From an uncultured Candidatus Bathyarchaeia archaeon (GTDB taxonomy: Archaea > Thermoproteota > Bathyarchaeia > 40CM-2-53-6): a stretch of DNA of 64,000 nt. The position numbers were made by a program, and so were the translations under genes. The stretch is from contig CAZRNA010000003.1 in assembly GCA_964601325.1 (NCBI GenBank), positions 4,629-68,628 on the forward strand, read 5' to 3'. The notes beneath the pieces were generated by a model. That model was not told the DNA's origin, did not search any database, and saw only the letters and a list, made by a program, of their open reading frames with translations. Positions 1 to 64,000 of this stretch are shown here, piece by piece; within the stretch, counting starts at the first letter, position 1; every line of letters begins with the position of its first letter.

Positions 1-1516
1 CTCCGCTGCCCTTCCATCCAACGAATGTTTGAGCTCCGGGCCATGCTCCTGTTGTGGCTCCACCGCGTCTGTTGGCATAAGCTACTCCGAATTCGATCGT
101 GTTCATGAATTTCTGAACCTCTTGTGGATCTTCTGCGAAGATGCCTGCAGTGAGACCATAGTCCGTATCGTTCGCCTTCCTCAGCGCCTCATCCAGAGTC
201 TTGAACTCGTCAACTACAATCAGCGGCACGAACAGCTCCTCAGTGAAGAGTCGATGCTCCCTCGGAAGGCCCGTGATCACAGTAGGCTCCACATAGTAGC
301 CTCTAGCGAGGTCTCCGTCGCTGAGAACATGACCGCCGCAAACGATCGTGCCTCCACTACGCTTTGCATCCTCGACTGCCTTAGTGAATCTCTTAACTGC
401 GGTCTGGTTGATGAGAGGCCCGAGGAATACGTCCTTGCGTCGCGGGTCGCCCACGACGAGTTCTCTCACTCTCGTGGTGAGCATATCGAGGAACTGTGAT
501 TTCACGATGTCCTGAACGTAAACTCGTGATGTTGCGCTGCACTTCTGGCCATCGTACCCGAACGATGCTCGGATGATTCCTTCCACTGCTTTCTTGAGAT
601 CTGCGCTCGCTGTCACTATGGTCGGGTTCTTGCTCCCCATTTCTAGCACCATCGGCTTCGGGTAGGATTGATTGGCAAGGAACTCGCGACGGAGTCTCAG
701 TCCAACATCACGCGATCCAGTGAACGCGATTCCCGCGACATCTGGATTCGACGTGAACTCTTCCTCGAACTCCGGACCTGGACCTGTGACGTAGTTCACC
801 ACTCCCTTGGGCACGCCCGCGTCACGATAGATCTTGTAGAGCATCAATCCAGTGAGGGGCGCTTCGCTTGTGGGTTTGAGAACGATAGTGTTCCCCGTGA
901 ATAGAGCTCCGAGGGCCATGCCGTTGGCGAGCATGAACGGAAAATTGAACGGTGAGATAACCACCCACACACCATACGGCTTGGAGACCACTCTGCAGTC
1001 TTCGCCGGGGGCACCCGGGCCAAGCTTCTTCGTGTAGCCGTTGTTCTCTTCCATCAGGTTTGCGTAGTATCGTATCGCGTCCACAGCTTCGGAGGCTTCA
1101 GCCGATGCCTCTAGCCTCGTCTTGCCGACCTCGTATGTTATCGAGGCGGCAATCTCAAATTTCTTCTGATCCATCAGATCCGCCGCTCGACGCATAATTC
1201 GGACACGTTCCTGCCACTGCATGCCGCTCCACGCTTCGAGAGACTTCTTCGCAGCCTCGATTGCGAGTTGTGCATGTCTTCTTGTGCCCTTTTGGAAATG
1301 TCCCACAACTATCGAGGTATCAATGGGGCTTCTATGCTCGAACTCTCCGTCATCGGACTGAACCTCCTCACCGTCAATATACATCGGATGGTACTGATCC
1401 AGATCGTGTCCAAGGCGCTCGAGCGCGGCCTCGTACTCTGCATCCATTCTCTCATCCCCTGAGAGCGTAACGTACGTAACTTTGGAAGTCAACAGAACAC
1501 CCTCAGCAATTGACAT
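1..1516 (-). CDS. Aldehyde dehydrogenase family protein (1-pyrroline-5-carboxylate dehydrogenase-like), partial; C-terminus runs off the window start
   Basis: Manual reverse-complement translation from the ATG at 1516..1514 gives MSIAEGVLLTSKVTYVTL...VISPFNFP...ELGGKNP-like...EFGVAYANRRGGATTGAWPGAQTFVGWKGSG. The ALDH catalytic region and the RocA-like C-terminal motif are present. Absent from the ORF track because no stop codon lies inside the window. Confidence 0.8.
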   Translation of the reverse strand, partial: MSIAEGVLLTSKVTYVTLSGDERMDAEYEAALERLGHDLDQYHPMYIDGEEVQSDDGEFEHRSPIDTSIVVGHFQKGTRRHAQLAIEAAKKSLEAWSGMQWQERVRIMRRAADLMDQKKFEIAASITYEVGKTRLEASAEASEAVDAIRYYANLMEENNGYTKKLGPGAPGEDCRVVSKPYGVWVVISPFNFPFMLANGMALGALFTGNTIVLKPTSEAPLTGLMLYKIYRDAGVPKGVVNYVTGPGPEFEEEFTSNPDVAGIAFTGSRDVGLRLRREFLANQSYPKPMVLEMGSKNPTIVTASADLKKAVEGIIRASFGYDGQKCSATSRVYVQDIVKSQFLDMLTTRVRELVVGDPRRKDVFLGPLINQTAVKRFTKAVEDAKRSGGTIVCGGHVLSDGDLARGYYVEPTVITGLPREHRLFTEELFVPLIVVDEFKTLDEALRKANDTDYGLTAGIFAEDPQEVQKFMNTIEFGVAYANRRGGATTGAWPGAQTFVGWKGSG

Positions 1517-1707
1517 AAGGACCCAATGGCTGGGATTTTAGGCTGGGTTCTTTGACAAAGCAATCCTAGGTCAGTATTTCATCTCAAGTCGACAAGAATC
1601 TCTGCGCTCACTTGTCACATTTAGCAACAAAAGAAGGTCGTCTGGGCCATATGCAAATGTCTCTTCAAATGGCCCCTGGCGTACCTTATGTTGCGTGAGG
1701 ACGGTCC

Positions 1708-2076
1708 ATGAATACCTGCCAGACTCTGAATGTTTGCTCTCGAAAGGAATGGCGGCGTTGGTTGTCAAAACACTACAAGAGCAAGAATGGCATCTGGCTG
1801 GTTTTTCACAAGAAGTCGAGTGGAGAACCAACAATCGACTACGACGAAGCCGTAGAGGAGGCAATCTGCTTCGGTTGGATCGATGGGCAGATCAGACGGG
1901 TAGATGACCACAAGCACATGCGACGCTTCACACCGCGCCGTCAGAGAAGCAATTGGTCAGACAGCAACAAGCGTCGTGCCTTGGGCATGCTGCGCCAAGG
2001 AAAGATGACTGAAGCCGGCCGATCGGTGCTGCCACTTGATGTTCTGGATGATAAGAGAAAGAGAGCGGAGATCTGA
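1708..2076 (+). CDS. YdeI/OmpD-associated (DUF1801-like) family protein
   Basis: 122 aa. EWRRWLSKHYKS..GIWLVFHKK...EAICFGWIDG...RFTPRR..SNWS pattern is typical of the YdeI/OmdA family. Confidence 0.55.
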   Translation: MNTCQTLNVCSRKEWRRWLSKHYKSKNGIWLVFHKKSSGEPTIDYDEAVEEAICFGWIDGQIRRVDDHKHMRRFTPRRQRSNWSDSNKRRALGMLRQGKMTEAGRSVLPLDVLDDKRKRAEI

Positions 2077-2095
2077 GTCTCTGTCTCTTGAGTTC

Positions 2096-2701
2096 TCACT
2101 GGTAGTAACCAAACGGGAGTTCTAGTCTCTCTGCAACCTTGCGTGCTGTTGCCGCGTCAAATATCAGTTCTAGCAGTCTGAGGCCGAGGTCTATCGAAGA
2201 GGAAACCCCGGCAGAAGTGACTACGTTGCCGTCAACGTGCGCTCTCCCTCCGGCAGGCTCAGCGTACCCCTCAAGTTCCTTCACGTACCACTGATGAGTC
2301 AACGCTTTCTTCCCGTCTAGTATTCCTGCTGCGCCCAGTAGCAGAGATCCTGTGCAGACCGAACAGATCACGTGGTCGTTCCCGAATTGGCGCAGTTTCT
2401 CCAGAAAACCGTCGTCCTTCATGAGCGGCCTAATGCCTCCCCCGCCTGGAATTATCAAGGCGTCATAAGGGGTGAAGTCAGATGAGACTTTGTCCGGTAA
2501 GACCTTTAGTCCGTTTGTGCATGAAACCGGAGATTCAGTGGCGAGTACATCAACGCGCAGAGGTCTGTCCAGCTTCAGCGCTCCCTCCTTCAGCATCGTG
2601 TTCGCGCTGCCAAGTACTTCGTAGACCCCTACGAAATCAAATTCTTCAACATCTGGAAAAATGAAGATGGCAAAGTATCTGATTTTCTTGAAGTCTACCA
2701 T
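2096..2701 (-). CDS. DJ-1/PfpI family protein (class I glutamine amidotransferase-like)
   Basis: 201 aa. 'ALIIPGGGG', nucleophile-elbow 'ICSVCTGSLLLGAAGILDGKKAT' and a C-terminal 'VVTSAGVSSSIDLGL' motif. Confidence 0.8.
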   Translation of the reverse strand: MVDFKKIRYFAIFIFPDVEEFDFVGVYEVLGSANTMLKEGALKLDRPLRVDVLATESPVSCTNGLKVLPDKVSSDFTPYDALIIPGGGGIRPLMKDDGFLEKLRQFGNDHVICSVCTGSLLLGAAGILDGKKALTHQWYVKELEGYAEPAGGRAHVDGNVVTSAGVSSSIDLGLRLLELIFDAATARKVAERLELPFGYYQ

Positions 2702-2814
2702 GTTTCTGATTCACGGCTCAGACATTGTGTTCCATCAGGATTATCAAATAGATATGAAAGCCTCGCTACGCAGACATCAGATAGACGAGTGATGCACGTG
2801 AAGAGGTCCGAGCT

Positions 2815-3861
2815 GTGAGAAAGACCCTGTCTCCTGCGTTCGTGCTATTCTTCTTGGCTCCCGTGATACCGGAACTACTCACGGGAAGCACGCCGCTGGC
2901 GAATTTCTTGAACCCATTCGGGTTCGGCTTGTTGGTCGGGCTGTATGGCAGCGGTGCCGTGGTTGTGCGTGAACTGACGTATCGCTGGGGGAAGGGCTGG
3001 CCAACTGTCTTGAGCCTTGGGGCTGCATACGGAATCATCGAAGAAGGGCTTATGGTTAGGAGTTTCTTCAGCCCCAACTGGCCTGACTTGGGCGTCTTGG
3101 CTCAGTACGGTCGCTGGGCTGGAGTCAACCTGATCTGGGCTCTACAGCTCACCGTCTTTCATGCGGTTTTCAGCATCACAATGCCGATTATGTTGGTGAA
3201 CCTGATCTTCCAGACCCAGCGGTCGCGGTCCTGGGTCAAGGGACGAACCCTGTTCCTGTTAGGCGCCGTGCTGGTGATTGAGGTCATGCTGGGTTTCCTA
3301 CTGTTCCCTTACAATCCGCCTCCGATCCAGTATCTTATCGCAGTCTTGACCGTGGCTGGACTGTTCTGGTTAGGAAAGCGTCTGCCCCGCTCTATTTTCG
3401 GGAGGAGAGAAACTAGAGTCAGAAGTCCGTTCATATTCGGACTTGTGGGGGCCCTAGGTACCGTCGCATTCTTCCTGGTCTTCTGGGGGCTCCCGAGCAC
3501 AGGGCTTCCTGTTCCAGTGACAATTGCTGTGAGCACGGCGTATCTTGTGGTCGTTGCTTGGATCATTCTGAGAATGACAGGCAACGGGCATCTTTGGTCG
3601 GATATGCATCAACTAGGACTAGTCAGCGGAGCTGTCAGCCCGTTCATTATCTTGGCACCACTGCGGGAACTTTCCAAAACCCAGCCGAAGAACCTCGCAG
3701 GCATAACTCTGGTAGCTTTGCTCTTCGCGGTGTTGTTGGGGTTGATGGCATTACGAATCAGGCGGAGAGAATCCCGTGTTGTGCGAGCTTACTGCATGAA
3801 TTGTGGGGTCGCCGTGACGCCAGAAGATATCTACTGTCGCGAATGCGGCGGAAGATTGTGA
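2815..3861 (+). CDS. Polytopic membrane protein with C-terminal C4 zinc ribbon
   Basis: 348 aa. Multiple hydrophobic helices. Ends YCMNCGVAVTPEDIYCRECGGRL (CxxC...CxxC). Confidence 0.5.
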   Translation: MRKTLSPAFVLFFLAPVIPELLTGSTPLANFLNPFGFGLLVGLYGSGAVVVRELTYRWGKGWPTVLSLGAAYGIIEEGLMVRSFFSPNWPDLGVLAQYGRWAGVNLIWALQLTVFHAVFSITMPIMLVNLIFQTQRSRSWVKGRTLFLLGAVLVIEVMLGFLLFPYNPPPIQYLIAVLTVAGLFWLGKRLPRSIFGRRETRVRSPFIFGLVGALGTVAFFLVFWGLPSTGLPVPVTIAVSTAYLVVVAWIILRMTGNGHLWSDMHQLGLVSGAVSPFIILAPLRELSKTQPKNLAGITLVALLFAVLLGLMALRIRRRESRVVRAYCMNCGVAVTPEDIYCRECGGRL

Positions 3862-3864
3862 GCA

Positions 3865-4347
3865 CTACGTCCTCTGTTCGGTTTCGTTGGCTTGTTCTGG
3901 AGATTCTCGATTCTGTATGCCGATGATGACGCCGACTCGAGTCTTCGGATCAATCCTCATGGAAACCCCGAACACCCGAGTTGAATCATCTCGAGTCAAA
4001 TACCGGACCTCAACGTCGCGCACATTGTAAGTCGACATTTCGCCGGATAATTGCATCGCTGTGCCACATCGAGTACAGAATCGAGCTTGGGCATAGTCGA
4101 TCGTAGAGCATCTAGGACATTGAATCAGGTTCTTGTTGAGCAAAGTAATTCTGTCGAGCAGGCCTGACAGCTGTCTCCCGTTGCCGAGCTCACTGTAAGA
4201 CTGACTAGACAATGCCAGATCAGAACGTGAAGCACCGTATAGTTTCGTGCGTAAGATCCCGCGTAGTAGAACAACGGCCGCAGCCGTTCCAGAAAGCACT
4301 GAGAAGACGAGGAATGCACTCTCAGTTGCGAGTGGAGCCAAGCTCAT
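3865..4347 (-). CDS. Membrane-anchored zinc-ribbon protein, hypothetical
   Basis: 160 aa. N-terminal TM helix (FLVFSVLSGTAAAVVLL) and a CPRC...CTRCG zinc ribbon. Convergent with the preceding gene. Confidence 0.4.
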   Translation of the reverse strand: MSLAPLATESAFLVFSVLSGTAAAVVLLRGILRTKLYGASRSDLALSSQSYSELGNGRQLSGLLDRITLLNKNLIQCPRCSTIDYAQARFCTRCGTAMQLSGEMSTYNVRDVEVRYLTRDDSTRVFGVSMRIDPKTRVGVIIGIQNRESPEQANETEQRT

Positions 4348-4575
4348 ACTGACGGCAACGGCGGATTGGATATATCAATGTTCCGCAATAGGCACATCAT
4401 TGTACTCCATGAGGCTCTGACCCCACAAGAAACTCATGGGGGCTCCCTCCGGAACCTCTCTTGCTGGCCGTTCAGACTGGGATGACGAAGTGCATGAGCG
4501 AGCGCCTCGGCCTCAAGCCCGGCATAAGCTGTGGGCATCATCCGAAACAGAGACGAAATCCAAACGATGAGAGAA

Positions 4576-6147
4576 CTATGACCTCTTTCGAAATCGTTTG
4601 AAGTTAAGCATGAATAGTCCGAGGATCACGCCGAGAAGAACCGCCTCGATTGAGAATCCCGGGATTTCTCGTTGTGCCGCAGCGGAAGAGGATTCAGAGA
4701 GGATCGATGATGAAGTCCATGCCGTTTCCGTTGTGATTGGTGGCAATGTTGTGCCAGAAGATGAAGTCGAACTGGTTGTTGTCGACATTGTCGGACTTGG
4801 CATTTCGTTGAGCAAGATCGCTGCTGAGTAGGGAGGCAGTGTGACGCTCGTCACCGCTCGGTAGCTGACCTCACCCGTCGGGTTGCCAGATGGGGATACG
4901 GGTCCACCGCCGCTGGTTTGTGCCAGGTAATAGGTTCCTCCTAGGTTGACTGTGATTGTTGTTCCGCTACTGTCCTGAGCATTGAGCAACACGAAGCCAT
5001 TGTCAAATGTGCGGCGATAGACGTGTTTCACCGGGTCGTACAGGTTAGCGATGTCCGAGCCTGCGCTCTGTGTGGGGGCGCCTATCGGAATATCATACTC
5101 TGGATACCATTCCGGCCCTTCGCCCTGCATGATGTTCAGGAAGGTTTGAGTGCCTTTGACGAGCAGGTAGGTCCCTAGAACGAACGTGCGCTCCTGATCA
5201 CCACTGACGTAACTTTGTCCAATGATTACTTTGTCTTGCACAACCAGTCCGAGAACTCGGTTCGTCTGCAGCTGCCAGTCGCTGTAAGGATACGGGCTTT
5301 GGTCTGCTTCTATGGCGAAGCCCTCTATCATCACCCCATCGGCTGGACTGTAGTCGGTGCGGTCACGGGAGTTGATCCAGTTCCCAACGTTTGGAAGGAT
5401 GTAATAGCCTCCGATCGGTTGGGTCTGCAACCAGGATAGCCAGTCCGAAATGCGGTTTGACCACGCGTTCTCAAAAGCCTCGTCCACGGCAGGCAAGCTA
5501 GGATCGTAGTGGTCGTACCCCATATAGTTGGGCACACTGAGGCTGTCCATGAAAACGCCGTCATCATCGTTGACTTGAACTTGTCGTAGGACTTCGCCTT
5601 GCCAGTAGGTGCGCCAACCGCTTTCATCTAGATTCATCAGGTACCAGCCCCAATCACAATTGTAGACGCGGTTCGCACTTCCCTCAGGGTAGCGATAGAA
5701 CCAGTTTTCCTCAGCAGAGTTCGGATATTCGCGAACCCAATCATTGCCCTCGATGATAGCAAGCCAATCACCGGTTGGTTGACACCGGCTCTCAGGAGCA
5801 CGATAACCTAGCCCCAATCCTAGCCGGTAATGCAAGATGACGAAGCTCGGGTTGATACCGCGTAGGCGATCAGCGTCGATTCGTAGCATTTTCTGTGTTC
5901 CGGCGTAGTGAGTGGCGGAGAAGCCCCACTGGTCGTCACTCATTCCCGCGGAAAGTTGATCACTGAAGATGTGGACGCCGCGCGTGGTATCAGGGAGCCG
6001 ACGTGCAGAGACGGCGGATAGATTGTCAAGGTCCCTGCGTGAGGTTTCATGAGCAAAGCTGCGGTCGTAGCTCCAAACGTAGGTCGGAAGTGTTAGCGCT
6101 AAGAGGATTAGAATGAATGTTGAGAACAGCAAAATCTTGGTCTTCAA
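4576..6147 (-). CDS. Secreted glycoside-hydrolase-like protein with Ser/Thr-rich linker and PGF-CTERM archaeal sorting signal
   Basis: 523 aa. Signal peptide MKTKILLFSTFILILLALTLP. W/Y/D-rich catalytic-like core. STTTSSTSSSGTTLPP linker. C-terminal ...IPGFSIEAVLLGVILGLFMLNFKRFRKRS (PGF + TM + basic tail). Confidence 0.6.
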   Translation of the reverse strand: MKTKILLFSTFILILLALTLPTYVWSYDRSFAHETSRRDLDNLSAVSARRLPDTTRGVHIFSDQLSAGMSDDQWGFSATHYAGTQKMLRIDADRLRGINPSFVILHYRLGLGLGYRAPESRCQPTGDWLAIIEGNDWVREYPNSAEENWFYRYPEGSANRVYNCDWGWYLMNLDESGWRTYWQGEVLRQVQVNDDDGVFMDSLSVPNYMGYDHYDPSLPAVDEAFENAWSNRISDWLSWLQTQPIGGYYILPNVGNWINSRDRTDYSPADGVMIEGFAIEADQSPYPYSDWQLQTNRVLGLVVQDKVIIGQSYVSGDQERTFVLGTYLLVKGTQTFLNIMQGEGPEWYPEYDIPIGAPTQSAGSDIANLYDPVKHVYRRTFDNGFVLLNAQDSSGTTITVNLGGTYYLAQTSGGGPVSPSGNPTGEVSYRAVTSVTLPPYSAAILLNEMPSPTMSTTTSSTSSSGTTLPPITTETAWTSSSILSESSSAAAQREIPGFSIEAVLLGVILGLFMLNFKRFRKRS

Positions 6148-6822
6148 TGAAGCTCACGTAGTTATGCACCTTTGGCAACATAACATTATGTCACCTGATC
6201 CCAAAGCAAGTGAGCGGCATCTATCCTATGATTCGATCAACGGGAGACATGAGGGCTCTCAACAGAAGGCTCGGGCCCGGGGGAACTCTGTACCGAAGGT
6301 TGAGGAAACCGATTCTACTAGGCCAAGGTGGATGGCTTCTCGGTTTTGGGCCTGTACCGACCTTCTGTAGCGAGCATTTTGAGGGCTTCTAGTTCTCAAA
6401 AGTGACTTGCATGATGAGTTCTGCGTTGGGGCTGCCAAGTCCGGCCCTATTCAATCAGTTCTTGGATGTGTTAAATGGTCTTGCTTTCTTCGTCTCTATT
6501 GAAATCCTGTGCGTCAGAGAGGCACTCAACTCTCATCTGTCAGGATCTGGTGTCGTTATTCATGAAAGATGAGATGCTTCGCGACTGGTGAGAGATCATT
6601 CAATGAGTGAAGGCTGTTGTAGCCCGAATGGGGGGTCGTGGGCGTAGGCCGCTGATGTGTGACTCAGCTGGGATTTCTGCTTGATTTCGTACGCTTCCTC
6701 ATGCCTTGCTTTTTCTTCTGCCTTTTTCGCATACCATGGTCTGACTTGCTCAATTTGTGGGTCAAGCTACTATCTCCTGCAATTGCTGGCCGACATGTGT
6801 TGCCGCCTCTACTTCAGGATAC

Positions 6823-7128
6823 CTAGCGCCGACGTGGTTTCGGCTTAGGCTGGATTGAACTCGCTGGAGTCTTGGTTACTTCTCCGCGAGACGAGACGGT
6901 GGCTGCAAACTGCTCTTTCACGCCCGCCTCCGTGACGTAGGTTCCTTTGACTTTCCAAGCACCTTTTTCGTCCGGGCCTTCAGTTTCTTCCTCAGTGGTC
7001 AGAGAAACGATCTTGCCGTGAAAAGTTCTTGTTCCGAGGAAGTATTTTCTTACTACGCTTCTTGCGTCCTCAGCGTTTCCTATTCGCATCTTCGCCCCTA
7101 CTTTGAACAAGTGAATAGGTGAAGGCAC
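6823..7128 (-). CDS. Hypothetical small protein
   Basis: 101 aa ORF with a Lys/Pro-rich basic C-terminus. No recognisable domain. The start may be the internal M (MRIGNAEDA). Confidence 0.3.
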   Translation of the reverse strand: MPSPIHLFKVGAKMRIGNAEDARSVVRKYFLGTRTFHGKIVSLTTEEETEGPDEKGAWKVKGTYVTEAGVKEQFAATVSSRGEVTKTPASSIQPKPKPRRR

Positions 7129-7342
7129 AAGATATTAGAGCATCGACTGAGGCCGCAACTGGTGATGCGTTTCATTTCACCTCTCAGCATCTTCCGATGC
7201 TGAAATAGGCAGCGTTATTAGTGTCGGTGCCATGATGACCGAACAGGTTAGCTGTACGGGCTGAAGCCAAGCGTCCTACCGTAACCATCCGTGTCGGCGT
7301 CTAAGTTTTCTCCCGAAAAACTAGCTGAACGAAACGAACGAG

Positions 7343-7558
7343 GTGAAACGCATGAGCTTTGAACGTTCCTTCAACAAGCCGGTTGAGGAAGGTAAGGAGT
7401 ACGAGCTTGAGATCAAAGAGACTAGCCGTCGAGGAGACGGAGTAGCTCGGATCGAGGGCTTCGTAGTCTTTGTTCCACAAACCAAACCTGGCGATAAAGT
7501 GAAGGTCAAGATTAATTCTGTTGGTCCAAGATTCGCCACAGGCGAAGTCGTCCAATAG
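7343..7558 (+). CDS. TRAM domain-containing protein
   Basis: EGKEYELEIKETSRRGDGVARIEGFVVFVPQTKPGDKVKVKINSVGPRFATGEVVQ is a textbook stand-alone archaeal TRAM domain. The start is possibly MSFERS at 7352. Confidence 0.8.
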   Translation: MKRMSFERSFNKPVEEGKEYELEIKETSRRGDGVARIEGFVVFVPQTKPGDKVKVKINSVGPRFATGEVVQ

Positions 7559-7559
7559 A

Positions 7560-7618
7560 ACCCCGGGAGGATTTCCTCCCGATTTCCCTTTTTCTCTTTT
7601 TTTCTCTTCTCTTGATGT
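7560..7618 (+). terminator. Intrinsic archaeal terminator: GC hairpin followed by a long T-tract
   Basis: ccccGGGAGGAtttCCTCCCgatttccctttttctctttttttctcttctctt lies immediately after the TRAM stop codon. Confidence 0.5.
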
Positions 7619-7681
7619 TGACTTTCCGAATAGCAACCGCTATCTTAAGCTTGATCGGAGAAATTGCGCGTCGGGCTGAAC

Positions 7682-8053
7682 TCATGCTACTACTTCGAAG
7701 TAGTGGCGGTTTCCTTTCATATCTTCCTCGTAATCGTACTTCTTGCCCGTCTTTCGATCAACGTAGAGGCCTGAGCCGATGTGGTCTATCTGCATACCGT
7801 TGATTCGGGCCGTGTCATAATCGAGAATATTGATGTAGTTGCGGCCTTCCGTTGGCTTCCAATCCTGCATTGGTTGCGATTCGCTTGTCTCCAAGATCTG
7901 GAGAAAAGTCCGCGGTGAACTTGTTTCCTCATGGCCGTTGGGGCACTTGAATATCTTCGAGTCCATGAAGTCATTAAATTTCGTGTATGTCCCCGTGAAT
8001 TGGAAGTTGGTGCCGCATTTTCGGCAAGTGCACACGAAAACTCGATCTGACAT
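7682..8053 (-). CDS. Hypothetical zinc-finger protein
   Basis: 123 aa. CTCRKCG...KCPNGH cysteine/histidine cluster. No family recognised. Confidence 0.4.
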   Translation of the reverse strand: MSDRVFVCTCRKCGTNFQFTGTYTKFNDFMDSKIFKCPNGHEETSSPRTFLQILETSESQPMQDWKPTEGRNYINILDYDTARINGMQIDHIGSGLYVDRKTGKKYDYEEDMKGNRHYFEVVA

Positions 8054-8683
8054 AGCCTACTACAGGACGCCCGCCTTATAGGTGTCCCTATAATTCAAGA
8101 ATGATTGTTGGATCGTTGACGATGCGAGGAACTGAAAAAAGGATCGGAGATGGGTTGCGTCACCGAATGAATTGCTTCCGTCGGCGGTCAATCTCTGCAG
8201 CTAGCAACTCAGGAGTGCGTCGCTGCGCCCAATAAATGCTCTTCAAACAACCTCACCGCCCCAGAATACCACATTCTTCCACGTATAAGGAGGATCAGAT
8301 GCGACATATCAACCGATAGCAAGCACTATCGAATCTAAACACCCTTGAGAGACTCGCATCCGCGAATTCACCGTAGCGACCACTTGCATATGAGAAGAGA
8401 ATCCTGCTTGAATCTGACAAGTCTAGGCGTCTGGCAAGAATCCTTAGGGATCAGTTTGAAACCCACGCTTGGGACCGTCAACTGGACACTTCTTGAGGCG
8501 ACTTTTCTCCGATTCAGGTTCTAGAGATGACTTGTGATACGTTTCACGGTTCCTTCCAATAACTCTCTCGTCGCTCATCATCTCCGCGTAGTCAGAAACG
8601 TAGAGACAGTTCGGATCATCTATCTTGAACTAGTATATGCGTTGTGGCATCCGCAAAGACAGTGGCGGAGCGGCTTGTAGGTC

Positions 8684-9046
8684 TCAGGGGTCGCGAACGA
8701 AATGGGGCATTTCCCGTGGGATTTCCAGAGAGAGTTCCATGAACCCCCGATATCTCTCATCCACATGCCATGGTGTTTGATAGATCAGTTTTCTGACGCC
8801 ATTCTTCTCTATTGTGTAGGCGTTTGCTTGGCGATTGTCCATCAGCTCTTTGAGTTTCGTGCGGGCTGGTTCAGGGTGACAAGCCCACAAATTGGTGCCG
8901 ATCAGTTTTTCCCCGCCTTGGTCACGGAAGTCCTCAATGGCCTTATCGTTTAACTCGATGATGGTTCCAGTTGAGTCGCAGACAGTGATTGCGCCTGGGA
9001 ATTCCTTTACCCATGTGTGACCTGAAGTCCCGCTCATTGATCTCAA
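8684..9046 (-). CDS. Small PAS-like sensor domain protein
   Basis: 120 aa. ITVCDSTGTIIELNDKAIEDF...GTNLWACHP...GVRKLIYQTPWHVDERYRGFMELSLEI resembles a single PAS fold. Confidence 0.4.
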   Translation of the reverse strand: MRSMSGTSGHTWVKEFPGAITVCDSTGTIIELNDKAIEDFRDQGGEKLIGTNLWACHPEPARTKLKELMDNRQANAYTIEKNGVRKLIYQTPWHVDERYRGFMELSLEIPREMPHFVRDP

Positions 9047-9158
9047 CCCATCCTAGGTGCAGTTCAGTTCTGAAGAACATTTACCGGTTATTTGGCTTCT
9101 GTGCAGGCCATTGGACTCACCTATGAGAAGCGTCTAGCGTTGTGTTCTCTGCGCTGGC

Positions 9159-9710
9159 TCATCTGTGTAGCGTTTGTGTTGTGTGCGTTGTGGCGTGCAC
9201 AACCCGTGCTGACCCACTGAAGTCCTTTGATGACGACGATTCTGCTGATGTACACGGAGGAAGGCAGACTTGGTCGGCGTTGTCCAGTAACCGGATTAGT
9301 TCGTCAGCTACTTCAGTCACGTCTGCCTTCTGGGACACTACCACCTTCGCGCAGCCGGCTTCTCTGGGCACTTCGATTTCATAGTGTGAGCCCTTATCCG
9401 TGACGGAGTAGCGGACGCCTCGAAGCAGGTCTGTCACTACGTACACGTCGCTGGTGCTATCTTTGAGTGTCTGCAATTCCATTTCGGTCACCTCGAAGGG
9501 AAGTCTGGCCATTGGTTTGTTGGAGAGCCCCACTAACCATTGATTCCTCTGGAGTTGCTCGGCGGCCTCCGGTGGAGTCCAAGCCTTCGAACGGTCAAGC
9601 GTCATGTTCAATGGAACCGCACGAATGAAACTCAGTTTGAACTCGTCGATCTTCGGCAGGTACGAGCCGACGATCCCGAGCTTACGGATCACGTTCGTTG
9701 CGATGCTCAT
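9159..9710 (-). CDS. Hypothetical protein
   Basis: 183 aa ORF with a coding-like composition. No recognisable motif. Confidence 0.35.
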   Translation of the reverse strand: MSIATNVIRKLGIVGSYLPKIDEFKLSFIRAVPLNMTLDRSKAWTPPEAAEQLQRNQWLVGLSNKPMARLPFEVTEMELQTLKDSTSDVYVVTDLLRGVRYSVTDKGSHYEIEVPREAGCAKVVVSQKADVTEVADELIRLLDNADQVCLPPCTSAESSSSKDFSGSARVVHATTHTTQTLHR

Positions 9711-9870
9711 TCACATCACCACGGGAAGCATACTACATCGAACTGACGGTTGTGTCTTCTACCGTCGTATGATGGTGACTTTGAGTCGTCGTATGGTAAG
9801 ATCGCGGTCCCGTCCTATGACGGCACAGAACTTATCTTCCAAGAGCGTACCATGAAACTGATGTTCGGCA

Positions 9871-10602
9871 ATGTTCGAGGTTGCATTCAGGGTTCAGCAC
9901 GACTGCCCATACACCAGGTTCACCGTGAAGCACCCGGAAGTTCGAATAACTATGTGGTGCAACAATCGGATACATGTGATGGAGGTCGACGTGCCCGACA
10001 TTGAGACTTTCACGAGGATCGAACCAGACCTGAACGAACTTCTCCTTTGGAAGGGTGGAAAGATTCTGAAGAAGAACTTTCTTGCGGGGAACCTTCAGCT
10101 CATCGTCAGATCCTGCAGCTGCAGCAAGATCCAAACCAACGTATTGTCAATTGTGGAGAGAAATTCCTGCTTATCGATTCCTCCTGAAGTCTACTACGAA
10201 GGCTGGGAGGAGTACAGAGTCGTAGGGTTCAGGGAGAGTGATTACAAGAAGATGTTTCAGGAACTGCACCGGATTGGCCAAGTGAAGATAATCCAGAAGA
10301 GGGTTGCTGCCGAGAAGAGCATCCGTGATACGTTCGTCGTCTCTCTGAACAGTGTCTTCTCGCAGCTAACAGAGAGACAGGTGAACTCCTTGATTGCAGC
10401 TCTGGAGGCTGGCTATTACCAGATCCCGAAGAAGGCGACGACAACGGAGATTGCTGGCAGACACAAGGTTCCTCGAACAACATACGAAGAACACCTCCGG
10501 AAGGCAGAGAGCAAAGTGGTCCAAGCCATCGCGCCATACGTTAGGCTTTACACGTCAGGCGTGAAACCGCTTGAGCAAGTGCTGCAAATCCCGACAAGGT
10601 GA
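9871..10602 (+). CDS. HTH_10 (bacterio-opsin activator-type) transcriptional regulator
   Basis: 243 aa. C-terminal LTERQVNSLIAALEAGYYQIPKKATTTEIAGRHKVPRTTYEEHLRKAESKVV is the HTH_10/Bat-type helix-turn-helix. Confidence 0.7.
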   Translation: MFEVAFRVQHDCPYTRFTVKHPEVRITMWCNNRIHVMEVDVPDIETFTRIEPDLNELLLWKGGKILKKNFLAGNLQLIVRSCSCSKIQTNVLSIVERNSCLSIPPEVYYEGWEEYRVVGFRESDYKKMFQELHRIGQVKIIQKRVAAEKSIRDTFVVSLNSVFSQLTERQVNSLIAALEAGYYQIPKKATTTEIAGRHKVPRTTYEEHLRKAESKVVQAIAPYVRLYTSGVKPLEQVLQIPTR

Positions 10603-10634
10603 CAAACGGGTTCAAGGGCATGACTCGTCGTACC

Positions 10635-10960
10635 AGACGCTAGGATGGTCGTTCTGAGTCCCGGCCGGCGATCGAGCGGCGTGGTAAACACGGGCTGGGC
10701 GCGGGCTATCAGGTTCGCCCGTCTCTGTAGTCAGTTACCATGCCTGCCCCTAGAGGGGGGTGGTTCCTACGCGCTAGAGCATAGAAACCGGGCTGGTCTT
10801 GCGTGGGCTACAGGCGCCTCTCGCTGTATCTCGATAAGCCTCAGACATCATCAGGGCGCATATGTCCGTAATCATCGCAGGTCCAGCAGGCGGCGTCGTA
10901 AGCAGCTACTGACAGATACGCAAGACTGCAGCGATGTGGCATCTGACGGCTGTACGGCAT
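10635..10960. ncRNA. Candidate structured non-coding RNA (GC-rich block; possible RNase P RNA-like element). Identity unconfirmed
   Basis: About 60% GC in a roughly 52% GC background. The only ORF is an Arg-rich artefact (10645..10986). Many short complementary segments. 'CAUAGAAACCGGGCUGG' resembles the RNase P P4 3' strand (ACAGAAaCCGGGCUUA), with a partner 'GAGUCCCGGCC' upstream. Confidence 0.25.
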
Positions 10961-10968
10961 GCGCGCAC

Positions 10969-11334
10969 TTACTGCTTCAAGTCTAGTAACCTGTTGAGTC
11001 GTTCGTAGATTGGTCTAGCGAAAGTTCCCGCTTCCAGGCTCATGACGATCACATACTCCGGCGTCTTGAAAAGCATCAGGGTGAGCGTCTGAAAGCATAG
11101 TAGCGAGTACCTGATCGTGCCGATATGATCCTTCAGTTTGTCGGCGATTCCGAGTATGATCTCCGGGAGGAATTGGATGAACTCTCTGTCTTGCTCGCCT
11201 GGTGTGATTGACTTGACGCCTTCCCTCATGCGTGATTCCTTGATCTCGTAGTCTGGTCCGGGGCTAACTATGCCGACGTATCGTATGTTCTTGTCAACTG
11301 AGAATATCGTTTCGACTAGCTGCGTTGGCTCCAT
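10969..11334 (-). CDS. Hypothetical protein
   Basis: 121 aa. No clear family. Confidence 0.4.
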   Translation of the reverse strand: MEPTQLVETIFSVDKNIRYVGIVSPGPDYEIKESRMREGVKSITPGEQDREFIQFLPEIILGIADKLKDHIGTIRYSLLCFQTLTLMLFKTPEYVIVMSLEAGTFARPIYERLNRLLDLKQ

Positions 11335-11479
11335 GATTAGAAGGATGGTCGAAGCACAATAAAAACGAAGCCGTAGCCCTCAGTTTGAGAAGGTGAATCT
11401 CAGGGTTCTAAGGGTCAACCGACAAGACTAATCGTGTCGCAGACGGGATGTTTAAGCTAGACTTGCGCCCACGCTAGAT

Positions 11480-11815
11480 TTGAGCCGGGTTTATGGTTTG
11501 GCCTCTTCTCGCGACGTGGCGGGTAACCTAGTTCTGGCTGTTGACGAGGCGCTGCTGGTTCCCGGTGAGATTGTGAAGACGGCTATCTACGAGCGTGTCG
11601 AGCGGAGCTACCAGCTTAGGCGAGAGGAGATCCCTGAGAAACTTGAGACCTTCCACCGAGCGCTACGGGACTTGCTTGGTGAAGGCGGCAAGGTGATGGA
11701 GATGCTGATCGTGAGAAACCTCTATCGCCGTCTTGGATTGAGCTTCGAAAAACATGACGGGCGGACGCTAGTCGATTATGTGAATCATGCGAAAACATCT
11801 GCGGGAGGTCATTGA
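11480..11815 (+). CDS. Small hypothetical protein upstream of and overlapping the histidine kinase gene
   Basis: 111 aa. Overlaps the kinase ORF start by 29 nt. No recognisable domain. Confidence 0.35.
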   Translation: MSRVYGLASSRDVAGNLVLAVDEALLVPGEIVKTAIYERVERSYQLRREEIPEKLETFHRALRDLLGEGGKVMEMLIVRNLYRRLGLSFEKHDGRTLVDYVNHAKTSAGGH

Positions 11816-14800
11816 AGAAATGGAAGACGACTCGACATATTCTAAAGAAGTGACCCCTCAGGAGTCACAGGGGAACAAAGCGAGAGGAGAAATGTACGGT
11901 CTGCTGAAGGCGGTGAATGACGTACACCGGGCGCAGCTGAAAGCCAACAGCGAGGCTGATTTCTTCCAACAGATATGTGATTCCATCAAACGAGTAGATT
12001 ATGTCAGGTTCGTTTGGATAGGTCTCGCGGAGAAAGGGAGCTTTCAGATTAAGCCTGTCGCTTCTGCAGGGTTCGAAGATGGATATCTCTCCTCGATCCG
12101 TGTTGCCTGGGATGACTCTGAACACAGCCGAGGCCCTACCGGCATGGCCATCAAGACTGGCCAGCCATTCGTGATGAGAGATATGACAACTAGTCCCACT
12201 TATTCTCCTTGGAGAAAAGAGGCCCTGAAGAGAGGCTACGCGTCCAGCGTTGCTCTGCCACTGATTCACGAGGGAGAAGTGATTGGCGCCCTCAATGTGT
12301 ATTCCGAGAGAAAGGATGCGTTCGGAGACCAAGAAGTCCAGTTTCTAAGCGCAGTAGCTCAGGACGTCGCTCTGGGCGTCAGATCACTAAGGTTGCGTAT
12401 GAACCTCCGAGAGAACGAGGCCAAGTATCGGACACTGGTCGAGCAGTCGCTGCAAGGAATCCTGATAGCTCAAGGTTCACCTCCTCGCCTAGTCTTCGCT
12501 AACCCGGCTATGGCGAAGATCTTGGGGTATACTCCTGATGAATTGATGTCCCTCTCACCTGAAGAAGCGGAGGGGCTGGTACACCCTGAAGACCGAGCGG
12601 TCTTCTTTGGCCGTTTCAGTGATCGGCTGCAAGGAAAACCTGCGCCGCCACGATACGAGGTCCGCGGAATCCGCAAAGATGGCGAAACCCGCTGGCTGGA
12701 CTTCTCCTCAACCAGAATCGAGTACAAGGCAGAGCCAGCCGTGCAAGCAGCATTCGTAGACATCACCGAACGCAAGCGGGCGGAGGAGGCATTGCGGGGG
12801 AGCGAGGAAAGGTATCGAGGGCTGTTTGAGGAGGCAATGGACGGCATCGCACTGGCCGACGCTGAGACCGGTATCCTGCTTGACTGCAATCAGGCGCTGG
12901 CGGCTTTGGTTGGCAGGAATAGGGCAGAGCTGATCGGGCATCATCAGGCCATTCTGCACCCCGCGGACAGCGATGACAGTGCGCTTTCACCAACATTCAG
13001 GCTGCACGCGACCACCCGCGAGGGGCAAGTGCTGGAAACGCAAGTCATCACCGCCACGGGTGAAATCAGAGAAGTGGAAATCAAAGCCAGCTTGCTGTAC
13101 CTCCAAGGAAGGAAAATGCTGCAAGGCATATTCCGTGACATTACTGAACGCAAGCGAACGGAAGACGAGCTGCGTCGCCGGGCCGAGGAGCTGGCTGCGC
13201 TTCAGGCGACCGTCTTGGATATTACATCTCGCCACGACCTGGCGGGTCTTCTTGAGACGATCGTGGAGCGAGCAGCTCGACTGCTAAGAGTCTCAAGTGG
13301 AGGTATGTACCTCTGTGATCCGCAGAAGAGGGAAGCACGCTGTGTCGTCTCCCACAAGACACCGTACAGCGTCAAGGGAACGGTGCTCAAGTATGGAGAA
13401 GGTGCGGCGGGGGCGGTCGCCGAGACTGGAAAGCCACTGCTGATTGATGACTACCGTACTTGGGAAGGTCGAGCTGCTGCATACGAGGAAGCGAAACCCT
13501 TCGTTGCGGTCCTAGGCGTGCCCGTGATCTGGCGAGGACAAGTTGTGGGAGTGATCGACGTCCTCGACGATACACCTCAGCACTTCACGAAGGCAGACCA
13601 GGAGCTTCTCACTCTCTTCGCCAATCATGCGGCGATTGCGATCGAGAACGCGCGACTGATGGAGCAGGAGAAGCGCCACGCCGAGGAGCTTACACGTTAC
13701 TCCACAAACTTGGAACAGCTGGTCTTTGAGAGAACAGGTAAGCTAGCGGAAAGCGAGAGGAGATTCAGGGAACTGGCGGACCTGTTACCGCAAATTGTAT
13801 TTGAAATTGACGCCAAGGGAAATTTCACATTCGTCAATCGTGTCGCGTTTGCGACTACAGGTTACAAGGAGCAGGATGAGGAGAAACTACGTGAAAGTCT
13901 GAATGCACTTCAGATGTTTGCCCCAGAGGACCGCAGCAGGGTCATGGAGAACATGAGTAGGATTTTGGGCGGAGAAGCGCTTCCTGCCGGAGAATACATG
14001 GTTTTGAGGAAAGACGGCAGCACATTTCCCGCACTCGTGCACTCCAGTCCAATAATCCAGAACGGAAAGCCTGTGGGCTTGAGAGGCATTGTCATGGACA
14101 TCACGGAACGCAAGCGGGCGGAGGAGGAGCTTCGTGCCACTAGAGAGCAACTTGAGTATCTTGTCACATCGAACCCGGCCGTAATCATTAGTGGTAAGCC
14201 TCTCGCAGATTACTCCGATTGGCACCTGACATACATCAGCAAGAGCGTCGTTGCACTGCTTGGCTTTGAGCCTAAGGATTTCGTTGGTCATCCCGAGTTC
14301 TGGGACCGTCATGTTCCCCCTGAGGACGCACGCTACGTTCTAGCTGAGATACCTCTTCTCTGGAAGAAAGGACAGCATGCATTCGAGTTCCGGTTTCTGC
14401 ACAAGGACGGGACTTGCCGGTGGATACGTGAAGAGGCGAGGGTGGTTCGTTATGTCGATGGTAAGCCGATTGAGGTCAACGGATACTGGACTGACGTCAG
14501 TGAGCGCAAGCGCTTGGAAGAAGAGCTTGCCAAGTCTCAGAGGCTTGCCACAATCGGGGAAACGGCATCGATGGTGGGTCACGATCTCAGAAACCTACTG
14601 CAAGGGATCGCAGGCGCCGTGTACTATCTCGCAACCAAGGAGCGCCCAAAGCTCAGCAGAAGGGGGAGAAAGATGCTTCAACTGATCGAGGAAGGCATAG
14701 GACGTTCTGACAAGATCATAGACGACCTCTTGGAATACTCGAGGGAGTTGCGCCTCGAACTGTCCGAGACCAACCTGAAACCAATCATAGAAGACGCCCT

Positions 14801-15221
14801 GGCAAAAGTGAAGATTCCAAAAGGAATACGCGTGGTCAACTCAACCAAGAACCAACCATCCATGCGGCTGGACTTGGAGAAGATGAGACGAGTCTTCCTG
14901 AACCTCACAGTGAACGCCGTTGACGCCATGCCCAAAGGAGGCACACTTACAATCACAAGCACTCGATCCGGCGACAACGTTGACATAACCTTCAAAGACA
15001 CAGGAGAAGGAATGACAGCAGAAACCTTGGCGAAGCTTTGGAGCCCACTATTCACGACCAAGGCGAAGGGGATGGGCTTTGGCCTACCTGTCGCTAGACG
15101 CCTTGTCGAAGCACATGGGGGCTCGATCAGCGTCGAAAGCAAACTTGGGAGGGGATCAACCTTCACCGTGAGGCTTCCGATCAAACGTGAATTGGAAGGA
15201 AAAGAGGTGAAGAAGAAGTGA
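11787..15221 (+). CDS. Multi-domain sensor histidine kinase (GAF-PAS-PAS-GAF-PAS-PAS-HisKA-HATPase_c)
   Basis: 1144 aa. Two GAF-like blocks and four PAS blocks separated by recurring 'DITERKRAEEEL' seams. H-box 'MVGHDLRNLLQGI'. G-box 'KDTGEGM'. Confidence 0.9.
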   Translation: MRKHLREVIEEMEDDSTYSKEVTPQESQGNKARGEMYGLLKAVNDVHRAQLKANSEADFFQQICDSIKRVDYVRFVWIGLAEKGSFQIKPVASAGFEDGYLSSIRVAWDDSEHSRGPTGMAIKTGQPFVMRDMTTSPTYSPWRKEALKRGYASSVALPLIHEGEVIGALNVYSERKDAFGDQEVQFLSAVAQDVALGVRSLRLRMNLRENEAKYRTLVEQSLQGILIAQGSPPRLVFANPAMAKILGYTPDELMSLSPEEAEGLVHPEDRAVFFGRFSDRLQGKPAPPRYEVRGIRKDGETRWLDFSSTRIEYKAEPAVQAAFVDITERKRAEEALRGSEERYRGLFEEAMDGIALADAETGILLDCNQALAALVGRNRAELIGHHQAILHPADSDDSALSPTFRLHATTREGQVLETQVITATGEIREVEIKASLLYLQGRKMLQGIFRDITERKRTEDELRRRAEELAALQATVLDITSRHDLAGLLETIVERAARLLRVSSGGMYLCDPQKREARCVVSHKTPYSVKGTVLKYGEGAAGAVAETGKPLLIDDYRTWEGRAAAYEEAKPFVAVLGVPVIWRGQVVGVIDVLDDTPQHFTKADQELLTLFANHAAIAIENARLMEQEKRHAEELTRYSTNLEQLVFERTGKLAESERRFRELADLLPQIVFEIDAKGNFTFVNRVAFATTGYKEQDEEKLRESLNALQMFAPEDRSRVMENMSRILGGEALPAGEYMVLRKDGSTFPALVHSSPIIQNGKPVGLRGIVMDITERKRAEEELRATREQLEYLVTSNPAVIISGKPLADYSDWHLTYISKSVVALLGFEPKDFVGHPEFWDRHVPPEDARYVLAEIPLLWKKGQHAFEFRFLHKDGTCRWIREEARVVRYVDGKPIEVNGYWTDVSERKRLEEELAKSQRLATIGETASMVGHDLRNLLQGIAGAVYYLATKERPKLSRRGRKMLQLIEEGIGRSDKIIDDLLEYSRELRLELSETNLKPIIEDALAKVKIPKGIRVVNSTKNQPSMRLDLEKMRRVFLNLTVNAVDAMPKGGTLTITSTRSGDNVDITFKDTGEGMTAETLAKLWSPLFTTKAKGMGFGLPVARRLVEAHGGSISVESKLGRGSTFTVRLPIKRELEGKEVKKK

Positions 15222-15697
15222 AAGAACAGGAACAGGCGAGGATTCTCGTCATAGACGATGACGTGACCGTACGCAAGTCGCATGAGACTGTGTTGAAGGC
15301 GAACGCATACGAGGTCGACGTCGCCGAAACCGGTAAGGAAGCAATCGCGAAAACCAAAGCGAAACTCTACAACCTAGCATTAGTCGACCTCCGCCTGCCA
15401 GACATGGACGGCATAGAACTATTGACGGCCATGAGAGAAACCATACCAAAAACGGTTAAGATCATCATAACAGGCTACCCTTCACAGGAGAACGCCATAG
15501 AAGCCGTAAACCGAGGCGCCGACGGATACATAGTCAAACCATACACCATGGAAGACCTGCTACGGAAAGTGAAGGAACAACTGCAGAAGCAACAGGAAGC
15601 TAGGAAGTTCAGTGAAGAGAAAGTCAAAGAATTCATTGAAGCGCGCGCTGAAGAATACGAGTCAAGAACCTCAGCGAAAGGCAAACAGAAAAAGTAA
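15218..15697 (+). CDS. Response regulator, receiver domain only (CheY-like)
   Basis: ARILVIDDD...LALVDLRLPDMDG...IIITGY...GADGYIVKP. Overlaps the kinase stop in an ATGA-type 4-nt overlap. Confidence 0.9.
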   Translation: MKEQEQARILVIDDDVTVRKSHETVLKANAYEVDVAETGKEAIAKTKAKLYNLALVDLRLPDMDGIELLTAMRETIPKTVKIIITGYPSQENAIEAVNRGADGYIVKPYTMEDLLRKVKEQLQKQQEARKFSEEKVKEFIEARAEEYESRTSAKGKQKK

Positions 15698-15759
15698 GTA
15701 CTCATAAGTGGAACGACGCATTCACTGACCGCTAAGAAGAGTCTCAGAGGCGCCCTGAG

Positions 15760-16584
15760 ATGAAATCGTTTAGTGAAGTCCTCTATGAGAAAAAAGACAG
15801 AGTTGCAACCATCACCATCAACAGACCGAAGCGGTACAATGCTTGTCTCCCCACTACAATAGAGGAATTGACTCAAGCTTTTCTTGATGCCTGGGCTGAC
15901 GGGTCCATTGGTGTTGTGGTCTTCACGGGTGCGGGGGACAAAGCCTTCTGCACCGGCGGGGACCAATCAGTGAGGAAGAAAGGAGGATACAATGCGAGCG
16001 GGGAAGAGCATGCTGGACGAATAGCGAGTCTGCCGCTCGAAGTCGGCTGGCAGCTTGTAACGTTCTTGATCAGACACATTCCGAAGCCGGTAATTGCTAG
16101 GGTAAACGGTTACGCCATCGGAGGGGGACAGGTATGGCAGGTTAACTGCGATCTCTCAATCGCGTCTGAGACAGCCAAGTTCGGACAAGCTGGACCAAAG
16201 GTTGGAAGTTTCGACCCCGGCTTCGGTACTGGAGAGTTGTGGCGTAATATCGGAATCAAGAAAGCCAAGGAATTATGGTATCTATGTAGGATTTACTCAG
16301 CAAACGAAGCATTCGAGATGGGGCTCGTTAACAAGGTCGTTGCGCCCGAGAGGCTTGACATCGAGGTCAAACAATGGTGCGACGAATTGTTGGAGAAAAG
16401 CCCAACAGCACTCAAGATGCTCAAGTATGCCTTTCTCGGAGAAAGCGAGGGACTCGCTGGACTAACGGAACTGGGCGTTGGAGGCTTGAGCATGTATTAC
16501 TCAACAGACGAAGCTCTCGAAGGAGCAAAGGCTTTCATGGAGAAGAGGAAGCCAGACTTCAGAAAGCACTCGCAGAAAAACTAG
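15760..16584 (+). CDS. Enoyl-CoA hydratase/isomerase superfamily, MenB-like (1,4-dihydroxy-2-naphthoyl-CoA synthase-type)
   Basis: 274 aa. 'FTGAGDKAFCTGGDQ', 'GYAIGGG', 'GQAGPKVGSFDPGFG' match MenB/crotonase motifs. Confidence 0.75.
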   Translation: MKSFSEVLYEKKDRVATITINRPKRYNACLPTTIEELTQAFLDAWADGSIGVVVFTGAGDKAFCTGGDQSVRKKGGYNASGEEHAGRIASLPLEVGWQLVTFLIRHIPKPVIARVNGYAIGGGQVWQVNCDLSIASETAKFGQAGPKVGSFDPGFGTGELWRNIGIKKAKELWYLCRIYSANEAFEMGLVNKVVAPERLDIEVKQWCDELLEKSPTALKMLKYAFLGESEGLAGLTELGVGGLSMYYSTDEALEGAKAFMEKRKPDFRKHSQKN

Positions 16585-16600
16585 GATGAGCTGACTGCCT

Positions 16601-17392
16601 CTAGATCGTTGTGTATCCGCCGCTTACACTAATCGTCTGTCCGGTAATCCAGCTAGCTTCTTCTGAGGCCAAGAAAAGCACTGCGCCAGCCACATCCTTG
16701 GCAGTCCCTAAGCGTCTTAGGGGATACGCCTTTACGATTCTGTCGCGCAGTTCGCTAAACTTCGCCAATTCCGGCTGATTCCACAGGCTCAGCTTGCCTT
16801 TCTCGTCTTCTGGCGGTATGATTGTGCCTGGGCACACTGTGTTGACAGTTACAGAATACCGCCCAACTTCCTTGGCCAGAGCCTTAGAGAATCCTATGAC
16901 CGCAGCCTTGCATCCAGAATACACGGCTTCTCTCGGCTCTCCAACTCTACCTGCGTCAGAAGCGATATTGATGATCCGGCCGCTTTTCCTTTCGATCATG
17001 TGAGGAAGGATCGACTTTGTGCAGGCCAGTACGCTCCTGTAGTTGATGGCTATGAGCCTGTCCCATAGGCTGGGATCAGTATCTAGGAATAGCAACATTT
17101 TGTCCCAACCAACATCGTTGACCAATATGTCCACCTTGCCAAAGAGGTCTAAAGTTCCGCTCAAGGCGCGCTCGAACTCCGCAATGTTTGTGACGTCAGT
17201 CCGGGTGAACGCCACTCTCCCTTTGAGTCCCAAAGTCTTGGATTCTTGAACCACACGAGCAGAGCTCTCGTCGTCGAGGTCACAGATCATAGTGTCACAT
17301 CCCTGGGCAGACAGAGCTAGAGTTATGGCACGGCCTATGTTGGACGCTCCACCAGTTACGATGGCCGACTTTCCAGACAGGCTGAACTTCAT
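16601..17392 (-). CDS. SDR family oxidoreductase
   Basis: TGGASNIGRA Rossmann motif, NASDAGR, YSGCKAA catalytic YxxxK. Confidence 0.85.
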   Translation of the reverse strand: MKFSLSGKSAIVTGGASNIGRAITLALSAQGCDTMICDLDDESSARVVQESKTLGLKGRVAFTRTDVTNIAEFERALSGTLDLFGKVDILVNDVGWDKMLLFLDTDPSLWDRLIAINYRSVLACTKSILPHMIERKSGRIINIASDAGRVGEPREAVYSGCKAAVIGFSKALAKEVGRYSVTVNTVCPGTIIPPEDEKGKLSLWNQPELAKFSELRDRIVKAYPLRRLGTAKDVAGAVLFLASEEASWITGQTISVSGGYTTI

Positions 17393-17666
17393 GTGAACGC
17401 TGACACCTCAAGAACCAAATTACAGCATCCATCCGGATTAGCCAGGCAGCCTCTTTTCTCTCTTTGCACCCTTGCAGAAGTTGGCAGTCTCAAAGTACAC
17501 AGCGAAGGCTCGAAGAGGAGGTGCCTGGAGATAGAAGGTAGGATAGTCTATTACATGCTGACGCGGAAATCTTACCAGAGAGATTCAGCTCAATCGCCGG
17601 TTCAACAGACTCCCACGCCCGCCTCGACGTACTGATCTGAACTTTCGTCCATTCTGCCGGGGAACT

Positions 17667-18437
17667 CTATTGTTCATCTTGGAAGGCTGAATTGTGCAAC
17701 CAGATGTGGTTCAGCTCCTTTCCACTTCTTCCTTCTGTCCTGCGATCACGCATGACTTTCGCAGGTACCCCGCCCACCACCGCATTAGGAGGCACATCAT
17801 CATGGACAAGGGCCCTGGCGGCAACAATCGCCTGCTCTCCTATGGTGACGCCTGGCAGGATCATTGCGCCTGAGTTGACCATGACGAAATCCTTCAAGAC
17901 CACTTTCTCGTATTTCCTGATAATGTGGTCTGACTCCGAATGTTTATGGGTGAAGACTTGAACGTCCTCGGCGAGGCCCACATGGCTTCCCAAAATGACG
18001 CCCCCTTTTGTGTCGAGGAATACGCCGCGATTCAGGAACACATCGTCGCCGACTTCAAGGTTCTGCGGGAAGTTGAACCGCACATTCTCCTCTGCAATGA
18101 AGTCACGCCCACACTGTGCAAACAATCTCTTGGCAAGCATCCTTCTGAACGGAATCGAGAAGTCCACGATGATGCTTATTGGAAGCTTGTCCAATGCATC
18201 CCATAAGAAATGCATGTACCTTTGCGGCGCGGTATAGCCCACTTCATCTACCATTGGCAAGCACTCACTATAGAGTCTCAACTCGCTCAAGATGTCTGAT
18301 GAAAGGCCGGCTGCACCTAGGAGGTCTAGCACTTCACAGGTCCCATGGACATCTGGGCCTGAATCGAGTATCTTTCTGATTGCTGACAACCTCTCCCCGA
18401 TCTTCAAGGCGATCACCTTGCGAGGTCTTGGTTCCAC
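17667..18437 (-). CDS. Hexapeptide-repeat (left-handed beta-helix) acyl/acetyltransferase
   Basis: C-terminal VMVNSGAMILPGVTIGEQAIVAARALVHDDVPPNAVVGGVPAKV is typical of the NeuD/WcaF sugar O-acyltransferase family. Confidence 0.7.
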   Translation of the reverse strand: MEPRPRKVIALKIGERLSAIRKILDSGPDVHGTCEVLDLLGAAGLSSDILSELRLYSECLPMVDEVGYTAPQRYMHFLWDALDKLPISIIVDFSIPFRRMLAKRLFAQCGRDFIAEENVRFNFPQNLEVGDDVFLNRGVFLDTKGGVILGSHVGLAEDVQVFTHKHSESDHIIRKYEKVVLKDFVMVNSGAMILPGVTIGEQAIVAARALVHDDVPPNAVVGGVPAKVMRDRRTEGRSGKELNHIWLHNSAFQDEQ

Positions 18438-18452
18438 GGTCTATTCGGCGCT

Positions 18453-18734
18453 TTAGGGCCCGGCGTTGGCGGGCGATTTCGGCTTTCGCATCGCCACCAT
18501 CAAGATGACGAGAGCTATCAGGGTCCAGACAACTATGTCCGTCACCAGGTTCACCAGGTCGACCTTCCAGGGGAAGTACTCTGAAGCTACAACCATCCGG
18601 ATCAGCCAAGCGAGAGGATATCCGTACCAGCTAGCGCCAACAAGCATGGCTGGTGTGTTAGGCATCAGGCCAGTCACTAGGGTTATCACCATACCACTGA
18701 CCAGCGCCATCAATACCTTTCTCAGTTCGACCAT
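18453..18734 (-). CDS. Small 3-TM membrane protein (paralog of 37665..37937)
   Basis: 93 aa. 'GYPLAWLIRMVVASEY' is nearly identical to 'GFPLAWLIRMIVAPEY' in the second copy. Confidence 0.5.
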   Translation of the reverse strand: MVELRKVLMALVSGMVITLVTGLMPNTPAMLVGASWYGYPLAWLIRMVVASEYFPWKVDLVNLVTDIVVWTLIALVILMVAMRKPKSPANAGP

Positions 18735-18799
18735 CGCTTGTCCCGTAGTCGCAATCTCTTCAGGTCATATAAGGGTGAAGACGCCCGTGCAAATGTGTG

Positions 18800-19252
18800 T
18801 TATTTCTTGTAGAGAGCCCCGAGAATGATGCCATAGCTGGCAAAATTGAAGAACCCAACGAAGACCCAATTTGTTGCCAACGGCACAAAGGTATAGGCTG
18901 CAAGAAAAGTCGCGGGGCGGACGCTTGAAATCAAGTACAGGAGCAATCCATAGCAAAGCCCCTTCGAGATGCCTTTGCCTGGAATCACATCATGAACCGT
19001 CGCGTACAGTGCCCCGAAGATGAGGCCCCATGATGTGTCGAGCACCAAACGGGTTATGACAACGTCTATCATAGGGGGTGGAAGCTGCTGAAGAAGCCCG
19101 ATGAACACTCCTACATAACCAAAAACAACCGCAGCTATGCCGCCCACTAACCCTGCAACAAGACCAGCCGCAATACCCGCCAGAGTCTTGCTTCTCAAAC
19201 CATAGTCTCCCTTGCTTCTAAAACAGATGATTCTGTTTAAAAGACTGTGCAC
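18800..19252 (-). CDS. Hypothetical polytopic membrane protein
   Basis: 150 aa. Four predicted TM helices. No family recognised. Confidence 0.45.
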   Translation of the reverse strand: MHSLLNRIICFRSKGDYGLRSKTLAGIAAGLVAGLVGGIAAVVFGYVGVFIGLLQQLPPPMIDVVITRLVLDTSWGLIFGALYATVHDVIPGKGISKGLCYGLLLYLISSVRPATFLAAYTFVPLATNWVFVGFFNFASYGIILGALYKK

Positions 19253-19628
19253 GGAACAACGGATTACGACATGTAACGTTAGCTATTGACGATGCCACCT
19301 TACTGACATCGATGTTTTCCAGCATCACTCTCTTGTGTGCCTTTAGGAGAAGCGTGATTGCGGTAACAGAGCTCAGGGTCTTTGGCACTACGTCCCGGGC
19401 GAATGGCATTGGATCGGAGCGACGTGAGGAACCGAAGAAAGGTCACACCGTGAACACAAAGAATGTCTGCGCTAGACGGGACAGAGATACTTTGACGACC
19501 TCGTCGAGCAATTGCGGCAGAGGTTGCTAGAATTGTGGACGACGATTCCTGTCCCTCACCGGTCGATCATGCGACCGGAACCGACGAGAGCTCCGCAGAA
19601 GAATGACACCTTGATCTCTTTCAGGCGT

Positions 19629-20720
19629 CTACTGCACTACCTCAACTTCTTCTAGGACGCTTGCTGGGACGTTGAGCTTGAGCTGTTGTGCTCTCTTGAT
19701 GTTGACCATTGGGACCGTTCTTTCGGGCGTCATGATTGGAATGTCTCCAGGCCTGGTTCCGTTCATTATCTCGAGGGCTATTTCAGCGGCTGCTCTTCCT
19801 TGTTCGCTTCCAGGCAGAGTGACTCCACATAGCGCCCCACCCTTTATCGTGAAGTCGAAGAAGGCAAATTCTGGAAGGGTATTGTTCTGCAGCGTCCATC
19901 CTAGGACCTGCTCGGGAGGGAGGCTTTCCTCAGCCTCGCCTTGCTTGACAGTGTGATAGGTGAACAAGCCGATCGCGTCGACCTCTGACTGAAGCTCGTT
20001 GATCTCCGCTTTCCAAGCGTCAAAGTCGTTTGTAGTGTAAACCTCCGCAATCTCAACCGGCAACGATATCTCCCTCATGTATTCGAGAAAACCCTGCGAT
20101 GTAGCACCATCATCCATAACCATCGCGACCTTATTCACATTCGGCACAATTCGTTTCAGAAGGTTGACGCATTCTACGTAGTGGTGTACTTCAGCAACTC
20201 CTGTTATGTTGCTAGCCGGAAGCCCGTAGTCCTTCGGCTTACGGTTGACGCCGCAGAAAACGAACGGAAGCGTCTGACCCACGAATTTCTTTGCCACATA
20301 ATTAGTGGCATTGTCATCAAAGACGATCACAAGATCAGGCGTGAGTTGTTTGATCTTCTCCACAGCTTCCTCTGTAACCTTGTCTATCCATTCTGAGCTT
20401 GTATGCCTCTTGGTGTCCATATAGAACTCTTCGATCACGAATCCTTTGTCCCATAAGACCTCCCTCACGCCCGTTGTCTCAGCCATTACCCATGGATGAT
20501 CAGGGCTGTAGCTGAAGATCAGCAAGACTTTCCTTGTCGGCTTGACGGTGGCTTCGCGAGGTATCATGTAACCAATAGCTGTTCCTGCCGCCAGACCGAC
20601 TATTCCGCCTCCAACTATTCGCAGATAATCTCTTCTGCTCACGCCCTCTTCTCTGGACATGACTGAAATCACTTTCCGGACTGAGACGCTCCAAACTCGA
20701 TATATCTCTTGCTTCCACAT
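19629..20720 (-). CDS. ABC transporter substrate-binding protein (ABC_sub_bind/PF04392-like) with Tat signal
   Basis: Twin-arginine motif SRRDYLRIVGGGIVGLAAG. Likely true start MSREEG at 20660. 'LLIFSYSPDHPW' motif. Confidence 0.7.
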   Translation of the reverse strand: MWKQEIYRVWSVSVRKVISVMSREEGVSRRDYLRIVGGGIVGLAAGTAIGYMIPREATVKPTRKVLLIFSYSPDHPWVMAETTGVREVLWDKGFVIEEFYMDTKRHTSSEWIDKVTEEAVEKIKQLTPDLVIVFDDNATNYVAKKFVGQTLPFVFCGVNRKPKDYGLPASNITGVAEVHHYVECVNLLKRIVPNVNKVAMVMDDGATSQGFLEYMREISLPVEIAEVYTTNDFDAWKAEINELQSEVDAIGLFTYHTVKQGEAEESLPPEQVLGWTLQNNTLPEFAFFDFTIKGGALCGVTLPGSEQGRAAAEIALEIMNGTRPGDIPIMTPERTVPMVNIKRAQQLKLNVPASVLEEVEVVQ

Positions 20721-20908
20721 TTCTCGAGATTGTTCTTAGATATGCCGCGGAATCTCGATGTATCCAGACCTCTTCAGCCTCACGATTTCGTCCAAGACCG
20801 CGTCTACCTTTCTACACTTACCGAATTGCGATAGCACAGAACGGGAGAATACTGAATGCATGACATGATAATTCCAACTCTGACGACGAGCTGGCGTTTT
20901 GTATCGGT

Positions 20909-21886
20909 TCACCAGAAGCCCCCGTGAGCAAAGAGAAGCAGGGGAATGGTGACTAGGCTGATTAGGTACGTGCAGATGACCAGAACTGCTGCAAGCCCGC
21001 CATCGCACCCGCACCGGTCGGCAAGCACTGCCGCAATAGCCCCGGCTGGCATTGATGCCATGACGAAGAGTACTTGCTGATGCATCACCTGCAAGCCCGC
21101 GGCGTAAGCCCCATACGAAACAAGGGCAGGCTGAATAATCATCTTGACGGCGACGACAAGAGCAAGGAACGGGGCCAGCGTCCGGAGTTTTACCGGCCGG
21201 ACCAGAAGGCCAATCGCTATCCAGACAAGCAGGTCCAGCGAACTCCGGATGACCACAAAAAAGTCGTTAAAGACATCCGAAAAGATGCCGGCACCGGGAA
21301 CATGGAGATATGTTACGACAACGGATACACAGAGCCCAAGAACGAATGTAATAAGGATGGGAGTTGCAAGGAAGTTTCTCAGAACGGTGGCCGGATGCTT
21401 GTCCTCTCCTTTCGTTGCACCGAAATATGTCGCGATAAACACGCCAAGCGTGAAGAAGGGGATAGCTACGGCGAACGTTCCGATCATAAGACCAAGAGAC
21501 ATCTCCTCGCTCTGTGGGCCAAATACCATGCTGATCAGCGGCGAAGCAAAGGTGTAGGTGCTCCCGAATGCGGAGAGGAGCACGATCGATCCTTTCGTCG
21601 TCGCGGACGGAATTCCCCATAATCGGCAGACGCCCCACGCGATTAGAATGCAGGCGAGGATTGCAAGAAACATTGTGAGGACCGGAATCACCCACTCTGC
21701 CGTAATGCTGCTCGTTGCAAGGCTTGCGAAGATGGTCGCCGGCAGGGCAAGTTCAGTGACAAGACGGTCGAAGGCCTGTATGTGGCTATCATTGAAGATT
21801 TTCCGTCGCTTCAGCAGCTGGACAATGAGGACGATGAGGAGGAACATGATGACATATTCGTATTGTGAGATTACGAATGGGATCAT
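20909..21886 (-). CDS. Auxin efflux carrier (AEC/Mem_trans) family transporter
   Basis: 325 aa, 10 TM. Paralogous to the next gene (FDRLVTELALPATIFASLA vs FSRLVTELALPVTIFSTLA). Confidence 0.8.
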   Translation of the reverse strand: MIPFVISQYEYVIMFLLIVLIVQLLKRRKIFNDSHIQAFDRLVTELALPATIFASLATSSITAEWVIPVLTMFLAILACILIAWGVCRLWGIPSATTKGSIVLLSAFGSTYTFASPLISMVFGPQSEEMSLGLMIGTFAVAIPFFTLGVFIATYFGATKGEDKHPATVLRNFLATPILITFVLGLCVSVVVTYLHVPGAGIFSDVFNDFFVVIRSSLDLLVWIAIGLLVRPVKLRTLAPFLALVVAVKMIIQPALVSYGAYAAGLQVMHQQVLFVMASMPAGAIAAVLADRCGCDGGLAAVLVICTYLISLVTIPLLLFAHGGFW

Positions 21887-22000
21887 GATGAACCACTTCG
21901 GCCTACGATGTACGTCATGACATTTGCGCGGCGGTATCGAGTTGCGCAGTGATCAATCCTTTTTGGAGTTGGTTTCTTGTGGAAGGTCACAGTCGGTCCC

Positions 22001-22954
22001 TCAGACAGAGAAGTAAGTGACTATCGGGATAGTCAGCAGGCTGACGAGATAGGTTGCGACAACGATGGTCGAGGCGAGCCGGCCGTCGCACTCGTAACGG
22101 GCTGCAATAACTGCAGCGATGGCACCCGAGGGCATCGCTGCTTCAACGACGAGTATCTCGGTTGGAAGGGCGGAAAGGGATGCGATCGAGGCGCCATACA
22201 GGACGAGGATGGGGTGCAAGAAGAGCTTGAGGCCGACGATCAAGAAGAAGAGTGGGAGAACGTCACGGACGTGGGCAGGCCTGAGCATGAGCCCTATCGA
22301 TGCTGCAACGAGGATCTCAAGACCATTTGTGAAGTATCCGAAGAACGTGACCCAGAATTTCTCGCTCATGAACGATGACGCCAAAGGGATTTGGGATACG
22401 GCAAGCCCGGAGACGAAGGAGATAAAGATCGGAGAGACAAAGAAATTCCTGATGACCGGCCACACCTCGGGCTTCTTGTTCTCCTCGCAGCTGCCAAAGT
22501 ATGCGGCCATCAGGATGCCGAGCGTGAACAGCGGGATGATGGCTCCGAACTCGTTGATGAGAAGCCCCAAGGTCATCGCTTCGCTATTGATGCCGAACGT
22601 CTGTCGTATCAGGGGGTAGGCGAGCGTCGAAGTGCTCCCCCACCCAGCCAGTAACACGAGTGATCCGGTCACGCTCGGGGGAAGTCTCATTGCCCGGGAG
22701 GTTAGGTAGGCGAGAAAACAGCAGATCATGATGGCTACGAACATTATGGCGGCGGAGAGGAGTTGGGCTGAGTGTATTGTACTTACGGCAAGGGTGGAGA
22801 AGATAGTCACCGGCAGGGCAAGTTCGGTGACAAGCCGGCTGAAGACCGGCTCATAACTCTCGTGGAGGATCCCACGACGTTTGAGGAGATTGACAAAGAG
22901 GACGAGGATGAAGAATATCGCAACGGATTTGAGAAGCGGGTACAGCTGCTCCAT
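22001..22954 (-). CDS. Auxin efflux carrier (AEC/Mem_trans) family transporter, tandem paralog
   Basis: 317 aa. Same family as 20909..21886. Confidence 0.8.
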   Translation of the reverse strand: MEQLYPLLKSVAIFFILVLFVNLLKRRGILHESYEPVFSRLVTELALPVTIFSTLAVSTIHSAQLLSAAIMFVAIMICCFLAYLTSRAMRLPPSVTGSLVLLAGWGSTSTLAYPLIRQTFGINSEAMTLGLLINEFGAIIPLFTLGILMAAYFGSCEENKKPEVWPVIRNFFVSPIFISFVSGLAVSQIPLASSFMSEKFWVTFFGYFTNGLEILVAASIGLMLRPAHVRDVLPLFFLIVGLKLFLHPILVLYGASIASLSALPTEILVVEAAMPSGAIAAVIAARYECDGRLASTIVVATYLVSLLTIPIVTYFSV

Positions 22955-22956
22955 TC

Positions 22957-23250
22957 TTATTCCAGCCGTACTTGGGCCAGTGGATGTCGCCAGAAAGCAA
23001 GTACATACATTCCGACCCGGCAGGTCGCGACCAAGAAGTAAATCATCATTTGATCGACAGCGCCGACTTCTTCTCGTCTCACGGGGTTTCCTCTAGTCTT
23101 CTTTGATATCAGCTCGGATACGCGGGGACCACTTCTCTCAGCGTCAGCCAAGAACGGAACCACGTGGTCGCCTGGAATTCCGAGGATCTGACCCACATTG
23201 TGGTCTGCAAGCCTCTCAAGCAGGTACTCGGGAGTTTTCAGAGCGCTCAC
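22957..23250 (-). pseudogene. Thiamine-pyrophosphate enzyme N-terminal fragment (ComD/acetolactate-synthase-like), probable remnant
   Basis: EYLLERLADHNVGQILGIPGDHVVPFLADA matches the TPP_enzyme_N start. Only about 35 family-like residues precede divergence. Only 97 aa against at least 160 aa for the family. Confidence 0.3.
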
Positions 23251-23423
23251 TGTCTCCTTTCAAACCATGATTCGTTGCACACGCCTGAATTGCTCTCTGA
23301 TCTTCAAGATTGTCACATTGCTATTTGTACAGGGGTCTTGCCTAATTACACTGCTCGCGATCCGGACTGAGACGGCGACTTAGGACACAGTGAGAATATC
23401 AAGACTCAGAAACCGCGTGTGCC

Positions 23424-26420
23424 TTACGATGGTCTTCTTTCTGTAAGCGTGATTGTCAGCCGGCATGGCTTGCCATTGGAGGGAATTATGACCTCCCCAT
23501 CAGACAATCTGAGGTCAAATTCCTCATTCCCGTCATCTGAATTCATCTGCAGTATGCCCGGCAGGCTTTCGGAGTATCCCTCGCATGTAATCATGTGTGC
23601 CCATACCTTGAGCTCGCGAGACTGGCTTCCCGCTAATTGGACCGTGAGGCGACGGAGCGAAGGGAAGGATGGGATCTCTCGGGATGCGGCTTGCAGCTTC
23701 TCTTCCTTGTCGGGATACTGGAGCGAGACTTCCGCAGTCTTGGGCTGGCCACCTTCCGTGATGGCGAAGAACGCTCGTCCGCCTTCACATTGGTCTTCCT
23801 GCAGCTCAAGAGTCGTCCGCTTCACAAACGCCCCACGATGCGCCATCACTACAGTCATGCCCACTGTGAGAACTCCGATGAGAAGAGCCAGAGCGCGTGA
23901 TGGTAGGTCCTTCCAGATAACCAAGCCATGGAGGAAAAGGGTGGCCAGGAACAGGAGATACACACTCGCCGTGATCAGAGGATGACCAAGAAGTCTGTAG
24001 ACTACAGATGGCAGGCGCTCGCCCTTTCTGCGGCTAGCGATTATCAATAGATCCGGGAAGATCCCTCCTAGCAGCGGAACGAGAATGACCCCGATGAGGC
24101 CGAGCATTTGACTGAAGGAACCGGCTCCGGTGACGACGAGCCACTCGGTCAAGAGGAAGGCGGAGATCGCCGGGATCAGTGGCAGGTAGGAGCGCCCAAG
24201 TTTGCTCAGCATGACTTCTGTCACCCATTGAGAGAGACGTCCCCTTCCGACAAAACCGGTTTCAGTTCTTGCTGGTCGCTCTTCTTTCTCGAGTGCTTTC
24301 CAGATTTCTCCGGGAATCTTGCTTCCTCTCCTGAGTGTGAGAGAAAGCTGATAGCGAGTCTCACCGGTCCTTGCAGCGTCTTGTGACGCTTTCACGACGC
24401 CTTCAGATACCAACGTATCCAGCATGTTACGAATCTTCATCCCATCCTCGCCGAGATATGTCGCGGCCTCGGACGCGGTCACTGTTTGACGCTTCATAGT
24501 CCCCTGACGCAGAAGCCAGTTGACAAGCCGTCGCTGATCTTCAGGCAAGGCGACGAGGTCAGCCATCGTCAGGCCAGCGGTGTCCCACTCCCCCCTCGGA
24601 GTTAGCTTCAGTGACGAGTCAACGTGCACGAGAACACTCTCTTGACTTGCCTCCTGAACTTGCAGAGCCAGATAGACACCGTGTTTGCGGAGCGTCGGCA
24701 TTTCTTCGAGGATTGCGGTAGCGTTCCACGTTTCCGCGAAAGCCATGTGCGTGCGGTGAATAGTGCCGTTCGATTGGATGTCAAGGCGGAACTCAGGCTT
24801 GTCATCGCTGAGCCCGAGATACGTGAGGCTAATGCGAAGTCCTGCTCCTCGGGTGCCGCCTCTAGCGACCGCTCCCTTGTCGCTTAGGAGTAGGTGTCCT
24901 CTTTGGCGGGGCAATCTCACAACCACGTGCCTTCTTCGGGGAAGCCACTCGCGAGTCAGATTGAGGACTCCTAGCGCCGTGATGATCGAGCCCATGCCGA
25001 GTCCGAGAATGACGAGCAATGATCCAAACAAGTACACGATGGGACCGATTACGGCAACGAGCGGAACCAGTGCTGTGCCTGATTGACCTGCGAAGGCTTG
25101 CGGCGCCACGGCACCATTTGCTGCCAACACCCATACACAATAGATGACCATCGCCGCGGTCATCCCGCCAACTGCACCGAGGATCAGCGAACGCCCACCG
25201 GGGTCGCGGCGGAGTACAAGCTGAGCGCAGCTACTCAACGATGTGTGGCCGAAATAGGAGAACAGGACAACGCCGAAAATTACGTACAAGACCGAGGGGT
25301 CGAACGCGCGCCCACTCAAGACGGGTAGATTCACGTAAAGCAGATTTGCCGGTTGCAGGTGGCCGAACGCAAGGAGAGAGAGGATGAGAATTAGGGCAAT
25401 GGTGATCGCACCAACTACAATTGCAGAAGCCACAGTGGCACCGAGCGATCTGAAATGCACAAGATAAACGCTGACAAGGAAGAGTAGCCCGACCCACAGC
25501 TCGGCGCGTATTCCTGTGGTATCTCCTAGGGTGGCTGCAAAGCCGATGTAGTTTGCAATGAGGCCGAGCCAACAGATTGCGAATAGACTCGCTGCCAGTG
25601 TGAGGCTGCCGAGTCGCCCGAGGTAGTCCTGTGCAAGATGGCCCATGAAGGCGCTGCCGTAACGGATGCTTCCGTTGCGGGTGACCGCTTCGGACAGGAA
25701 AGCAATTGTCAACACGTTGGCTAAGCCCAACACGACCAGGATTACCACTCCAGCCAGAGGGCCGATACCGGCCAGCACGATTGGCAGAGCCAGATAGCCT
25801 CCCCCTACAGTCTCCGTCAGCGTCAGCGCGAAAGCAATCCAGAATGGTGGTAGGGAGTCGATCTGATTTCCAAACCGAGTCCAAGCCCATCGAATCGATT
25901 CGGTTACCCTATTACGTGTGGCAAAGACAGTGTCAATCGATTCACCGTACATTTGCTCGTAGGTCTGCTGGACTTGGTCCCCATCCAGCCCCAATGCTGC
26001 CCGAATTCCCTTTACATCCTGACGAGTGAATCTGTACTTCTTGCCCAGGATGTGGGCGAGGGCAGCTCGAATCTTGAAGTTGTCTGGTACTAGAAACGCC
26101 CATTGTGGTGCGTAGTGCTCCAAGTCTTGAATTGTTGGACGAAGCGGAGGCTCACGACCCAGGGCCACGGCTTCCAGAAAGGCTAGGCTACGCTCATCGG
26201 CCGCTTCCTGCGTGAGAAACCGTTCCATCGTTTGCCGGGATTGCGCCTTGTGCCGTGCCGTCCAGCTCTCAATAGCGAAGAGTAGCGTGCTCGCTCGTCT
26301 CGCTGGGAAGCCCTGCAACAATTCCTCGCGGTTGAACTCGGGCTCGCCGGATGGCAGAATGACCGTCACGTCCTTTCCTTCAAGAGTCCATACTTGCAAA
26401 CAAATATGAGTAGCTTTCAT
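23424..26420 (-). CDS. 998-aa chimeric membrane protein: N-terminal soluble domain + amino-acid-transporter-like 11-12 TM core + cytoplasmic winged-helix region + second TM block + C-terminal soluble domain
   Basis: 'TVGGGYLALPIVLAGIGPLAG...' is an Aa_trans/Trp-Tyr-permease-like signature. The internal 'LPEDQRRLVNWLLRQGTMKRQTVTASEAATYLGEDGMKIRNMLDTLVSEGVV' resembles a MarR-type wHTH. Many further TM helices follow. Confidence 0.6.
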   Translation of the reverse strand: MKATHICLQVWTLEGKDVTVILPSGEPEFNREELLQGFPARRASTLLFAIESWTARHKAQSRQTMERFLTQEAADERSLAFLEAVALGREPPLRPTIQDLEHYAPQWAFLVPDNFKIRAALAHILGKKYRFTRQDVKGIRAALGLDGDQVQQTYEQMYGESIDTVFATRNRVTESIRWAWTRFGNQIDSLPPFWIAFALTLTETVGGGYLALPIVLAGIGPLAGVVILVVLGLANVLTIAFLSEAVTRNGSIRYGSAFMGHLAQDYLGRLGSLTLAASLFAICWLGLIANYIGFAATLGDTTGIRAELWVGLLFLVSVYLVHFRSLGATVASAIVVGAITIALILILSLLAFGHLQPANLLYVNLPVLSGRAFDPSVLYVIFGVVLFSYFGHTSLSSCAQLVLRRDPGGRSLILGAVGGMTAAMVIYCVWVLAANGAVAPQAFAGQSGTALVPLVAVIGPIVYLFGSLLVILGLGMGSIITALGVLNLTREWLPRRRHVVVRLPRQRGHLLLSDKGAVARGGTRGAGLRISLTYLGLSDDKPEFRLDIQSNGTIHRTHMAFAETWNATAILEEMPTLRKHGVYLALQVQEASQESVLVHVDSSLKLTPRGEWDTAGLTMADLVALPEDQRRLVNWLLRQGTMKRQTVTASEAATYLGEDGMKIRNMLDTLVSEGVVKASQDAARTGETRYQLSLTLRRGSKIPGEIWKALEKEERPARTETGFVGRGRLSQWVTEVMLSKLGRSYLPLIPAISAFLLTEWLVVTGAGSFSQMLGLIGVILVPLLGGIFPDLLIIASRRKGERLPSVVYRLLGHPLITASVYLLFLATLFLHGLVIWKDLPSRALALLIGVLTVGMTVVMAHRGAFVKRTTLELQEDQCEGGRAFFAITEGGQPKTAEVSLQYPDKEEKLQAASREIPSFPSLRRLTVQLAGSQSRELKVWAHMITCEGYSESLPGILQMNSDDGNEEFDLRLSDGEVIIPSNGKPCRLTITLTERRPS

Positions 26421-26820
26421 CGAGTAAGCGAGCTTCTCAGCTACCAGTGCGGATTGAAGGTCCTTGAACCAGTCGGGTCAACGGTAGCGCTCGCAAGCTT
26501 GTCTCAATCCTCTTTCGAGGATGGTCGTTCTGCCCCTTTTCGCTCCCGGCAAGTGCCATCTGTCGCACGTGATCCGGCCATGCACAACTTGTTGTGTGTC
26601 GATGCTTCTCTAGGATCCGCCATCAAGTGATTCCTTCGCACGCAAAGTCTCACAGCCCGCCCCTTCACCCCAGACACTACGTTTCCTGCAATGATGACAT
26701 TTCAGGCCACCGTGCCCGCGGGATGTTGAATGTAGAATCTTTTCGGTCCTCCATTCAGGAACCATCGAGTAATGTGAAGGAACTTAGAGCGGTTCATCCG
26801 GACGGGCCATCGGCGTCATT

Positions 26821-27780
26821 TTACCTTTTTCTGATCGCAACGTAACATATCAGTATGACCGCGAAGACTGCGGAGACTACTGCTACCACGATCACGGGCC
26901 CGATGACTATCCCTTGGGGGGTTGAAATCTCACTATGCAGCGTAGCGCTCGTCGCGGCTGTTGCGGTTGTTGCCGTTGATGCGTTCCATGGAGGCGGGCT
27001 ATTTGGATCAAGGATGAGCGGCTGTCTTGGGGACTGGTTGAAGTCGAATTCTTCGGAGAAACTGTTTGCCATCGTGTCTCGGTTCGTCAGGCGTCTTAGC
27101 CCGAACTGGTTCTCGATGAAGGCCAAGTACGAGCTGTGTTCGTACTGCGTGTGGCTGATGTGGCCTTGCCTCGCATACGGTGAGATCAGCAGAACCGGTA
27201 CCCTGAACCCCAGGCCGTACTGGTCTACCTGTGGCGGCGGGACGTGGTCGTAGAAGCCTCCCCAATCATCCCAACCGATGAATATCGCAGTCTCCTTCCA
27301 GTATTGACTTTGCATGATGGTGTTCACGAGGGTCACCACGTACTTCTGTCCCACTTCGGGGCTCTTGGGAGGATGTTCACTCACGGCTCCTGCTGGCACA
27401 ATCCACGAGACCTGTGGTAGGCTGCCTGACTGTACGTCGTTGTAGAACTCGGATCCGGGGACATCGCGAGACAGCAACGAGGCATTGCTCATTATTCCTT
27501 TCATGTGCGGTAGCGGATTTGTGTAGTCGTAGAAGCTGGATTCGGGCTCATCGTGAGCCATCAGCTCAGGTTCGTTCGTTGTTGCTGCGCCTGGAAGGTT
27601 TGTTTCATAATAATACTTCCAACTTATCCCGGGTGACAATTCCTCCATTATCGTCTCGAAATCGAAGACAGCGGGAGGCTTGCCTTTCACATAACCGCCG
27701 GACTGGGCGGAGATGAGGTATAGATGGTTCGGGAGACTGAAGCTTAGAACAGAGTGGACGCGTTGTTGTCGCTTATACAT
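26821..27780 (-). CDS. Phosphoesterase family (phospholipase C/acid phosphatase AcpA, PF04185) C-terminal half with Thr/Ala linker and C-terminal TM anchor; N-terminally truncated
   Basis: [21 protein letters not shown]...[53 protein letters not shown]. The ENRSFDHYFG N-terminal metal site is absent and there is no upstream coding capacity. Confidence 0.6.
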
Positions 27781-28322
27781 TATTACGACGCAGTCGAATT
27801 GCGGAGGTCACTTAGAAATATCGGTCTGGAAATAGCTAAGGAATATGTGCAGCCGGACTCCATCTTTCTGCTGACCAAGCGATCCAAGGAAGGGAAAGAT
27901 CAGGCGACAAGAGAGGCTCTTAGGGTAGCCTAGGCGCCGGTTGTGCGGAGCCTAACGAGACGTTGATTCGGACGCCTAGGACGACGAGCGCATTGCTATG
28001 ATGGCGAGTTAGTCATCTCGTATGCTTGCAACGGCGTTGAGCGTGGCCAGAGCCTAGCGGAAGACGGTGCCGCAATCTCCTGCAAGTCTCGTGATGAGCA
28101 TCGCGGGTTGAACTTGTCGTCATTGCTCGTCTTAGTTTCGTGAAGAAGGATGCTTCCCTCCGAGAGCTTCTATTCTCGGATTTCTTTTCAGTTCTCACAC
28201 TCGCGGCAGAGATGTTCGGTCAAGAGAGTACGTTCGCCAAGGGTAGTCCAAGAGCATTCCTGTGACGTGTGATGACCTTTTTTCATCTTCGACCAACCGA
28301 TGATTGTTGTGGGCGGTGTGGC

Positions 28323-29153
28323 TCAGGCGGACCGAGCGCGTTTGACGGCAACAAGTTGATTCAAGAGATCCTTGAAGAAGTCTGTGCCCATGATCTTCTC
28401 AGCCTCTTTTCTGACATGCTCTTCGTCGATCACAATTTCGAGCTTTGCCACTGTCGCCTCTAGGTCGGATGAGTATTTTCTCAATCTACCTATCTCGAGT
28501 TCGCGAATGCGTATCTCCTTTTGAGTAAGCTCTTGTTGAAGCCGTTCCTTCTCGATGGCCATATTTCGTTCCTTGGTTACGTTGCCGACGATGAAAGTGA
28601 ATATGGCCATGCTAATCGAGTTGGTCAGCGCCATTGGAAGATACAGGGCTTCAACGACTGAGACCGCCTGGCTGAACGGTTGCGCCATCACGAGCGTCAA
28701 AAGCATATGGAGCGTCTCCATGGAGAATGCGAAAGCTGCTGCCCATACGGGACCGATAAGCTTCTTCTTCGTCAGCCACACTAAGCCACCGAGCGTTCCC
28801 GAAATCACTGTTGACAGTGCCGAAGGGACAGCTGAGAACCCGCCCATGAAATACCTGTATGTACCGCCGATCAAACCGGCAGTGAAACCGATCAAAGGGC
28901 CCCCTAGCAGCCCAGCAATCATTGGCCCCGGGTCTCTGACATTGGCGATGGCTCCGAGGATCTCAACGCCGCTGTAGTTCCCCAGAATCGACATCGCAGA
29001 GAACATGGCCGTCGTAAGAAGGGCGCTCTTTGGCGTGATCCTGCGGTTGCATACGTCGAAGAACCAGTCTGTCCTACTCACAAGGTAGGCGACTATTGCG
29101 AAGACGGCCATCAACTTGACAAGTTCAACAAGAGTCTCGAATACAGTAGTCAA
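28323..29153 (-). CDS. Stand-alone 5TMR-LYT (LytS-type sensor membrane domain) protein with C-terminal coiled coil; no kinase domain
   Basis: 'GLLGGPLIGFTAGLIGGTYRYFMGG' matches the 5TMR-LYT GxxGGPxxGxxxG motif. The C-terminal 80 aa are heptad-like (ERLQQELTQKEIRIRELEIGRLRK). Confidence 0.55.
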   Translation of the reverse strand: MTTVFETLVELVKLMAVFAIVAYLVSRTDWFFDVCNRRITPKSALLTTAMFSAMSILGNYSGVEILGAIANVRDPGPMIAGLLGGPLIGFTAGLIGGTYRYFMGGFSAVPSALSTVISGTLGGLVWLTKKKLIGPVWAAAFAFSMETLHMLLTLVMAQPFSQAVSVVEALYLPMALTNSISMAIFTFIVGNVTKERNMAIEKERLQQELTQKEIRIRELEIGRLRKYSSDLEATVAKLEIVIDEEHVRKEAEKIMGTDFFKDLLNQLVAVKRARSA

Positions 29154-29698
29154 AGGACATCTCTCCCCCGATCAAGACGAGATGTGTGTGATTATTGGTC
29201 GCAAGTCTCACTACTAACCTTGCCTCAGAAGCTCTGGAAAGATCTCCGAACGTACATTGCGATTACAAAGGGGTGAATGGCACCCGCTCCCATCATTGCG
29301 TTTCTGACACTCTCGGAGCCTGGATTCATGACTCCAGCCCCCCATCGGCCAACGATCGCCACGACTTTGCTCATTCCCCATGACCGAGTCTTCTACGTGT
29401 TGTATTGTTTTGCCAGTTATCCAAGTCTCGTGAATATTGTGTCGACCGCGTCTGCCACTCTGTTTCTTTGTGATGATGGCGGCTGTGTGGCTTGGTAGAC
29501 ACTCACCGCCCCTTCCTGGCCCCATGCAGGATTCACATATCCGGTTGGGGCTCGAATGACCGTAACAAGGCAACATGTCTAGCCGTGAATTGCAGTTGTC
29601 CTACCGCCCTACCACCCAAGCGGCCTTCTAATTAACGTGAGTTATCATGTGATATCGCTAACGACGGAAAATACAGGACAAGCGAAGGAAGTGAGGCG

Positions 29699-30043
29699 AT
29701 GCCGGACAATCGAGTGTTAGCTGCTGCGTTCGGAGTTCTCCTAGTGGGGTGGTTCATGTTCCGTCATGCTCTTGGATTCTACATTGGCGTACCCACTTTC
29801 TTCATGTGGAAGGACTTCGTTACTTTCCTGCTTGTGCTCATCTTCACTCCAGCGGTGATGTCGAAAGCTCGTTGGACGGCTCTCGGCGCGGTGGTCGTGG
29901 GAGCAATCCGCATCATAGCAGGCCTTTATGGACTCTATGCGGAGCTAATATCGACGATGTCAAGAGCATATGGACCAGCGATATCAGTCGTTTTGGCCCT
30001 GATCTTCACATACTTCGCATTCCGAGTGTACCAACAGAAGTAG
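29699..30043 (+). CDS. Small 3-4 TM membrane protein, hypothetical
   Basis: 114 aa hydrophobic ORF. Confidence 0.4.
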   Translation: MPDNRVLAAAFGVLLVGWFMFRHALGFYIGVPTFFMWKDFVTFLLVLIFTPAVMSKARWTALGAVVVGAIRIIAGLYGLYAELISTMSRAYGPAISVVLALIFTYFAFRVYQQK

Positions 30044-30205
30044 CAGACCTCGAGATACTTCGAGACTCCCGAAATTCGCCACGAAAGAGTCATGCGAATC
30101 AGAGGGGGTTCTTGGTATCCATCAGTCGATGATGCTGTGTATGCAAACTTCACCGTAGGCTGAATAGTTTCAAGTAGTCTGGAGCGCCAATAGTCTTTAC
30201 CGGCT

Positions 30206-31357
30206 ATGCCCACTGAGATTTCGCTTCTAGTCGAGCTGGGAATCATAGCTGGTTCGGCTCTAGCCTTGAGCTTGGTTACTTGGGCACTTCGCCTGCCCAC
30301 GGCATTGGGGCAGCTTATCGCAGGAATGATTATCGGACCGTTCGGATTCAGACTGATCACCGATCTTGCCACCATCAATGCGATGGCAGAGGTCGGCATC
30401 GTACTTCTCCTGTTCATCATTGGGCTCCAACTTGACCCTCAAGAGTTGGTGACCATGGGAAGGAAGGTTCTCGCATTCTCATTAGCGGAGATTACGGTCT
30501 CTTTCACTGCTGGATTGTTCGCGGGGTTCCTCTTGGGATGGTCGGTTCGCGAAACCATCCTCCTAGCCGCGGTTATTGGTGTCAGTAGTACCGCTCTCGT
30601 GGCAAAGACGCTCCACGATCACGGAGTCTTGACTCAAGCATATGCGCGTATGATGATTGGCGCGTTGATCATAGAGGACATAGTGGCAGTCATCATCCTG
30701 TCGCTTCTGCCAAGTCTAGTACCCGGTGGTCCGTCTGGACTAGCTGAAGTGGGTCCATTGATTCTGCGCGGGGTTCTCCTGATTTCCCTTATACTCATCT
30801 TTGGAGCTTACGCAGCTCCTCATCTTATCGACAGGATCAGCCAACTTGATCTCGATGTGGACGAAGCGGGCTTCCTTCTGTCGATAGGTCTCGGATTTGC
30901 GATGGCAGTTCTATCCTATGTACTGGGGTTTTCTGCTGCGACGGGTGCGTTTCTGATGGGTCTCATGATTCGTGGAAAGCGGGCGAGGTTTGTCTACGAG
31001 AAGATCCGCCCTGTCCGGGATCTTTTCCTAGTCATCTTCTTTGTATCGATGGGCATGCTAGTGGACCCTTCACAGTTTCTCAACGCGAGTCTTGTCTTGC
31101 CCGTCATTGGGCTGGCGCTCATTGGTAAGTATGTGGGCTCCTACTTGGGGGCGTTTCTCTCGGCTCAGCGGGAGCGAGCGGGAGATATTGCTATTCGCAT
31201 GACTCCGCGTGGAGAATTCAGTTTCGTCATTGCTGGTGAGGCATATTCCGTTGGAGCTGCGAGAGCGTTCATCTACCCAATCGCAGGAGCCATCGTTCTT
31301 TTCACCACGATGGTCTCAGCGATTGCTCAGATTCCTAGGAAGAAACGCCCGAGATGA
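30206..31357 (+). CDS. Cation:proton antiporter (Na+/H+ exchanger, CPA family)
   Basis: 383 aa, 11-12 TM. 'LGQLIAGMIIGPFGF' N-terminal motif typical of PF00999. Confidence 0.85.
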   Translation: MPTEISLLVELGIIAGSALALSLVTWALRLPTALGQLIAGMIIGPFGFRLITDLATINAMAEVGIVLLLFIIGLQLDPQELVTMGRKVLAFSLAEITVSFTAGLFAGFLLGWSVRETILLAAVIGVSSTALVAKTLHDHGVLTQAYARMMIGALIIEDIVAVIILSLLPSLVPGGPSGLAEVGPLILRGVLLISLILIFGAYAAPHLIDRISQLDLDVDEAGFLLSIGLGFAMAVLSYVLGFSAATGAFLMGLMIRGKRARFVYEKIRPVRDLFLVIFFVSMGMLVDPSQFLNASLVLPVIGLALIGKYVGSYLGAFLSAQRERAGDIAIRMTPRGEFSFVIAGEAYSVGAARAFIYPIAGAIVLFTTMVSAIAQIPRKKRPR

Positions 31358-31410
31358 TCCATGTCCCAGATGTGAACGGATATCTGTTTCATAGTGTGGT
31401 TCGTCGGGAA

Positions 31411-31520
31411 GCGCCGGGGGTGGGATTTGAACCCACGAGGCCCGAAGACCATCGGCTTAGCAAGCCGACGCCTTACCTGGATGCCCAACACGTTCCCCAT
31501 GTGTTTCTAGGCAACCCCGG
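31411..31520 (-). tRNA. tRNA-Ser (anticodon GCU) with a ~26-nt non-canonical intron in the D-loop
   Basis: Reverse complement: GCCGGGG-TT-GCC-TAG[AAACACATGGGGAACGTGTTGGGCAT]CCAGGTAA-GGC-G-TCGGC-TTGCTAA-GCCGA-TGGTCTTCGGGCCTC-GTGGG-TTCAAAT-CCCAC-CCCCGGC-G. Long variable arm with a UUCG loop. CCA is not encoded. Confidence 0.65.
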
Positions 31521-32001
31521 CATCCAAACAAGTGTGAGCAGTCACAGAGACTGATAACATTTCCGAAAACTGCGTCATTGGCATTCCCTGATTCCGGGCA
31601 AAAACCGGACATCGTACAAGCGATTCCGGATCAACTGCCGACAACGTGCGACAGAATGTAGAAGAAAACAAGAGGATATTTCAAGCCGCATTCGGCCTGG
31701 CTTGTTATCGGATTCTTCGTTACTTCAACGAGTCCAAGATTTCGGGGAAGTCATCTGGCCGACGAGCTGCTTGTTTGCGTCATGGTAGGCCTTGGCAAGT
31801 TGACGGGATACGTCGTGGTCGAGGCCGCTTTGGATGAGTTGTTCCTCGAAGACACCAGTCATGTGGCGTATGTTGCCTCTGATGCTGATTGGAAGCCAAA
31901 GGAGGCTTGGAAGTATTTTCAGGACGTAGTATCCTGACCGTGCTATGGCTGTGGCGGAAACCATGTTTCATTTCCCTCCTTGAAGCGCATGCCTTGGGCT
32001 G

Positions 32002-32343
32002 CTAATCTTTCTCGAGTTCGCGCTTGATCTTCTCCTTCACGGCCTTGCTGACATCATCGTCATCTTCGGATTCTCGTGCAGCTTTGATCACGTCACCGAT
32101 TTTGGTGAAGACGCTCACGTATTCCTGCGTCATACGCAAAGCAACGTCGTCCGGGAATCCTCCCGCCTTTAGCTCCTTGTAGTATGTTGCCGCTGCCTTC
32201 GCCATGTTTCGCGCCGCGTCTTCGGAGAATACTGCGCCGACGAGTCCTTTGATGAGTCCTGGAACCTTGTCTGAAACGACAGATAGGATCTCAGCGACTT
32301 CCTCGGGACTGTCGTGCCTACTATGCTTCTTCTCATCGTCCAT
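32002..32343 (-). CDS. Hypothetical acidic protein
   Basis: 113 aa. Asp/Glu-rich termini. No family recognised. Confidence 0.4.
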   Translation of the reverse strand: MDDEKKHSRHDSPEEVAEILSVVSDKVPGLIKGLVGAVFSEDAARNMAKAAATYYKELKAGGFPDDVALRMTQEYVSVFTKIGDVIKAARESEDDDDVSKAVKEKIKRELEKD

Positions 32344-32442
32344 TATTCATTCACCTCGTCTTTCTGATCGTATTGATATCGAGTCTGGTCAGTAAGGATA
32401 GGTATTCTGTGAAAAAGTGACCAGTTAGCCGCGGTCGACTGG

Positions 32443-32880
32443 TCACTCCGCGAGCTTGTAGACCGTACCCTTACCTTTCTCCACCAGAACGATCCCTTCA
32501 TCGATCAACCCACGTAGCCTTGATCTCACTATCCTGCGTGAGGCGTGTCCTCTTGCTTCTCTTAGGGCTCGCTCTATCTGGGAGGTGTTCTGAGGGCCTT
32601 CCAGTGCGAGCGTCTGGATGATCAGGCGAGAAAGCTCATCCTTTTCGACCGAGCGCTGGTGAAGGTACTTCCTTGCTGCCGACAAGCGTTCAAGCGCGGC
32701 GATCGGTTCCTTGACGAGCAACACTCCGGCGCGCAAGTTGCTGACGGTGGACGCCAGTTCTGGGTGTTCGAGGGAATCCGAAAGAATCCTCTCGATCGTC
32801 TCCAGCCTACTCATGATCGTGCCGAGCTCACGATCAAGTTCTTTGATCTTGGCATCCGAAGCTTTGGGCAACACGATCAC
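32443..32880 (-). CDS. Winged-helix DNA-binding transcriptional regulator (TrmB/ArsR-like) with N-terminal coiled coil
   Basis: IIQTLALEGPQNTSQIERALREARGHASRRIVRSRLRGLIDEGIVLVEKGKGTVYKLAE is a wHTH. Confidence 0.5.
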   Translation of the reverse strand: MIVLPKASDAKIKELDRELGTIMSRLETIERILSDSLEHPELASTVSNLRAGVLLVKEPIAALERLSAARKYLHQRSVEKDELSRLIIQTLALEGPQNTSQIERALREARGHASRRIVRSRLRGLIDEGIVLVEKGKGTVYKLAE

Positions 32881-32911
32881 GAAACAATAACTCGTCTACA
32901 CGATGCTTGAA

Positions 32912-33328
32912 CTAGACTTCCTGCTCAATACGATAGCTCGTCGTCACTTTCACGTCTGGACGGAATATCCCTCTCACCGAGCAGTATTTCTTCTCTGACA
33001 GCTCGATCGCTCTCTTGACGGCTGATTCTCTGAGGCCTCGCCCACGTACAACGTACTCGATTTGAACGGCTTCATAGTACATGGGATCCTTCTTTCTCCT
33101 AGTTCCTGTAACCTTCATCTCAAGTCCGGTCACTTCTTGGCGCTGGCGTTTCAGGATCCAGATGATGTCCATGCCCGTACATCCGCCGAGTCCGACGAGT
33201 ACGAGTTTGACTGGCCGGAACCCGTGTCCCTCGCCTCCGCCTTCCGGATCCGCGTCCATCGCAAGCGAGTCGCCTTCCTCTGTTGTGGCGGTGAAACGCA
33301 TGCCCCCCTCCCACTTCACATTCACCAA
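32912..33328 (-). CDS. OsmC/Ohr family peroxiredoxin-like protein
   Basis: PVKLVLVGLGGCTGMDII and ...KKYCSVRG are the two conserved Cys regions of OsmC. Confidence 0.85.
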   Translation of the reverse strand: MVNVKWEGGMRFTATTEEGDSLAMDADPEGGGEGHGFRPVKLVLVGLGGCTGMDIIWILKRQRQEVTGLEMKVTGTRRKKDPMYYEAVQIEYVVRGRGLRESAVKRAIELSEKKYCSVRGIFRPDVKVTTSYRIEQEV

Positions 33329-33354
33329 TACGCTCGTTCTCCTGAATACTCAAG

Positions 33355-33654
33355 ATGAGCCCACATTCGTCAATACAAATCCTTGCATTCGTCAACTTCC
33401 AGGCGGGCAGGATCTATTGTGCAAGAGATACTGGCTTGATTCTAGAGATGGAACGCTTCAACGTTGACGTTGCCTGCTTGCCCGTCAGCGGAACCTGCGT
33501 GATGACTGCAGAGGAAGACGTGGAGCCCACTAGATACATCAAGTTGAAGGTCGCTATACCAATGCATTACGGGGCGATTGTCGGTGACGATCGTGACGCT
33601 GAGAGATTCAAGACGCTAGCATCGTGTGATGTTCGAATACTCTCGAAAGAGTGA
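33355..33654 (+). pseudogene. C-terminal fragment of an MBL-fold metal-dependent hydrolase (UPF0173/Lactamase_B_3-like)
   Basis: FNVDVACLPVSGTCVMTAEEDVEPTRYIKLKVAIPMHYGAIVGDDRDAERF matches the last ~90 aa of the family. The N-terminal ~130 aa are missing and would overlap the OsmC gene. Confidence 0.45.
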
Positions 33655-34161
33655 TTCCGACAGTTGCGTGTGCGACAGAGTGGACTTCTTACAGTCTGCG
33701 CCTTATTCGGCGCAGAGTCCTCTTGACTCGTCGCTTTGTATTTCTGGCTCCTCTCTTCGCTTTGCCTCGCAGGGTTCTCGGGCGTCCAACTCGTCGTCGG
33801 CGCGCACGTTTCTTCTTTCTTGGCATGGTCCTGATATTGTCTTTATGCAAAGAAAAGCGTTGCGGAAATCGTTTTTCAATTCGAATGTTGACCGATTGTG
33901 TTCTTGCTATCTGAGATTTCAGATGAATACTCGTAACGAGTACATCATACCAGTATCGTCGACTGGGTTCTTCGCGAGTCTTCTACCAGAACTCGTAATG
34001 AACACTTGCGAGATTTCTTTACTCCCAAGTCGATTCTGCTAGAGCAATCTCAGATTCCATGATCAGGTTTTCACGAGAGCGAGAATGAGACTCGATAAGT
34101 GCTGCTCTCCGGCTTCTATCGGTCTAGCCCAGCCATCTGCTATGGGAATAAGCCTAAATGA

Positions 34162-34527
34162 GTGTTCACTGCATGCAGGCGCCTCAAGCAGGGAGCAACG
34201 CAACTATTGTCTTGGACAGATGAGCGCGCGAAAGTTCTCGCGGATCTAAAGAAACTCGAACCAGCTGATCGTCTCTCGCTGTACGCGAGTCTCATTAGGC
34301 TGAACTCCGCTCTTTTTGAGAGCGTCCGCGGTTGGGACGCCTGGCTAAGGAATCCCCCATTCATGGAGACTTTCTCACAGGAAGAACTCAATGAGATATT
34401 CGCTAGTTTCAAAGATGTTACAACGAAATTCTTGGAAGAAGACGTCAAGTGGACCGGAAAGAAGGAACAGAGCCCTCTGAAAGTCAGCAAGACTGAGAAG
34501 GGCGAAGGCGAGAGGCGCTACGCCTAG
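34162..34527 (+). CDS. Hypothetical protein
   Basis: 121 aa. Coding-like composition. No motif recognised. Confidence 0.35.
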   Translation: MFTACRRLKQGATQLLSWTDERAKVLADLKKLEPADRLSLYASLIRLNSALFESVRGWDAWLRNPPFMETFSQEELNEIFASFKDVTTKFLEEDVKWTGKKEQSPLKVSKTEKGEGERRYA

Positions 34528-34549
34528 TCTCAGATAGGAGCGGGGGATC

Positions 34550-35014
34550 ATGAGCTGTGCACCGTTCGTGCAAACGCCGGTTGAAGTCGCGAAGAAGATG
34601 ATTCAGCTGGCGGATCTGAAGTCAGGCCAAACCTTATTCGATCTCGGTGCCGGGGACGGCAGATTGGTGATTCTGACTGCCCAAGAGACAGAGGCTTCTG
34701 CGGTCGGAGTGGAAATGAGAGATGATCTCATTGAGAGAGCACGCTCGGAAATCAAGAAGCTGAGCCTTGAGAGTAGAGTCAGGATGATTCACGATGACTT
34801 CTTCAATGTGGACCTGGGGGAGGCCGATGCGGTGACTCTCTACCTGACCACAAGCGGCAACGAGCGTCTTCGTCCAAAACTGGAACGTGAGCTCAAGAAG
34901 GGCGCGAAGGTCATCTCGCATGATTTCAAGGTAGGCAACTGGAAGCCATCAGTTGTCTACAACGAACTGCTCGGGCACACGATCTATTCGTATGAAGTCG
35001 GTGCACAACTCTAG
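34550..35014 (+). CDS. Small class I SAM-dependent methyltransferase
   Basis: LFDLGAGDGRLVI (motif I) ... EADAVTLY. Confidence 0.7.
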   Translation: MSCAPFVQTPVEVAKKMIQLADLKSGQTLFDLGAGDGRLVILTAQETEASAVGVEMRDDLIERARSEIKKLSLESRVRMIHDDFFNVDLGEADAVTLYLTTSGNERLRPKLERELKKGAKVISHDFKVGNWKPSVVYNELLGHTIYSYEVGAQL

Positions 35015-35131
35015 ACGTATCTGATCTCAGGCGATCGCGTGAACTTTCCTAAGCGGCCACGCCTGAGCTACGAGCGAACCTGGTGAGAACAAGGCTAGGC
35101 GACGATTCTGAAGACAAGTATTCGTGTCCCC

Positions 35132-35995
35132 GTGAGCTTGATAGCTTTCTCCGGCGTTCTGTGGGGGACGTCTTTCGTCGCTATGAAAGTGGGCTTGAAA
35201 TACGTTGACCCCTATTCGTTTGCCTTTCTGAGACTGGTGACGGCCTTCGTTTTCTCGGCCGCTCTCGTGTTTGTCAGAGAACGCCCTAACTTGAATGTGC
35301 TTCGCGACTGGAGAATCTGGGCTCTTGGTATTCTGAACGCCGGAGGTTTCATACTTCAGTATGTGGGAATATCGTATACAACTGCGAACAGGACGGCTCT
35401 GATCACTAATTCAAACGTGGCCTTCACAGCATTCCTGAGTTGGAGTTTGTATCACGAGCCGATGGGTTTCGGTAACTTGCTTGCCCTCCCATTATCCGTC
35501 TTGGGCCTGTTCCTTCTCGTAACTGGTGGTGACCTCAGCACCCTGTCGGGCGGCCAGGTGATGGGCGATCTTCTAGTCCTACTGGCCGGTCTCGTCTGGT
35601 CCTTCTTCCTTGTGCTGAACAAGGACATGGTTTCGAGAAGGAGCACAAACGTCTCACAGATGGTTGCGTGGGTGATGCTCGTCACCACAATAGGGACCGC
35701 TCCGGTCGCTTTCCTTTTGGGGGATGTGACGAGTGTCGCTGTTCCATTGGAGGGATGGGTAGCTGTTGCCTACACGGCAGTTCTCTGCACGGTCGCACCT
35801 TACTGGCTGTTCACAAGAGGACAAAGGTTTGTGGGTGCAACTTTGTCGGCGCTTGTTCTCTTGATCGAGGTCGTCGTGGCTATCATCTCGTCAGCTCTGA
35901 TTCTCGGTGAACAGTTCGCAATTGGTAGCGGTCTCGGAGCCGTACTTGTCTGCGCATCCATCGTGCTCGCATCCAGAGGTTCCAGCTCGAGGTAG
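35132..35995 (+). CDS. DMT superfamily (EamA-type) transporter
   Basis: 287 aa, 10 TM. Duplicated EamA halves. Confidence 0.8.
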   Translation: MSLIAFSGVLWGTSFVAMKVGLKYVDPYSFAFLRLVTAFVFSAALVFVRERPNLNVLRDWRIWALGILNAGGFILQYVGISYTTANRTALITNSNVAFTAFLSWSLYHEPMGFGNLLALPLSVLGLFLLVTGGDLSTLSGGQVMGDLLVLLAGLVWSFFLVLNKDMVSRRSTNVSQMVAWVMLVTTIGTAPVAFLLGDVTSVAVPLEGWVAVAYTAVLCTVAPYWLFTRGQRFVGATLSALVLLIEVVVAIISSALILGEQFAIGSGLGAVLVCASIVLASRGSSSR

Positions 35996-36049
35996 GATTT
36001 CGCAAATCTCTATACGAAACGCGACACTTCTTCATCAGAGGCGACGCAT

Positions 36050-36715
36050 GTGGGCATCCGCCGGAAAGAACTTGCCAAGATGATTGATTACACTTTGCTG
36101 AATCCTTCAGCAACCCGAGATCAAGTGGAAAGGCTCTGCGACGAAGCAAGGAGCCACGGGGTCTATGCCGTATGCGTCAACTCGACTTGGGTTTCACTCG
36201 CAGTCAATGCATTGCGGGGTACAGATGTCAAGGTCTGTTCGACGGTGGGCTTTCCTCTTGGTGCCTCCTTGCCAGCGGTTAAGGCATTTGAGGCTCAAAC
36301 TGTCCTGAGCCTCGGGGCTTCCGAGGTGGACATGGTCATGAATGTTGGTGCATTGAAGTCCCGAGACTTGGCGGCGGTTCGGGAGGATATTGAGCGAGTC
36401 GTGAAGGCATGCAAGCAGGCTCCGGTCAAGGTCATCATAGAGTCAGGGTACTTGAGCGACGAAGAGAAAGTCCAAGCATGCAAGCTCGCTCAAGAGGCAG
36501 GCGCGGCTTTCGTGAAGACATCGACTGGTTTCGGCTCGGGCGGCGCCACGGTGACCGATGTCATGTTGATGCGCAGGACGGTTGGAGAACGGTTCGGGGT
36601 CAAGGCTGCAGGAGGGATCCGAACCTACAAGGACTGTGTTGCGATGATCGAGGCTGGCGCGAATAGAATTGGAACCAGCAGCGCAATTCAGATTCTCAAA
36701 GAATGCCCGGTCTAG
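36050..36715 (+). CDS. deoC: Deoxyribose-phosphate aldolase
   Basis: IDYTLLNPSAT, AVCVN, VGFPLGAS, VKVIIESGYL, AFVKTSTGF (Schiff-base Lys), GVKAAGGIRT. Confidence 0.9.
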   Translation: MGIRRKELAKMIDYTLLNPSATRDQVERLCDEARSHGVYAVCVNSTWVSLAVNALRGTDVKVCSTVGFPLGASLPAVKAFEAQTVLSLGASEVDMVMNVGALKSRDLAAVREDIERVVKACKQAPVKVIIESGYLSDEEKVQACKLAQEAGAAFVKTSTGFGSGGATVTDVMLMRRTVGERFGVKAAGGIRTYKDCVAMIEAGANRIGTSSAIQILKECPV

Positions 36716-36909
36716 GTTTTCCCAGTCTCTCTTATGGTTGTCTGTTGATCAAATCTGTTGTTGGGTAAGGTGATTTTCACCTTTATTTCGCATCCGTGAC
36801 ACTCAGAAAGCCGCATAAGGCGAAACGTCGAACTGGAAATAGACGACGAAAGTTGTAGCACAGAATCTTCCCTCAACGTTCAATTAACACACAAACATAA
36901 TGAGTCGTT

Positions 36910-37200
36910 ATGCTAGAGGTCACGATGCCACGATTGGATGAGTCTATGAACACAGGGAAACTCATCGAGTGGCTGAGAAAGGAAGGCGATCGTGTGAAAG
37001 AAGGCGAACCGATCGCCGTAGTTGAGGGAGAAAAGACAACGTTCGAGATTGAGGCTCCAGCATCCGGCCTCATCCGCAAGACACTTCATCCAGCAGGCTC
37101 AGAGGTTCGAGTCGACCAGCCCATCGCGTTGATCGACACTGGCACGAACGGCCAACACGAATCCACGGGGGGGCCATGCGTAGCATTCAAGGTCGAATAA
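36910..37200 (+). CDS. Stand-alone biotin/lipoyl attachment domain protein
   Basis: MPRLDESMNTGKLIEWLRKEGDRVKEGEPIAVVEGEKTTFEIEAPASGLI follows the lipoyl-domain consensus, with the modifiable Lys in 'EGEKTT'. Confidence 0.75.
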   Translation: MLEVTMPRLDESMNTGKLIEWLRKEGDRVKEGEPIAVVEGEKTTFEIEAPASGLIRKTLHPAGSEVRVDQPIALIDTGTNGQHESTGGPCVAFKVE

Positions 37201-37204
37201 CATC

Positions 37205-37633
37205 ATGTCTGCAAATGTGTCGGACGATCTGAATCTGGCCAAGAGAACACTCCGTGAAGAAGAATTATCTCTCGCTGTTGCAAAGAATGGCAGGATTCTC
37301 TTCAAGAGCAAGTCGCACGGCGTCAGCGATCTGCTCGCAATGATTAGTGATGTCGGTGGGCTAACTGAGGGTGCTTCACTTGCCGACAGCATCGTAGGCA
37401 GAGCTGCCGCGCTGCTCTGCGTGTACTCCAAGATAATCGCCGTCTACGGTGTGAACATGAGCGAAGGCGCGCTGTCTGTCTTCAAGGCGAATGGCATCAA
37501 GTGCGAGTATGGAACCTTGGTTGCAAGGATACTGAATCGCGAGAAGAATGACGTTTGTCCTTTTGACAAGGCTGTCCTGGGAATAGTCGACCCAAGCATC
37601 GCATTGGATAGGTTGAAATCCCTCAGGCTTTAA
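37205..37633 (+). CDS. DUF1893 (TM1506-like) family protein
   Basis: 142 aa. LSLAVAKNGRILFKSKSHGVSDLLAMI...VGRAAALLCVY...GIKCEYGTLVARILNREKNDVCPFDK pattern is recalled for DUF1893. Confidence 0.45.
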   Translation: MSANVSDDLNLAKRTLREEELSLAVAKNGRILFKSKSHGVSDLLAMISDVGGLTEGASLADSIVGRAAALLCVYSKIIAVYGVNMSEGALSVFKANGIKCEYGTLVARILNREKNDVCPFDKAVLGIVDPSIALDRLKSLRL

Positions 37634-37664
37634 TCCTCTATCACTTGGGATGAAGTGAGGAACT

Positions 37665-37937
37665 ATGAACACGACTAATCGTCTCGTAGCATCAGTCCTT
37701 GGTGGAGAAATCATAACCCTGTTGACGGGACTATTCTCGAACACGCCAGAAATGCTGGTGGGTGCGGAACACTATGGCTTTCCGCTCGCTTGGCTCATTC
37801 GGATGATAGTGGCCCCGGAATACAACCCCTGGAGAATCGAATTCGTCAACTTCCTAGCTGACGTGGTCGTCTCGTCCGTAATTCTCTTCGTGATCGTCTT
37901 CATCGTGGAGAAGATAAGGAAACCAGCTAGCAAGTGA
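37665..37937 (+). CDS. Small 3-TM membrane protein (paralog of 18453..18734)
   Basis: 90 aa. Shares the LxTGLxxNTPxMLVGAxxYGxPLAWLIRMxVAxEYxPW core with the other copy. Confidence 0.5.
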   Translation: MNTTNRLVASVLGGEIITLLTGLFSNTPEMLVGAEHYGFPLAWLIRMIVAPEYNPWRIEFVNFLADVVVSSVILFVIVFIVEKIRKPASK

Positions 37938-37989
37938 CAACATCCGGGTCTCGAGCATAGACTGCTGAAGGACCTTTCCGCACTCGTTC

Positions 37990-39750
37990 GTGCGGCCTCA
38001 CCGTACTGGGAAGTGGGGTACGTCACGCTCTGTGGAAAGCGATATCCGAGCAAGGCGCGATCATCAGGGTGGACAGGTGGGCAGCACGAGTAGTCCAGAA
38101 GCGAATCCAAACGCGGTGAAATGGTGGGGTTGGGGTCTCGAGTCGAAAACTTATCCGCTCGATGACAAACCGCAATTCTGGCCCTATCTTCTCGAAACTC
38201 TGAAGCTCGCGAAACTGAGGGAATGTTCACGCGTTACGATCGAGGAAGTCAGACTTCCACCATGTCGACTTAATGACAGGGCTTTGGCGAGGCTGAAACA
38301 GGCCGTCGGCGCAGACGTTTCATCAGAGAAGTATGACCGGCTTACGCACAGCCTCGGGAGATCGTACCTCGACCTCGTCAATCTGCGTCGGGGTCTGATC
38401 CGAAATCCGCCCGACGCTGTAGTCTATCCAAAAGATGAACGCGATGTAGCGAAGCTGCTTAGCTTTGCTCGTGCAAACCGAATCTCAATCGTCCCATTTG
38501 CAGGCGGAAGCAGTGTCGTCGGGGGAGTCGAACCGATCAAGCTGAGAGGAAGGAAGGGTGCGGTCACCGTTGATTTGCGACGGATGAAGAGTGTGCTTGA
38601 TGTGGACGCGTTTTCGCTCACCGCGACCGTCGAAGTAGGCATATCTGGACCTGAGTTGGAGGATGAACTGAACAAGAGGGGCTTCACGCTAGGTCATTTT
38701 CCTCAATCATTCCAGTTCTCTGTGCTAGGCGGATGGATAGCGACCCGATCCGCGGGGCAAGTGTCAACGAAATACGGCAAGATCGAAGACATGGTTGAGA
38801 GCCTCACGCTTGTCTCGCCCACTGGTAAGTTGGACACCAAAGCTGTTCCCGCGTCCGCGTCTGGTCCACAACTCAAGCAAGTCCTGATCGGGTCAGAAGG
38901 TACTCTGGGCGTCATTACGAAAACAAAGCTGCGCATTCACCGTTTTCCTGCGGTTAGGCGATATGAGGGCCTGATGTTCAAATCATTCCGAGACGGCATC
39001 AACGCAATTCGAGAGACGATGCAAAGCGGATTGATTCCTGCAATGATGCGTCTCTCAGATCCTGACGAGACGACAGTCTCACTCATGCTCTCATCCCAAA
39101 GCGCCACGACGAAGCTGGGATTATGGATGCTTGAACGAATGGGGTATGTTCCGTCTCGGGAGTGTGTAATGATTCTCGGAGTTGAGGGAGAGCCGACAGC
39201 CGTCAAGGCTGAGCGACAAGTCGCGGTCAGGGCGTGCAAGCGGAACGGAGCTTTCGCAATTGGCAAAGGCGTTGGTGCCACCTGGCTGAATGAGAGGTTC
39301 GAGTTGCCGTATTTGCGGGACGTTCTCTTGGACCACTGCATCTTGGTTGACACCCTTGAAACTGCGACGACTTGGGATAAGCTCGAAGCACTGCATGGAG
39401 CCATGAAGAAATCGATCGAGGAGGCCATTGCGGAAATGGGCGTAGCCGGGCTCGCATTTGCTCACGTCTCACATGCGTATCCGGACGGTGCCTCGATATA
39501 CTACACGCTCGTGGCGCCGCAGGTCAACGGGAAGGAGGTGCAGCAATGGTTGAGAATCAAGAAGGCGGCAACAGACTGCATCATGCAGAACGGAGGCACG
39601 CTCAGCCACCACCATGGTATCGGAAAGGATCACGCTCCGTGGATCAAACAGGAGCTCGGCGAGAATGGGCTCGCTCTCCTAGGAGCCATGAAGAAGCAGC
39701 TTGACCCCGAAGGAATAATGAACCCGGGCAAGCTACTAGTATCCTCCTGA
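37990..39750 (+). CDS. FAD-linked oxidase, alkyldihydroxyacetonephosphate synthase (AGPS)-like
   Basis: AGPS-type N-terminal 'VKWWGWG'. PCMH FAD-binding 'VVYPKDERDVAKLLSFARANRISIVPFAGGSSVVGG'. C-terminal 'HHHGIGKDHAPW'. The true start may be internal (GTG near 38110). Confidence 0.75.
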   Translation: MRPHRTGKWGTSRSVESDIRARRDHQGGQVGSTSSPEANPNAVKWWGWGLESKTYPLDDKPQFWPYLLETLKLAKLRECSRVTIEEVRLPPCRLNDRALARLKQAVGADVSSEKYDRLTHSLGRSYLDLVNLRRGLIRNPPDAVVYPKDERDVAKLLSFARANRISIVPFAGGSSVVGGVEPIKLRGRKGAVTVDLRRMKSVLDVDAFSLTATVEVGISGPELEDELNKRGFTLGHFPQSFQFSVLGGWIATRSAGQVSTKYGKIEDMVESLTLVSPTGKLDTKAVPASASGPQLKQVLIGSEGTLGVITKTKLRIHRFPAVRRYEGLMFKSFRDGINAIRETMQSGLIPAMMRLSDPDETTVSLMLSSQSATTKLGLWMLERMGYVPSRECVMILGVEGEPTAVKAERQVAVRACKRNGAFAIGKGVGATWLNERFELPYLRDVLLDHCILVDTLETATTWDKLEALHGAMKKSIEEAIAEMGVAGLAFAHVSHAYPDGASIYYTLVAPQVNGKEVQQWLRIKKAATDCIMQNGGTLSHHHGIGKDHAPWIKQELGENGLALLGAMKKQLDPEGIMNPGKLLVSS

Positions 39751-39770
39751 AAGAATGTAGGTGTCAAGCC

Positions 39771-40709
39771 ATGTCGAATTATCCAGCTCGCAAGAGCGTA
39801 CTCATCGTGAACCCAAGATCAGCTAGCGGGACAACAGGAAGGAACTGGGCGAGAATCAATCAGGAGATCAGGCGCGGACTCAAGACCGATCTTGATGTCA
39901 GATTCACCGAACGACGAGGTCACGCGACCACGCTAGCGAGTGAAGCGATCAAGGAAGGTTACGATCGCGTGGTGGCGGTCGGAGGAGACGGAACAATCAA
40001 CGAAGTCATGAATGGCTTCTTCGAGAAAGGGAAACTCATCAACCCGAACGCCGCACTAGCAGTGATGTCGATCGGAACCGGCAGCGACTTCGTGAAGACA
40101 CTCGAATTTCCGACAACGCCGTTTGAGGCCGCGGAAAGGATACGACTAGGGAAAGCTTGGGCAATCGACTTGGGAAAATGCGCCTTCACGGGTCTCGACG
40201 GCGAGCAACAATCAAGGCTCTTCATCAATATTGCAGACTTCGGTTCAGGCGGAGCGATCGTCGACAAAGTCAACCGGACATCCAAGGTCTTCGGAGGGCA
40301 GATCTCATTCCTGTGGGGAATACTAACCACACTACCCACATACAAGAACAAGTTGACGAAGTATCGAGTCGACGATGGTCCAGAAGAGGAGAAAGTCCTC
40401 AACACGTTCATAGTCGCGAATGGCCGATACTACGGTGGGGGTCTCAAACCTGCCCCCAACGCGCAGCTAGATGACGGACTCCTTGACATCGTGTCGATAG
40501 GAGACGTAGGCTTCCTTGAAGCGATCTCCAGCCTAGGAAAGTTCAGGAAGGGGACCTACTTGGAAACCCCGAAAGTCACGTTCTCCAAGGGGAAGACCGT
40601 TGTTGCAAGCTCAGAGGAAACTCAGCTTGTCGAGATGGAGGGCGAAGTTGTCGGTCGCCTTCCTGCACGGTTCGAGATGCTCCCGAAGGCGATGAAGATC
40701 ATCGTCTAG
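39771..40709 (+). CDS. Lipid kinase, diacylglycerol-kinase catalytic domain family (YegS/BmrU-like)
   Basis: KSVLIVNPRSASG...RVVAVGGDGTINEVMNG...GTGSDF are DAGK_cat signatures. Confidence 0.8.
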   Translation: MSNYPARKSVLIVNPRSASGTTGRNWARINQEIRRGLKTDLDVRFTERRGHATTLASEAIKEGYDRVVAVGGDGTINEVMNGFFEKGKLINPNAALAVMSIGTGSDFVKTLEFPTTPFEAAERIRLGKAWAIDLGKCAFTGLDGEQQSRLFINIADFGSGGAIVDKVNRTSKVFGGQISFLWGILTTLPTYKNKLTKYRVDDGPEEEKVLNTFIVANGRYYGGGLKPAPNAQLDDGLLDIVSIGDVGFLEAISSLGKFRKGTYLETPKVTFSKGKTVVASSEETQLVEMEGEVVGRLPARFEMLPKAMKIIV

Positions 40710-40761
40710 CGCTAAGCTCGACAACTATCTTGGCTAATGCGCTCAGTTTAGGCCGAGCTTT

Positions 40762-41563
40762 CTACACGATTGGCGGGCCGACTTTGAAGTGCTCCGCCTT
40801 CTTCAGGAGTTCCTGTGGAGCGTTGTACGATCCGATGTAGTGTGCGAATTTCTTCTTGATGAAATTGTCCCATAGGTCCCGGTCTAGGTAGAAGACTCTG
40901 GCTCCTCCAAGTTCAGTTTGGAACTCAGGATAGGCCTTCGATTTGTGGGCCCATTGTAGCCCGATAACCCGGAGCCCATTGTAGCTTTCGAAGCAGGCTT
41001 CCCACATGTCTGCGCCAAGATAATCGAACGCATACTCAGCTTTCGCATAATAGAGGGCTGGTCCTGCATCGGCACCTCTCATGAAGCTCATTGTGTGGAG
41101 GCTGTAGGCGACTTTCTCGTTGAACATTCGTGCGTTGGCTAAGCCCGCCAACTGTCCATCGATCATGCCAACGAGCGTATAGGCGTCCTTGATTCTATGG
41201 ACCTTCTGGGCAAGGACCTCGCCGTATGTTCGAACTCCCACTATGTCGTAGAAGTCCTTCGATGAACATGTACGGTTTGATGGCTTCCAGCAGCTGATCG
41301 AACTCATCCTCTCTGAGGGATCTGACTACCATCTGTTGGCCGCCTCTCAGAGTGACAACTTTGGGCTTCCACGGCTTCTCCTTCATAATTTGCATTTCGG
41401 GAACGCCGCATCTGAGAATTGGCTCCATGTCTTCGACCTTGAGCTTGTGCTCCGGGTAGGCCACTATCTCGGGCGGCGGATAGTAGGTTGAACTCATCAT
41501 GAATACCTCGTCTCTGTCATTCGGGCTATCCTGGTATTGATAAGCGATTCTCCCAAGCCGCAC
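40762..41563 (-). pseudogene. Frameshifted paralog of the 221-aa protein at 51467..52132 (unknown family)
   Basis: Two overlapping ORFs (41195..41563 and 40762..41307) together align to the intact paralog (MVVRxxREDE..LLEAIxPxx / DFYDIV..GMIDGQLAGLANAR..ELGGARVFYLDRDLW). The frame changes near 41200-41300. Confidence 0.5.
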
Positions 41564-41619
41564 CTGTTCTCGAAACCGCTGACCCAGAACTGATACTCAG
41601 TAAGTGCTCTCTGTAGATA

Positions 41620-42546
41620 CTATGCCAAGTCATGCAGACCGAGCGCGTCAGCGATGATTTCGGTCTCTTCTTTCTTGAGGGCGATATCCCGTATCAGGCT
41701 CAAAGCTAGAATTGCTCCTACTGCGATGTCGATCCCGGATGTGTGTCCTCTGGGCAGGAGTGTCTCTAGGGCGACTACTAGCGAATCTTGATCTCCGTTG
41801 GCGGCAGAGTCGATTAGGCGATGCAATTGCTCATCTAGGATCAGATGCTGCATGTAGTCCAGCAGCTTTGCGCTAATCCAACTCGTCTTCTCTTCGAGCA
41901 GTCTTGAGTCCATGAGAATTGGCGGGCGATCGATCGCTCTCACAAATGAATTGTATGTGGCGAGGAATCCGCCCAGCGCGTCGTCACCGGATGGAGTGAA
42001 TCCCGATCCCGCGCCGACAATTTTCAGGGCGGCATCGCGAAACGGTCTTTCTGTTCCGGGGCGTCGCAGAGGCATGGCTCCATCAGAAACGAACTCCACA
42101 ATCCCAGAGTGAGCTAGGGCGTGAGGATCCAGCACACTCTGACCCGTATCTACGATCCCAAGGACGAACGAAATGATGCGCAACGACGCGCCGATTCTCG
42201 TGAACCCGGGACTGAGTTTACTAACTGGCTGTACCCGGTCTTCGTAGAGAGATGCGGTGCTGAGTTCGATGATGGTGTCTATTCCTATGTGTATCTCTTT
42301 TCCTTGCATACTGAGAGGTTCCAGTGGCTTGACCAGGTGTTCCAAGTCAGGTGTCGCATCGAGGTTGATGGTAATGGGAGATCTTAGCGGACGATTTGTG
42401 AAGAACATGAGTTCATTTTTGCTGGTCTTCGCGTAGAACGAATTCGAGAAGGTGTTCACTACTTGTCCGGCGACTGTAGTATTCCCAGTCGAGAGCGCCC
42501 TGAGCGCGAGTGAGCCTATGCACTTGGCTCGCAGGGTAACTGGCAA
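41620..42546 (-). CDS. Hypothetical protein, possibly YlbF/DUF2877-like partner of the FdrA-DUF1116 cluster
   Basis: 308 aa. 'GAGSGFTPSGDDALGGFLATY' motif. The assignment rests mainly on genomic context. Confidence 0.35.
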   Translation of the reverse strand: MPVTLRAKCIGSLALRALSTGNTTVAGQVVNTFSNSFYAKTSKNELMFFTNRPLRSPITINLDATPDLEHLVKPLEPLSMQGKEIHIGIDTIIELSTASLYEDRVQPVSKLSPGFTRIGASLRIISFVLGIVDTGQSVLDPHALAHSGIVEFVSDGAMPLRRPGTERPFRDAALKIVGAGSGFTPSGDDALGGFLATYNSFVRAIDRPPILMDSRLLEEKTSWISAKLLDYMQHLILDEQLHRLIDSAANGDQDSLVVALETLLPRGHTSGIDIAVGAILALSLIRDIALKKEETEIIADALGLHDLA

Positions 42547-42555
42547 GCCTCGTCC

Positions 42556-43974
42556 TTAGATGCCGTACTTCTGCGCGTATGATTTGAGTGCTTGCTTGAA
42601 CATATCCAGCGGGAAGGAGACCATTCCAGCGCCGACTTGTCCGATTCCAGCTTCTTTGTGAGCTATCCCTGTATTGATTGTCGGTGTGATTCCAGTCCTG
42701 ACCACTTTGCGCAGGTCAACTCCGGTCGGTGTGCCTTGAAAGTCAAGGAACGGGATGATGAAGTACTTGTGTTTCGTGCATGTGATCTCGTACATTTTCT
42801 GTGTGTTCTCGACCGCATAGGCAACGGATCCACCGACCCATGATACGATTCCCGGTGCCGCAGCCATAGCAAATCCTCCATAGCCTGCGGTTTCAGTGAT
42901 CGCGCTGTCTCCCAAGTCCGGGTTTGCGTCCTTCTCGCTGTAGCCTGGGAACCAGACGCCTTTTGGCACGGGAGCTGGGGCTGTGAACCATTCGTTGCCG
43001 AGCCCGCTCACCCAGATTCCTGCGTCTGTTCCGTTCCTGGTAAGCACAGTCACGACCGTGCTGTACTTGATTCTGTGTGCGGCCAAGCTCATCGCCTTGC
43101 CGGCCGCCATTCCCAGATTGAGTAGTGTGAAATTGTTTTGAGCCATGAAGTTGAACGAGTCGATCAGTGTCTTCTTGTCGAGTCCGGTCTGCATCATGTA
43201 GGGGACGATCTCTCGGAGGAAGAGTGGGGTCGCAGCGTTGTAGCGGTTGTGGCAGTCATCACCCATCGTCAGCGCTTGGATGATGATTGGTTTCATTGCT
43301 ACGCCGTCTTTCTCTTTCTTGATCTCTTTGATCGTTGCCTCAAGTGTCGTGGCGAGCGTGTCGCGCATCCAAGTTAGCCTTTGAATGACTTCGCTTGAGT
43401 GGGCTCCGTATCTGAGGACCTTTCCGATCCCCTCATTCAGGTTCGAGTACGTGTCGTTGCCGTACTTGCGGTCGTGCACGACATAGACGGGCATATTGGG
43501 CGAGACGATCCCCGCCATGGGTCCGGCGGAATTGTGATGATGATTCGGAACGAAAGTGATCTGGCCGGACTTCGCCAGTTTTTCCGCCTCGGATCCGTCA
43601 CGTGCCCATCCCTCGTAGACTGCGGCTCCCATTACGGCCCCTTTCATCGGGCCAGCCATACGCTCCCACTCGATGGGCGATCCCGCGTGCAGGAGCATCT
43701 TCTCTTTCATGCCGGGAATGACTTTTCGAGCGAGCCCCATGTCCACCCAGACAGGGTCCGACTCCATCATTCTTTCAACGGCTTGCTGGTTGGCTTTGTC
43801 AATCTCGTCCTTGATTTGACCAGGATTCCGCGAAGTCACGAAGTTTCGCCTGCTCGTTGAACCTTGACAAGAGTATAAGAGAATTCTGACAAGACTTAAC
43901 TTGCGCACACCGTTAGTGAGCAACGGCGCACCGGATTGAGCAAAGTAAGCAACATCGTGAAGAAGAACTTCCAC
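42556..43974 (-). CDS. DUF1116 family protein (YlbE/AllG-like)
   Basis: 472 aa. NLNEGIGKVLRYGAH, GDSAITETAGYGGFAMAAAPGI, GITPTINTGIAHKEAGIGQVGAG. Divergent from the FdrA-like gene. Confidence 0.5.
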   Translation of the reverse strand: MEVLLHDVAYFAQSGAPLLTNGVRKLSLVRILLYSCQGSTSRRNFVTSRNPGQIKDEIDKANQQAVERMMESDPVWVDMGLARKVIPGMKEKMLLHAGSPIEWERMAGPMKGAVMGAAVYEGWARDGSEAEKLAKSGQITFVPNHHHNSAGPMAGIVSPNMPVYVVHDRKYGNDTYSNLNEGIGKVLRYGAHSSEVIQRLTWMRDTLATTLEATIKEIKKEKDGVAMKPIIIQALTMGDDCHNRYNAATPLFLREIVPYMMQTGLDKKTLIDSFNFMAQNNFTLLNLGMAAGKAMSLAAHRIKYSTVVTVLTRNGTDAGIWVSGLGNEWFTAPAPVPKGVWFPGYSEKDANPDLGDSAITETAGYGGFAMAAAPGIVSWVGGSVAYAVENTQKMYEITCTKHKYFIIPFLDFQGTPTGVDLRKVVRTGITPTINTGIAHKEAGIGQVGAGMVSFPLDMFKQALKSYAQKYGI

Positions 43975-45555
43975 CGAGACTCAGTCCAACTTCTTCACCT
44001 CTCGGAAGAGGCGAAGAAGATTGACGGCATCAAGGACGCAGCGGTCGTCATGGGCACGACGACCAACAAGGAGATCCTACAGAAACTCAACCTTCTCACG
44101 GACGAGGGCAGAGCGGCCTCAGAAAGCGACATGATACTCGCCGTAATGGCCGACTCCCAATCTGCAATAGACGAAGGCATGAAACAGATTGAAGAAATGG
44201 TTCTCAAGCCGCCCGCGGCGAAGGGGCGCTCCTTCTACAGCGTCGACGCGGCCCTGCAAGCGGTCCCCGACGCGAATCTTGCCATCGTTTCGATTCCGGG
44301 AGAACATGCAAGGGAAATCGTCCTGAAGCTGCTCGACAAGGGGTTGAGCGTGCATCTGTTCAGCGATCACGTTCCGCCGGAACATGAGCTTGAGCTGAAG
44401 CAGTACGCGCGAGACCGAGGCCTGCTCGTTATGGGCCCTGGAGCCGGGACTTCAATCATCGGCGGCAAGGCGATCGCGTTTGCCAACGTTGTGAAGAAAG
44501 GAAAGATAGGCGTCGTGGCGGCTGCGGGGACTGGGCTGCAAGAGGTCACGGTCCTCTTGAGTGAGGCAGGGCTGGGAGTTTCCGAAGCACTGGGCACTGG
44601 CGGGGGAGATGTAAAGGCAAAGATTGGTGGAATAACAACACTCCAATCAATAGACGCGCTTGAGCGGGACCCTGCGACAAGCACAGTACTTGTGGTTTCG
44701 AAACCACCTGACGCTGATGTGAAGAAGAGGATACTCGATCATCTGGCTAGCAATACCAAGAAGCAGTATGTGACGTGCTTCGTAGGTCCCGAAAGCTACG
44801 TCGTCCCGGCAAACGCTCGTGCGCGTATCAAAGCTACGAAGACGTTGCACGCGGCTGTTATGGAAACTATCCGGGCGACTGAGCCTAGTCGTCATACCGA
44901 GATCAGCAAACATTTCTCGATGTCTCAAAACGAGCTTCTGGATCTCGTCAGCAAGATCTCCAAAGGGCTGAGTGAGAAACAGAAGTATGTCAGAGGACTC
45001 TACACGGGTGGCACGTTTGCCTACGAGACACTTGTGATACTTGGACGTATGATCGGCGATGTATACTCCAACGCCCCATTGGATCACAAGCTGGAGCTCG
45101 CCGACTCCTACCGTAGCACGAAGGATTCGATCGTCGACTTGGGCGAGGAGGAATTCACGGTTGGCAGAGCGCATCCAATGATAGACCCGGCGATCCGCAA
45201 GATGAGACTAGTCGACGAAGCAAAGGATCCGGAAGTCGCGGTAATCATCATGGACTTCATGCTCGGCTACGGTTCCCACTCTGACCCTGCTGGAGCCATG
45301 CTCAGCGCAGTCTCAGAAGCAAAGAAGATTGCAGAGAAGGACGGCAGAGCGCTGCCAATACTCGCGCACGTCTGCGGCACCGAGCAGGATCCGCAGCCTC
45401 TCTCAGAACAGGTCGCAAAACTGTGCAATGCTGGAATCGAGGTGTTCCCAACGAACGCACTCATGGCGATTGCGAGTGCACTGATATCAAGAAAAGGAAA
45501 GATTAGTGATTCAACAATGGAAGATGTGTACGGAACTTACCTCACAGGTTTCTAG
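43936..45555 (+). CDS. FdrA-like acyl-CoA synthetase (succinyl-CoA synthetase alpha-like CoA-binding + ligase-CoA domains)
   Basis: 539 aa. 'GPGAGTSIIGG', 'IGVVAAAGTGLQEV', 'LGTGGGD' match the SucD/FdrA family. Confidence 0.65.
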   Translation: MSKVSNIVKKNFHRDSVQLLHLSEEAKKIDGIKDAAVVMGTTTNKEILQKLNLLTDEGRAASESDMILAVMADSQSAIDEGMKQIEEMVLKPPAAKGRSFYSVDAALQAVPDANLAIVSIPGEHAREIVLKLLDKGLSVHLFSDHVPPEHELELKQYARDRGLLVMGPGAGTSIIGGKAIAFANVVKKGKIGVVAAAGTGLQEVTVLLSEAGLGVSEALGTGGGDVKAKIGGITTLQSIDALERDPATSTVLVVSKPPDADVKKRILDHLASNTKKQYVTCFVGPESYVVPANARARIKATKTLHAAVMETIRATEPSRHTEISKHFSMSQNELLDLVSKISKGLSEKQKYVRGLYTGGTFAYETLVILGRMIGDVYSNAPLDHKLELADSYRSTKDSIVDLGEEEFTVGRAHPMIDPAIRKMRLVDEAKDPEVAVIIMDFMLGYGSHSDPAGAMLSAVSEAKKIAEKDGRALPILAHVCGTEQDPQPLSEQVAKLCNAGIEVFPTNALMAIASALISRKGKISDSTMEDVYGTYLTGF

Positions 45556-45932
45556 TTGGAGGGAATGGACTTGGTCGACAATATTCTCAGGCTCTTCTCT
45601 TCGGAGCTCAAAGTCATCAACATTGGGCTTGAACTATTCAATGACGCTTTGAAGGCTCAAGGCGTCAACTCTGTTCAGGTCTCATGGCAGCCGGCTCCGA
45701 AGCTCGAGAAAGAGTATGAGGACATACTCTCTAAGATACTCTAAATCCCACTCGAGCATTTCGCCTGGCGGGGGAGCTTTGAGGTCAACTAGTATTTCGT
45801 ATGCTCTTCAATGTCAAAAAAGCGTCATCGTTTGAGTGTAAAACTCCTATATACCGACAAGCAGGCACTCATGGACTGATTCGCCATGTCCGATGAGAAA
45901 CCGCAAATCAAGGTGAACGTGATCAATCCAAC

Positions 45933-46238
45933 TCACGCGATGTTGGTTCGCTCCGAATCAGGCTTGTCTCGCAGACTCAAGAATCTCCTTCGCAGAGACA
46001 CGGCTGTTTGAGCCGCGGACATTGCACAGCGAGTTACAACTCGTGAAGCCCTAGCCTCAGGGCTTCTACTAATCGCCGCCTTTTCGCCTAGGAGCTGGCG
46101 GTCCTCACCGTCTTGTCCAAGTCTTCGCGTGAGCTCCTCTAGGAGGTCGCCAACATTCCTGGCTTTCTCAGGGATCTCTACCTCATCGGCCCCTGCGGCC
46201 ATCCTTAGTCGGCCGTGCAGCTTGACAAGAATCGACAT
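45933..46238 (-). CDS. Hypothetical; N-terminus resembles MoaD/ThiS beta-grasp (degenerate)
   Basis: MSILVKLHGRLRMAAGADEVEIPEKARNVGDLLEELTRRL is MoaD-like. The rest does not match the family and there is no C-terminal GG. Confidence 0.25.
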   Translation of the reverse strand: MSILVKLHGRLRMAAGADEVEIPEKARNVGDLLEELTRRLGQDGEDRQLLGEKAAISRSPEARASRVVTRCAMSAAQTAVSLRRRFLSLRDKPDSERTNIA

Positions 46239-46334
46239 TGCGACCCTGCCATTGTTGGCTCACCGCTCATATATACTTCTCACAGCTGCGATTGCGAAGG
46301 CATATGTGCAGCTTGACAGAACGCCGGAGCGTGG

Positions 46335-46904
46335 TCAAATCATTCCCAGAAGAGTCAGGATTCCTAGAACAATGAACACCAGAGCTGAAACCTTCTTGAC
46401 TTTGCCTGTCGGAAGTCGCTTGCCTACATGTCCGGCCAATACTATGCTTAAGCCGTCCACTAGCGCAAGCGCAAGCAATACGCCACAAAAAACCGCGATA
46501 GGTTGCGCAAAACGAGCCGCGAGAGTGATCGTGACCACCTGGGTTTTGTCACCCAGTTCTGTCAGGATTATCATGAGTGATGCAGCTTGGAAAGGCTTCC
46601 CTGAGCGCGTGGAGGGGGCATCGGTTCCAGTGTTCAATTTGAGCATGAGAATTCCTACCGCCACGAAGATCAGTCCTGAGATCAGAGTGAGTAAGGACAA
46701 GGGGATTATCGCAAGAAGTGCCTGACCGATCAGCACGCCCACGCCAGTGACGATGGCGAATCCAGTGATCATACCCAAGAAGATCGCTCTAGGCTTTTGG
46801 AGACTGGCACTTAACATGACAAGGCCAAGTTGGGTCTTGTCACCAAGCTCGGCAGCGGAAGTTGACAGCAAGGATATCGCGAAAGCCTCTGTCACCAAAT
46901 CCAT
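46335..46904 (-). CDS. GDT1/TMEM165 (UPF0016) family Ca2+/Mn2+ transporter
   Basis: Two 'E-L-G-D-K-T-Q' motifs (ELGDKTQLG and ELGDKTQVV) in a 6-TM duplicated architecture. Confidence 0.8.
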   Translation of the reverse strand: MDLVTEAFAISLLSTSAAELGDKTQLGLVMLSASLQKPRAIFLGMITGFAIVTGVGVLIGQALLAIIPLSLLTLISGLIFVAVGILMLKLNTGTDAPSTRSGKPFQAASLMIILTELGDKTQVVTITLAARFAQPIAVFCGVLLALALVDGLSIVLAGHVGKRLPTGKVKKVSALVFIVLGILTLLGMI

Positions 46905-47046
46905 TGCCGGGTCTCCGGAGCTTTGAAGCGAACGCCCAATGTCGCTTAGTCTCTTAGGTATAGGCAGATCGGTCCAAGAAGGAAAGTATTCATCTACAAG
47001 CTACGCGGACTGGGCGGAAAGAATGATGATTACGAAGTAGTGAGCT

Positions 47047-49764
47047 ATGACGCAGAGACAGCACGCAAAGGATCACTCTGGTTCGAGGTTCCAGCGCGAG
47101 CAACCTTGGCATTCATTACGGGCTCACGATGTTGTCTCTCGTCTTGGCTCGAAAACGGAAGGGCTAGACGAAGAGGAGGCTGAGCTCAGGCTAAGTCGAT
47201 TCGGACATAACGAACTCGAACCTGAAAAGAAGCCTTCTTCCGCGGGCATCTTCCTTCGGCAATTCAAGAGCGTCCTTGTGATTATCCTACTTGCAGCCAC
47301 GCTGATATCACTGGCACTTGGCGAAACGGTAGATGCGGCAGTCATACTGGCCATAATTTTCGCCATATCTGTGTTGGGTTTCGTGCAGGAGTATCGAGCC
47401 GAGAAGGCGCTTGAGGCTCTCAAGCGGATGGCAGCTCTCACAGCCACCGTGGTGCGAGGAGGCGTGGAGAGTGAGATTCCTGCAAGAGAGCTCGTTCCTG
47501 GGGATGTCGTGGTTCTTTCAGTCGGTGATAAGATCCCTGCCGATATGCGACTCGTCGAAACGGTAAACCTCAGAATCGATGAAGCACCCTTGACAGGAGA
47601 GTCGGTATCTTCTGAGAAGGGAATTGATCCGGTCCCTCAAGACTCTCCGCTAGCTGACAGAACCTGCAATGCGTACGCAGGCACAGCGGTGTCCTACGGC
47701 AGAGGTAGAGGAGTCGTCTTCTCGACAGGTCAGGCAACCGAATTCGGCAAGATCGCCTCTATGATGCAGGCAGCCCCCAAAGTGAAGACTCCATTGGAGT
47801 TACGCATCGAGAGCGTCGGTCGAGTTCTTGGTGCCATCATGGTCGGAGCTTCGGTCTCGGTCATGGTGGTGGGACTGGCTAGGGGACAGCCTCTCTTGGA
47901 GATGTTCCTCTGGTCCGTGAGTCTTGCCGTTGCAGCTGTGCCGGAGGCATTGCCTGCAGTCGTAACAGGTGGATTGGCTATAGGCGTCCGGAGAATGGCG
48001 AAACGCAACGCGATCGTTAGGCGTCTTCCAGCTGTTGAAACTCTCGGATCAACCACGATCATCTGCTCAGACAAGACTGGCACGATGACCAAAGGCGAAA
48101 TGACTGTTCGTCGGATCTTCGTAGGCAAGGAGCTCTACGAAGTAACCGGCTCAGGATACGAGCCAAAGGGTGGGATACTCAAAGACGGAATTCCGGCTCT
48201 CAATGATGATCTGTCCCTGATAGCAAGAGTTGGCGCTCTTTGTAACGATGCTTCCATGACCGTTGCAAGCTTGACTAGGGTCGTAGGTGACCCCACCGAA
48301 ATTGCCCTACTCGTGATCGCAGCGAAGGCCGGAGAAAAAGTGGAGAGGTTGAAGCTTACTTATCCGAGAATATTCGAGGCTCCGTTCACTTCCGAACGCA
48401 AACGAATGACAACAGTGCACAATGCACCTGACGGTCAGCTTTTGTGTTGTATGAAGGGAGCGCTTGAGACAGTTCTACCGAGTTGTGAATCCGCGTACTT
48501 CGAAGGCAGATCTGTCCCGATGGACCAGGCCATGATTCGCCGAGTTCACGACATGGGCGAACAGATGGCAAGCGATGCGCTCCGTGTCCTCGCATTCGCG
48601 TTCAAGGCCATGTCGAATGTCAGAAGCGACTTCGAGAGGAACTCTGAGAGCGGGCTCGTGTTCCTGGGGTTGATGGGTATGATTGATCCGCCAAGAGAAG
48701 AGGTCAAAGAAGCAGTCCGAAAATGCGATACGGCGGGCATTAAGGTTGTGATGATAACTGGAGATCACAAGGCAACCGCTGAGGCAGTAGCGCGAGAACT
48801 TGGTCTCTTGAGTTCAAAAAGGAAGGTTCTCCTCGGCGCAGAGCTTGACAGACTTCGGGAAAATGAGTTTGAAAGAATAGTCGAGGATGTAGCAGTATAC
48901 GCCAGAGTCTCACCAGAACATAAGCTTCGGATAGTCACCGCGCTCAAGAAGAAAGGTCATATTGTTGCAATGACCGGCGATGGGGTCAACGATGCGCCCG
49001 CCCTAAAGAATGCAAACATCGGTATTGCCATGGGCATTACCGGAACCGACGTCACGAAGGAAGCCGCGGATATTGTACTGGCAGACGACAACTTCGCTTC
49101 GATCGTTGCAGCTGTGGAGGAAGGACGCGCGATTTACGATAACATACGGAAGTATCTTCTGTTCCTTCTCTCGGCCAACACTGGCGAGCTTCTGATCATG
49201 CTTTCAGCAGTCTTGTTCGGTTTTCCACTGCCGCTAGTGCCGGTTCAGATTCTCTATGTGAATCTTGCGACTGACGGCCTGCCTGCACTCGCTCTCGGCA
49301 TAGATCCTCCGGTGCAGGATTTGATGCGAAGACACCCGCGGAATCCTAAGCTCAGCGTATTTGCTGGTCTGAAGGGTTGGATTGCCGGAATTACATTACT
49401 GATGAGCTTGGTTATGATGTCTCTGTTTGCCTATGGCTTATCATCGAGGGGCCTCGTCGAGGCTCGATCTCTTATGTTCATGGCTATTATCGTGTTCGAG
49501 TTGGTATTCGCCTTCAGTTGTAGATCACAGAGCCAAACCATCTTCCGGCTCGGTGTTACCAGCAACAAGTATCTTGTAGCTGCAGTGCTTTCGCAACTTT
49601 GCCTGCTGCTCCTGATCATGTACGTTCCGAGTGTCGCACGTCTTTTCGAGGTTACGCCAATTGGCATCATAGACTGGTTGATAGTGGTAGCGGCCGGAAT
49701 ATCCGGATTCGTGCTAGCTGAAACATCCAAGGTCATCGCCGTGAGATTGCGGAGACGGCCTTGA
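47047..49764 (+). CDS. P-type cation-transporting ATPase (type IIA, Ca2+-ATPase-like)
   Basis: 905 aa. 'ICSDKTGTMT' phosphorylation site, 'MITGDHKATA', 'MTGDGVNDAPAL', 10 TM. Confidence 0.9.
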   Translation: MTQRQHAKDHSGSRFQREQPWHSLRAHDVVSRLGSKTEGLDEEEAELRLSRFGHNELEPEKKPSSAGIFLRQFKSVLVIILLAATLISLALGETVDAAVILAIIFAISVLGFVQEYRAEKALEALKRMAALTATVVRGGVESEIPARELVPGDVVVLSVGDKIPADMRLVETVNLRIDEAPLTGESVSSEKGIDPVPQDSPLADRTCNAYAGTAVSYGRGRGVVFSTGQATEFGKIASMMQAAPKVKTPLELRIESVGRVLGAIMVGASVSVMVVGLARGQPLLEMFLWSVSLAVAAVPEALPAVVTGGLAIGVRRMAKRNAIVRRLPAVETLGSTTIICSDKTGTMTKGEMTVRRIFVGKELYEVTGSGYEPKGGILKDGIPALNDDLSLIARVGALCNDASMTVASLTRVVGDPTEIALLVIAAKAGEKVERLKLTYPRIFEAPFTSERKRMTTVHNAPDGQLLCCMKGALETVLPSCESAYFEGRSVPMDQAMIRRVHDMGEQMASDALRVLAFAFKAMSNVRSDFERNSESGLVFLGLMGMIDPPREEVKEAVRKCDTAGIKVVMITGDHKATAEAVARELGLLSSKRKVLLGAELDRLRENEFERIVEDVAVYARVSPEHKLRIVTALKKKGHIVAMTGDGVNDAPALKNANIGIAMGITGTDVTKEAADIVLADDNFASIVAAVEEGRAIYDNIRKYLLFLLSANTGELLIMLSAVLFGFPLPLVPVQILYVNLATDGLPALALGIDPPVQDLMRRHPRNPKLSVFAGLKGWIAGITLLMSLVMMSLFAYGLSSRGLVEARSLMFMAIIVFELVFAFSCRSQSQTIFRLGVTSNKYLVAAVLSQLCLLLLIMYVPSVARLFEVTPIGIIDWLIVVAAGISGFVLAETSKVIAVRLRRRP

Positions 49765-49926
49765 CTGGTAGGCTCGCTCTCCTATCTGCTATCTATGTCA
49801 TGGCATTTGTGATCTAGGCCAGACTGGCACCTGCACGTTTGCAGGATTGATCAAGCATCGACGAGTCTATGTTCGATGCTCTGAGTCTACTTCATGATCG
49901 GTCCAAATGCGGTCGGCACTGTCTTG

Positions 49927-50271
49927 TTAGGGAAGTCGCTCGAACCTGAAGCCTTCGACGTCTTTTCCTCGGATCTTGCGGATATGTCCCCAGACTGGAC
50001 GAACTCTGTCTCCGATCTTGATCTCTTCGCTCAGAACTTGGCCTGTGACTCTAACCTTTCCGTCGAACTCGACTATAGCGAGGGTTAACGGCAGCTGTTC
50101 GATGCCTTCAGGCACCGTCCAAAGCCTCGTAAACGTCACGATCTTGCCTTCATTACTCAGGGGGTATTCTTCGAAGTCTTTTCCCTTGCATGAAGGACAG
50201 AGGAACCGTTTCGGATATGCGATCGCGCCGCACTTCTTGCATTTGAATCCGACAAACCTACTCTCTGCCAT
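49927..50271 (-). CDS. DUF35 OB-fold/zinc-ribbon protein (thiolase/HMG-CoA synthase scaffold)
   Basis: KCKKCGAIAYPKRFLCPSCKG zinc ribbon followed by an OB fold. Immediately downstream of the thiolase. Confidence 0.85.
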   Translation of the reverse strand: MAESRFVGFKCKKCGAIAYPKRFLCPSCKGKDFEEYPLSNEGKIVTFTRLWTVPEGIEQLPLTLAIVEFDGKVRVTGQVLSEEIKIGDRVRPVWGHIRKIRGKDVEGFRFERLP

Positions 50272-51423
50272 CTAGATTCTCTCCAGTACAAACGCCACTA
50301 TGTTGTTGGCGAATCCTCCTAAGTTGCAGGAGAAAGCTCGCTGGGCGTTCTTTACCTGTCGCCTGTCCGCTTCTCCTCTGAGCTGCCAGGTCATCTCAAC
50401 TATCTGAGCCACTCCTGTGGCTCCTACCGGGTGACCCCTCGCTTTCAGTCCACCGGATGGGTTTATCGGGAACTTCCCGTCGAGTGCAGTCACGCCGTCG
50501 CGAAGCGCCTTGTGCCCTGTGCCCTTCTCGAAGAATCCTGCGTCTTCACTTTCAACTATTTCGAGTATAGTGAAGGCGTCGTGTAATTCTGCGAAGCTCA
50601 TGTCTCTTGGTGTCGTCTTGCTCATCTTGAAAGCCTGTGCAGCAGAGACCCTGAGTGCCTCCAGTACCGCTGGATCTTTCCTGTCTTGTACGGCCATCCT
50701 GTCAGTCGCTTGGCCAACTCCTGCTATCCTGATGGGCGTGTCCGTGAATTCTCTTGCTTTCTCCGTCGCGGCTAGGAGCACTGACGCTGCCCCGTCTGTG
50801 ACAGGACAGCAATGGTACATCCGGATTGGGTCCGATATGATAGGGTTGTTCACTTCGGCCTCCGGAGAACCGTAGATTCCCTCTAGCGTTACCGGTTGCT
50901 GGATGTGGGCATACGGATTCTTCGAGCCGTTCAGGTGGTTCTTCACCGCGACGCGTGCAAGGTCCTCTTCGGTCACGCCGTACCTTTCCATATACAGTCT
51001 CGCGAGCATCCCAGCCAAGGACGGGAGCGTAACGCCATGAACGTATTCGGCCTCTATGTTGGTCATCGTGGCTATGTAGTCAGTTATTACTTCGCCCGGC
51101 ACGTGCCGCATCTTCTCTCCACCTGTGACGAGGGCGGTATCGTATAGGCCGCAGGCAATCGCACAGTAAGCGTTCTTGACAGCCGATCCTCCTGATGCAG
51201 GGCCATTCTCCACGCGGTCCGCTGCGGCCGGAACAAGCGCTAACTGGTCTACAAGTGCGCTCCCCACAGCTACCTGATGGTTCAATTCCCCGGCCAACAT
51301 GCTGGCCGCATATACTGCATCTATGTTCCTATCACCTGCGCCGGCATCCTCAAGTGCTTTGATGCTAGATTCGGTCATAAGACTGAGCAGAGTCTTATCG
51401 TCGTGCCTGCCGAACTTTGTCAT
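50272..51423 (-). CDS. Archaeal thiolase (acetyl-CoA C-acetyltransferase family)
   Basis: 383 aa. Thiolase fold with active Cys 'NAYCAIA' and C-terminal 'NPSGGLKARGHPVGATG'. Confidence 0.85.
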   Translation of the reverse strand: MTKFGRHDDKTLLSLMTESSIKALEDAGAGDRNIDAVYAASMLAGELNHQVAVGSALVDQLALVPAAADRVENGPASGGSAVKNAYCAIACGLYDTALVTGGEKMRHVPGEVITDYIATMTNIEAEYVHGVTLPSLAGMLARLYMERYGVTEEDLARVAVKNHLNGSKNPYAHIQQPVTLEGIYGSPEAEVNNPIISDPIRMYHCCPVTDGAASVLLAATEKAREFTDTPIRIAGVGQATDRMAVQDRKDPAVLEALRVSAAQAFKMSKTTPRDMSFAELHDAFTILEIVESEDAGFFEKGTGHKALRDGVTALDGKFPINPSGGLKARGHPVGATGVAQIVEMTWQLRGEADRRQVKNAQRAFSCNLGGFANNIVAFVLERI

Positions 51424-51466
51424 GCCGCAGCCTACAACAGAGACATCTCTCAGGTCTGCTCCCTCA

Positions 51467-52132
51467 TCACTGCTGAGATATCCAATCTAAGGGTGCGTTC
51501 TCAAACGTCGCAGCCTTCTTGAGCACATCATCAGGGACGGGCCTAGATCCCATCACAAGCCGGGGCTTAACCTTTTGATAGATGTCCCTAGTTATTACCC
51601 ATGCCTTGGCTCCGCCCAACTCATGCTGCACGCCAGGTCTGACCTGGAGTCCCCACTCCACTATCCACCGGCGAAAACCGATCGGACTCTCCGCCGTAAC
51701 AAGTATCTCTTCCGCTCCCAAGGTCTCCATGGAATGCTCATGTTTGGCTGCGAACAAGTGAGCTCCAACCCTGGCACCTCGTTTCAGAGCCGTCGTATGA
51801 TAACTTACGTGGGTCTTCTGATCGTACGCGCGGCTGTTGACGATTCCCGCCAGTTTTCCATCAACGATCCCGATGAGGCAGAACTCGTTCCTGACTCTGC
51901 GTCTGTACCAGCCCAGTAACTCAGCGTATTGTCTTGCCGCAACAATGTCGTAGAAGTCCCTCGACACTATTAGGAGTGGTGTAATCGCCTGAAGCAGTTT
52001 GGGGGCTTCCTCCCTCGCCGCCTCTCGAACGACCATGCGTTCACCGGTTGGGAGCAGAAGCGTTTTCGGAGGGTAGGGTTTCTTGGGAATGTCCCAGTCT
52101 ACTCCAAGTATGGACTCAATATCTTCGCTCAC
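51467..52132 (-). CDS. Conserved hypothetical protein (intact paralog of the 40762..41563 pseudogene), first gene of the thiolase operon
   Basis: 221 aa. No motif recognised. Shares a collinear core with the frameshifted copy. Confidence 0.5.
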   Translation of the reverse strand: MSEDIESILGVDWDIPKKPYPPKTLLLPTGERMVVREAAREEAPKLLQAITPLLIVSRDFYDIVAARQYAELLGWYRRRVRNEFCLIGIVDGKLAGIVNSRAYDQKTHVSYHTTALKRGARVGAHLFAAKHEHSMETLGAEEILVTAESPIGFRRWIVEWGLQVRPGVQHELGGAKAWVITRDIYQKVKPRLVMGSRPVPDDVLKKAATFENAPLDWISQQ

Positions 52133-52285
52133 AGTAAATTCATCGCGCTATGTGACCCGCCCTTTCATTATAGGCTTTGTCCCATATTGTGCGCAACAAC
52201 CGGTTTGCATGATAGAAGTGCGGATCATCTTCGTCTCAGTTGAGTTGGCCACATAACATGCTCCTGCAGATTCATTCCCTGCGAG

Positions 52286-52663
52286 ATGATGAGCCGACGC
52301 TCTTGTGAAGGCTCATCTCGTCACCACATGAGACTATTGCTTGATGTCAACGATTGGGACAGGGGCTTCACAATCGGCTTCATTGGCGGACTAATCGATA
52401 GTGACGGTCACATCCAGAAAGGGAAGCGTAACGGTCACTACGGAGCAATAATCACTACGAGTAGCGCCTCCCTTGGAGACCAAGTCCGAGACTTGTGCAA
52501 AGCTCAGCACATCAACGTGCTATGTCGCCTGGATCGTCGGGGAAAGCCTGACGAGAGACCTCGATACATCATACGTATTCCATCGGGCGATCTAAACGGC
52601 CTGTGTTCAGAGTTGCTGTGCATGAAACATGCGAGGTATCATGGTGGGCCGGGCCGGATTTGA
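52286..52663 (+). CDS. Single-motif LAGLIDADG homing-endonuclease-like protein
   Basis: 'GFTIGFIGGLIDSDGHIQKGKR' matches the LAGLIDADG consensus (ΦxGΦΦDGDG + basic). The 3' end overlaps the tRNA-Val gene on the opposite strand. Confidence 0.5.
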   Translation: MMSRRSCEGSSRHHMRLLLDVNDWDRGFTIGFIGGLIDSDGHIQKGKRNGHYGAIITTSSASLGDQVRDLCKAQHINVLCRLDRRGKPDERPRYIIRIPSGDLNGLCSELLCMKHARYHGGPGRI

Positions 52664-52732
52664 ACCGGCGACCACCTGCGTTTCCTGGATGGCTGTCAGG
52701 CAGGTATCCTAACCAGACTAGACGACCGGCCC
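52642..52732 (-). tRNA. tRNA-Val (anticodon GAC) with a ~13-nt intron at the canonical 37/38 site; CCA encoded
   Basis: Reverse complement: GGGCCGG-TC-GTCT-AGTCTGGTTA-GGAT-A-CCTGC-CTGACA[GCCATCCAGGAAA]C-GCAGG-TGGTC-GCCGG-TTCAAAT-CCGGC-CCGGCCC-A-CCA. Confidence 0.55.
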
Positions 52733-52816
52733 ACGGCTGCGGAGAATGGGTTCAGGAAACATAAAGATCCTTCGAGAACTACGGCGGTGGAGTATCCTAC
52801 CTTTCGGGCGTGTCCT

Positions 52817-53005
52817 TCACACGACTCTCATTCGGTTAACGTTCTTGTTCTGCCAAGAGTAGCGTCGAATTTTGCTCGACGCACCAAAGCCGCATGCGGC
52901 ACATTTCTTCTTCCTAATGTGATAGGAGTGTCGACCGCATCGGCGGCATCTAATGTGAGTCTTGCCTCGGCCTCGTAGCCCAAAGGAGGGCGTGCCCTTT
53001 CCCAT
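52817..53005 (-). CDS. rpl37e: 50S ribosomal protein L37e
   Basis: [41 protein letters not shown] is near-identical to the eL37 consensus. Confidence 0.9.
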
Positions 53006-53051
53006 TCTCGTCCACCCGCATGAGCAAAACAGAACAGGTATTTATGTCAAC

Positions 53052-53285
53052 CTAGCGACTCGGAGGCGGACTCACAAGCACCACGTTGTCGCCTCGCACG
53101 ATAATTGTTCCGATCTTCTTTGCGTTGTCTGGGTTCGTGATATCATCAGCGTCTTCAAGGACTAGGTTCATGTGTTGATCGTAACTGTAGAGCTTTCCCC
53201 TTACAGTGCGGCCCCCCTTGAGTTCGACCAAGACGACCTTGCCTAGGCTTTCCTCGAAAATCTTCGTGGCGACATCGGAAGACAT
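53052..53285 (-). CDS. Sm-like (LSm) archaeal protein
   Basis: Sm1/Sm2 motifs [29 protein letters not shown]...[11 protein letters not shown]. The start is taken at MSSDV (the ORF track begins 17 codons earlier). Confidence 0.85.
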
Positions 53286-53509
53286 TCTTTGTGTTCTCCG
53301 GTTGAAGTTGAAGTCTAAGCATTGAAACCCACACAATTTAAGGGTTAGGGTCTTGGATCAAGGTACAATCACAGAACTTTCTGGAAAACAAACTGGTTGC
53401 GCACGGAAAGGCGCATCAATGGGAGAAGAAAACCTCGAAAAGGAGAGCCCTCAAGTCCAGCGAGACAAAGCAACTGCTTCAGGAATTCAAGGAGAAGTTC
53501 CCAAGATTC

Positions 53510-53920
53510 ATGACTGATCCTCAGAGCAAACAGGCCGTTGAAGAGATCGTTGTCGAGAACGGAAAGTTGTTTCTCATCGACGACAAGCCCTTCGCGATCT
53601 CCACAGGCAGTGGACTATTTCCGAGCCTCTTGAATGAGGAATTGTTGAAGATACTTCCCTCGATCATAGTTGACATGGGTGCGATCCCACACATCTGTAA
53701 CGGAGCTGACATCATGAGGCCGGGGATTAAGGAAATTCACGGCGCCTTCGAAGAAGGCGCCGTTCTTCTTGTCAAAGACATTAGGTTCGGGAAACCGATC
53801 GGAATCTGCGTCGCGGAGACTTCATCCGAATCCATGCAGGCGATGACTAGAGGAAAAGCCGCGCGGAATGTCCATTATGTCGGAGACATGTTTTGGCAGG
53901 CCCTGAAGAAATCTGACTAG
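53510..53920 (+). CDS. PUA-domain RNA-binding protein
   Basis: 136 aa. C-terminal PUA-like 'GAVLLVKDIRFGKPIGICVAET'. The upstream in-frame segment also looks coding (see findings). Confidence 0.65.
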   Translation: MTDPQSKQAVEEIVVENGKLFLIDDKPFAISTGSGLFPSLLNEELLKILPSIIVDMGAIPHICNGADIMRPGIKEIHGAFEEGAVLLVKDIRFGKPIGICVAETSSESMQAMTRGKAARNVHYVGDMFWQALKKSD

Positions 53921-54080
53921 TTGAGTTTGTGTCAAATTCTAGTTGATTTCTTGGATCCGGCATACTTCACATATACGTGAGACTGCACACGTTCCTGCTA
54001 GGAACGGCTGGAACTCCTGAAGGTTTAAACTTGCGCTCTCGGCGTGTCTACTCCAGCCTGTAAGCTACTAGTGTTCTCCC

Positions 54081-54407
54081 ATGATTAAGCAGGGAACTGA
54101 TGTTGTAGCGGATTCACCGTATGTCCGAGCCATGCCGCTGAGTCACCTGAAAGATCTTGACGTGATCGAACACGTGCTCTCCGCTGGCAACGTTTTGATA
54201 ATCAAGATCACCCCGATCGCCAAGAGAAGCGTCGAGGAGACGAAGGTCGCAATCAAGCAACTCACGGACTTCGCGAAACGTCAAGGTGGCGACATCGCTA
54301 GACTGGGAGAAGAACGCGTCGTGTTGACTCCGCCTGGAATCAGAATCTGGCGAGACAAAGGTCAGGTTTCAGGCAATTCTTCAGCTGTTGAAGGACGGAG
54401 CAGCTAG
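54081..54407 (+). CDS. sepF: SepF-like (DUF552) cell-division protein
   Basis: 108 aa. 'YVRAMPLSHLKDLDVIEHVLSAGNVLIIKITP...GGDIARLGEERVVLTPPGIRI' fits archaeal SepF. Confidence 0.55.
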   Translation: MIKQGTDVVADSPYVRAMPLSHLKDLDVIEHVLSAGNVLIIKITPIAKRSVEETKVAIKQLTDFAKRQGGDIARLGEERVVLTPPGIRIWRDKGQVSGNSSAVEGRSS

Positions 54408-54440
54408 CAGAGCGTGTGAGAATACCTGGCCGTACGCGGT

Positions 54441-56369
54441 CTACTTCAGCCTGATTGTTTCAAGGAGATCAGGCGCTATCGTTCTGACTTTGAACATTCG
54501 TGATGCTGCATGAGCGAAACTGTCTACTTTGTGTCGCTCACCATGCCCGACAATTATCTTGGTGGGTTTTGGCGAGATTCTGCGAAGGAATGCAAGTAGC
54601 TGATTCCTATCTGAGTGTCCGGAGAATCCCTCGACGCTCTCGATTCGTAGGTCGACTTTGATCGCTTCGATCTTTCCGTTTCGTCCCATCATTGAGACTT
54701 CCTTGACTCCGTTCTTGAGCCGGTTGCCTAGAGTTCCTTCAATCTGATAGCTGACGAAGAGCAAGACGTTCTTGGGATCCGACGCAAGTTGTTTGAAGTA
54801 ATCGATCGCTGGTCCGCCTTCCAGCATGCCGGATGTGGCCATGATTATTGCCGGTTGACCTGCCACTATTTGTTCCCGGTCGCCCGGGTGGTTGACCACT
54901 GTGAAGTAATCTGACTGGAACGGATTGACATCTTTGTGCAGCATCTGGTCTCGAAGCTCTCTCACCAGATATTCAGGGAAGGCCGTGTGAATCGCTGTGG
55001 CTTCGGAGATCATGCCTTCGATGTAGATCGGCATTTCCTTGATCGTTCCATTCTTCATGTAGCTATCCAGAACAAGCATGATTTCTTGAGCACGTCCGAC
55101 AGCTGGAACAGGGATCAAGACCTTGCCGCCCTTCTCGGCTGTTTCGTTCACGATGGTTGCGAGCTTGCCTTCTACATTCATCCTCTCAGGCATGACATCC
55201 TCCTGGCCACCATACGTGCTCTCAATCACGAGTGTCTCTGCTCGTGGGAAAACGCATGACGCTGGTTCGAGCAGCATTGTGCGGCCGAATTTGAAGTCGC
55301 CAGTATAGACGATATTGTGGTAGCCTTCGCCAATGTGGAGGTGGATGATCGAGGAGCCGAGTATGTGGCCTGCATTGTGTAGTGTTAATTTAATGTCGGG
55401 CGCGACGTCAGTGACCACGCCATACTTCAACGGGATCGTGTGCATCACTGTCTCGCGAACATCCTTCTGATCATACGGTGCGTGCACGCCCTCCCTGTTG
55501 TAGACATCCAAGAAGTCCAGCTGCAGCAGCGTCATGAGAATGGCCGTAGGTTCCGAGCAGTAGACGGGTCCGTCGTAGCCGTACTTGTAGAGGAACGGAA
55601 CGAAACCGCAGTGGTCGAGGTGGGCGTGTGAAATCACTACGGCGTCGAGTCTGTCGATATCGAATTCGTCTGAATCGATCTTTGGAAATGCGTGTGAAGG
55701 GTCATTTGAACCGGGGTTTATCCCCATGTCCAACAGGACGTTGCTTTCGCCGGTCTGGACGAGCATAGCGGATCTGCCAACTTCGTGAAAGGCTCCGAGC
55801 GGAGTGACGAAGACGCCGTCCCTCGTTCCTATCATTGGCCTGAAGATGCGTTCGCCCACATCTCGAAGTATGCGGTTCCTAGCCTCACTCTCCGAGTGGA
55901 GGATGTGTCTCGTGCTGGTGACGATCTTCGACGGCATAGGTGGCGCGCGCAGCACCCTAGGTCGCCAACTGGTGCTTCTGATGACCTCTTGAAGTGTCGA
56001 GCCGTCCTTCCCGATTGCAAGCCCAGGTTTCTTTGCTTCGATAGTCACTTCTCCGAGGGAAGGATCAAAGGTAATATTGATGATTTCTGCTTCCTGCGGG
56101 ATCGTGGATTTGATCATTTTCTCCGCTTCCGCTTCGGTTGCTCTGATAGAGGGGTCGGAACGTATGACGACGCGTTTGTGAAGCATGTTGACAATGTCGG
56201 TCACTACGTAACTCTGCTCCAAGAGGAGAACGACATTCTTGACGTAGATTGCTAGGCGGGGTCCTTCGAACTCGATTCTGGTAATCTCTGCTTCTTTGGG
56301 CATATTCGACAGGATGGTCTCGCGTATTCGCACGTGAGAATCGTCGATAGGCCTAGCCATTGAAGCCAC
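54441..56369 (-). CDS. aCPSF1 beta-CASP ribonuclease (N-terminal KH domains + MBL + beta-CASP)
   Basis: 642 aa. 'VISHAHLDHCG' MBL motif II. Tandem KH-like N-terminus. Beta-CASP C-terminal motifs. Confidence 0.9.
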   Translation of the reverse strand: MASMARPIDDSHVRIRETILSNMPKEAEITRIEFEGPRLAIYVKNVVLLLEQSYVVTDIVNMLHKRVVIRSDPSIRATEAEAEKMIKSTIPQEAEIINITFDPSLGEVTIEAKKPGLAIGKDGSTLQEVIRSTSWRPRVLRAPPMPSKIVTSTRHILHSESEARNRILRDVGERIFRPMIGTRDGVFVTPLGAFHEVGRSAMLVQTGESNVLLDMGINPGSNDPSHAFPKIDSDEFDIDRLDAVVISHAHLDHCGFVPFLYKYGYDGPVYCSEPTAILMTLLQLDFLDVYNREGVHAPYDQKDVRETVMHTIPLKYGVVTDVAPDIKLTLHNAGHILGSSIIHLHIGEGYHNIVYTGDFKFGRTMLLEPASCVFPRAETLVIESTYGGQEDVMPERMNVEGKLATIVNETAEKGGKVLIPVPAVGRAQEIMLVLDSYMKNGTIKEMPIYIEGMISEATAIHTAFPEYLVRELRDQMLHKDVNPFQSDYFTVVNHPGDREQIVAGQPAIIMATSGMLEGGPAIDYFKQLASDPKNVLLFVSYQIEGTLGNRLKNGVKEVSMMGRNGKIEAIKVDLRIESVEGFSGHSDRNQLLAFLRRISPKPTKIIVGHGERHKVDSFAHAASRMFKVRTIAPDLLETIRLK

Positions 56370-56400
56370 CTTGAATGATAGGAAAGGACTCTGATTCTGT

Positions 56401-57060
56401 CTAACTTAGGCTGGAAAGGATTCTCTTCTTCTCGTCCTCGCCCAACTCTTCGTATCCTTTGCTCGTAACAAGGGCCACGTCGAAGCTGTCCCCGCTCGCT
56501 GAATCTCTCTTCATAGCGGAACTCACAGCTTTCACGACAACCGGAACTGCCTCTTTCACGGCCATGCCGTCCTTGAATTCATTCTCAAGGACGCCGTACG
56601 CCACAGGAGAGCCCGAGCCGGTTGAGACGCATTTCTCTTCCATTACGCTGCCTAACGGATCTAGGGCAAATATGTGCGGTCCTGAACTGTCGACGCCTCC
56701 AAGCAAGGCTTGAAGGATGAGTGGATAATACCTGTTGGCGAAAAGCAGATTGGATGTCAGGCTCGCGGCTGCTTTGACAGGCATGATCACGCCTTTCTCG
56801 TACTTGTACAGTTTCGAATTTGCCCTAACGATCTCGACGACGTTTTGGGCGTCGGCAACGCCACCAGCTATGGTCATTGCGAGATGATCATCGAGCTGGT
56901 AGACTTTCTTGGCTCGTTTATGGGCGACGAAATACCCCATCGTGGCACGAGTGTCGGTGCCGAGGACAACTCCATCATGGCAAACGAGGCCGACGGTTGT
57001 CGTCCCCTTCAGCACGTACTTCGATACTTTGTCTGTGGGTGGATTGTACATTTCGTTCAC
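56401..57060 (-). CDS. psmB: Proteasome subunit beta
   Basis: Propeptide followed by 'TTTVGLVCHDGVVLGTDTRAT' (catalytic Thr) and 'GSGS' motif. Confidence 0.9.
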   Translation of the reverse strand: MNEMYNPPTDKVSKYVLKGTTTVGLVCHDGVVLGTDTRATMGYFVAHKRAKKVYQLDDHLAMTIAGGVADAQNVVEIVRANSKLYKYEKGVIMPVKAAASLTSNLLFANRYYPLILQALLGGVDSSGPHIFALDPLGSVMEEKCVSTGSGSPVAYGVLENEFKDGMAVKEAVPVVVKAVSSAMKRDSASGDSFDVALVTSKGYEELGEDEKKRILSSLS

Positions 57061-57173
57061 TTACTCTCTCGGAGCAGTCTCGGGAAGACTTGAGAACCGC
57101 GCTTGAAAGAAAGCGCGAACCTATGACTTGCTGAAACGCTTAAAAACATTTCCCGAGCGCCGGGGAGAAGCTT

Positions 57174-57941
57174 CTATGCTGGCTTCTTTTCGGCGCTCTC
57201 TACGGTCTTCGTCTCCTCAGCCTTGGGAGGTGTTGGCTTCTTGTAAGTCTCAACGAATGAGATTTTCGAGACATCTGGAAAGAACTTCTCGATGTCGGCT
57301 GACATCGCTTTCTTGGCTAGCTGGAGGTCTTCGAGGAAGAAGGCTTCTTCCGGCACCTCGATTGTGAGTTCGCTTGGATTCAACTGTAGCCCGAACTTCG
57401 CTTGATCAACCGCAGGCAGACGTTTGTGCACGATGCTTCGAATCTTGTCTTCGGTCTTTTCGATCACGTTCTGGATTGAGACTTCGTAGACAAGAGTTCG
57501 TCCTGCTAGGGGGTGATTGTAGTCTACCTGTACCCTGCCTGCGCCGACAGTGCGAACCTGTCCGACCTTTCCGTCGAGGGTCACTTGTATGCCAGGCACC
57601 GGTGTGATTCCTTCGTTTCTGAATCTTCTCAGTGGCACAAGTCTGACCTTGGACGCATCCCTTGCTCCGTATCCCTTGTCAGGGGGGACCTCGATTGTTG
57701 AGGTCTGGCTCGTCTCTAGTCCTATGAGCCCCTCATCAAGACCCTTCGGGACCCAGCCCTCTCCCACAACTATGAAGAATGGTTCGTATCTGTGGATATC
57801 AGTCTCTTCGGCTCCTTCATGCTCGTGGTGTAGTCCCTTTTCCTTCGCAACGGATTCTATCGTTGTATCGACCACGTCGCCGCTCTCTTTTACCTTCAGA
57901 GTGTAGTTGGCCAGGACGAAATCGCCATTCTTGATCGGCAT
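57174..57941 (-). CDS. FKBP-type peptidyl-prolyl cis-trans isomerase (long archaeal SlyD-like form with IF domain)
   Basis: MPIKNGDFVLANYTLKV...GEGWVPKGLDEGLIGLETSQTSTIEVPPDKGYG...HPLAGRTLVYEVSI. Confidence 0.85.
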   Translation of the reverse strand: MPIKNGDFVLANYTLKVKESGDVVDTTIESVAKEKGLHHEHEGAEETDIHRYEPFFIVVGEGWVPKGLDEGLIGLETSQTSTIEVPPDKGYGARDASKVRLVPLRRFRNEGITPVPGIQVTLDGKVGQVRTVGAGRVQVDYNHPLAGRTLVYEVSIQNVIEKTEDKIRSIVHKRLPAVDQAKFGLQLNPSELTIEVPEEAFFLEDLQLAKKAMSADIEKFFPDVSKISFVETYKKPTPPKAEETKTVESAEKKPA

Positions 57942-58036
57942 TGCATGTACCCCAACGATTCCATTTGTCGTGTCCGATTTAACTCTTTGAGAGAATGTGG
58001 TGGCCGCGCCGCCGGCACACGTTCGGTGTTGTGATA

Positions 58037-59185
58037 TCAGTTTTGCTTCCCGAAAACGTCGCGAGAAGCTCTTGAGCCGATGCCGTATTCGAACTCAATT
58101 CCCAGGTCCACGAGTGTTGACTCGATAGCGCTGACAGTTGTGAGTATTTCGAATTCAGAGACTGTTCCCATCACTCCGATCCTGAACATGGTGCCTTTCA
58201 GTTTGCCCATCCCACCAGCGACCACAACGTGATAGCGTTCCCTGAGCAGATCCCTGAACTTCTTGTCATCTACCTTGGGCAGGTAATTGGCCGCCACAAC
58301 GACTTGTGATCTGAATTCCGCTCGAGGAAAGACATGAAATCCCAGCGCTTCGAGGCCCGCGTAGAGGGATCTTGCACAGAGATTGTGACGGTTGTAGCGG
58401 CGTTGAAGACCTTCCTCTTTGATCATCAAGAGCGCTTCATCAAGCGCATAGAATAATGTCACGGCTGGCGTGAACGGTGTCTCGTAGTTCGCTAGAAACT
58501 TCCGACACTCAAGGAGGTCGAAGTAGTATGACCTTCGCGCCGTCTCCACGATTTTCCAAGCTCTTTCATTGACTGATAGCATCACAAGGCCTGGTGGAGT
58601 CATCAGGCATTTCTGGCTTCCGGCCACGCATATGTCCACGCCCCATTCGTCAACTGGCAGAGCATCACCACCTAGAATCGAGATCGCATCCACAACAAAC
58701 AGTGCGCCATTATCGTGACAGATCTTGCCCATTTCCTTCAGGTTTCTTGTTGTCGCTCCGGTGGAGGTTTCGTTGTACACCACGGCTAAGGCTTTGATGT
58801 TCTTCTCTTTCTCGAATAGTTCTTCGACGCGTGCTGGAGTTATCGCGCTACCCCAATCGATCGGAATGTTAATGCCTTTTCCACCGAAGGCAGTCACGGC
58901 ATTTCCAAGCCTCTCGCTGAAGACTCCGTTGACGGGAACCGCGATCTTGTCCCCGTTCGATAGGATGTTTCTGATGGCACACTCGACACCTCCAGTTCCG
59001 GAGGCCGTGAACACAAAGACATCGCTTTTCGTCTCGAAGACGAACTTCAGGTTGTCGAGCATCCTCCGGTAAAGCTCGCGAAACTCCGGCCCTCTGTGGT
59101 TGATCACGGGCTTGGCCATGGCCCGCATTACTCGGGACGGAACATTAGTCGGCCCCGGCAACATCAGAAGCTGCGAGTTCTCCAA
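58037..59185 (-). CDS. Class V aminotransferase (serine-pyruvate/alanine-glyoxylate type)
   Basis: LMLPGPTNVP, FTASGTGGVE, VVDAISILGG, 'CVAGSQKCL' PLP-lysine motif. Confidence 0.85.
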   Translation of the reverse strand: MENSQLLMLPGPTNVPSRVMRAMAKPVINHRGPEFRELYRRMLDNLKFVFETKSDVFVFTASGTGGVECAIRNILSNGDKIAVPVNGVFSERLGNAVTAFGGKGINIPIDWGSAITPARVEELFEKEKNIKALAVVYNETSTGATTRNLKEMGKICHDNGALFVVDAISILGGDALPVDEWGVDICVAGSQKCLMTPPGLVMLSVNERAWKIVETARRSYYFDLLECRKFLANYETPFTPAVTLFYALDEALLMIKEEGLQRRYNRHNLCARSLYAGLEALGFHVFPRAEFRSQVVVAANYLPKVDDKKFRDLLRERYHVVVAGGMGKLKGTMFRIGVMGTVSEFEILTTVSAIESTLVDLGIEFEYGIGSRASRDVFGKQN

Positions 59186-59413
59186 TTCCCAAATCCCCGA
59201 TGCGTTGCTGCGTACCGAACAGTGAAAGATGCTTGAAAACTCTTTGCAAACGCAATTAGTACCGCTTGGCCAAGGATGTCATGCAAGGTCCTCTTGCCTA
59301 TCCTATACCGGTCCGGCTGGGGTAGGTCGTTGGAGGATGCAGAGCTGAAGCATGGGTTGTGCGGCATTCCGGTTGGAAACGTTTTCTAGTTTGAAGATTC
59401 ACCTGCTTAGACC

Positions 59414-60223
59414 ATGCAAATTGTCACGTTACTTTCAGACTTTGGGAATCGAGATCAGTACGTCTCTGAAATGAAGGGGTCGATACTGAGCCTTTGTCCT
59501 TCGACGACTTTGGTCGACATCAGTCATGAAATAGAGAAGTTCAGCATTCGAATGGGCGCCTTCGTCCTCGCTGCTGCTTCAACGTATTTCCCCGCAGGCA
59601 CAATCCATGTCGCGGTTGTGGATCCAGGAGTCGGCGGACAGAGGCGGGCTCTGCTCATAGAGACCCAACGGGCCACATACATAGGTCCTGACAATGGCAT
59701 ACTTCTCCCAGCGGCTTTGAGAGACGGAATCAAAGAGATGTATTCGATCGAGAACCGGCAATTCATGAGAAGTCCCGTTTCATCTACCTTTCACGGTAGA
59801 GATGTGTTTGCATATGCCGCAGGCAGAATAGCCTGCGGCGCAGAAGTGACTGAGGTCGGACCAGAGGTCTCTGATCCGGTTTCAGTCACTCTCGTGGGCG
59901 CGGAGAGCTCTCGTGAGAAGATCAGTTGCGAGGTCCTTGCGGTCGACTCATTTGGAAACATAGCGACGACTGCAAGCGAAAAGGATCTGGAAACGATTGG
60001 TCTTAAAGTCGGGGAGGGGCTCGTAATGCAAACGAAGCGGCGAGCATACCATCTGAGCGTAGAGAGAACCTACTCGGATACAGACAAGGGCAAGCCCGTC
60101 TTGCTGGTCGGAAGCTATGGCCTTCTCGAGCTCGCGATCAACAAGGCAAATGCGGCAAAACGATTTAATCTGTCGCCCGGTGATCGGCTCACTTTCCGGC
60201 GCCGGTTGGGTTATCGCTCATAG
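59414..60223 (+). CDS. SAM hydroxide adenosyltransferase (DUF62, fluorinase/chlorinase-like SAM hydrolase)
   Basis: MQIVTLLSDFGNRDQYVSEMKGSIL...VAVVDPGVG are the DUF62 hallmark motifs. Confidence 0.85.
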   Translation: MQIVTLLSDFGNRDQYVSEMKGSILSLCPSTTLVDISHEIEKFSIRMGAFVLAAASTYFPAGTIHVAVVDPGVGGQRRALLIETQRATYIGPDNGILLPAALRDGIKEMYSIENRQFMRSPVSSTFHGRDVFAYAAGRIACGAEVTEVGPEVSDPVSVTLVGAESSREKISCEVLAVDSFGNIATTASEKDLETIGLKVGEGLVMQTKRRAYHLSVERTYSDTDKGKPVLLVGSYGLLELAINKANAAKRFNLSPGDRLTFRRRLGYRS

Positions 60224-60737
60224 CGAGTTCCCTGATGCGTTCTATCCCGTGGATCTTCACAAGCGTCTCTGCAACGCTCCTTGGAACCAGCGATTCCCAG
60301 TTCTTCCCATTTAGGATCCTCTTGCGGATTTCTGTCGCCGAGTAGTCATGCCGTTGAAGGAACGGGATTCGTTCGACTCTGTATTCACGTTCCTTGAATA
60401 GACGTGATGTGAGTGCTTCATTCGTGAAAACTACATCAAACTTGGGTGTCTGGGATACAATGAAGGGAACCCAAGTCGCATGGATGTGGACGTCCCTGAT
60501 CGGGATTACAAGATATTTGCCTGGGTCTGTTCCTGCTTCCTTCAACGCGGCCCGTATCATCTCAACACGTTCTCCCGCAGTGAACGGATTCTTGTCAGAA
60601 TGACTGTACTCAGCGCTACCGACCATTATGATGAGCTCTTCCACGTGCTCCAGTGCATTCTTGATCGCGCCCAGATGTCCTAGATGGAATGGCTGAAATC
60701 TCCCTACGAATAATCCGCGCTTGAGCTTGGTTCCCAC
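60189..60737 (-). CDS. nadM: Nicotinamide-nucleotide adenylyltransferase (archaeal NMNAT)
   Basis: RGLFVGRFQPFHLGHLGAIKNAL is the (H/T)xGH nucleotidyltransferase motif in the archaeal NadM context. 182 aa. Confidence 0.9.
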   Translation of the reverse strand: MGTKLKRGLFVGRFQPFHLGHLGAIKNALEHVEELIIMVGSAEYSHSDKNPFTAGERVEMIRAALKEAGTDPGKYLVIPIRDVHIHATWVPFIVSQTPKFDVVFTNEALTSRLFKEREYRVERIPFLQRHDYSATEIRKRILNGKNWESLVPRSVAETLVKIHGIERIRELAMSDNPTGAGK

Positions 60738-60749
60738 CCTTATCTCACC

Positions 60750-61391
60750 TCAGAATGGATTCCACACGCAGCTCTGCGAGATCCTGTCTCTGTCGAATTG
60801 CACACCCTCACGCATCAGCAGCTCTCGTTTAGTCCGACTCCTGCCGTTTCTCTCAGACCCATAGTTCCCGATTTGAAGCGTTGACCGGACGACTCTATGA
60901 CAAGGGATGATAAGCGGGAGTGGGTTTCTAGCCATCGCGTTCCCGACTGCTCTGGAGGCTCCTTCTGAGCCGACTACCTTGGCCAGTCTCCCATAGGTGG
61001 TGACTTTGCCTTTGGGGATTCTGATCGTCATCTCGTAGACACGCCTCAGGAACTCTGAGGTGGGCATGAGAGCGACCTCTGGAGAATGATTGACGTCTAT
61101 GCCCGCGTAGATTCGGTGAAGCCCTTCAATCACTTCAGACTCACCTGATGAACGTGTCAAACCGCGCCTCAGATTACTGGGCAGAGACCAGATCGTGGAT
61201 TTCTCGGCCACTTTCCTGCTACCGCTGAAGCCGCAGGCCATCAGTCTTCCCTTCTCATCGGTCACCGCGGCATACCAGATATCGTTGCGCTTTGCCGAGC
61301 TCAGAATCAATGTTCGGGACCCGACTTGGCCGGAGATGCTCGTAAGGGTAAATAAACTAGGGGCATTCACCTGCGACGGGGGCAAAACCAA
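60750..61391 (-). CDS. ogt: Methylated-DNA--protein-cysteine methyltransferase (Ogt/MGMT)
   Basis: C-terminal 'NPLPLIIPCHRVVRS' (PCHRV active site) preceded by the HTH 'TTYGRLAKVVG'. The start is possibly internal. Confidence 0.75.
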   Translation of the reverse strand: MVLPPSQVNAPSLFTLTSISGQVGSRTLILSSAKRNDIWYAAVTDEKGRLMACGFSGSRKVAEKSTIWSLPSNLRRGLTRSSGESEVIEGLHRIYAGIDVNHSPEVALMPTSEFLRRVYEMTIRIPKGKVTTYGRLAKVVGSEGASRAVGNAMARNPLPLIIPCHRVVRSTLQIGNYGSERNGRSRTKRELLMREGVQFDRDRISQSCVWNPF

Positions 61392-62452
61392 TGATCGAAA
61401 TAGACGGCAGCCTCGGTGAAGGGGGAGGGCAAGTCCTCAGAACCTCGATCGCTCTCTCAGCCCTGCTCGGAAAAGAGGTCCACGTCAAGAACATTCGAGG
61501 CAAGCGACCGAATCCGGGTCTTCGCGCGCAACACATGACGGCGATCCGGGCGGTTGCCTCTCTCTCGGATGCTGAAACTAATGGGCTCCAGCTCGGATCG
61601 ACCGACCTGTACTTCACGCCAAAAAAGAAGATGTCTGGCTCGTTCAAGTTCGACGTAGGCACCGCTGGAAGCATCTCACTAGTGCTTCAGGCACTGATGC
61701 CCGCCTCGGCCTTCTCATTAGGCAAAACGGAGTTCGAGATAACTGGCGGAACAGACGTGAGGTGGAGTCCAACGATAGACTACGTCCGCTTTGTCGTGCT
61801 CCCTAACTTGTCGAAACTCGGCTATCTAGCAGAGTTGAAGCTGATCCAACGAGGACACTACCCCAAGGGCGGAGGACGAGTATTGATGATGATCCAACCA
61901 TGTAAGGGATTGATGCCTCTACAACTGACTGAGCAATCAGAGATCAAGAGAGTGCGCGGAATCAGCCACTGCGTTAGGCTCCCTGCCCATGTTGCCCAAA
62001 GGCAGGCAACCGCTGCACAAGACATCTTGAAGGAGATTGATCAACTAGGTGTCTCCGTAACATTGGAGACGTATCCTAGTGCGACTGACCCTCATGTCGC
62101 GCCGGGAAGCGGAATAGCTCTCTACACCGACAACGAGCCTGGTAGAGTTCTGGGCGCGGACAGTGTAGGAGAACGAGGAAGACCCGCCGAAGAAGTAGGT
62201 CGCCAAGCGGCGACCCAACTCGTGGGAGAGATCAACAGCGGCGCCCCGGTTGATAGGCACATGTCCGACATCCTGATTCCGTACTTGGCAGTGGCTGACG
62301 GCAGCTCAGAGTTTCGAACATCACTCATCACGATGCATACGATCACAAATGCGAGAATAGCCGAGCTCATATCAGGCGCAAAGATCACCATAGATGGTGA
62401 ACTCGGGAATCCAGGAATCGTAAGAGTGAAAGGAATCAGCCTCGGCCCCTAG
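61391..62452 (+). CDS. rtcA: RNA 3'-terminal phosphate cyclase
   Basis: MIEIDGSLGEGGGQVLRTSIALSAL...HMTAIRAV... The 353-aa length and motifs match RtcA. Confidence 0.9.
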   Translation: MIEIDGSLGEGGGQVLRTSIALSALLGKEVHVKNIRGKRPNPGLRAQHMTAIRAVASLSDAETNGLQLGSTDLYFTPKKKMSGSFKFDVGTAGSISLVLQALMPASAFSLGKTEFEITGGTDVRWSPTIDYVRFVVLPNLSKLGYLAELKLIQRGHYPKGGGRVLMMIQPCKGLMPLQLTEQSEIKRVRGISHCVRLPAHVAQRQATAAQDILKEIDQLGVSVTLETYPSATDPHVAPGSGIALYTDNEPGRVLGADSVGERGRPAEEVGRQAATQLVGEINSGAPVDRHMSDILIPYLAVADGSSEFRTSLITMHTITNARIAELISGAKITIDGELGNPGIVRVKGISLGP

Positions 62453-62718
62453 GCGGTCTTACGGGCCCTCGATATCCATATGACCTGACCGGTCTGTACA
62501 TTGATGATTCTCATAACACGATGAAAAGGAATTAGCGTCTCCTCTGATTCAGCCGTTGCATACGTGAACCACGATGGACCGACCTTCGTAATGAGGGATG
62601 CGTTGATCTCACGCATGTCTCCAGAGACTCCTCGATGAATGAAGTAGATGACATAGTTCCCGGCTCGTTCTCTTGCGTTCCATGTTATCTTCTTGAAGAT
62701 GTTCCTTAACGGATGCAT
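62449..62718 (-). CDS. Small conserved archaeal protein, possibly MJ1316/DUF504-type RNA cyclic-phosphate-end recognition domain
   Basis: 89 aa. 'HPLRNIFKKITWNARE...YVIYFIHRG...IPFHRVMRI...GQVIWIS' resembles the MJ1316 domain consensus as recalled. Convergent with rtcA with a 4-nt overlap. Confidence 0.4.
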   Translation of the reverse strand: MHPLRNIFKKITWNARERAGNYVIYFIHRGVSGDMREINASLITKVGPSWFTYATAESEETLIPFHRVMRIINVQTGQVIWISRARKTA

Positions 62719-62811
62719 GATAGGTCGGCCAAGGACAGTAGGACAGTCAACATCAACCTTAATAGAGTCGCCATTTCATGCGGAATCTGCGACTGGTTTC
62801 TGGTGACTTGA

Positions 62812-63414
62812 ATGAGTGAACCTTTCATGCCGGGCGCCACCACGATCGGCGTGGTCTGCAAGGACGGCGTAGTGCTCGCTTCTGAGAGACGTGTATCCTA
62901 TGGGTACTTCGTACAGAGCAAGAGCGGGAAGAAGGTCTTCCGAGTAAGCGACACGATTGGCGCCGCGTGTGCAGGGCTTGTTGGAGACATGCAGGTCCTG
63001 ACAAAGGAAGTCGCGGCTCAGCTCAGTGTGTACGCTTTCGAGCGAGACAGGGCTGCATCAGTGAGGTCGGCGGCGAAAGTCATGGCAAATCTTCTGTTTG
63101 AGAGACGCATGTTCCCATATCTAGCCCAGACCATCGTCGGTGGAATTGACGACGAAGGTCCAAGTCTCTTTGTACTCGATCCGCTAGGGTCGGTGATAGA
63201 TGACAAGTTTGCATCCGTGGGATCAGGTTCCGAGATTGCCATCGGCGTTCTGGAGGCAGAGTTCAAGGAAGGCTTGAGCGTTGAGCAAGGTAAAGAGCTT
63301 GTCAAGAAGGCAGCCAAAGCTGCGTTGGCGCGCGACATAGGAAGCGGGAACGGACTCGACTTTATGACGATCACCAAGAGTGGCATCAAAGAGGAAGGCG
63401 AATCTCTCAGCTGA
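62812..63414 (+). CDS. psmB: Proteasome subunit beta (second paralog)
   Basis: 'GATTIGVVCKDGVVLASERRVS' catalytic Thr after a short propeptide. 'GSGS' motif. Confidence 0.9.
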   Translation: MSEPFMPGATTIGVVCKDGVVLASERRVSYGYFVQSKSGKKVFRVSDTIGAACAGLVGDMQVLTKEVAAQLSVYAFERDRAASVRSAAKVMANLLFERRMFPYLAQTIVGGIDDEGPSLFVLDPLGSVIDDKFASVGSGSEIAIGVLEAEFKEGLSVEQGKELVKKAAKAALARDIGSGNGLDFMTITKSGIKEEGESLS

Positions 63415-63503
63415 CCGTCCGACTGCGAGTCGAATTTCGTTCGATGCCCGTTCGTGGGTCAACTCATTTATCCATCAGAAGCGAGGTCTAGCGGCGAACA
63501 TAG

Positions 63504-64000
63504 TTGCTATCGAAAGACGAACTTGCCGGACTGCAGCATAAGCTCACAGATTACGACAAGACAAGAGAGAAGCTGCTGGAGCTGACGAGGAAGACCGTTC
63601 GACTTGCCAGCTGGGCGATCGTTCAAGCCCACAGAGGGCAGATTTCAAAGGCCAAGACGACTCTGAGGGAAGCTGAAGAGAGCATTGCTCAGGTGCGAGC
63701 TCTCTTGAATGAGCGCTCTGAGTTCAAACAGGTCGGCTATGTGATTGTTGCTTTTCAGGAGTTCTCTGAGGCCAGGATTCTGTTGAGCTACGCAAGTCGG
63801 AAAAGGCTGCTGTCACAACGTGAAGTGGGCGTCGATTGGATGCCGTATGTGCTTGGCCTCTTGGATTTCATAGGTGAGCTTCGCAGGATGACGATGGATC
63901 AACTGAAGGTCGGCAAGCTGAAGGAGGCTCAAGGGACTTTCGAATCGATGGAGGCTCTCTTCGAAGATTTGCTCTCCCTTGACCGTACGTCAATAGTTCC
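63504..64000 (+). CDS. Translin-family protein (partial, runs off the 3' edge; TTG start)
   Basis: All-helical. '...EVGVDWMPYVLGLLDFIGELRRMTMDQL' resembles the translin 'GLxDxxGEL' region. Confidence 0.45.
   Translation, partial: MLSKDELAGLQHKLTDYDKTREKLLELTRKTVRLASWAIVQAHRGQISKAKTTLREAEESIAQVRALLNERSEFKQVGYVIVAFQEFSEARILLSYASRKRLLSQREVGVDWMPYVLGLLDFIGELRRMTMDQLKVGKLKEAQGTFESMEALFEDLLSLDRTSIV

Follow-up and report, generated by a model that had tools for sequence, protein, structure and literature searches.

The gene under study lies on the minus strand of a 64,000-nucleotide stretch of Bathyarchaeia DNA (the window) and is accompanied two genes upstream by a sensor gene on the same strand (Table 1). 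The reading frame is single and uninterrupted, its product is an exact match to P0001 (JGI, ENA and NCBI contigs), and the three peptides quoted in an earlier note on this DNA, GGGYLALPIVLAGIGP (residues 206-221), LPEDQRRLVNWLLRQG (625-640) and TVTASEAATYLGEDGMKIRNMLDTLVSEG (646-674), were all found in it.

Table 1 Features of the gene and of its partner gene in the window.
Feature	Position	Strand	Details
Gene under study, maximal ORF	23424..26420	-	998 aa plus stop; ATG start
Probable true start codon	26367..26369	-	GTG, codon 18; product of ~981 aa
N-domain	25851..26345	-	Residues 26-190; all-helical, predicted cytoplasmic, leads into TM1a; family hallmark
TM1-TM8 of LeuT-fold carrier	24948..25850	-	Residues 191-491; TM1 (VGGGYLALP) and TM6 (FSYFGH) discontinuous
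β-rich domain	24585..24944	-	Residues 493-612; first half of TM8-TM9 loop insert; nine strands in AF2 model
Winged helix-turn-helix	24345..24575	-	Residues 616-692; second half of insert
Conserved basic motif and low-confidence linker	24246..24344	-	Residues 693-725; SLTLRRGSKIPGEIWKAL in the window
TM9-TM12	23835..24245	-	Residues 726-862; complete the same LeuT fold, with one extra helix returning the chain to the cytoplasm
C-terminal domain	23427..23831	-	Residues 864-998; all-β, predicted cytoplasmic; 12 strands in AF2 model, pLDDT 79-93
Partner gene, 5TM-5TMR_LYT sensor	28323..29153	-	276 aa; Pfam PF07694; coiled coil and C-terminal tail
Tail module in partner gene	28335..28469	-	…LEIVIDEEHVRKEAEKIMGTDFFKDLLNQLVAVKRA; ends 3 aa from the C-terminus; tail HMM positions 9-53, E 2.5e-4

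The first ~17 codons of the frame are probably untranslated, because family relatives begin MVILPSG or MIVILPS and a AAGGAAAGG-N-GTG motif is conserved ahead of codon 18; the GTG at nucleotide 26369 would then be the start. The string CTCTTGAAGGAAAGG-C-GTG is kept in three Bathyarchaeia loci, with divergence farther upstream, and P0004, whose gene lies at a contig edge and so gives no upstream context, was called at 981 aa. At least 929 homologs were detected, the best 120 of which share 47-84% identity, nearly all over ~97% of the length, and dN/dS against two Bathyarchaeia orthologs was 0.21-0.25, with constraint on every module (0.11-0.28 for each structured module). Because of this, sequence comparison identifies the ORF as a real gene under purifying selection and not as a chance ORF. 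Two adjacent genes or a frameshift were ruled out by the one ORF, the full-length homologs and the purifying selection, and the earlier view of one product, with an amino-acid-transporter-like core, a winged helix lodged inside it and soluble domains at both ends, proved right. Composition (GC 0.561, GC3 0.608) fell inside the range of the other window ORFs and so gave no signal of a recent horizontal transfer. The remark that the gene sits in a block of degraded or odd genes fails for the immediate neighbours, since these are intact and have ordinary domain matches.

The two membrane blocks form a single LeuT-fold carrier with 12 helices, of the Trp_Tyr_perm/Aa_trans type. The native protein passed the threshold of the Pfam profile Trp_Tyr_perm (33.9 bits, cut-off 22) over profile positions 8-248, and upon excision of residues 493-723 the match reached 38.2 bits and ran in one stretch from position 8 to 382 of 393. 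Because this profile spans both blocks after excision, and because in 40 clusters of relatives precisely residues ~497-743 are missing, with 36-45% identity elsewhere, the second block was rejected as an independent module. The protein had been described as a chimeric fusion of two membrane modules; the second is instead TM9-TM12 of the same core, with a domain inserted into a loop. The amino-acid-transporter-like core proposed earlier therefore stands, but it is not complete within the first block, and the membrane blocks contain eight and four helices and not 11-12 and 5-6. LeuT-fold (APC) carriers are marked by a 5+5 inverted-repeat core of helices in which TM1 and TM6 are discontinuous. 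The protein has this core: both helices are broken in the AF2 model, and positive-inside counts back the topology.

The HAAAP/AAAP amino-acid permeases (Trp_Tyr_perm, PF03222; Aa_trans, PF01490), to which TyrP, Mtr and AUX1/LAX3 belong, form part of the APC (LeuT-fold) superfamily. They have a contiguous 11-helix core with short loops, whereas the present family has 12 helices, a structured 247-aa two-domain insert in the TM8-TM9 loop, an N-domain of ~165 aa and a C-domain of ~130 aa found in no other family, and operon partners of its own. By profile score the family is related to the araaP subfamily but lies outside it, at 34.2 bits on NCBIfam TIGR00837 against a curated cut-off of 350. Comparison of 169 members indicated that TM1 and TM6 retain their ligand-site signatures (P212 in 100%, G205 in 92%, E202 in 90%, G382 in 100% and H391 in 95%), and the carrier probably binds and transports an amino-acid-like solute.

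From the positive-inside rule together with LeuT-fold topology, the N-domain, the TM8-TM9 insert and the C-domain are predicted to be cytoplasmic. Conservation of the N-domain equals that of the membrane core. The insert, earlier put at ~230 aa and credited with a winged helix, does contain that fold but comprises ~247 aa (residues ~497-743) and two domains, the other being the β-rich domain, for which no Pfam or PDB sequence match was found. Relatives vary in this loop, carrying no insert, the β-domain alone or the winged helix alone, and the insert is missing from 40 of ~100 complete representative clusters of the family. The C-domain, with conserved residues E935, K937, W939 and H941, also had no Pfam or PDB sequence match, and an hhalign probability of 2.6% indicated that it is unrelated to the β-insert and not its duplicate.

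The winged helix is structurally canonical, with best matches to the DNA-binding families MarR, IclR and FabT. After it come a conserved basic motif, which reads R-L-A-x-R-R-G-R-x-L-P-x-x-I-W-x-A-L in the family consensus, and a linker; AF2 pLDDT is below 50 for residues 693-726. Classical DNA reading by this domain is doubtful, because the recognition helix is acidic and variable: positions 659, 660 and 668 are Asp or Glu in 51-72% of the family, the sole basic position is R664 (69%), and the wing is acidic at 678, 680, 685 and 687. The conserved basic recognition helix and wing of MarR and IclR regulators, used here as a sequence proxy for DNA contact, are thus not present. Nor does the protein contain MarR dimerisation helices or an IclR C-domain; the winged helix is flanked by the β-domain and the disordered linker, inside the loop of a membrane protein and not in a soluble dimer. 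No upstream palindrome or inverted repeat was detected in the window or in a second locus (L008), and the upstream region is unconserved beyond the ribosome-binding site and start, which rejects an autoregulatory operator. Of the MarR-like domain reported earlier, the fold was confirmed; the role of DNA-binding regulator was not, in view of the acidic variable recognition helix and wing, the absence of the insert from ~40% of clusters and the lack of an upstream palindrome.

It is accordingly in our judgement very unlikely that the protein is a membrane-tethered one-component transcription factor that, like CadC or ToxR, contacts DNA close to the membrane, here through the winged helix of its loop and under the control of solute occupancy of the carrier. 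Membrane-integrated DNA-binding receptors such as CadC offer a precedent (PMC7888679, PMC6320335), the canonical fold and its closest matches fit such a role, the ~34-aa disordered linker C-terminal of the domain could give it reach, an Arg-rich stretch follows the wing, and the domain is under purifying selection (dN/dS 0.11-0.27). However, the recognition helix starts with Asp or Glu in 53-72% of members, the wing tip is acidic and the mean net charge of the domain in the family is -3.4; moreover, the domain is held at both ends, many clusters do without it, and no conserved target genes were found. We infer that the winged helix is a protein-docking adaptor of a cytoplasmic platform and not a sequence-specific DNA reader. 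In one relative (L067:135-2603) it is fused after the signalling tail described below, with the basic motif travelling along, and in three insert-less loci (L060, L066 and L077) it occurs as a free-standing gene beside the ATPase gene; free-standing winged-helix proteins include L066:765-995 and L044:1313-1543. Its best matches to DNA-binding families, the basic R664 and the Arg-rich stretch after it speak against an adaptor, as does the window copy, which is net neutral (charge 0) and not acidic.

Gene context was surveyed by six-frame HMM counts in 78 loci, 14 of which were too short to show the ATPase, leaving 64 informative bacterial loci. A MinD/ParA-class ATPase was present in 57 of the 78 loci, and in 49 of the 64 its gene shared the strand of the carrier gene and immediately preceded it. 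A gene ending in a conserved tail module of ~45 aa occurred in 50 of the 78, immediately upstream of the ATPase in 30, and the commonest order was tail, ATPase and carrier family (18 loci). The loci cover at least seven phyla and include Patulibacter minatonensis DSM 18081. The tail follows REC, cNMP_binding, Cache-HAMP, HisKA-REC-HAMP or 7TMR-GAF domains, and 5TMR in the type found in the window, which suggests that it is an output of signalling proteins; in a large-database search it was represented by 38 short fragments with generic automatic names. The operon ATPase is a distinct subfamily (Walker A R-G-G-T-G-K-S) that falls below every NCBIfam cut-off and matches cellulose_yhjQ with E 6e-10. 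In L084, L060 and L082, hybrid histidine kinase genes overlap the family gene or follow it immediately, and ~26 loci have such kinases nearby (raw count). Two further candidates were discarded: a neighbour cluster in 23 loci, which consisted of spurious antisense ORFs in high-GC genomes, and 'long' ATPase ORFs (370-498 aa) resembling tail-ATPase fusions, whose N-terminal parts were Arg-rich out-of-frame extensions. A literature search retrieved nothing relevant on fusions of transporters with winged helices, on operons of MinD proteins with permeases or on the family motif strings. The earlier idea that the gene might be part of an uncharacterised system thus agrees with an undescribed family in a conserved operon with the ATPase and a tail signalling protein, and the homologs of the same architecture and the conserved neighbours that had been called for were both found.

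In the window, the N-domain, the two core segments and the C-domain of the carrier were recognised by their module HMMs (N-domain, E 1.8e-83; TM1-TM8, 5e-142; TM9-TM12, 4.5e-55; C-domain, 4e-54). The partner gene encodes a tail protein on a modest match of 15.6 bits. At E<=10 this was the sole hit of the tail HMM in all six frames of the window, and the assignment rests partly on orthology with a gene in L009 that is 69% identical and directly followed by a MinD-like ATPase. Carrier and tail gene are therefore present, but no MinD/ParA-class ATPase was found in the 64 kb, either upstream of the carrier or elsewhere (HMM E<=10; best tblastn E 0.78). Because the window has no ATPase, the archaeal copy may work differently.

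That separation from the ATPase is one of the points that would fit an ordinary nutrient transporter whose cytoplasmic domains are autoregulatory, serving for instance feedback inhibition by an internal metabolite, and whose operon partners affect only expression or localisation and have no direct signalling role. Many secondary carriers bear regulatory cytosolic domains, the relatives are publicly annotated only as amino acid permeases, and the core lies above the Pfam Trp_Tyr_perm threshold. We consider this quite unlikely, given the ~550 aa of highly conserved cytoplasmic mass, with an N-domain conserved like the core, the close association in operons with signalling proteins in different phyla, and the winged helix common to the carrier and a tail protein (L067:135-2603).

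The explanation that we prefer, to which we would give a little less than an even chance, is that the product of the gene is the membrane subunit of a signal-coupled carrier system, conserved but undescribed, that includes a docking platform. The N-domain, insert and C-domain would form this cytoplasmic platform beside the inner gate of TM1a and TM8, with the winged helix as its protein-docking adaptor, and the tail protein and an ATPase dimer would dock on it. Docking would switch, gate or position the carrier, and uptake would thereby come under post-translational control of a two-component-type pathway. We infer the docking sites and the direction of signalling from domain logic and gene order. 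Because the partner proteins bring their own input domains, the carrier is at least as likely to be a regulated target as a sensor.

The converse direction, in which the carrier is a substrate-sensing transceptor, as suggested earlier, is an unlikely but live rival that the operon evidence does not favour. The solute binding or transport cycle would move TM1a and TM8, rearrange the N-domain and insert, and inform the ATPase, two-component partners or other cytoplasmic targets, as in SLC38A9-mTORC1 and CbrA-CbrB. The ligand-site motifs conserved in the 169 members are compatible with this, as are the predicted junctions of the N-domain with TM1a and of the insert with TM8, both flanking the inner gate, and the hybrid histidine kinases that adjoin or overlap some family genes. 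Yet the tail proteins carry their own inputs (REC, cNMP, Cache, GAF, 5TMR) and no other output, which suggests flow towards the ATPase and the carrier. In the carrier itself no output domain was recognised, be it a kinase, a cyclase or another.

Known systems resemble the proposed signal-coupled carrier in part. In SLC38A9, the eukaryotic lysosomal arginine transceptor, the N-terminal region reports the state of the carrier (PMC9994763), but its N-region is unrelated in sequence to that of the present family; SLC38A9 also lacks the loop insert, the winged helix and the C-domain, and its partner is a Rag GTPase complex and not a MinD-class ATPase. In prokaryotes, CbrA, which still transports histidine, and MxtR (CrbS) link a LeuT-fold carrier domain physically to signal transduction (PMC7918813). 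They consist of an SSS core followed by STAC-PAS-HisKA-HATPase, whereas the present family has its additional domains at both termini and within a loop, and its signalling proteins are encoded by genes of their own; neither the protein nor any of 50 relatives examined had an SSS, STAC, PAS, HisKA or HATPase_c domain. LysP-CadC also pairs an amino-acid carrier with a membrane-anchored winged-helix protein (PMC7888679, PMC6320335). CadC, however, is a separate protein that has a basic OmpR-type winged helix at its N-terminus, a single TM helix and a sensor in the periplasm, whereas the present winged helix is acidic in the family, of MarR/IclR type and inside a carrier loop; the protein had no Trans_reg_C match and, with 12 TM helices and an internal winged helix, does not share the ToxR/CadC layout. 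BcsQ, a small MinD-family ATPase that is a regulatory subunit of the cellulose secretion machine, is likewise encoded beside its membrane machine and acts on it with signal-binding accessory proteins (with BcsR and BcsE; PMC7840130). Here the target would be a secondary carrier and not a synthase, the ATPase subfamily is distinct, and the window has none.

The family is widespread, with hundreds of full-length relatives, and undescribed. The usual view is that control of secondary carriers is mainly transcriptional, and to our knowledge direct coupling of carriers to signalling is limited to a few cases, such as CbrA, SLC38A9 and LysP-CadC; the family would add a conserved operon linking response regulators and other sensors to a carrier via a MinD-class ATPase. 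We tentatively propose, as a possibility clearly short of even, a new signal output route in which sensors act through the ~45-aa tail on a dedicated MinD/ParA-class ATPase and an acidic winged-helix adaptor, fused or free-standing, that control a LeuT-fold carrier at the protein level, bypassing transcription, in at least seven bacterial phyla from which it would have passed to Bathyarchaeia. LeuT-fold loops are usually thought to tolerate little insertion, and the family would add a structured two-domain insert in one of them. The N-domain and the tail would provide at least two modules with no Pfam, NCBIfam or solved-structure relative, beside two β-domains with no sequence relative. Because the system occurs in culturable Actinomycetota (Patulibacter, Paraconexibacter), the question of carrier-signalling coupling is directly testable, and the labels 'amino acid permease' and 'HTH domain-containing protein', which hundreds of proteins currently carry, would have to be made more accurate.

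The carrier ORF reported in the earlier note is present, and every peptide string quoted there was found in the translation of its 998 codons, counted from the ATG. At least 929 relatives turned up among 5.8 billion proteins searched; among the best 120, nearly all had ~97% query coverage, with 47-84% identity and lengths of 946-1139 aa, and with these mostly near full-length relatives it is not a chance ORF. Compared with the two closest orthologs, from Bathyarchaeia loci L008 and L009, dN/dS was 0.21-0.25 overall and 0.11-0.28 per structured module, the winged helix among them. Codon 18, a GTG (nt 26369), is probably where translation starts. Relatives show gaps over the first ~25 residues in the family alignment, close relatives begin with MVILPSG…, the homolog P0004 (82% identical) was called at 981 aa, and CTCTTGAAGGAAAGG-C-GTG is kept at the carrier start in three archaeal loci, with sequence diverging throughout upstream of it.

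Hydropathy placed eight membrane helices at residues ~196-490 and four at ~746-861, in two blocks as previously claimed, with lower counts than the 11-12 and 5-6 helices given then. The carrier was modelled with AlphaFold2 from a 50-sequence family alignment (pLDDT 74.9, pTM 0.70). On the native protein, the Pfam model Trp_Tyr_perm scored 33.9 bits (cut-off 22) over profile positions 8-248 of 393 only, and removal of residues 493-723 in silico yielded a single collinear stretch over positions 8-382, as in all five family members tried. Natural relatives of ~745 aa share 36-45% identity across the N-domain, both TM blocks and the C-domain and lack exactly residues ~497-743, a loop of about 20 aa connecting TM8 to TM9. 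The collinear match and the insert-less relatives rule out the separate second TM module of the earlier note, since this block completes the same fold as the first. Positive-inside counts and LeuT-fold topology predict the N-domain, insert and C-domain to be cytoplasmic, the C-domain by virtue of the extra TM12. Over 169 insert-bearing members, ligand-site signatures were conserved in TM1 ('TLTETVGAGILALP'; E202 90%, G205 92%, P212 100%) and TM6 ('FGxxLxAYFGH'; G382 100%, H391 95%).

Modules of the carrier, layouts of its TM8-TM9 loop and positions of associated features (L-numbers, surveyed loci)
Feature	Position or length	Remark
Carrier ORF	window 23424..26420 (-)	
Helical N-domain	residues 30-187	AlphaFold2 model
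TM1-8, TM1 and TM6 broken	between N-domain and β-domain	AlphaFold2 model
Nine-strand β-domain	residues 496-609	AlphaFold2 model
Winged helix	residues 618-691	AlphaFold2 model
Low-confidence linker	residues 693-726	AlphaFold2 model
Four further TM helices	residues 739-860	AlphaFold2 model
Twelve-strand C-domain	residues 867-991	AlphaFold2 model
Loop: β-domain + winged helix	median 241 aa	51 clusters
Loop: no insert	median 20 aa	40 clusters
Loop: β-domain only	median 148 aa	7 clusters
Loop: winged helix only	median 123 aa	3 clusters
ATPase	L053:5211-5960, L049:5211-5960, L058:5213-5962, L009:439-1185 (-)	plus 53 further loci
Tail	L035:3696-4826, L057:3653-4951, L053:5053-5211, window 28335-28469 (-)	about 47 other loci
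Winged helix outside carrier loop	L066:765-995, L044:1313-1543, L067:6768-6998, L060:5745-5906	
TLC/MFS-like-HEAT-cNMP protein	L052:5671-8994, L060:1640-4933, L068:1712-5152	
Tandem carrier paralogs	L017:5986-8958 + 8970-11861; L072:6001-8190 + 9005-11227; L077; L047; L006 (= L017)	
5TM-5TMR_LYT gene	window 28323..29153 (-)	
Phosphoesterase	window 26821-27780 (-)	319 aa
PAS/GAF sensor kinase	window 11787-15221 (+)	1144 aa
Receiver protein	window 15218-15697 (+)	159 aa
tRNA-Gly	window 52642-52732 (-)	91 nt, anticodon ACC (ARAGORN)
aCPSF1 (arCOG00543)	window 54441..56369 (-)	

Neither the β-domain of the insert nor the C-domain had sequence relatives in Pfam or PDB searches, and comparison of the two rejected a relationship between them. 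The winged helix is real: HTH_IclR matched it in 32/50 members and MarR_2 in 14/50, with Mnd1 and MarR proteins as PDB profile matches. Its fold is that of MarR/IclR regulators, in line with the 'MarR-like' label applied before, but sequence proxies for such regulators failed on its acidic surface. Net charge averages -3.4 in the family (range -10 to +1), 51-72% of members have Asp/Glu at positions 659, 660 and 668 of the recognition helix, where R664 (69%) is the sole basic position, the tip of the wing is likewise acidic, and residues kept in at least 89% are mainly core hydrophobics, one glycine and R638. A conserved DNA reader would not be expected to have a putative DNA-contacting surface like this. 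A membrane-tethered DNA-binding regulator is thus improbable, even allowing for the conserved Arg-rich motif RRGRxLPxxIWxAL directly after the wing and for the neutral net charge of the window's copy, with which DNA binding there is conceivable. The four TM8-TM9 loop layouts, scored among 149 representative clusters, are real content differences, as loop lengths confirm.

The first four genomic contexts compared had no apparent relation. We surveyed 79 loci in GTDB representative genomes by unbiased ORF clustering followed by six-frame HMM scans, in taxa including Chloroflexota, Actinomycetota, Acidobacteriota, Binatia, Methylomirabilis, Cyanobacteria, Desulfobacterota and Bipolaricaulia, one Rhodospirillales MAG and two Bathyarchaeia. 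Counts rest on 78 loci with the N-domain gene, 14 of which have too little upstream sequence, leaving 64 informative. A MinD/ParA-class ATPase of ~250 aa was found in 57/78 loci (six-frame HMM) and lay directly upstream of the carrier, on the same strand, in 49/64 informative ones. Genes ending in a ~45-aa tail occurred in 50/78 loci, immediately upstream of the ATPase in 30, and tail-ATPase-carrier was the commonest order (18 loci), seen in Patulibacter minatonensis DSM 18081, Patulibacter sp. NPDC049589 and Paraconexibacter sp. AEG42_29. The ATPase, evidently a distinct MinD/ParA-class subfamily, matched AAA_31, ParA and CbiA in Pfam, fell below every NCBIfam cut-off with archaeal MinD and KGGVGR-variant ATPases nearest below threshold, and has Walker A R-G-G-T-G-K-S, Arg replacing the signature Lys.

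The tail is sharply conserved (LRIEIDExKxxRQVAEITETDYFxxLxxKAxxLR), has no model in Pfam or NCBIfam, and its motif strings were found in no searchable paper. It is preceded by REC (commonest form, ~235-250 aa), cNMP_binding, Cache-HAMP, HisKA-REC-HAMP or 7TMR-DISM-GAF in otherwise unrelated signalling proteins, 5TMR_LYT also being among the inputs; because it follows such diverse input domains it appears to behave as an output module, and it looks undescribed. Hybrid histidine kinases are, by uncorrected count, frequent near carrier genes, and adjoin them in L060, L082 and L084. The winged helix evidently belongs to the same system because in L067 the tail of an 808-aa 7TMR-GAF protein is followed by the family winged helix with its Arg-rich motif, and L060, L066 and L077 combine a carrier that has no insert with a separately encoded winged-helix module next to the ATPase. 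Winged helices outside the loop precede or follow the ATPase, or follow the carrier gene, and may be either free-standing small proteins or N-terminal extensions.

Chloroflexota loci repeatedly have, next to the system, a ~1100-aa protein that joins a TLC/MFS-like membrane domain to HEAT repeats and a cNMP-binding domain; in L052 it stands directly after the tail gene and ATPase, as if an alternative membrane target. Tandem carrier paralogs, sometimes with a tail gene between copies and in L006 following STAS and HATPase_c_2 (anti-sigma-type) genes, may form hetero-oligomers.

In the six-frame window the tail HMM had a single match (E 2.5e-4), at the extreme C-terminus of the 5TM-5TMR_LYT gene (…LEIVIDEEHVRKEAEKIMGTDFFKDLLNQLVAVKRARSA). 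The protein is 69% identical to its L009 counterpart, which the ATPase (E 1e-109) directly follows, the pair being divergent from the carrier gene. The minus-strand order in the window is 5TMR-tail, phosphoesterase, carrier. Neither an ATPase nor a remnant of one occurs in the 64 kb, so the window has, by these scans, two of the three core parts. The carrier's neighbours (phosphoesterase, two Mem_trans carriers, ABC substrate-binding protein) are intact, contrary to the earlier note's remark on a block of degraded or odd genes. The phosphoesterase, matched only over the C-terminal ~190 residues of acid-phosphatase / phospholipase C models, lies roughly where relatives carry the ATPase gene. 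Some 8 kb separate the sensor kinase and overlapping receiver from the carrier; hybrid kinases being frequent near family genes elsewhere, their presence could be related to it or coincidental.

The window is archaeal by its aCPSF1 (893 bits, cut-off 580). The length and unusual anticodon of the tRNA-Gly suggest an intron-containing archaeal tRNA mis-parsed by bacterial settings. The carrier's nearest relatives are Bathyarchaeia MAGs, whereas the family is otherwise overwhelmingly bacterial, which on this archaeal contig suggests an old transfer from bacteria to Bathyarchaeia whose compositional trace is gone.

Fold and Pfam match agree with HAAAP/AAAP carriers, but the carrier departs from their contiguous 11-TM layout and does not reach the araaP subfamily cut-off. 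ToxR/CadC-type and CbrA-type identities were rejected. The nearest functional analogies are SLC38A9 (PMC9994763), CbrA/MxtR (PMC7918813), LysP-CadC (PMC7888679) and BcsQ-type MinD ATPases on membrane machines (PMC7840130). No describing paper or curated model for the N-domain, tail, loop insert or operon came up in the searchable literature and databases, an absence that is no proof; the 'uncharacterised system' proposed in the earlier note is borne out to that extent, as a conserved operon with ATPase and tail proteins.

In the LeuT fold, TM1a and TM8 are the two elements that make up the inner gate and open it. The carrier's N-domain runs into TM1a and its insert comes after TM8, and because of this adjacency the predicted cytoplasmic platform (N-domain, insert, C-domain) could govern the transport cycle or, alternatively, relay its state. 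Such reporting would suit a transceptor comparable to SLC38A9 or CbrA, with reverse signal flow; this is less likely, since the tail proteins have inputs and no other output and the carrier has no recognised output domain. For the same reasons we infer, tentatively and with slightly less than even confidence, that signals pass from the sensor through tail and ATPase to the carrier, the winged helix serving as docking adaptor; a plain autoregulated transporter seems rather improbable. We rate the carrier as a putative signal-coupled secondary carrier, a known kind, and it is possible, if doubtful, that the family stands for a signalling output route that is truly new; the favoured flow toward the carrier would amount to post-translational control of uptake.

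Follow-up and report, generated by a model that had tools for sequence, protein, structure and literature searches.

A truncated LAGLIDADG gene beside a hybrid tRNA-Val(GAC) gene: probable relic of a tRNA-specific mobile cassette in Bathyarchaeia

How does a short ORF with a single LAGLIDADG motif come to read, on the opposite strand, into the 3' end of an intron-containing tRNA gene, and is it a working gene or what is left of one? We analyzed this question in a 64,000-nucleotide stretch of Bathyarchaeia DNA (the window), for which a first-pass annotation had proposed a free-standing homing endonuclease gene, perhaps a remnant of a mobile intron or of an integrative element using the tRNA as its target. 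The features that bear on the question are as follows.

52274 to 52306, plus strand: junction DNA without counterpart in the intact gene, the gap between the blocks shared with locus L042 and the source of a fortuitous ATG ATG start
52286 to 52663, plus strand: 125-aa ORF, almost certainly a truncated remnant of the gene termed HEG1 here, with the C-terminal LAGLIDADG domain only; homology to intact copies begins at about 52307
52307 to 52317, plus strand: GAAGGCTCATC, an 11-bp repeat, here in one copy, that marks the deletion junction
52376 to 52411, plus strand: sole surviving LAGLIDADG motif, GFIGGLIDSDGH, a block invariant in family alignments
52642 to 52663, both strands: antisense overlap of ORF and tRNA, 22 nt
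52642 to 52732, minus strand: tRNA-Val(GAC) gene with encoded CCA, a hybrid of host-type 5' two-thirds and element-type 3' third
52653 to 52669, minus strand: element-type T-arm GCCGG-UUCAAAU-CCGGC ("type A"), replacing the native GAGAG-UUCAAAU-CUCUC
52681 to 52693, minus strand: 13-nt tRNA intron GCCAUCCAGGAAA after position 37, identical in the HEG-free locus L011

The ORF, its tRNA and its intact relatives

The window ORF starts with ATG and stops at TGA (52661-52663), and its motif segment GFIGGLIDSDGHIQKGKR spans residues 31 to 48 (nt 52376-52429), with D40 as the presumed catalytic Asp. Pfam LAGLIDADG_3 matched residues 30 to 93 (E 9.5e-7; 29.4 bits against a curated cut-off of 22.5), bearing out the earlier description of a 125-aa ORF with one LAGLIDADG motif, in which we found the conserved acidic residue as well. 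We detected no NCBIfam model matching the ORF, and phmmer with the 125-aa ORF alone against the PDB returned noise only, mostly antibody light chains. Our first homology search recovered three proteins of 210, 206, and 141 aa. Because the nearest of them matched with an E value of 1.4e-44, the similarity is well above chance. The window ORF aligned only to the C-terminal half of the two-motif proteins (210 and 206 aa). The C-terminus of all three homologues was HGGPGR[IT], encoded antisense to the 3' strands of T-stem and acceptor stem and to CCA, so that each relative reads into the same tRNA end.

Rfam matched the window tRNA at 52645-52732 on the minus strand (55.7 bits, E 2e-10). Read manually, its 5' part is GGGCCGG-U-CGUC..GGAU-A-CCUGC-CUGACA[GCCAUCCAGGAAA]C-GCAGG, and the 3' part after GCAGG is UGGUC-GCCGG-UUCAAAU-CCGGC-CCGGCCC-A-CCA. 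The anticodon loop, CUGACA[GCCAUCCAGGAAA]C, yields the anticodon GAC (Val), in agreement with the first-pass annotation, which had read a tRNA-Val(GAC) with a 13-nt anticodon-loop intron. The ARAGORN call of Gly(acc) for this tRNA was wrong. ARAGORN mis-assigns intron-containing tRNAs (as Gly, Ser, Tyr, etc.), and we used Rfam and manual reading instead. A minimum-free-energy fold of the unspliced pre-tRNA gave no cloverleaf and was uninformative. The antisense overlap, previously put at about 20 nt, measured 22 nt, or 19 nt if CCA is left out. The codons for HGGPGRI and the stop codon extend over the tRNA from the T-loop through the 3' strands of T-stem and acceptor stem to CCA, with TGA read from the strand opposite the T-loop UUCAAAU. 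Position 52732, formerly given as the end of the feature, is the tRNA 5' end and no ORF boundary; that the T-arm of this tRNA is itself element-derived had been missed. The neighbours of the locus in the window are genes for L37e, an Sm protein, and an archaeal PUA protein, and together with the relatives recovered they place the organism in the Bathyarchaeia.

Full-length homologues ranged from 206 to 286 aa and carried two LAGLIDADG motifs, ..VGDGS.. and ..LIDSDGH.., with the Asp conserved in both. In the alignments, GFIGGLIDSDGH is motif 2 of the ancestral enzyme. When the fetched loci were read further upstream, an N-terminal helix-turn-helix (HTH) was found too, giving an ancestral total of ~257-262 aa. 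A family profile search collected 53 members, some of which matched Pfam HTH_23 or HTH_38, and the C-terminus ...GGPGR[ITN] was kept in nearly all HEG1 proteins with a complete C-terminus. Public annotations of the family read hypothetical, "LAGLIDADG family homing endonuclease," "intein-encoded endonuclease-like," or "WhiA." A scan of viral contigs returned distant LAGLIDADG proteins only, with 22-37% identity over parts.

The 258-aa protein P0006 of locus L041 was 93% identical in amino acid sequence to the window ORF, the shared part starting at about residue 146 of P0006. Its AlphaFold model (pLDDT 88.8, pTM 0.85) contained three N-terminal helices followed by two alpha-beta-beta-alpha-beta-beta-alpha domains, and in a Foldseek search of the PDB its top match was I-DmoI (E 4.7e-9, target TM 0.71), ahead of PI-PfuI, I-Tsp061I, and PI-SceI. 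As modeled, HEG1 is a ~258-aa HTH plus double-LAGLIDADG protein resembling I-DmoI, and we regard it as a predicted homing endonuclease. The structural similarity to LAGLIDADG proteins on which the first-pass annotation had staked its reading was therefore present in the intact relatives, with I-DmoI as top match, but the window retains only domain 2 of the two. By alignment, the window ORF is a fragment of a LAGLIDADG family member and no complete member.

Filled and empty sites at tRNA-Val(GAC)

Scanning one genome per species for the exact 38-nt tRNA 5' half identified 17 Bathyarchaeia loci, and a protein-guided metagenome scan added 20 further loci; all are metagenome-assembled sequences, in which assembly error could account for some of the frameshifts reported below. 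The HEG1 gene was always at tRNA-Val(GAC) (window, L001-10, L012, L019, and L028-43). Ten loci (L011, L014-16, and L022-27) were HEG-free and had the native T-arm GAGAG-TTCAAAT-CTCTC. The predicted presence/absence polymorphism thus exists among relatives, at one fixed target site across genomes. All HEG1 loci possessed one of two T-stems, each different from the native stem yet fully paired:

Type A T-stem, GCCGG/CCGGC: window, L009, and L036-L042
Type B T-stem, GGTGG/CCGCC: L001-8, L010, L012, L019, L028-35, and L043

Element and native repeats differed at 8-10 T-stem positions, and in all intact tRNAs the T-stem was perfectly paired. We also observed a second tRNA 3' end in the filled loci. 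In L001 and L009, the tRNA 3' fragment TGGTGGGCCGGGAGAGATTTGAACTCTCGA lay ~100-260 bp upstream of the endonuclease gene in the orientation of the tRNA, and in every sufficiently long HEG1 locus a native-type (GAGAG) 3' fragment was present beyond the gene, ~860 bp away from the tRNA. Displaced fragments contained GTGGTC, the T-arm, CCGGCCC, and usually CCA; several had stem-breaking or loop mutations (GAGAA and TTCAATT), as expected of relics. The substitute 3' third of the tRNA took in the last part of the variable loop and everything from the T-arm through the acceptor 3' strand to CCA, and it was antisense to the last 7 codons of HEG1. This pattern of alleles and fragments therefore defines the unit as a ~0.87-kb cassette of the gene plus a substitute tRNA 3' third. 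As the sequence comparisons show, the cassette sits between the 5' two-thirds of the host tRNA and the displaced native 3' third with its flank. Duplicated tRNA 3' fragments, which the first-pass annotation had suggested looking for, were thus found in relatives; in the window, a search allowing up to three mismatches found no displaced fragment, and the substitute T-arm alone is kept.

Comparison of filled with empty sites located the edges of the cassette. Rightwards from the tRNA, L011 and the window were 95% identical and had the same 13-nt intron, but L011 lacked the endonuclease gene and had a T-arm of the GAGAG type. In L039 and L040, the displaced fragment and the next 17 nt matched the tRNA end of the empty site L024 and its downstream flank without a difference; the homology ended at GACCAC, which corresponds to the variable loop. 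Likewise, the fragment flanks of L036 and L038 (ACTACT) matched the native flank of L023. The association between allele and HEG is short of absolute because L021 has a type-B T-arm without a HEG: its HEG reading frame was full of stops, and we found no recognizable remnant in the 420 nt available. The sequence of L020 was read no further than the tRNA. Gene loss by recombination between CCGGCCCACCA repeats would explain scars such as that of L021, and recombination in GTGGTC instead would restore an empty native site.

The cassette occurred in two unrelated chromosomal contexts, L37e/Sm (window, L038, and L039) and PPDK...L38e (L001, L036, and L040), and so is bound to the tRNA independently of its neighbourhood. 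In L036 and L038, the cassette and left flank were 94.6% identical and the tRNA 5' flanks were without mutual similarity, a pattern that points to a recent transfer with the tRNA as crossover point. The loci of the relatives thereby uphold the proposal that the window harbours the remnant of a mobile element using this tRNA gene as its target.

The kind of element is a separate matter. One alternative takes the tRNA fragments for att sites of an integrase-type element (SSV or pNOB8) and makes the LAGLIDADG gene its cargo or a bystander. In favor of this reading, a tRNA 3' end with imperfect direct repeats of ~33 nt bears the classic signature of tyrosine-recombinase integration (reviewed in PMC8371274), and the 3' side of this tRNA is a synteny breakpoint, with 6.5 kb there in L016. 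However, the repeat-bounded unit was a constant ~0.87 kb with the HTH-LAGLIDADG ORF alone, its repeats are divergent at the 8-10 T-stem positions noted above, the C-terminus of the ORF is itself encoded within the tRNA end, and the same architecture occurred in two unrelated LAGLIDADG families (see below). We detected no recombinase between fragment and tRNA, where Pfam gave HTH and LAGLIDADG domains only. Because no recombinase is present, the HEG1 cassette is not of the integrase type, and the suggestion of an integrative element did not hold for a unit with an endonuclease gene and no integrase. We consider an att-site origin of the fragments very improbable.

Truncation and decay of the window copy

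To trace how the window ORF arose, we compared the window with L042, a metagenome locus on a 34-kb contig. The two were 95-96% identical in the blocks 50000-52273 and 52307-54000, between which L042 had 443 bp and the window 33 bp. L042 contained two copies of GAAGGCTCATC (at 2903 and 3340), 437 bp apart and on either side of the N-terminal LAGLIDADG domain. The single window copy had the left context of L042 copy 1 and the right context of L042 copy 2. From the copy number and contexts of GAAGGCTCATC, we conclude that the N-terminal LAGLIDADG domain was lost by a short-direct-repeat deletion of 437 bp. L042 itself already lacked part of the HTH and everything left of the HTH.

From 52307 onward, the intact copy of L041 and the copy of L042 were 96% identical in nucleotide sequence to the window ORF, which differed from them at just 8-9 nt in 345. 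The truncation is therefore recent, and with so few differences from intact copies the open frame of the window ORF is no evidence of function; equally, 8-9 substitutions are too few to demonstrate relaxed selection. In our reconstruction of the window lineage, the cassette first lost its left part, with the native fragment and some of the HTH, as in L042, and the 437-bp deletion between the 11-bp repeats then removed the N-terminal LAGLIDADG domain. This order of events left a fortuitous ORF and an element-type T-arm as a permanent scar in the only tRNA copy of the locus.

Such decay was seen elsewhere in the family, and copies were present at every stage of it. Intact HEG1 copies had dN/dS values of 0.15-0.26 in seven pairs and are under purifying selection. 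Other copies were damaged by a 1-nt frameshift in HEG1 (L010), stop codons in the HTH (L012), a frameshift in the HTH (L009), a 1.1-kb TnpB-type IS encoding a TnpB-like protein that interrupts HEG1 (L035), or the two deletions of the L042/window lineage.

The 125-aa ORF could alternatively be a functional, free-standing single-motif protein, an I-CreI-like homodimer or a DNA-binding regulator, maintained beside the tRNA. Its frame is open, its motif retains the Asp, and a public annotation has a 111-aa gene (P0091), the length that initiation at Met15 would give; one domain of a two-domain enzyme may in principle homodimerize on its own. However, the ORF is exactly domain 2 of a two-domain protein, its break coincides with the 11-bp-repeat deletion junction, and its start codons lie in unrelated junction DNA. 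An open frame is also expected by chance so few nucleotides from intact copies. Among the other proteins found, just three lacked the N-terminal domain (P0038, P0048, and P0052, each a rare singleton cluster), and the remaining family proteins were two-domain. What had been taken for a free-standing copy is instead the C-terminal half of a two-domain enzyme with its ATG in junction DNA, and we give little credence to a functional ORF. The window feature is real yet dead, a pseudogene fragment together with an element-derived tRNA T-arm. Annotations should label the ORF a pseudogene fragment and note that the tRNA is a hybrid.

An origin of the ORF as an intron-encoded endonuclease, once inside a larger intron of this tRNA, is scarcely credible. 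The tRNA does have an intron, and archaeal rRNA introns encode I-DmoI-like enzymes, to which Foldseek indicated structural kinship. However, in all ~30 loci the ORF lay outside the tRNA on the opposite strand and read into its 3' end, and the intron (13-27 nt) varied independently of HEG presence, being the same in the window and HEG-free L011. The earlier idea of a mobile-intron remnant thus fails on a 13-nt intron and an ORF that is not within an intron of its target gene.

A domesticated WhiA-like DNA-binding regulator of the tRNA locus, with no selfish nuclease, would share with HEG1 an HTH and two LAGLIDADG domains, and WhiA was among the lower structural matches and is the annotation of one cluster member, but the HTH is N-terminal rather than C-terminal as in WhiA, the Asp of both motifs is conserved rather than degenerate, and instead of uniform vertical inheritance there are duplicated targets, many pseudogenes, and a patchy distribution in which nearly identical genomes have empty sites, so that this reading has next to no plausibility.

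A homing cassette, a second family, and known systems

Taken as a whole, the locus is very probably best explained as the remnant of HEG1 in a mobile cassette of Bathyarchaeia specific for tRNA-Val(GAC). The homing mechanism that we propose for this cassette is likely in outline, and its steps are modeled on established LAGLIDADG homing. HEG1 would cut the allele that lacks the gene where variable loop and T-stem meet, at the insertion point or close to it, and double-strand-break repair from a filled allele would copy the cassette in. Homology for the repair would be provided by the tRNA 5' part on one side and by the native fragment and flank on the other. The 8-10 T-stem substitutions would keep pairing and tRNA function and would destroy the recognition site. 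Such T-stem-based immunity, which we infer from correlation only, is somewhat favored. Because the last seven codons and stop of HEG1 lie inside the substitute tRNA end, gene and immunity determinant would be inseparable by recombination and co-inherited. The HTH might add DNA contacts or mediate autoregulation, a speculative role.

We also observed a second, unrelated HTH plus double-LAGLIDADG gene, HEG2 (308 aa, for example P0054; motifs VLGDGYT and FFDAEGC), at some of the same loci. In L037, HEG2 separated the HEG1 cassette from the tRNA, and in L041 it lay on the left side of the native fragment. Of 19 HEG2 relatives found, 7 ran into the tRNA with the C-terminus GGPGE[TIN], antisense to the GAGAG T-stem. 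Fossils of HEG1 and HEG2 were stacked, and both orders occurred, as listed here in tRNA orientation for the first three lines:

L037: tRNA (GAGAG), HEG2, fragment (A), HEG1, fragment (GAGAG)
L056: tRNA (GAGAG), HEG2, fragment (A), with a 16-aa C-terminal HEG1 stub
L041: tRNA (A), HEG1, fragment (GAGAG), HEG2 (frameshifted), fragment (A, decayed)
L057-59: fourth allele, GATGG/CCGTC, displaced by HEG2

HEG1 displaced GAGAG in ~10 independent loci without exception, and HEG2 displaced non-GAGAG alleles in 4/4 loci. This displacement pattern suggests reciprocal homing, in which each family would home into the allele left by the other. For such reciprocal invasion, we see the arguments for and against as evenly weighted.

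In distant family members (34-39% identity), the layout was mirrored: another intron-containing tRNA followed the gene on the same strand, and a 5' fragment of that tRNA preceded the gene. These 5' fragments were 30 nt and identical in L044, a 12-nt remnant in L046, and 24 nt with one change in L052. In a wider reading, archaea may harbour free-standing HTH-LAGLIDADG cassettes that overwrite one tRNA end with re-paired, self-immune copies. In tRNA-Val(GAC) the replaced end would be the 3' one, and in at least two other tRNAs the 5' one. HEG1 would turn GAGAG into GCCGG or GGUGG and HEG2 would turn it back to GAGAG, such that the T-arm of tRNA-Val(GAC) would flip repeatedly and relics would accumulate downstream of the tRNA. 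Taken jointly, these propositions could as readily prove wrong as right.

If this reading is true, it would describe a nuclease-driven route to abrupt compensatory change in tRNA stems and a concrete source of the orphan tRNA fragments and disrupted tRNA genes that have long been noted in archaea such as Caldiarchaeum. A selfish nuclease gene could colonize an essential structural RNA gene without an intron by bringing a differently paired functional replacement. With an element that carries its own replacement, a tRNA stem need not evolve by stepwise mutation but could be exchanged whole through compensated gene conversion. The cassettes also offer a testable origin for the orphan tRNA fragments and synteny breaks beside archaeal tRNA genes. 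The opposing HEG1 and HEG2 families would constitute a natural system for homing-element competition, and their proteins are candidate new long-target nucleases with a known pair of predicted cleavable and immune sites.

Competition at a single site has a precedent in phages SPO1 and SP82, in which the related selfish intron endonucleases I-HmuI and I-HmuII compete at one site and each acts on the allele of the other. Those enzymes are intron-encoded HNH proteins of phages, whereas HEG1 and HEG2 are LAGLIDADG proteins that apparently alternate on a tRNA T-arm and leave stacked relics. I-DmoI, I-Tsp061I, and PI-PfuI share with HEG1 a monomeric pseudo-dimeric fold and two LAGLIDADG motifs, each with an Asp. 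In contrast to these enzymes, which reside inside rRNA introns or inteins, HEG1 is free-standing, has an N-terminal HTH, and is only 16-18% identical in sequence. Elements of the SSV and pNOB8 types, like HEG1, target and duplicate a tRNA 3' end and supply the functional end, but the HEG1 cassette differs from them in its lack of an integrase, its 0.87-kb single-gene unit, and its non-identical repeats.

LAGLIDADG homing is known, and we found no description in the open-access literature of LAGLIDADG cassettes overwriting archaeal tRNA ends. This architecture therefore appears to be undescribed for archaeal tRNA genes as far as that literature extends, although absence of a description is no proof. 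A comparable layout may exist in Caldiarchaeum subterraneum, whose tRNA-Thr(GGU) has a 1.87-kb insertion (Sugahara et al. 2012, PMC3293823) that begins at a displaced 5' fragment of the tRNA and extends to ~nt 27 of the intact tRNA. The insertion holds one 813-bp ORF, which was read as a recombinase or transposable element of plasmid origin (PMC3293823). Layout and ORF size are the same as in our mirrored members L044 and L052, a likeness drawn from the published description.

The closest analogue of the HEG1 cassette that emerged from our comparisons is the mORF of fungal mitochondria, a LAGLIDADG or GIY-YIG gene with a foreign 3' end of atp6, atp9, cox2, or nad3, known from Allomyces macrogynus and Glomus spp. 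(PMC3630166). In both systems, a free-standing endonuclease gene interrupts an essential gene in its 3' part, the host 5' part is fused to a divergent substitute for the 3' end, and the native end is displaced downstream as a relic. Both also yield a hybrid gene and spread horizontally. The targets are different, a tRNA gene of an archaeal chromosome for HEG1 and an organellar protein-coding gene for mORFs, and so is the way in which the substitute end preserves function, by compensatory stem changes in HEG1 and by synonymous changes in mORFs. Unlike mORFs, HEG1 is antisense to the tRNA gene, overlaps its 3' end, and encodes an extra N-terminal HTH.

The tRNA-Val(GAC) gene and its 3' side

The 38-nt 5' exon of tRNA-Val(GAC) was identical in all loci, and the intron (window 52681-52693; same position in L001-L043) was hypervariable in both sequence and length (13 to ~27 nt). 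Intron type did not track the presence of a homing endonuclease gene (HEG), as the window and its HEG-free relative L011 had one intron in common.

A comparison of window 52132-52642 to L016:1289-7814 and to L011:1-808 placed a synteny breakpoint on the tRNA 3' side. Only the HEG remnant occupied this side in the window and its close relative L042, unrelated DNA was present in L011, and in L016 6.5 kb of other genes separated the tRNA from a 221-aa gene. This gene, which was conserved in L016 and L042, adjoined the remnant divergently in the window:

window 51467-52132, (-) strand, 221-aa ORF; no match in an NCBIfam search

The cluster of P0006, the 258-aa HEG1 protein of L041, included a 111-aa protein, P0091 (NCBI/ENA, 73-kb contig). 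By length, P0091 equals the window ORF product if started at Met15 (window 52328-52663), so a public record may list the window fragment as a gene.

A second endonuclease family at the same site

The site at the tRNA-Val 3' end taken by HEG1 was also occupied by a second HTH and double-LAGLIDADG family, HEG2 (~308 aa), whose proteins end C-terminally in GGPGE[TIN]:

L037:1157-2083, HEG2 copy
L041:1119-2062, HEG2 copy
L056:4001-4927, HEG2 copy
L057:4001-4930, HEG2 copy

HEG2 was accompanied by the GAGAG T-arm, and the tRNA fragments that it displaced were of type A or GATGG/CCGTC. Relics of HEG1 and HEG2 were found stacked in both orders. To the left of the type-C fragment in L057, the sequence ..CCCAATTTGAACCGTCG.. 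(L057:3640-3700) resembled another decayed tRNA T-arm fragment, which may represent an older layer.

L021 (1-505) may be a scar after gene loss, since its type-B T-arm was present without an endonuclease gene in the available 420 nt. L020 (7902-8000) had a type-A T-arm followed by bases that would translate as ..RLGGPGRN*, in a locus that is truncated.

Shared, mirrored and interrupted loci

Two contigs shared a cassette and left flank at 92-95% identity (L036:1-1542 and L038:2251-3883). On the tRNA 5' side, their DNA lacked similarity to each other. This pattern points to a recent lateral transfer or recombination event at the tRNA.

In distant members of the family (34-39% identity), the genes preceded tRNAs other than tRNA-Val(GAC) and shared their strand. 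These tRNAs contained introns of 50-77 nt, and a duplicated tRNA 5' fragment lay upstream of the endonuclease gene:

L044:454-1630, mirrored locus, 30-nt fragment
L046:2661-3910, mirrored locus, 12-nt fragment
L052:2417-3550, mirrored locus, 24-nt fragment

This arrangement is a mirrored layout that would replace the tRNA 5' end.

Finally, the HEG1 gene of L035 was split by a ~1.1-kb insertion (L035:1772-2900) encoding a 346-aa protein with a C-terminal CxxC...CxxC motif. We read this motif as a putative zinc ribbon and the protein as putatively TnpB/IS605-like.
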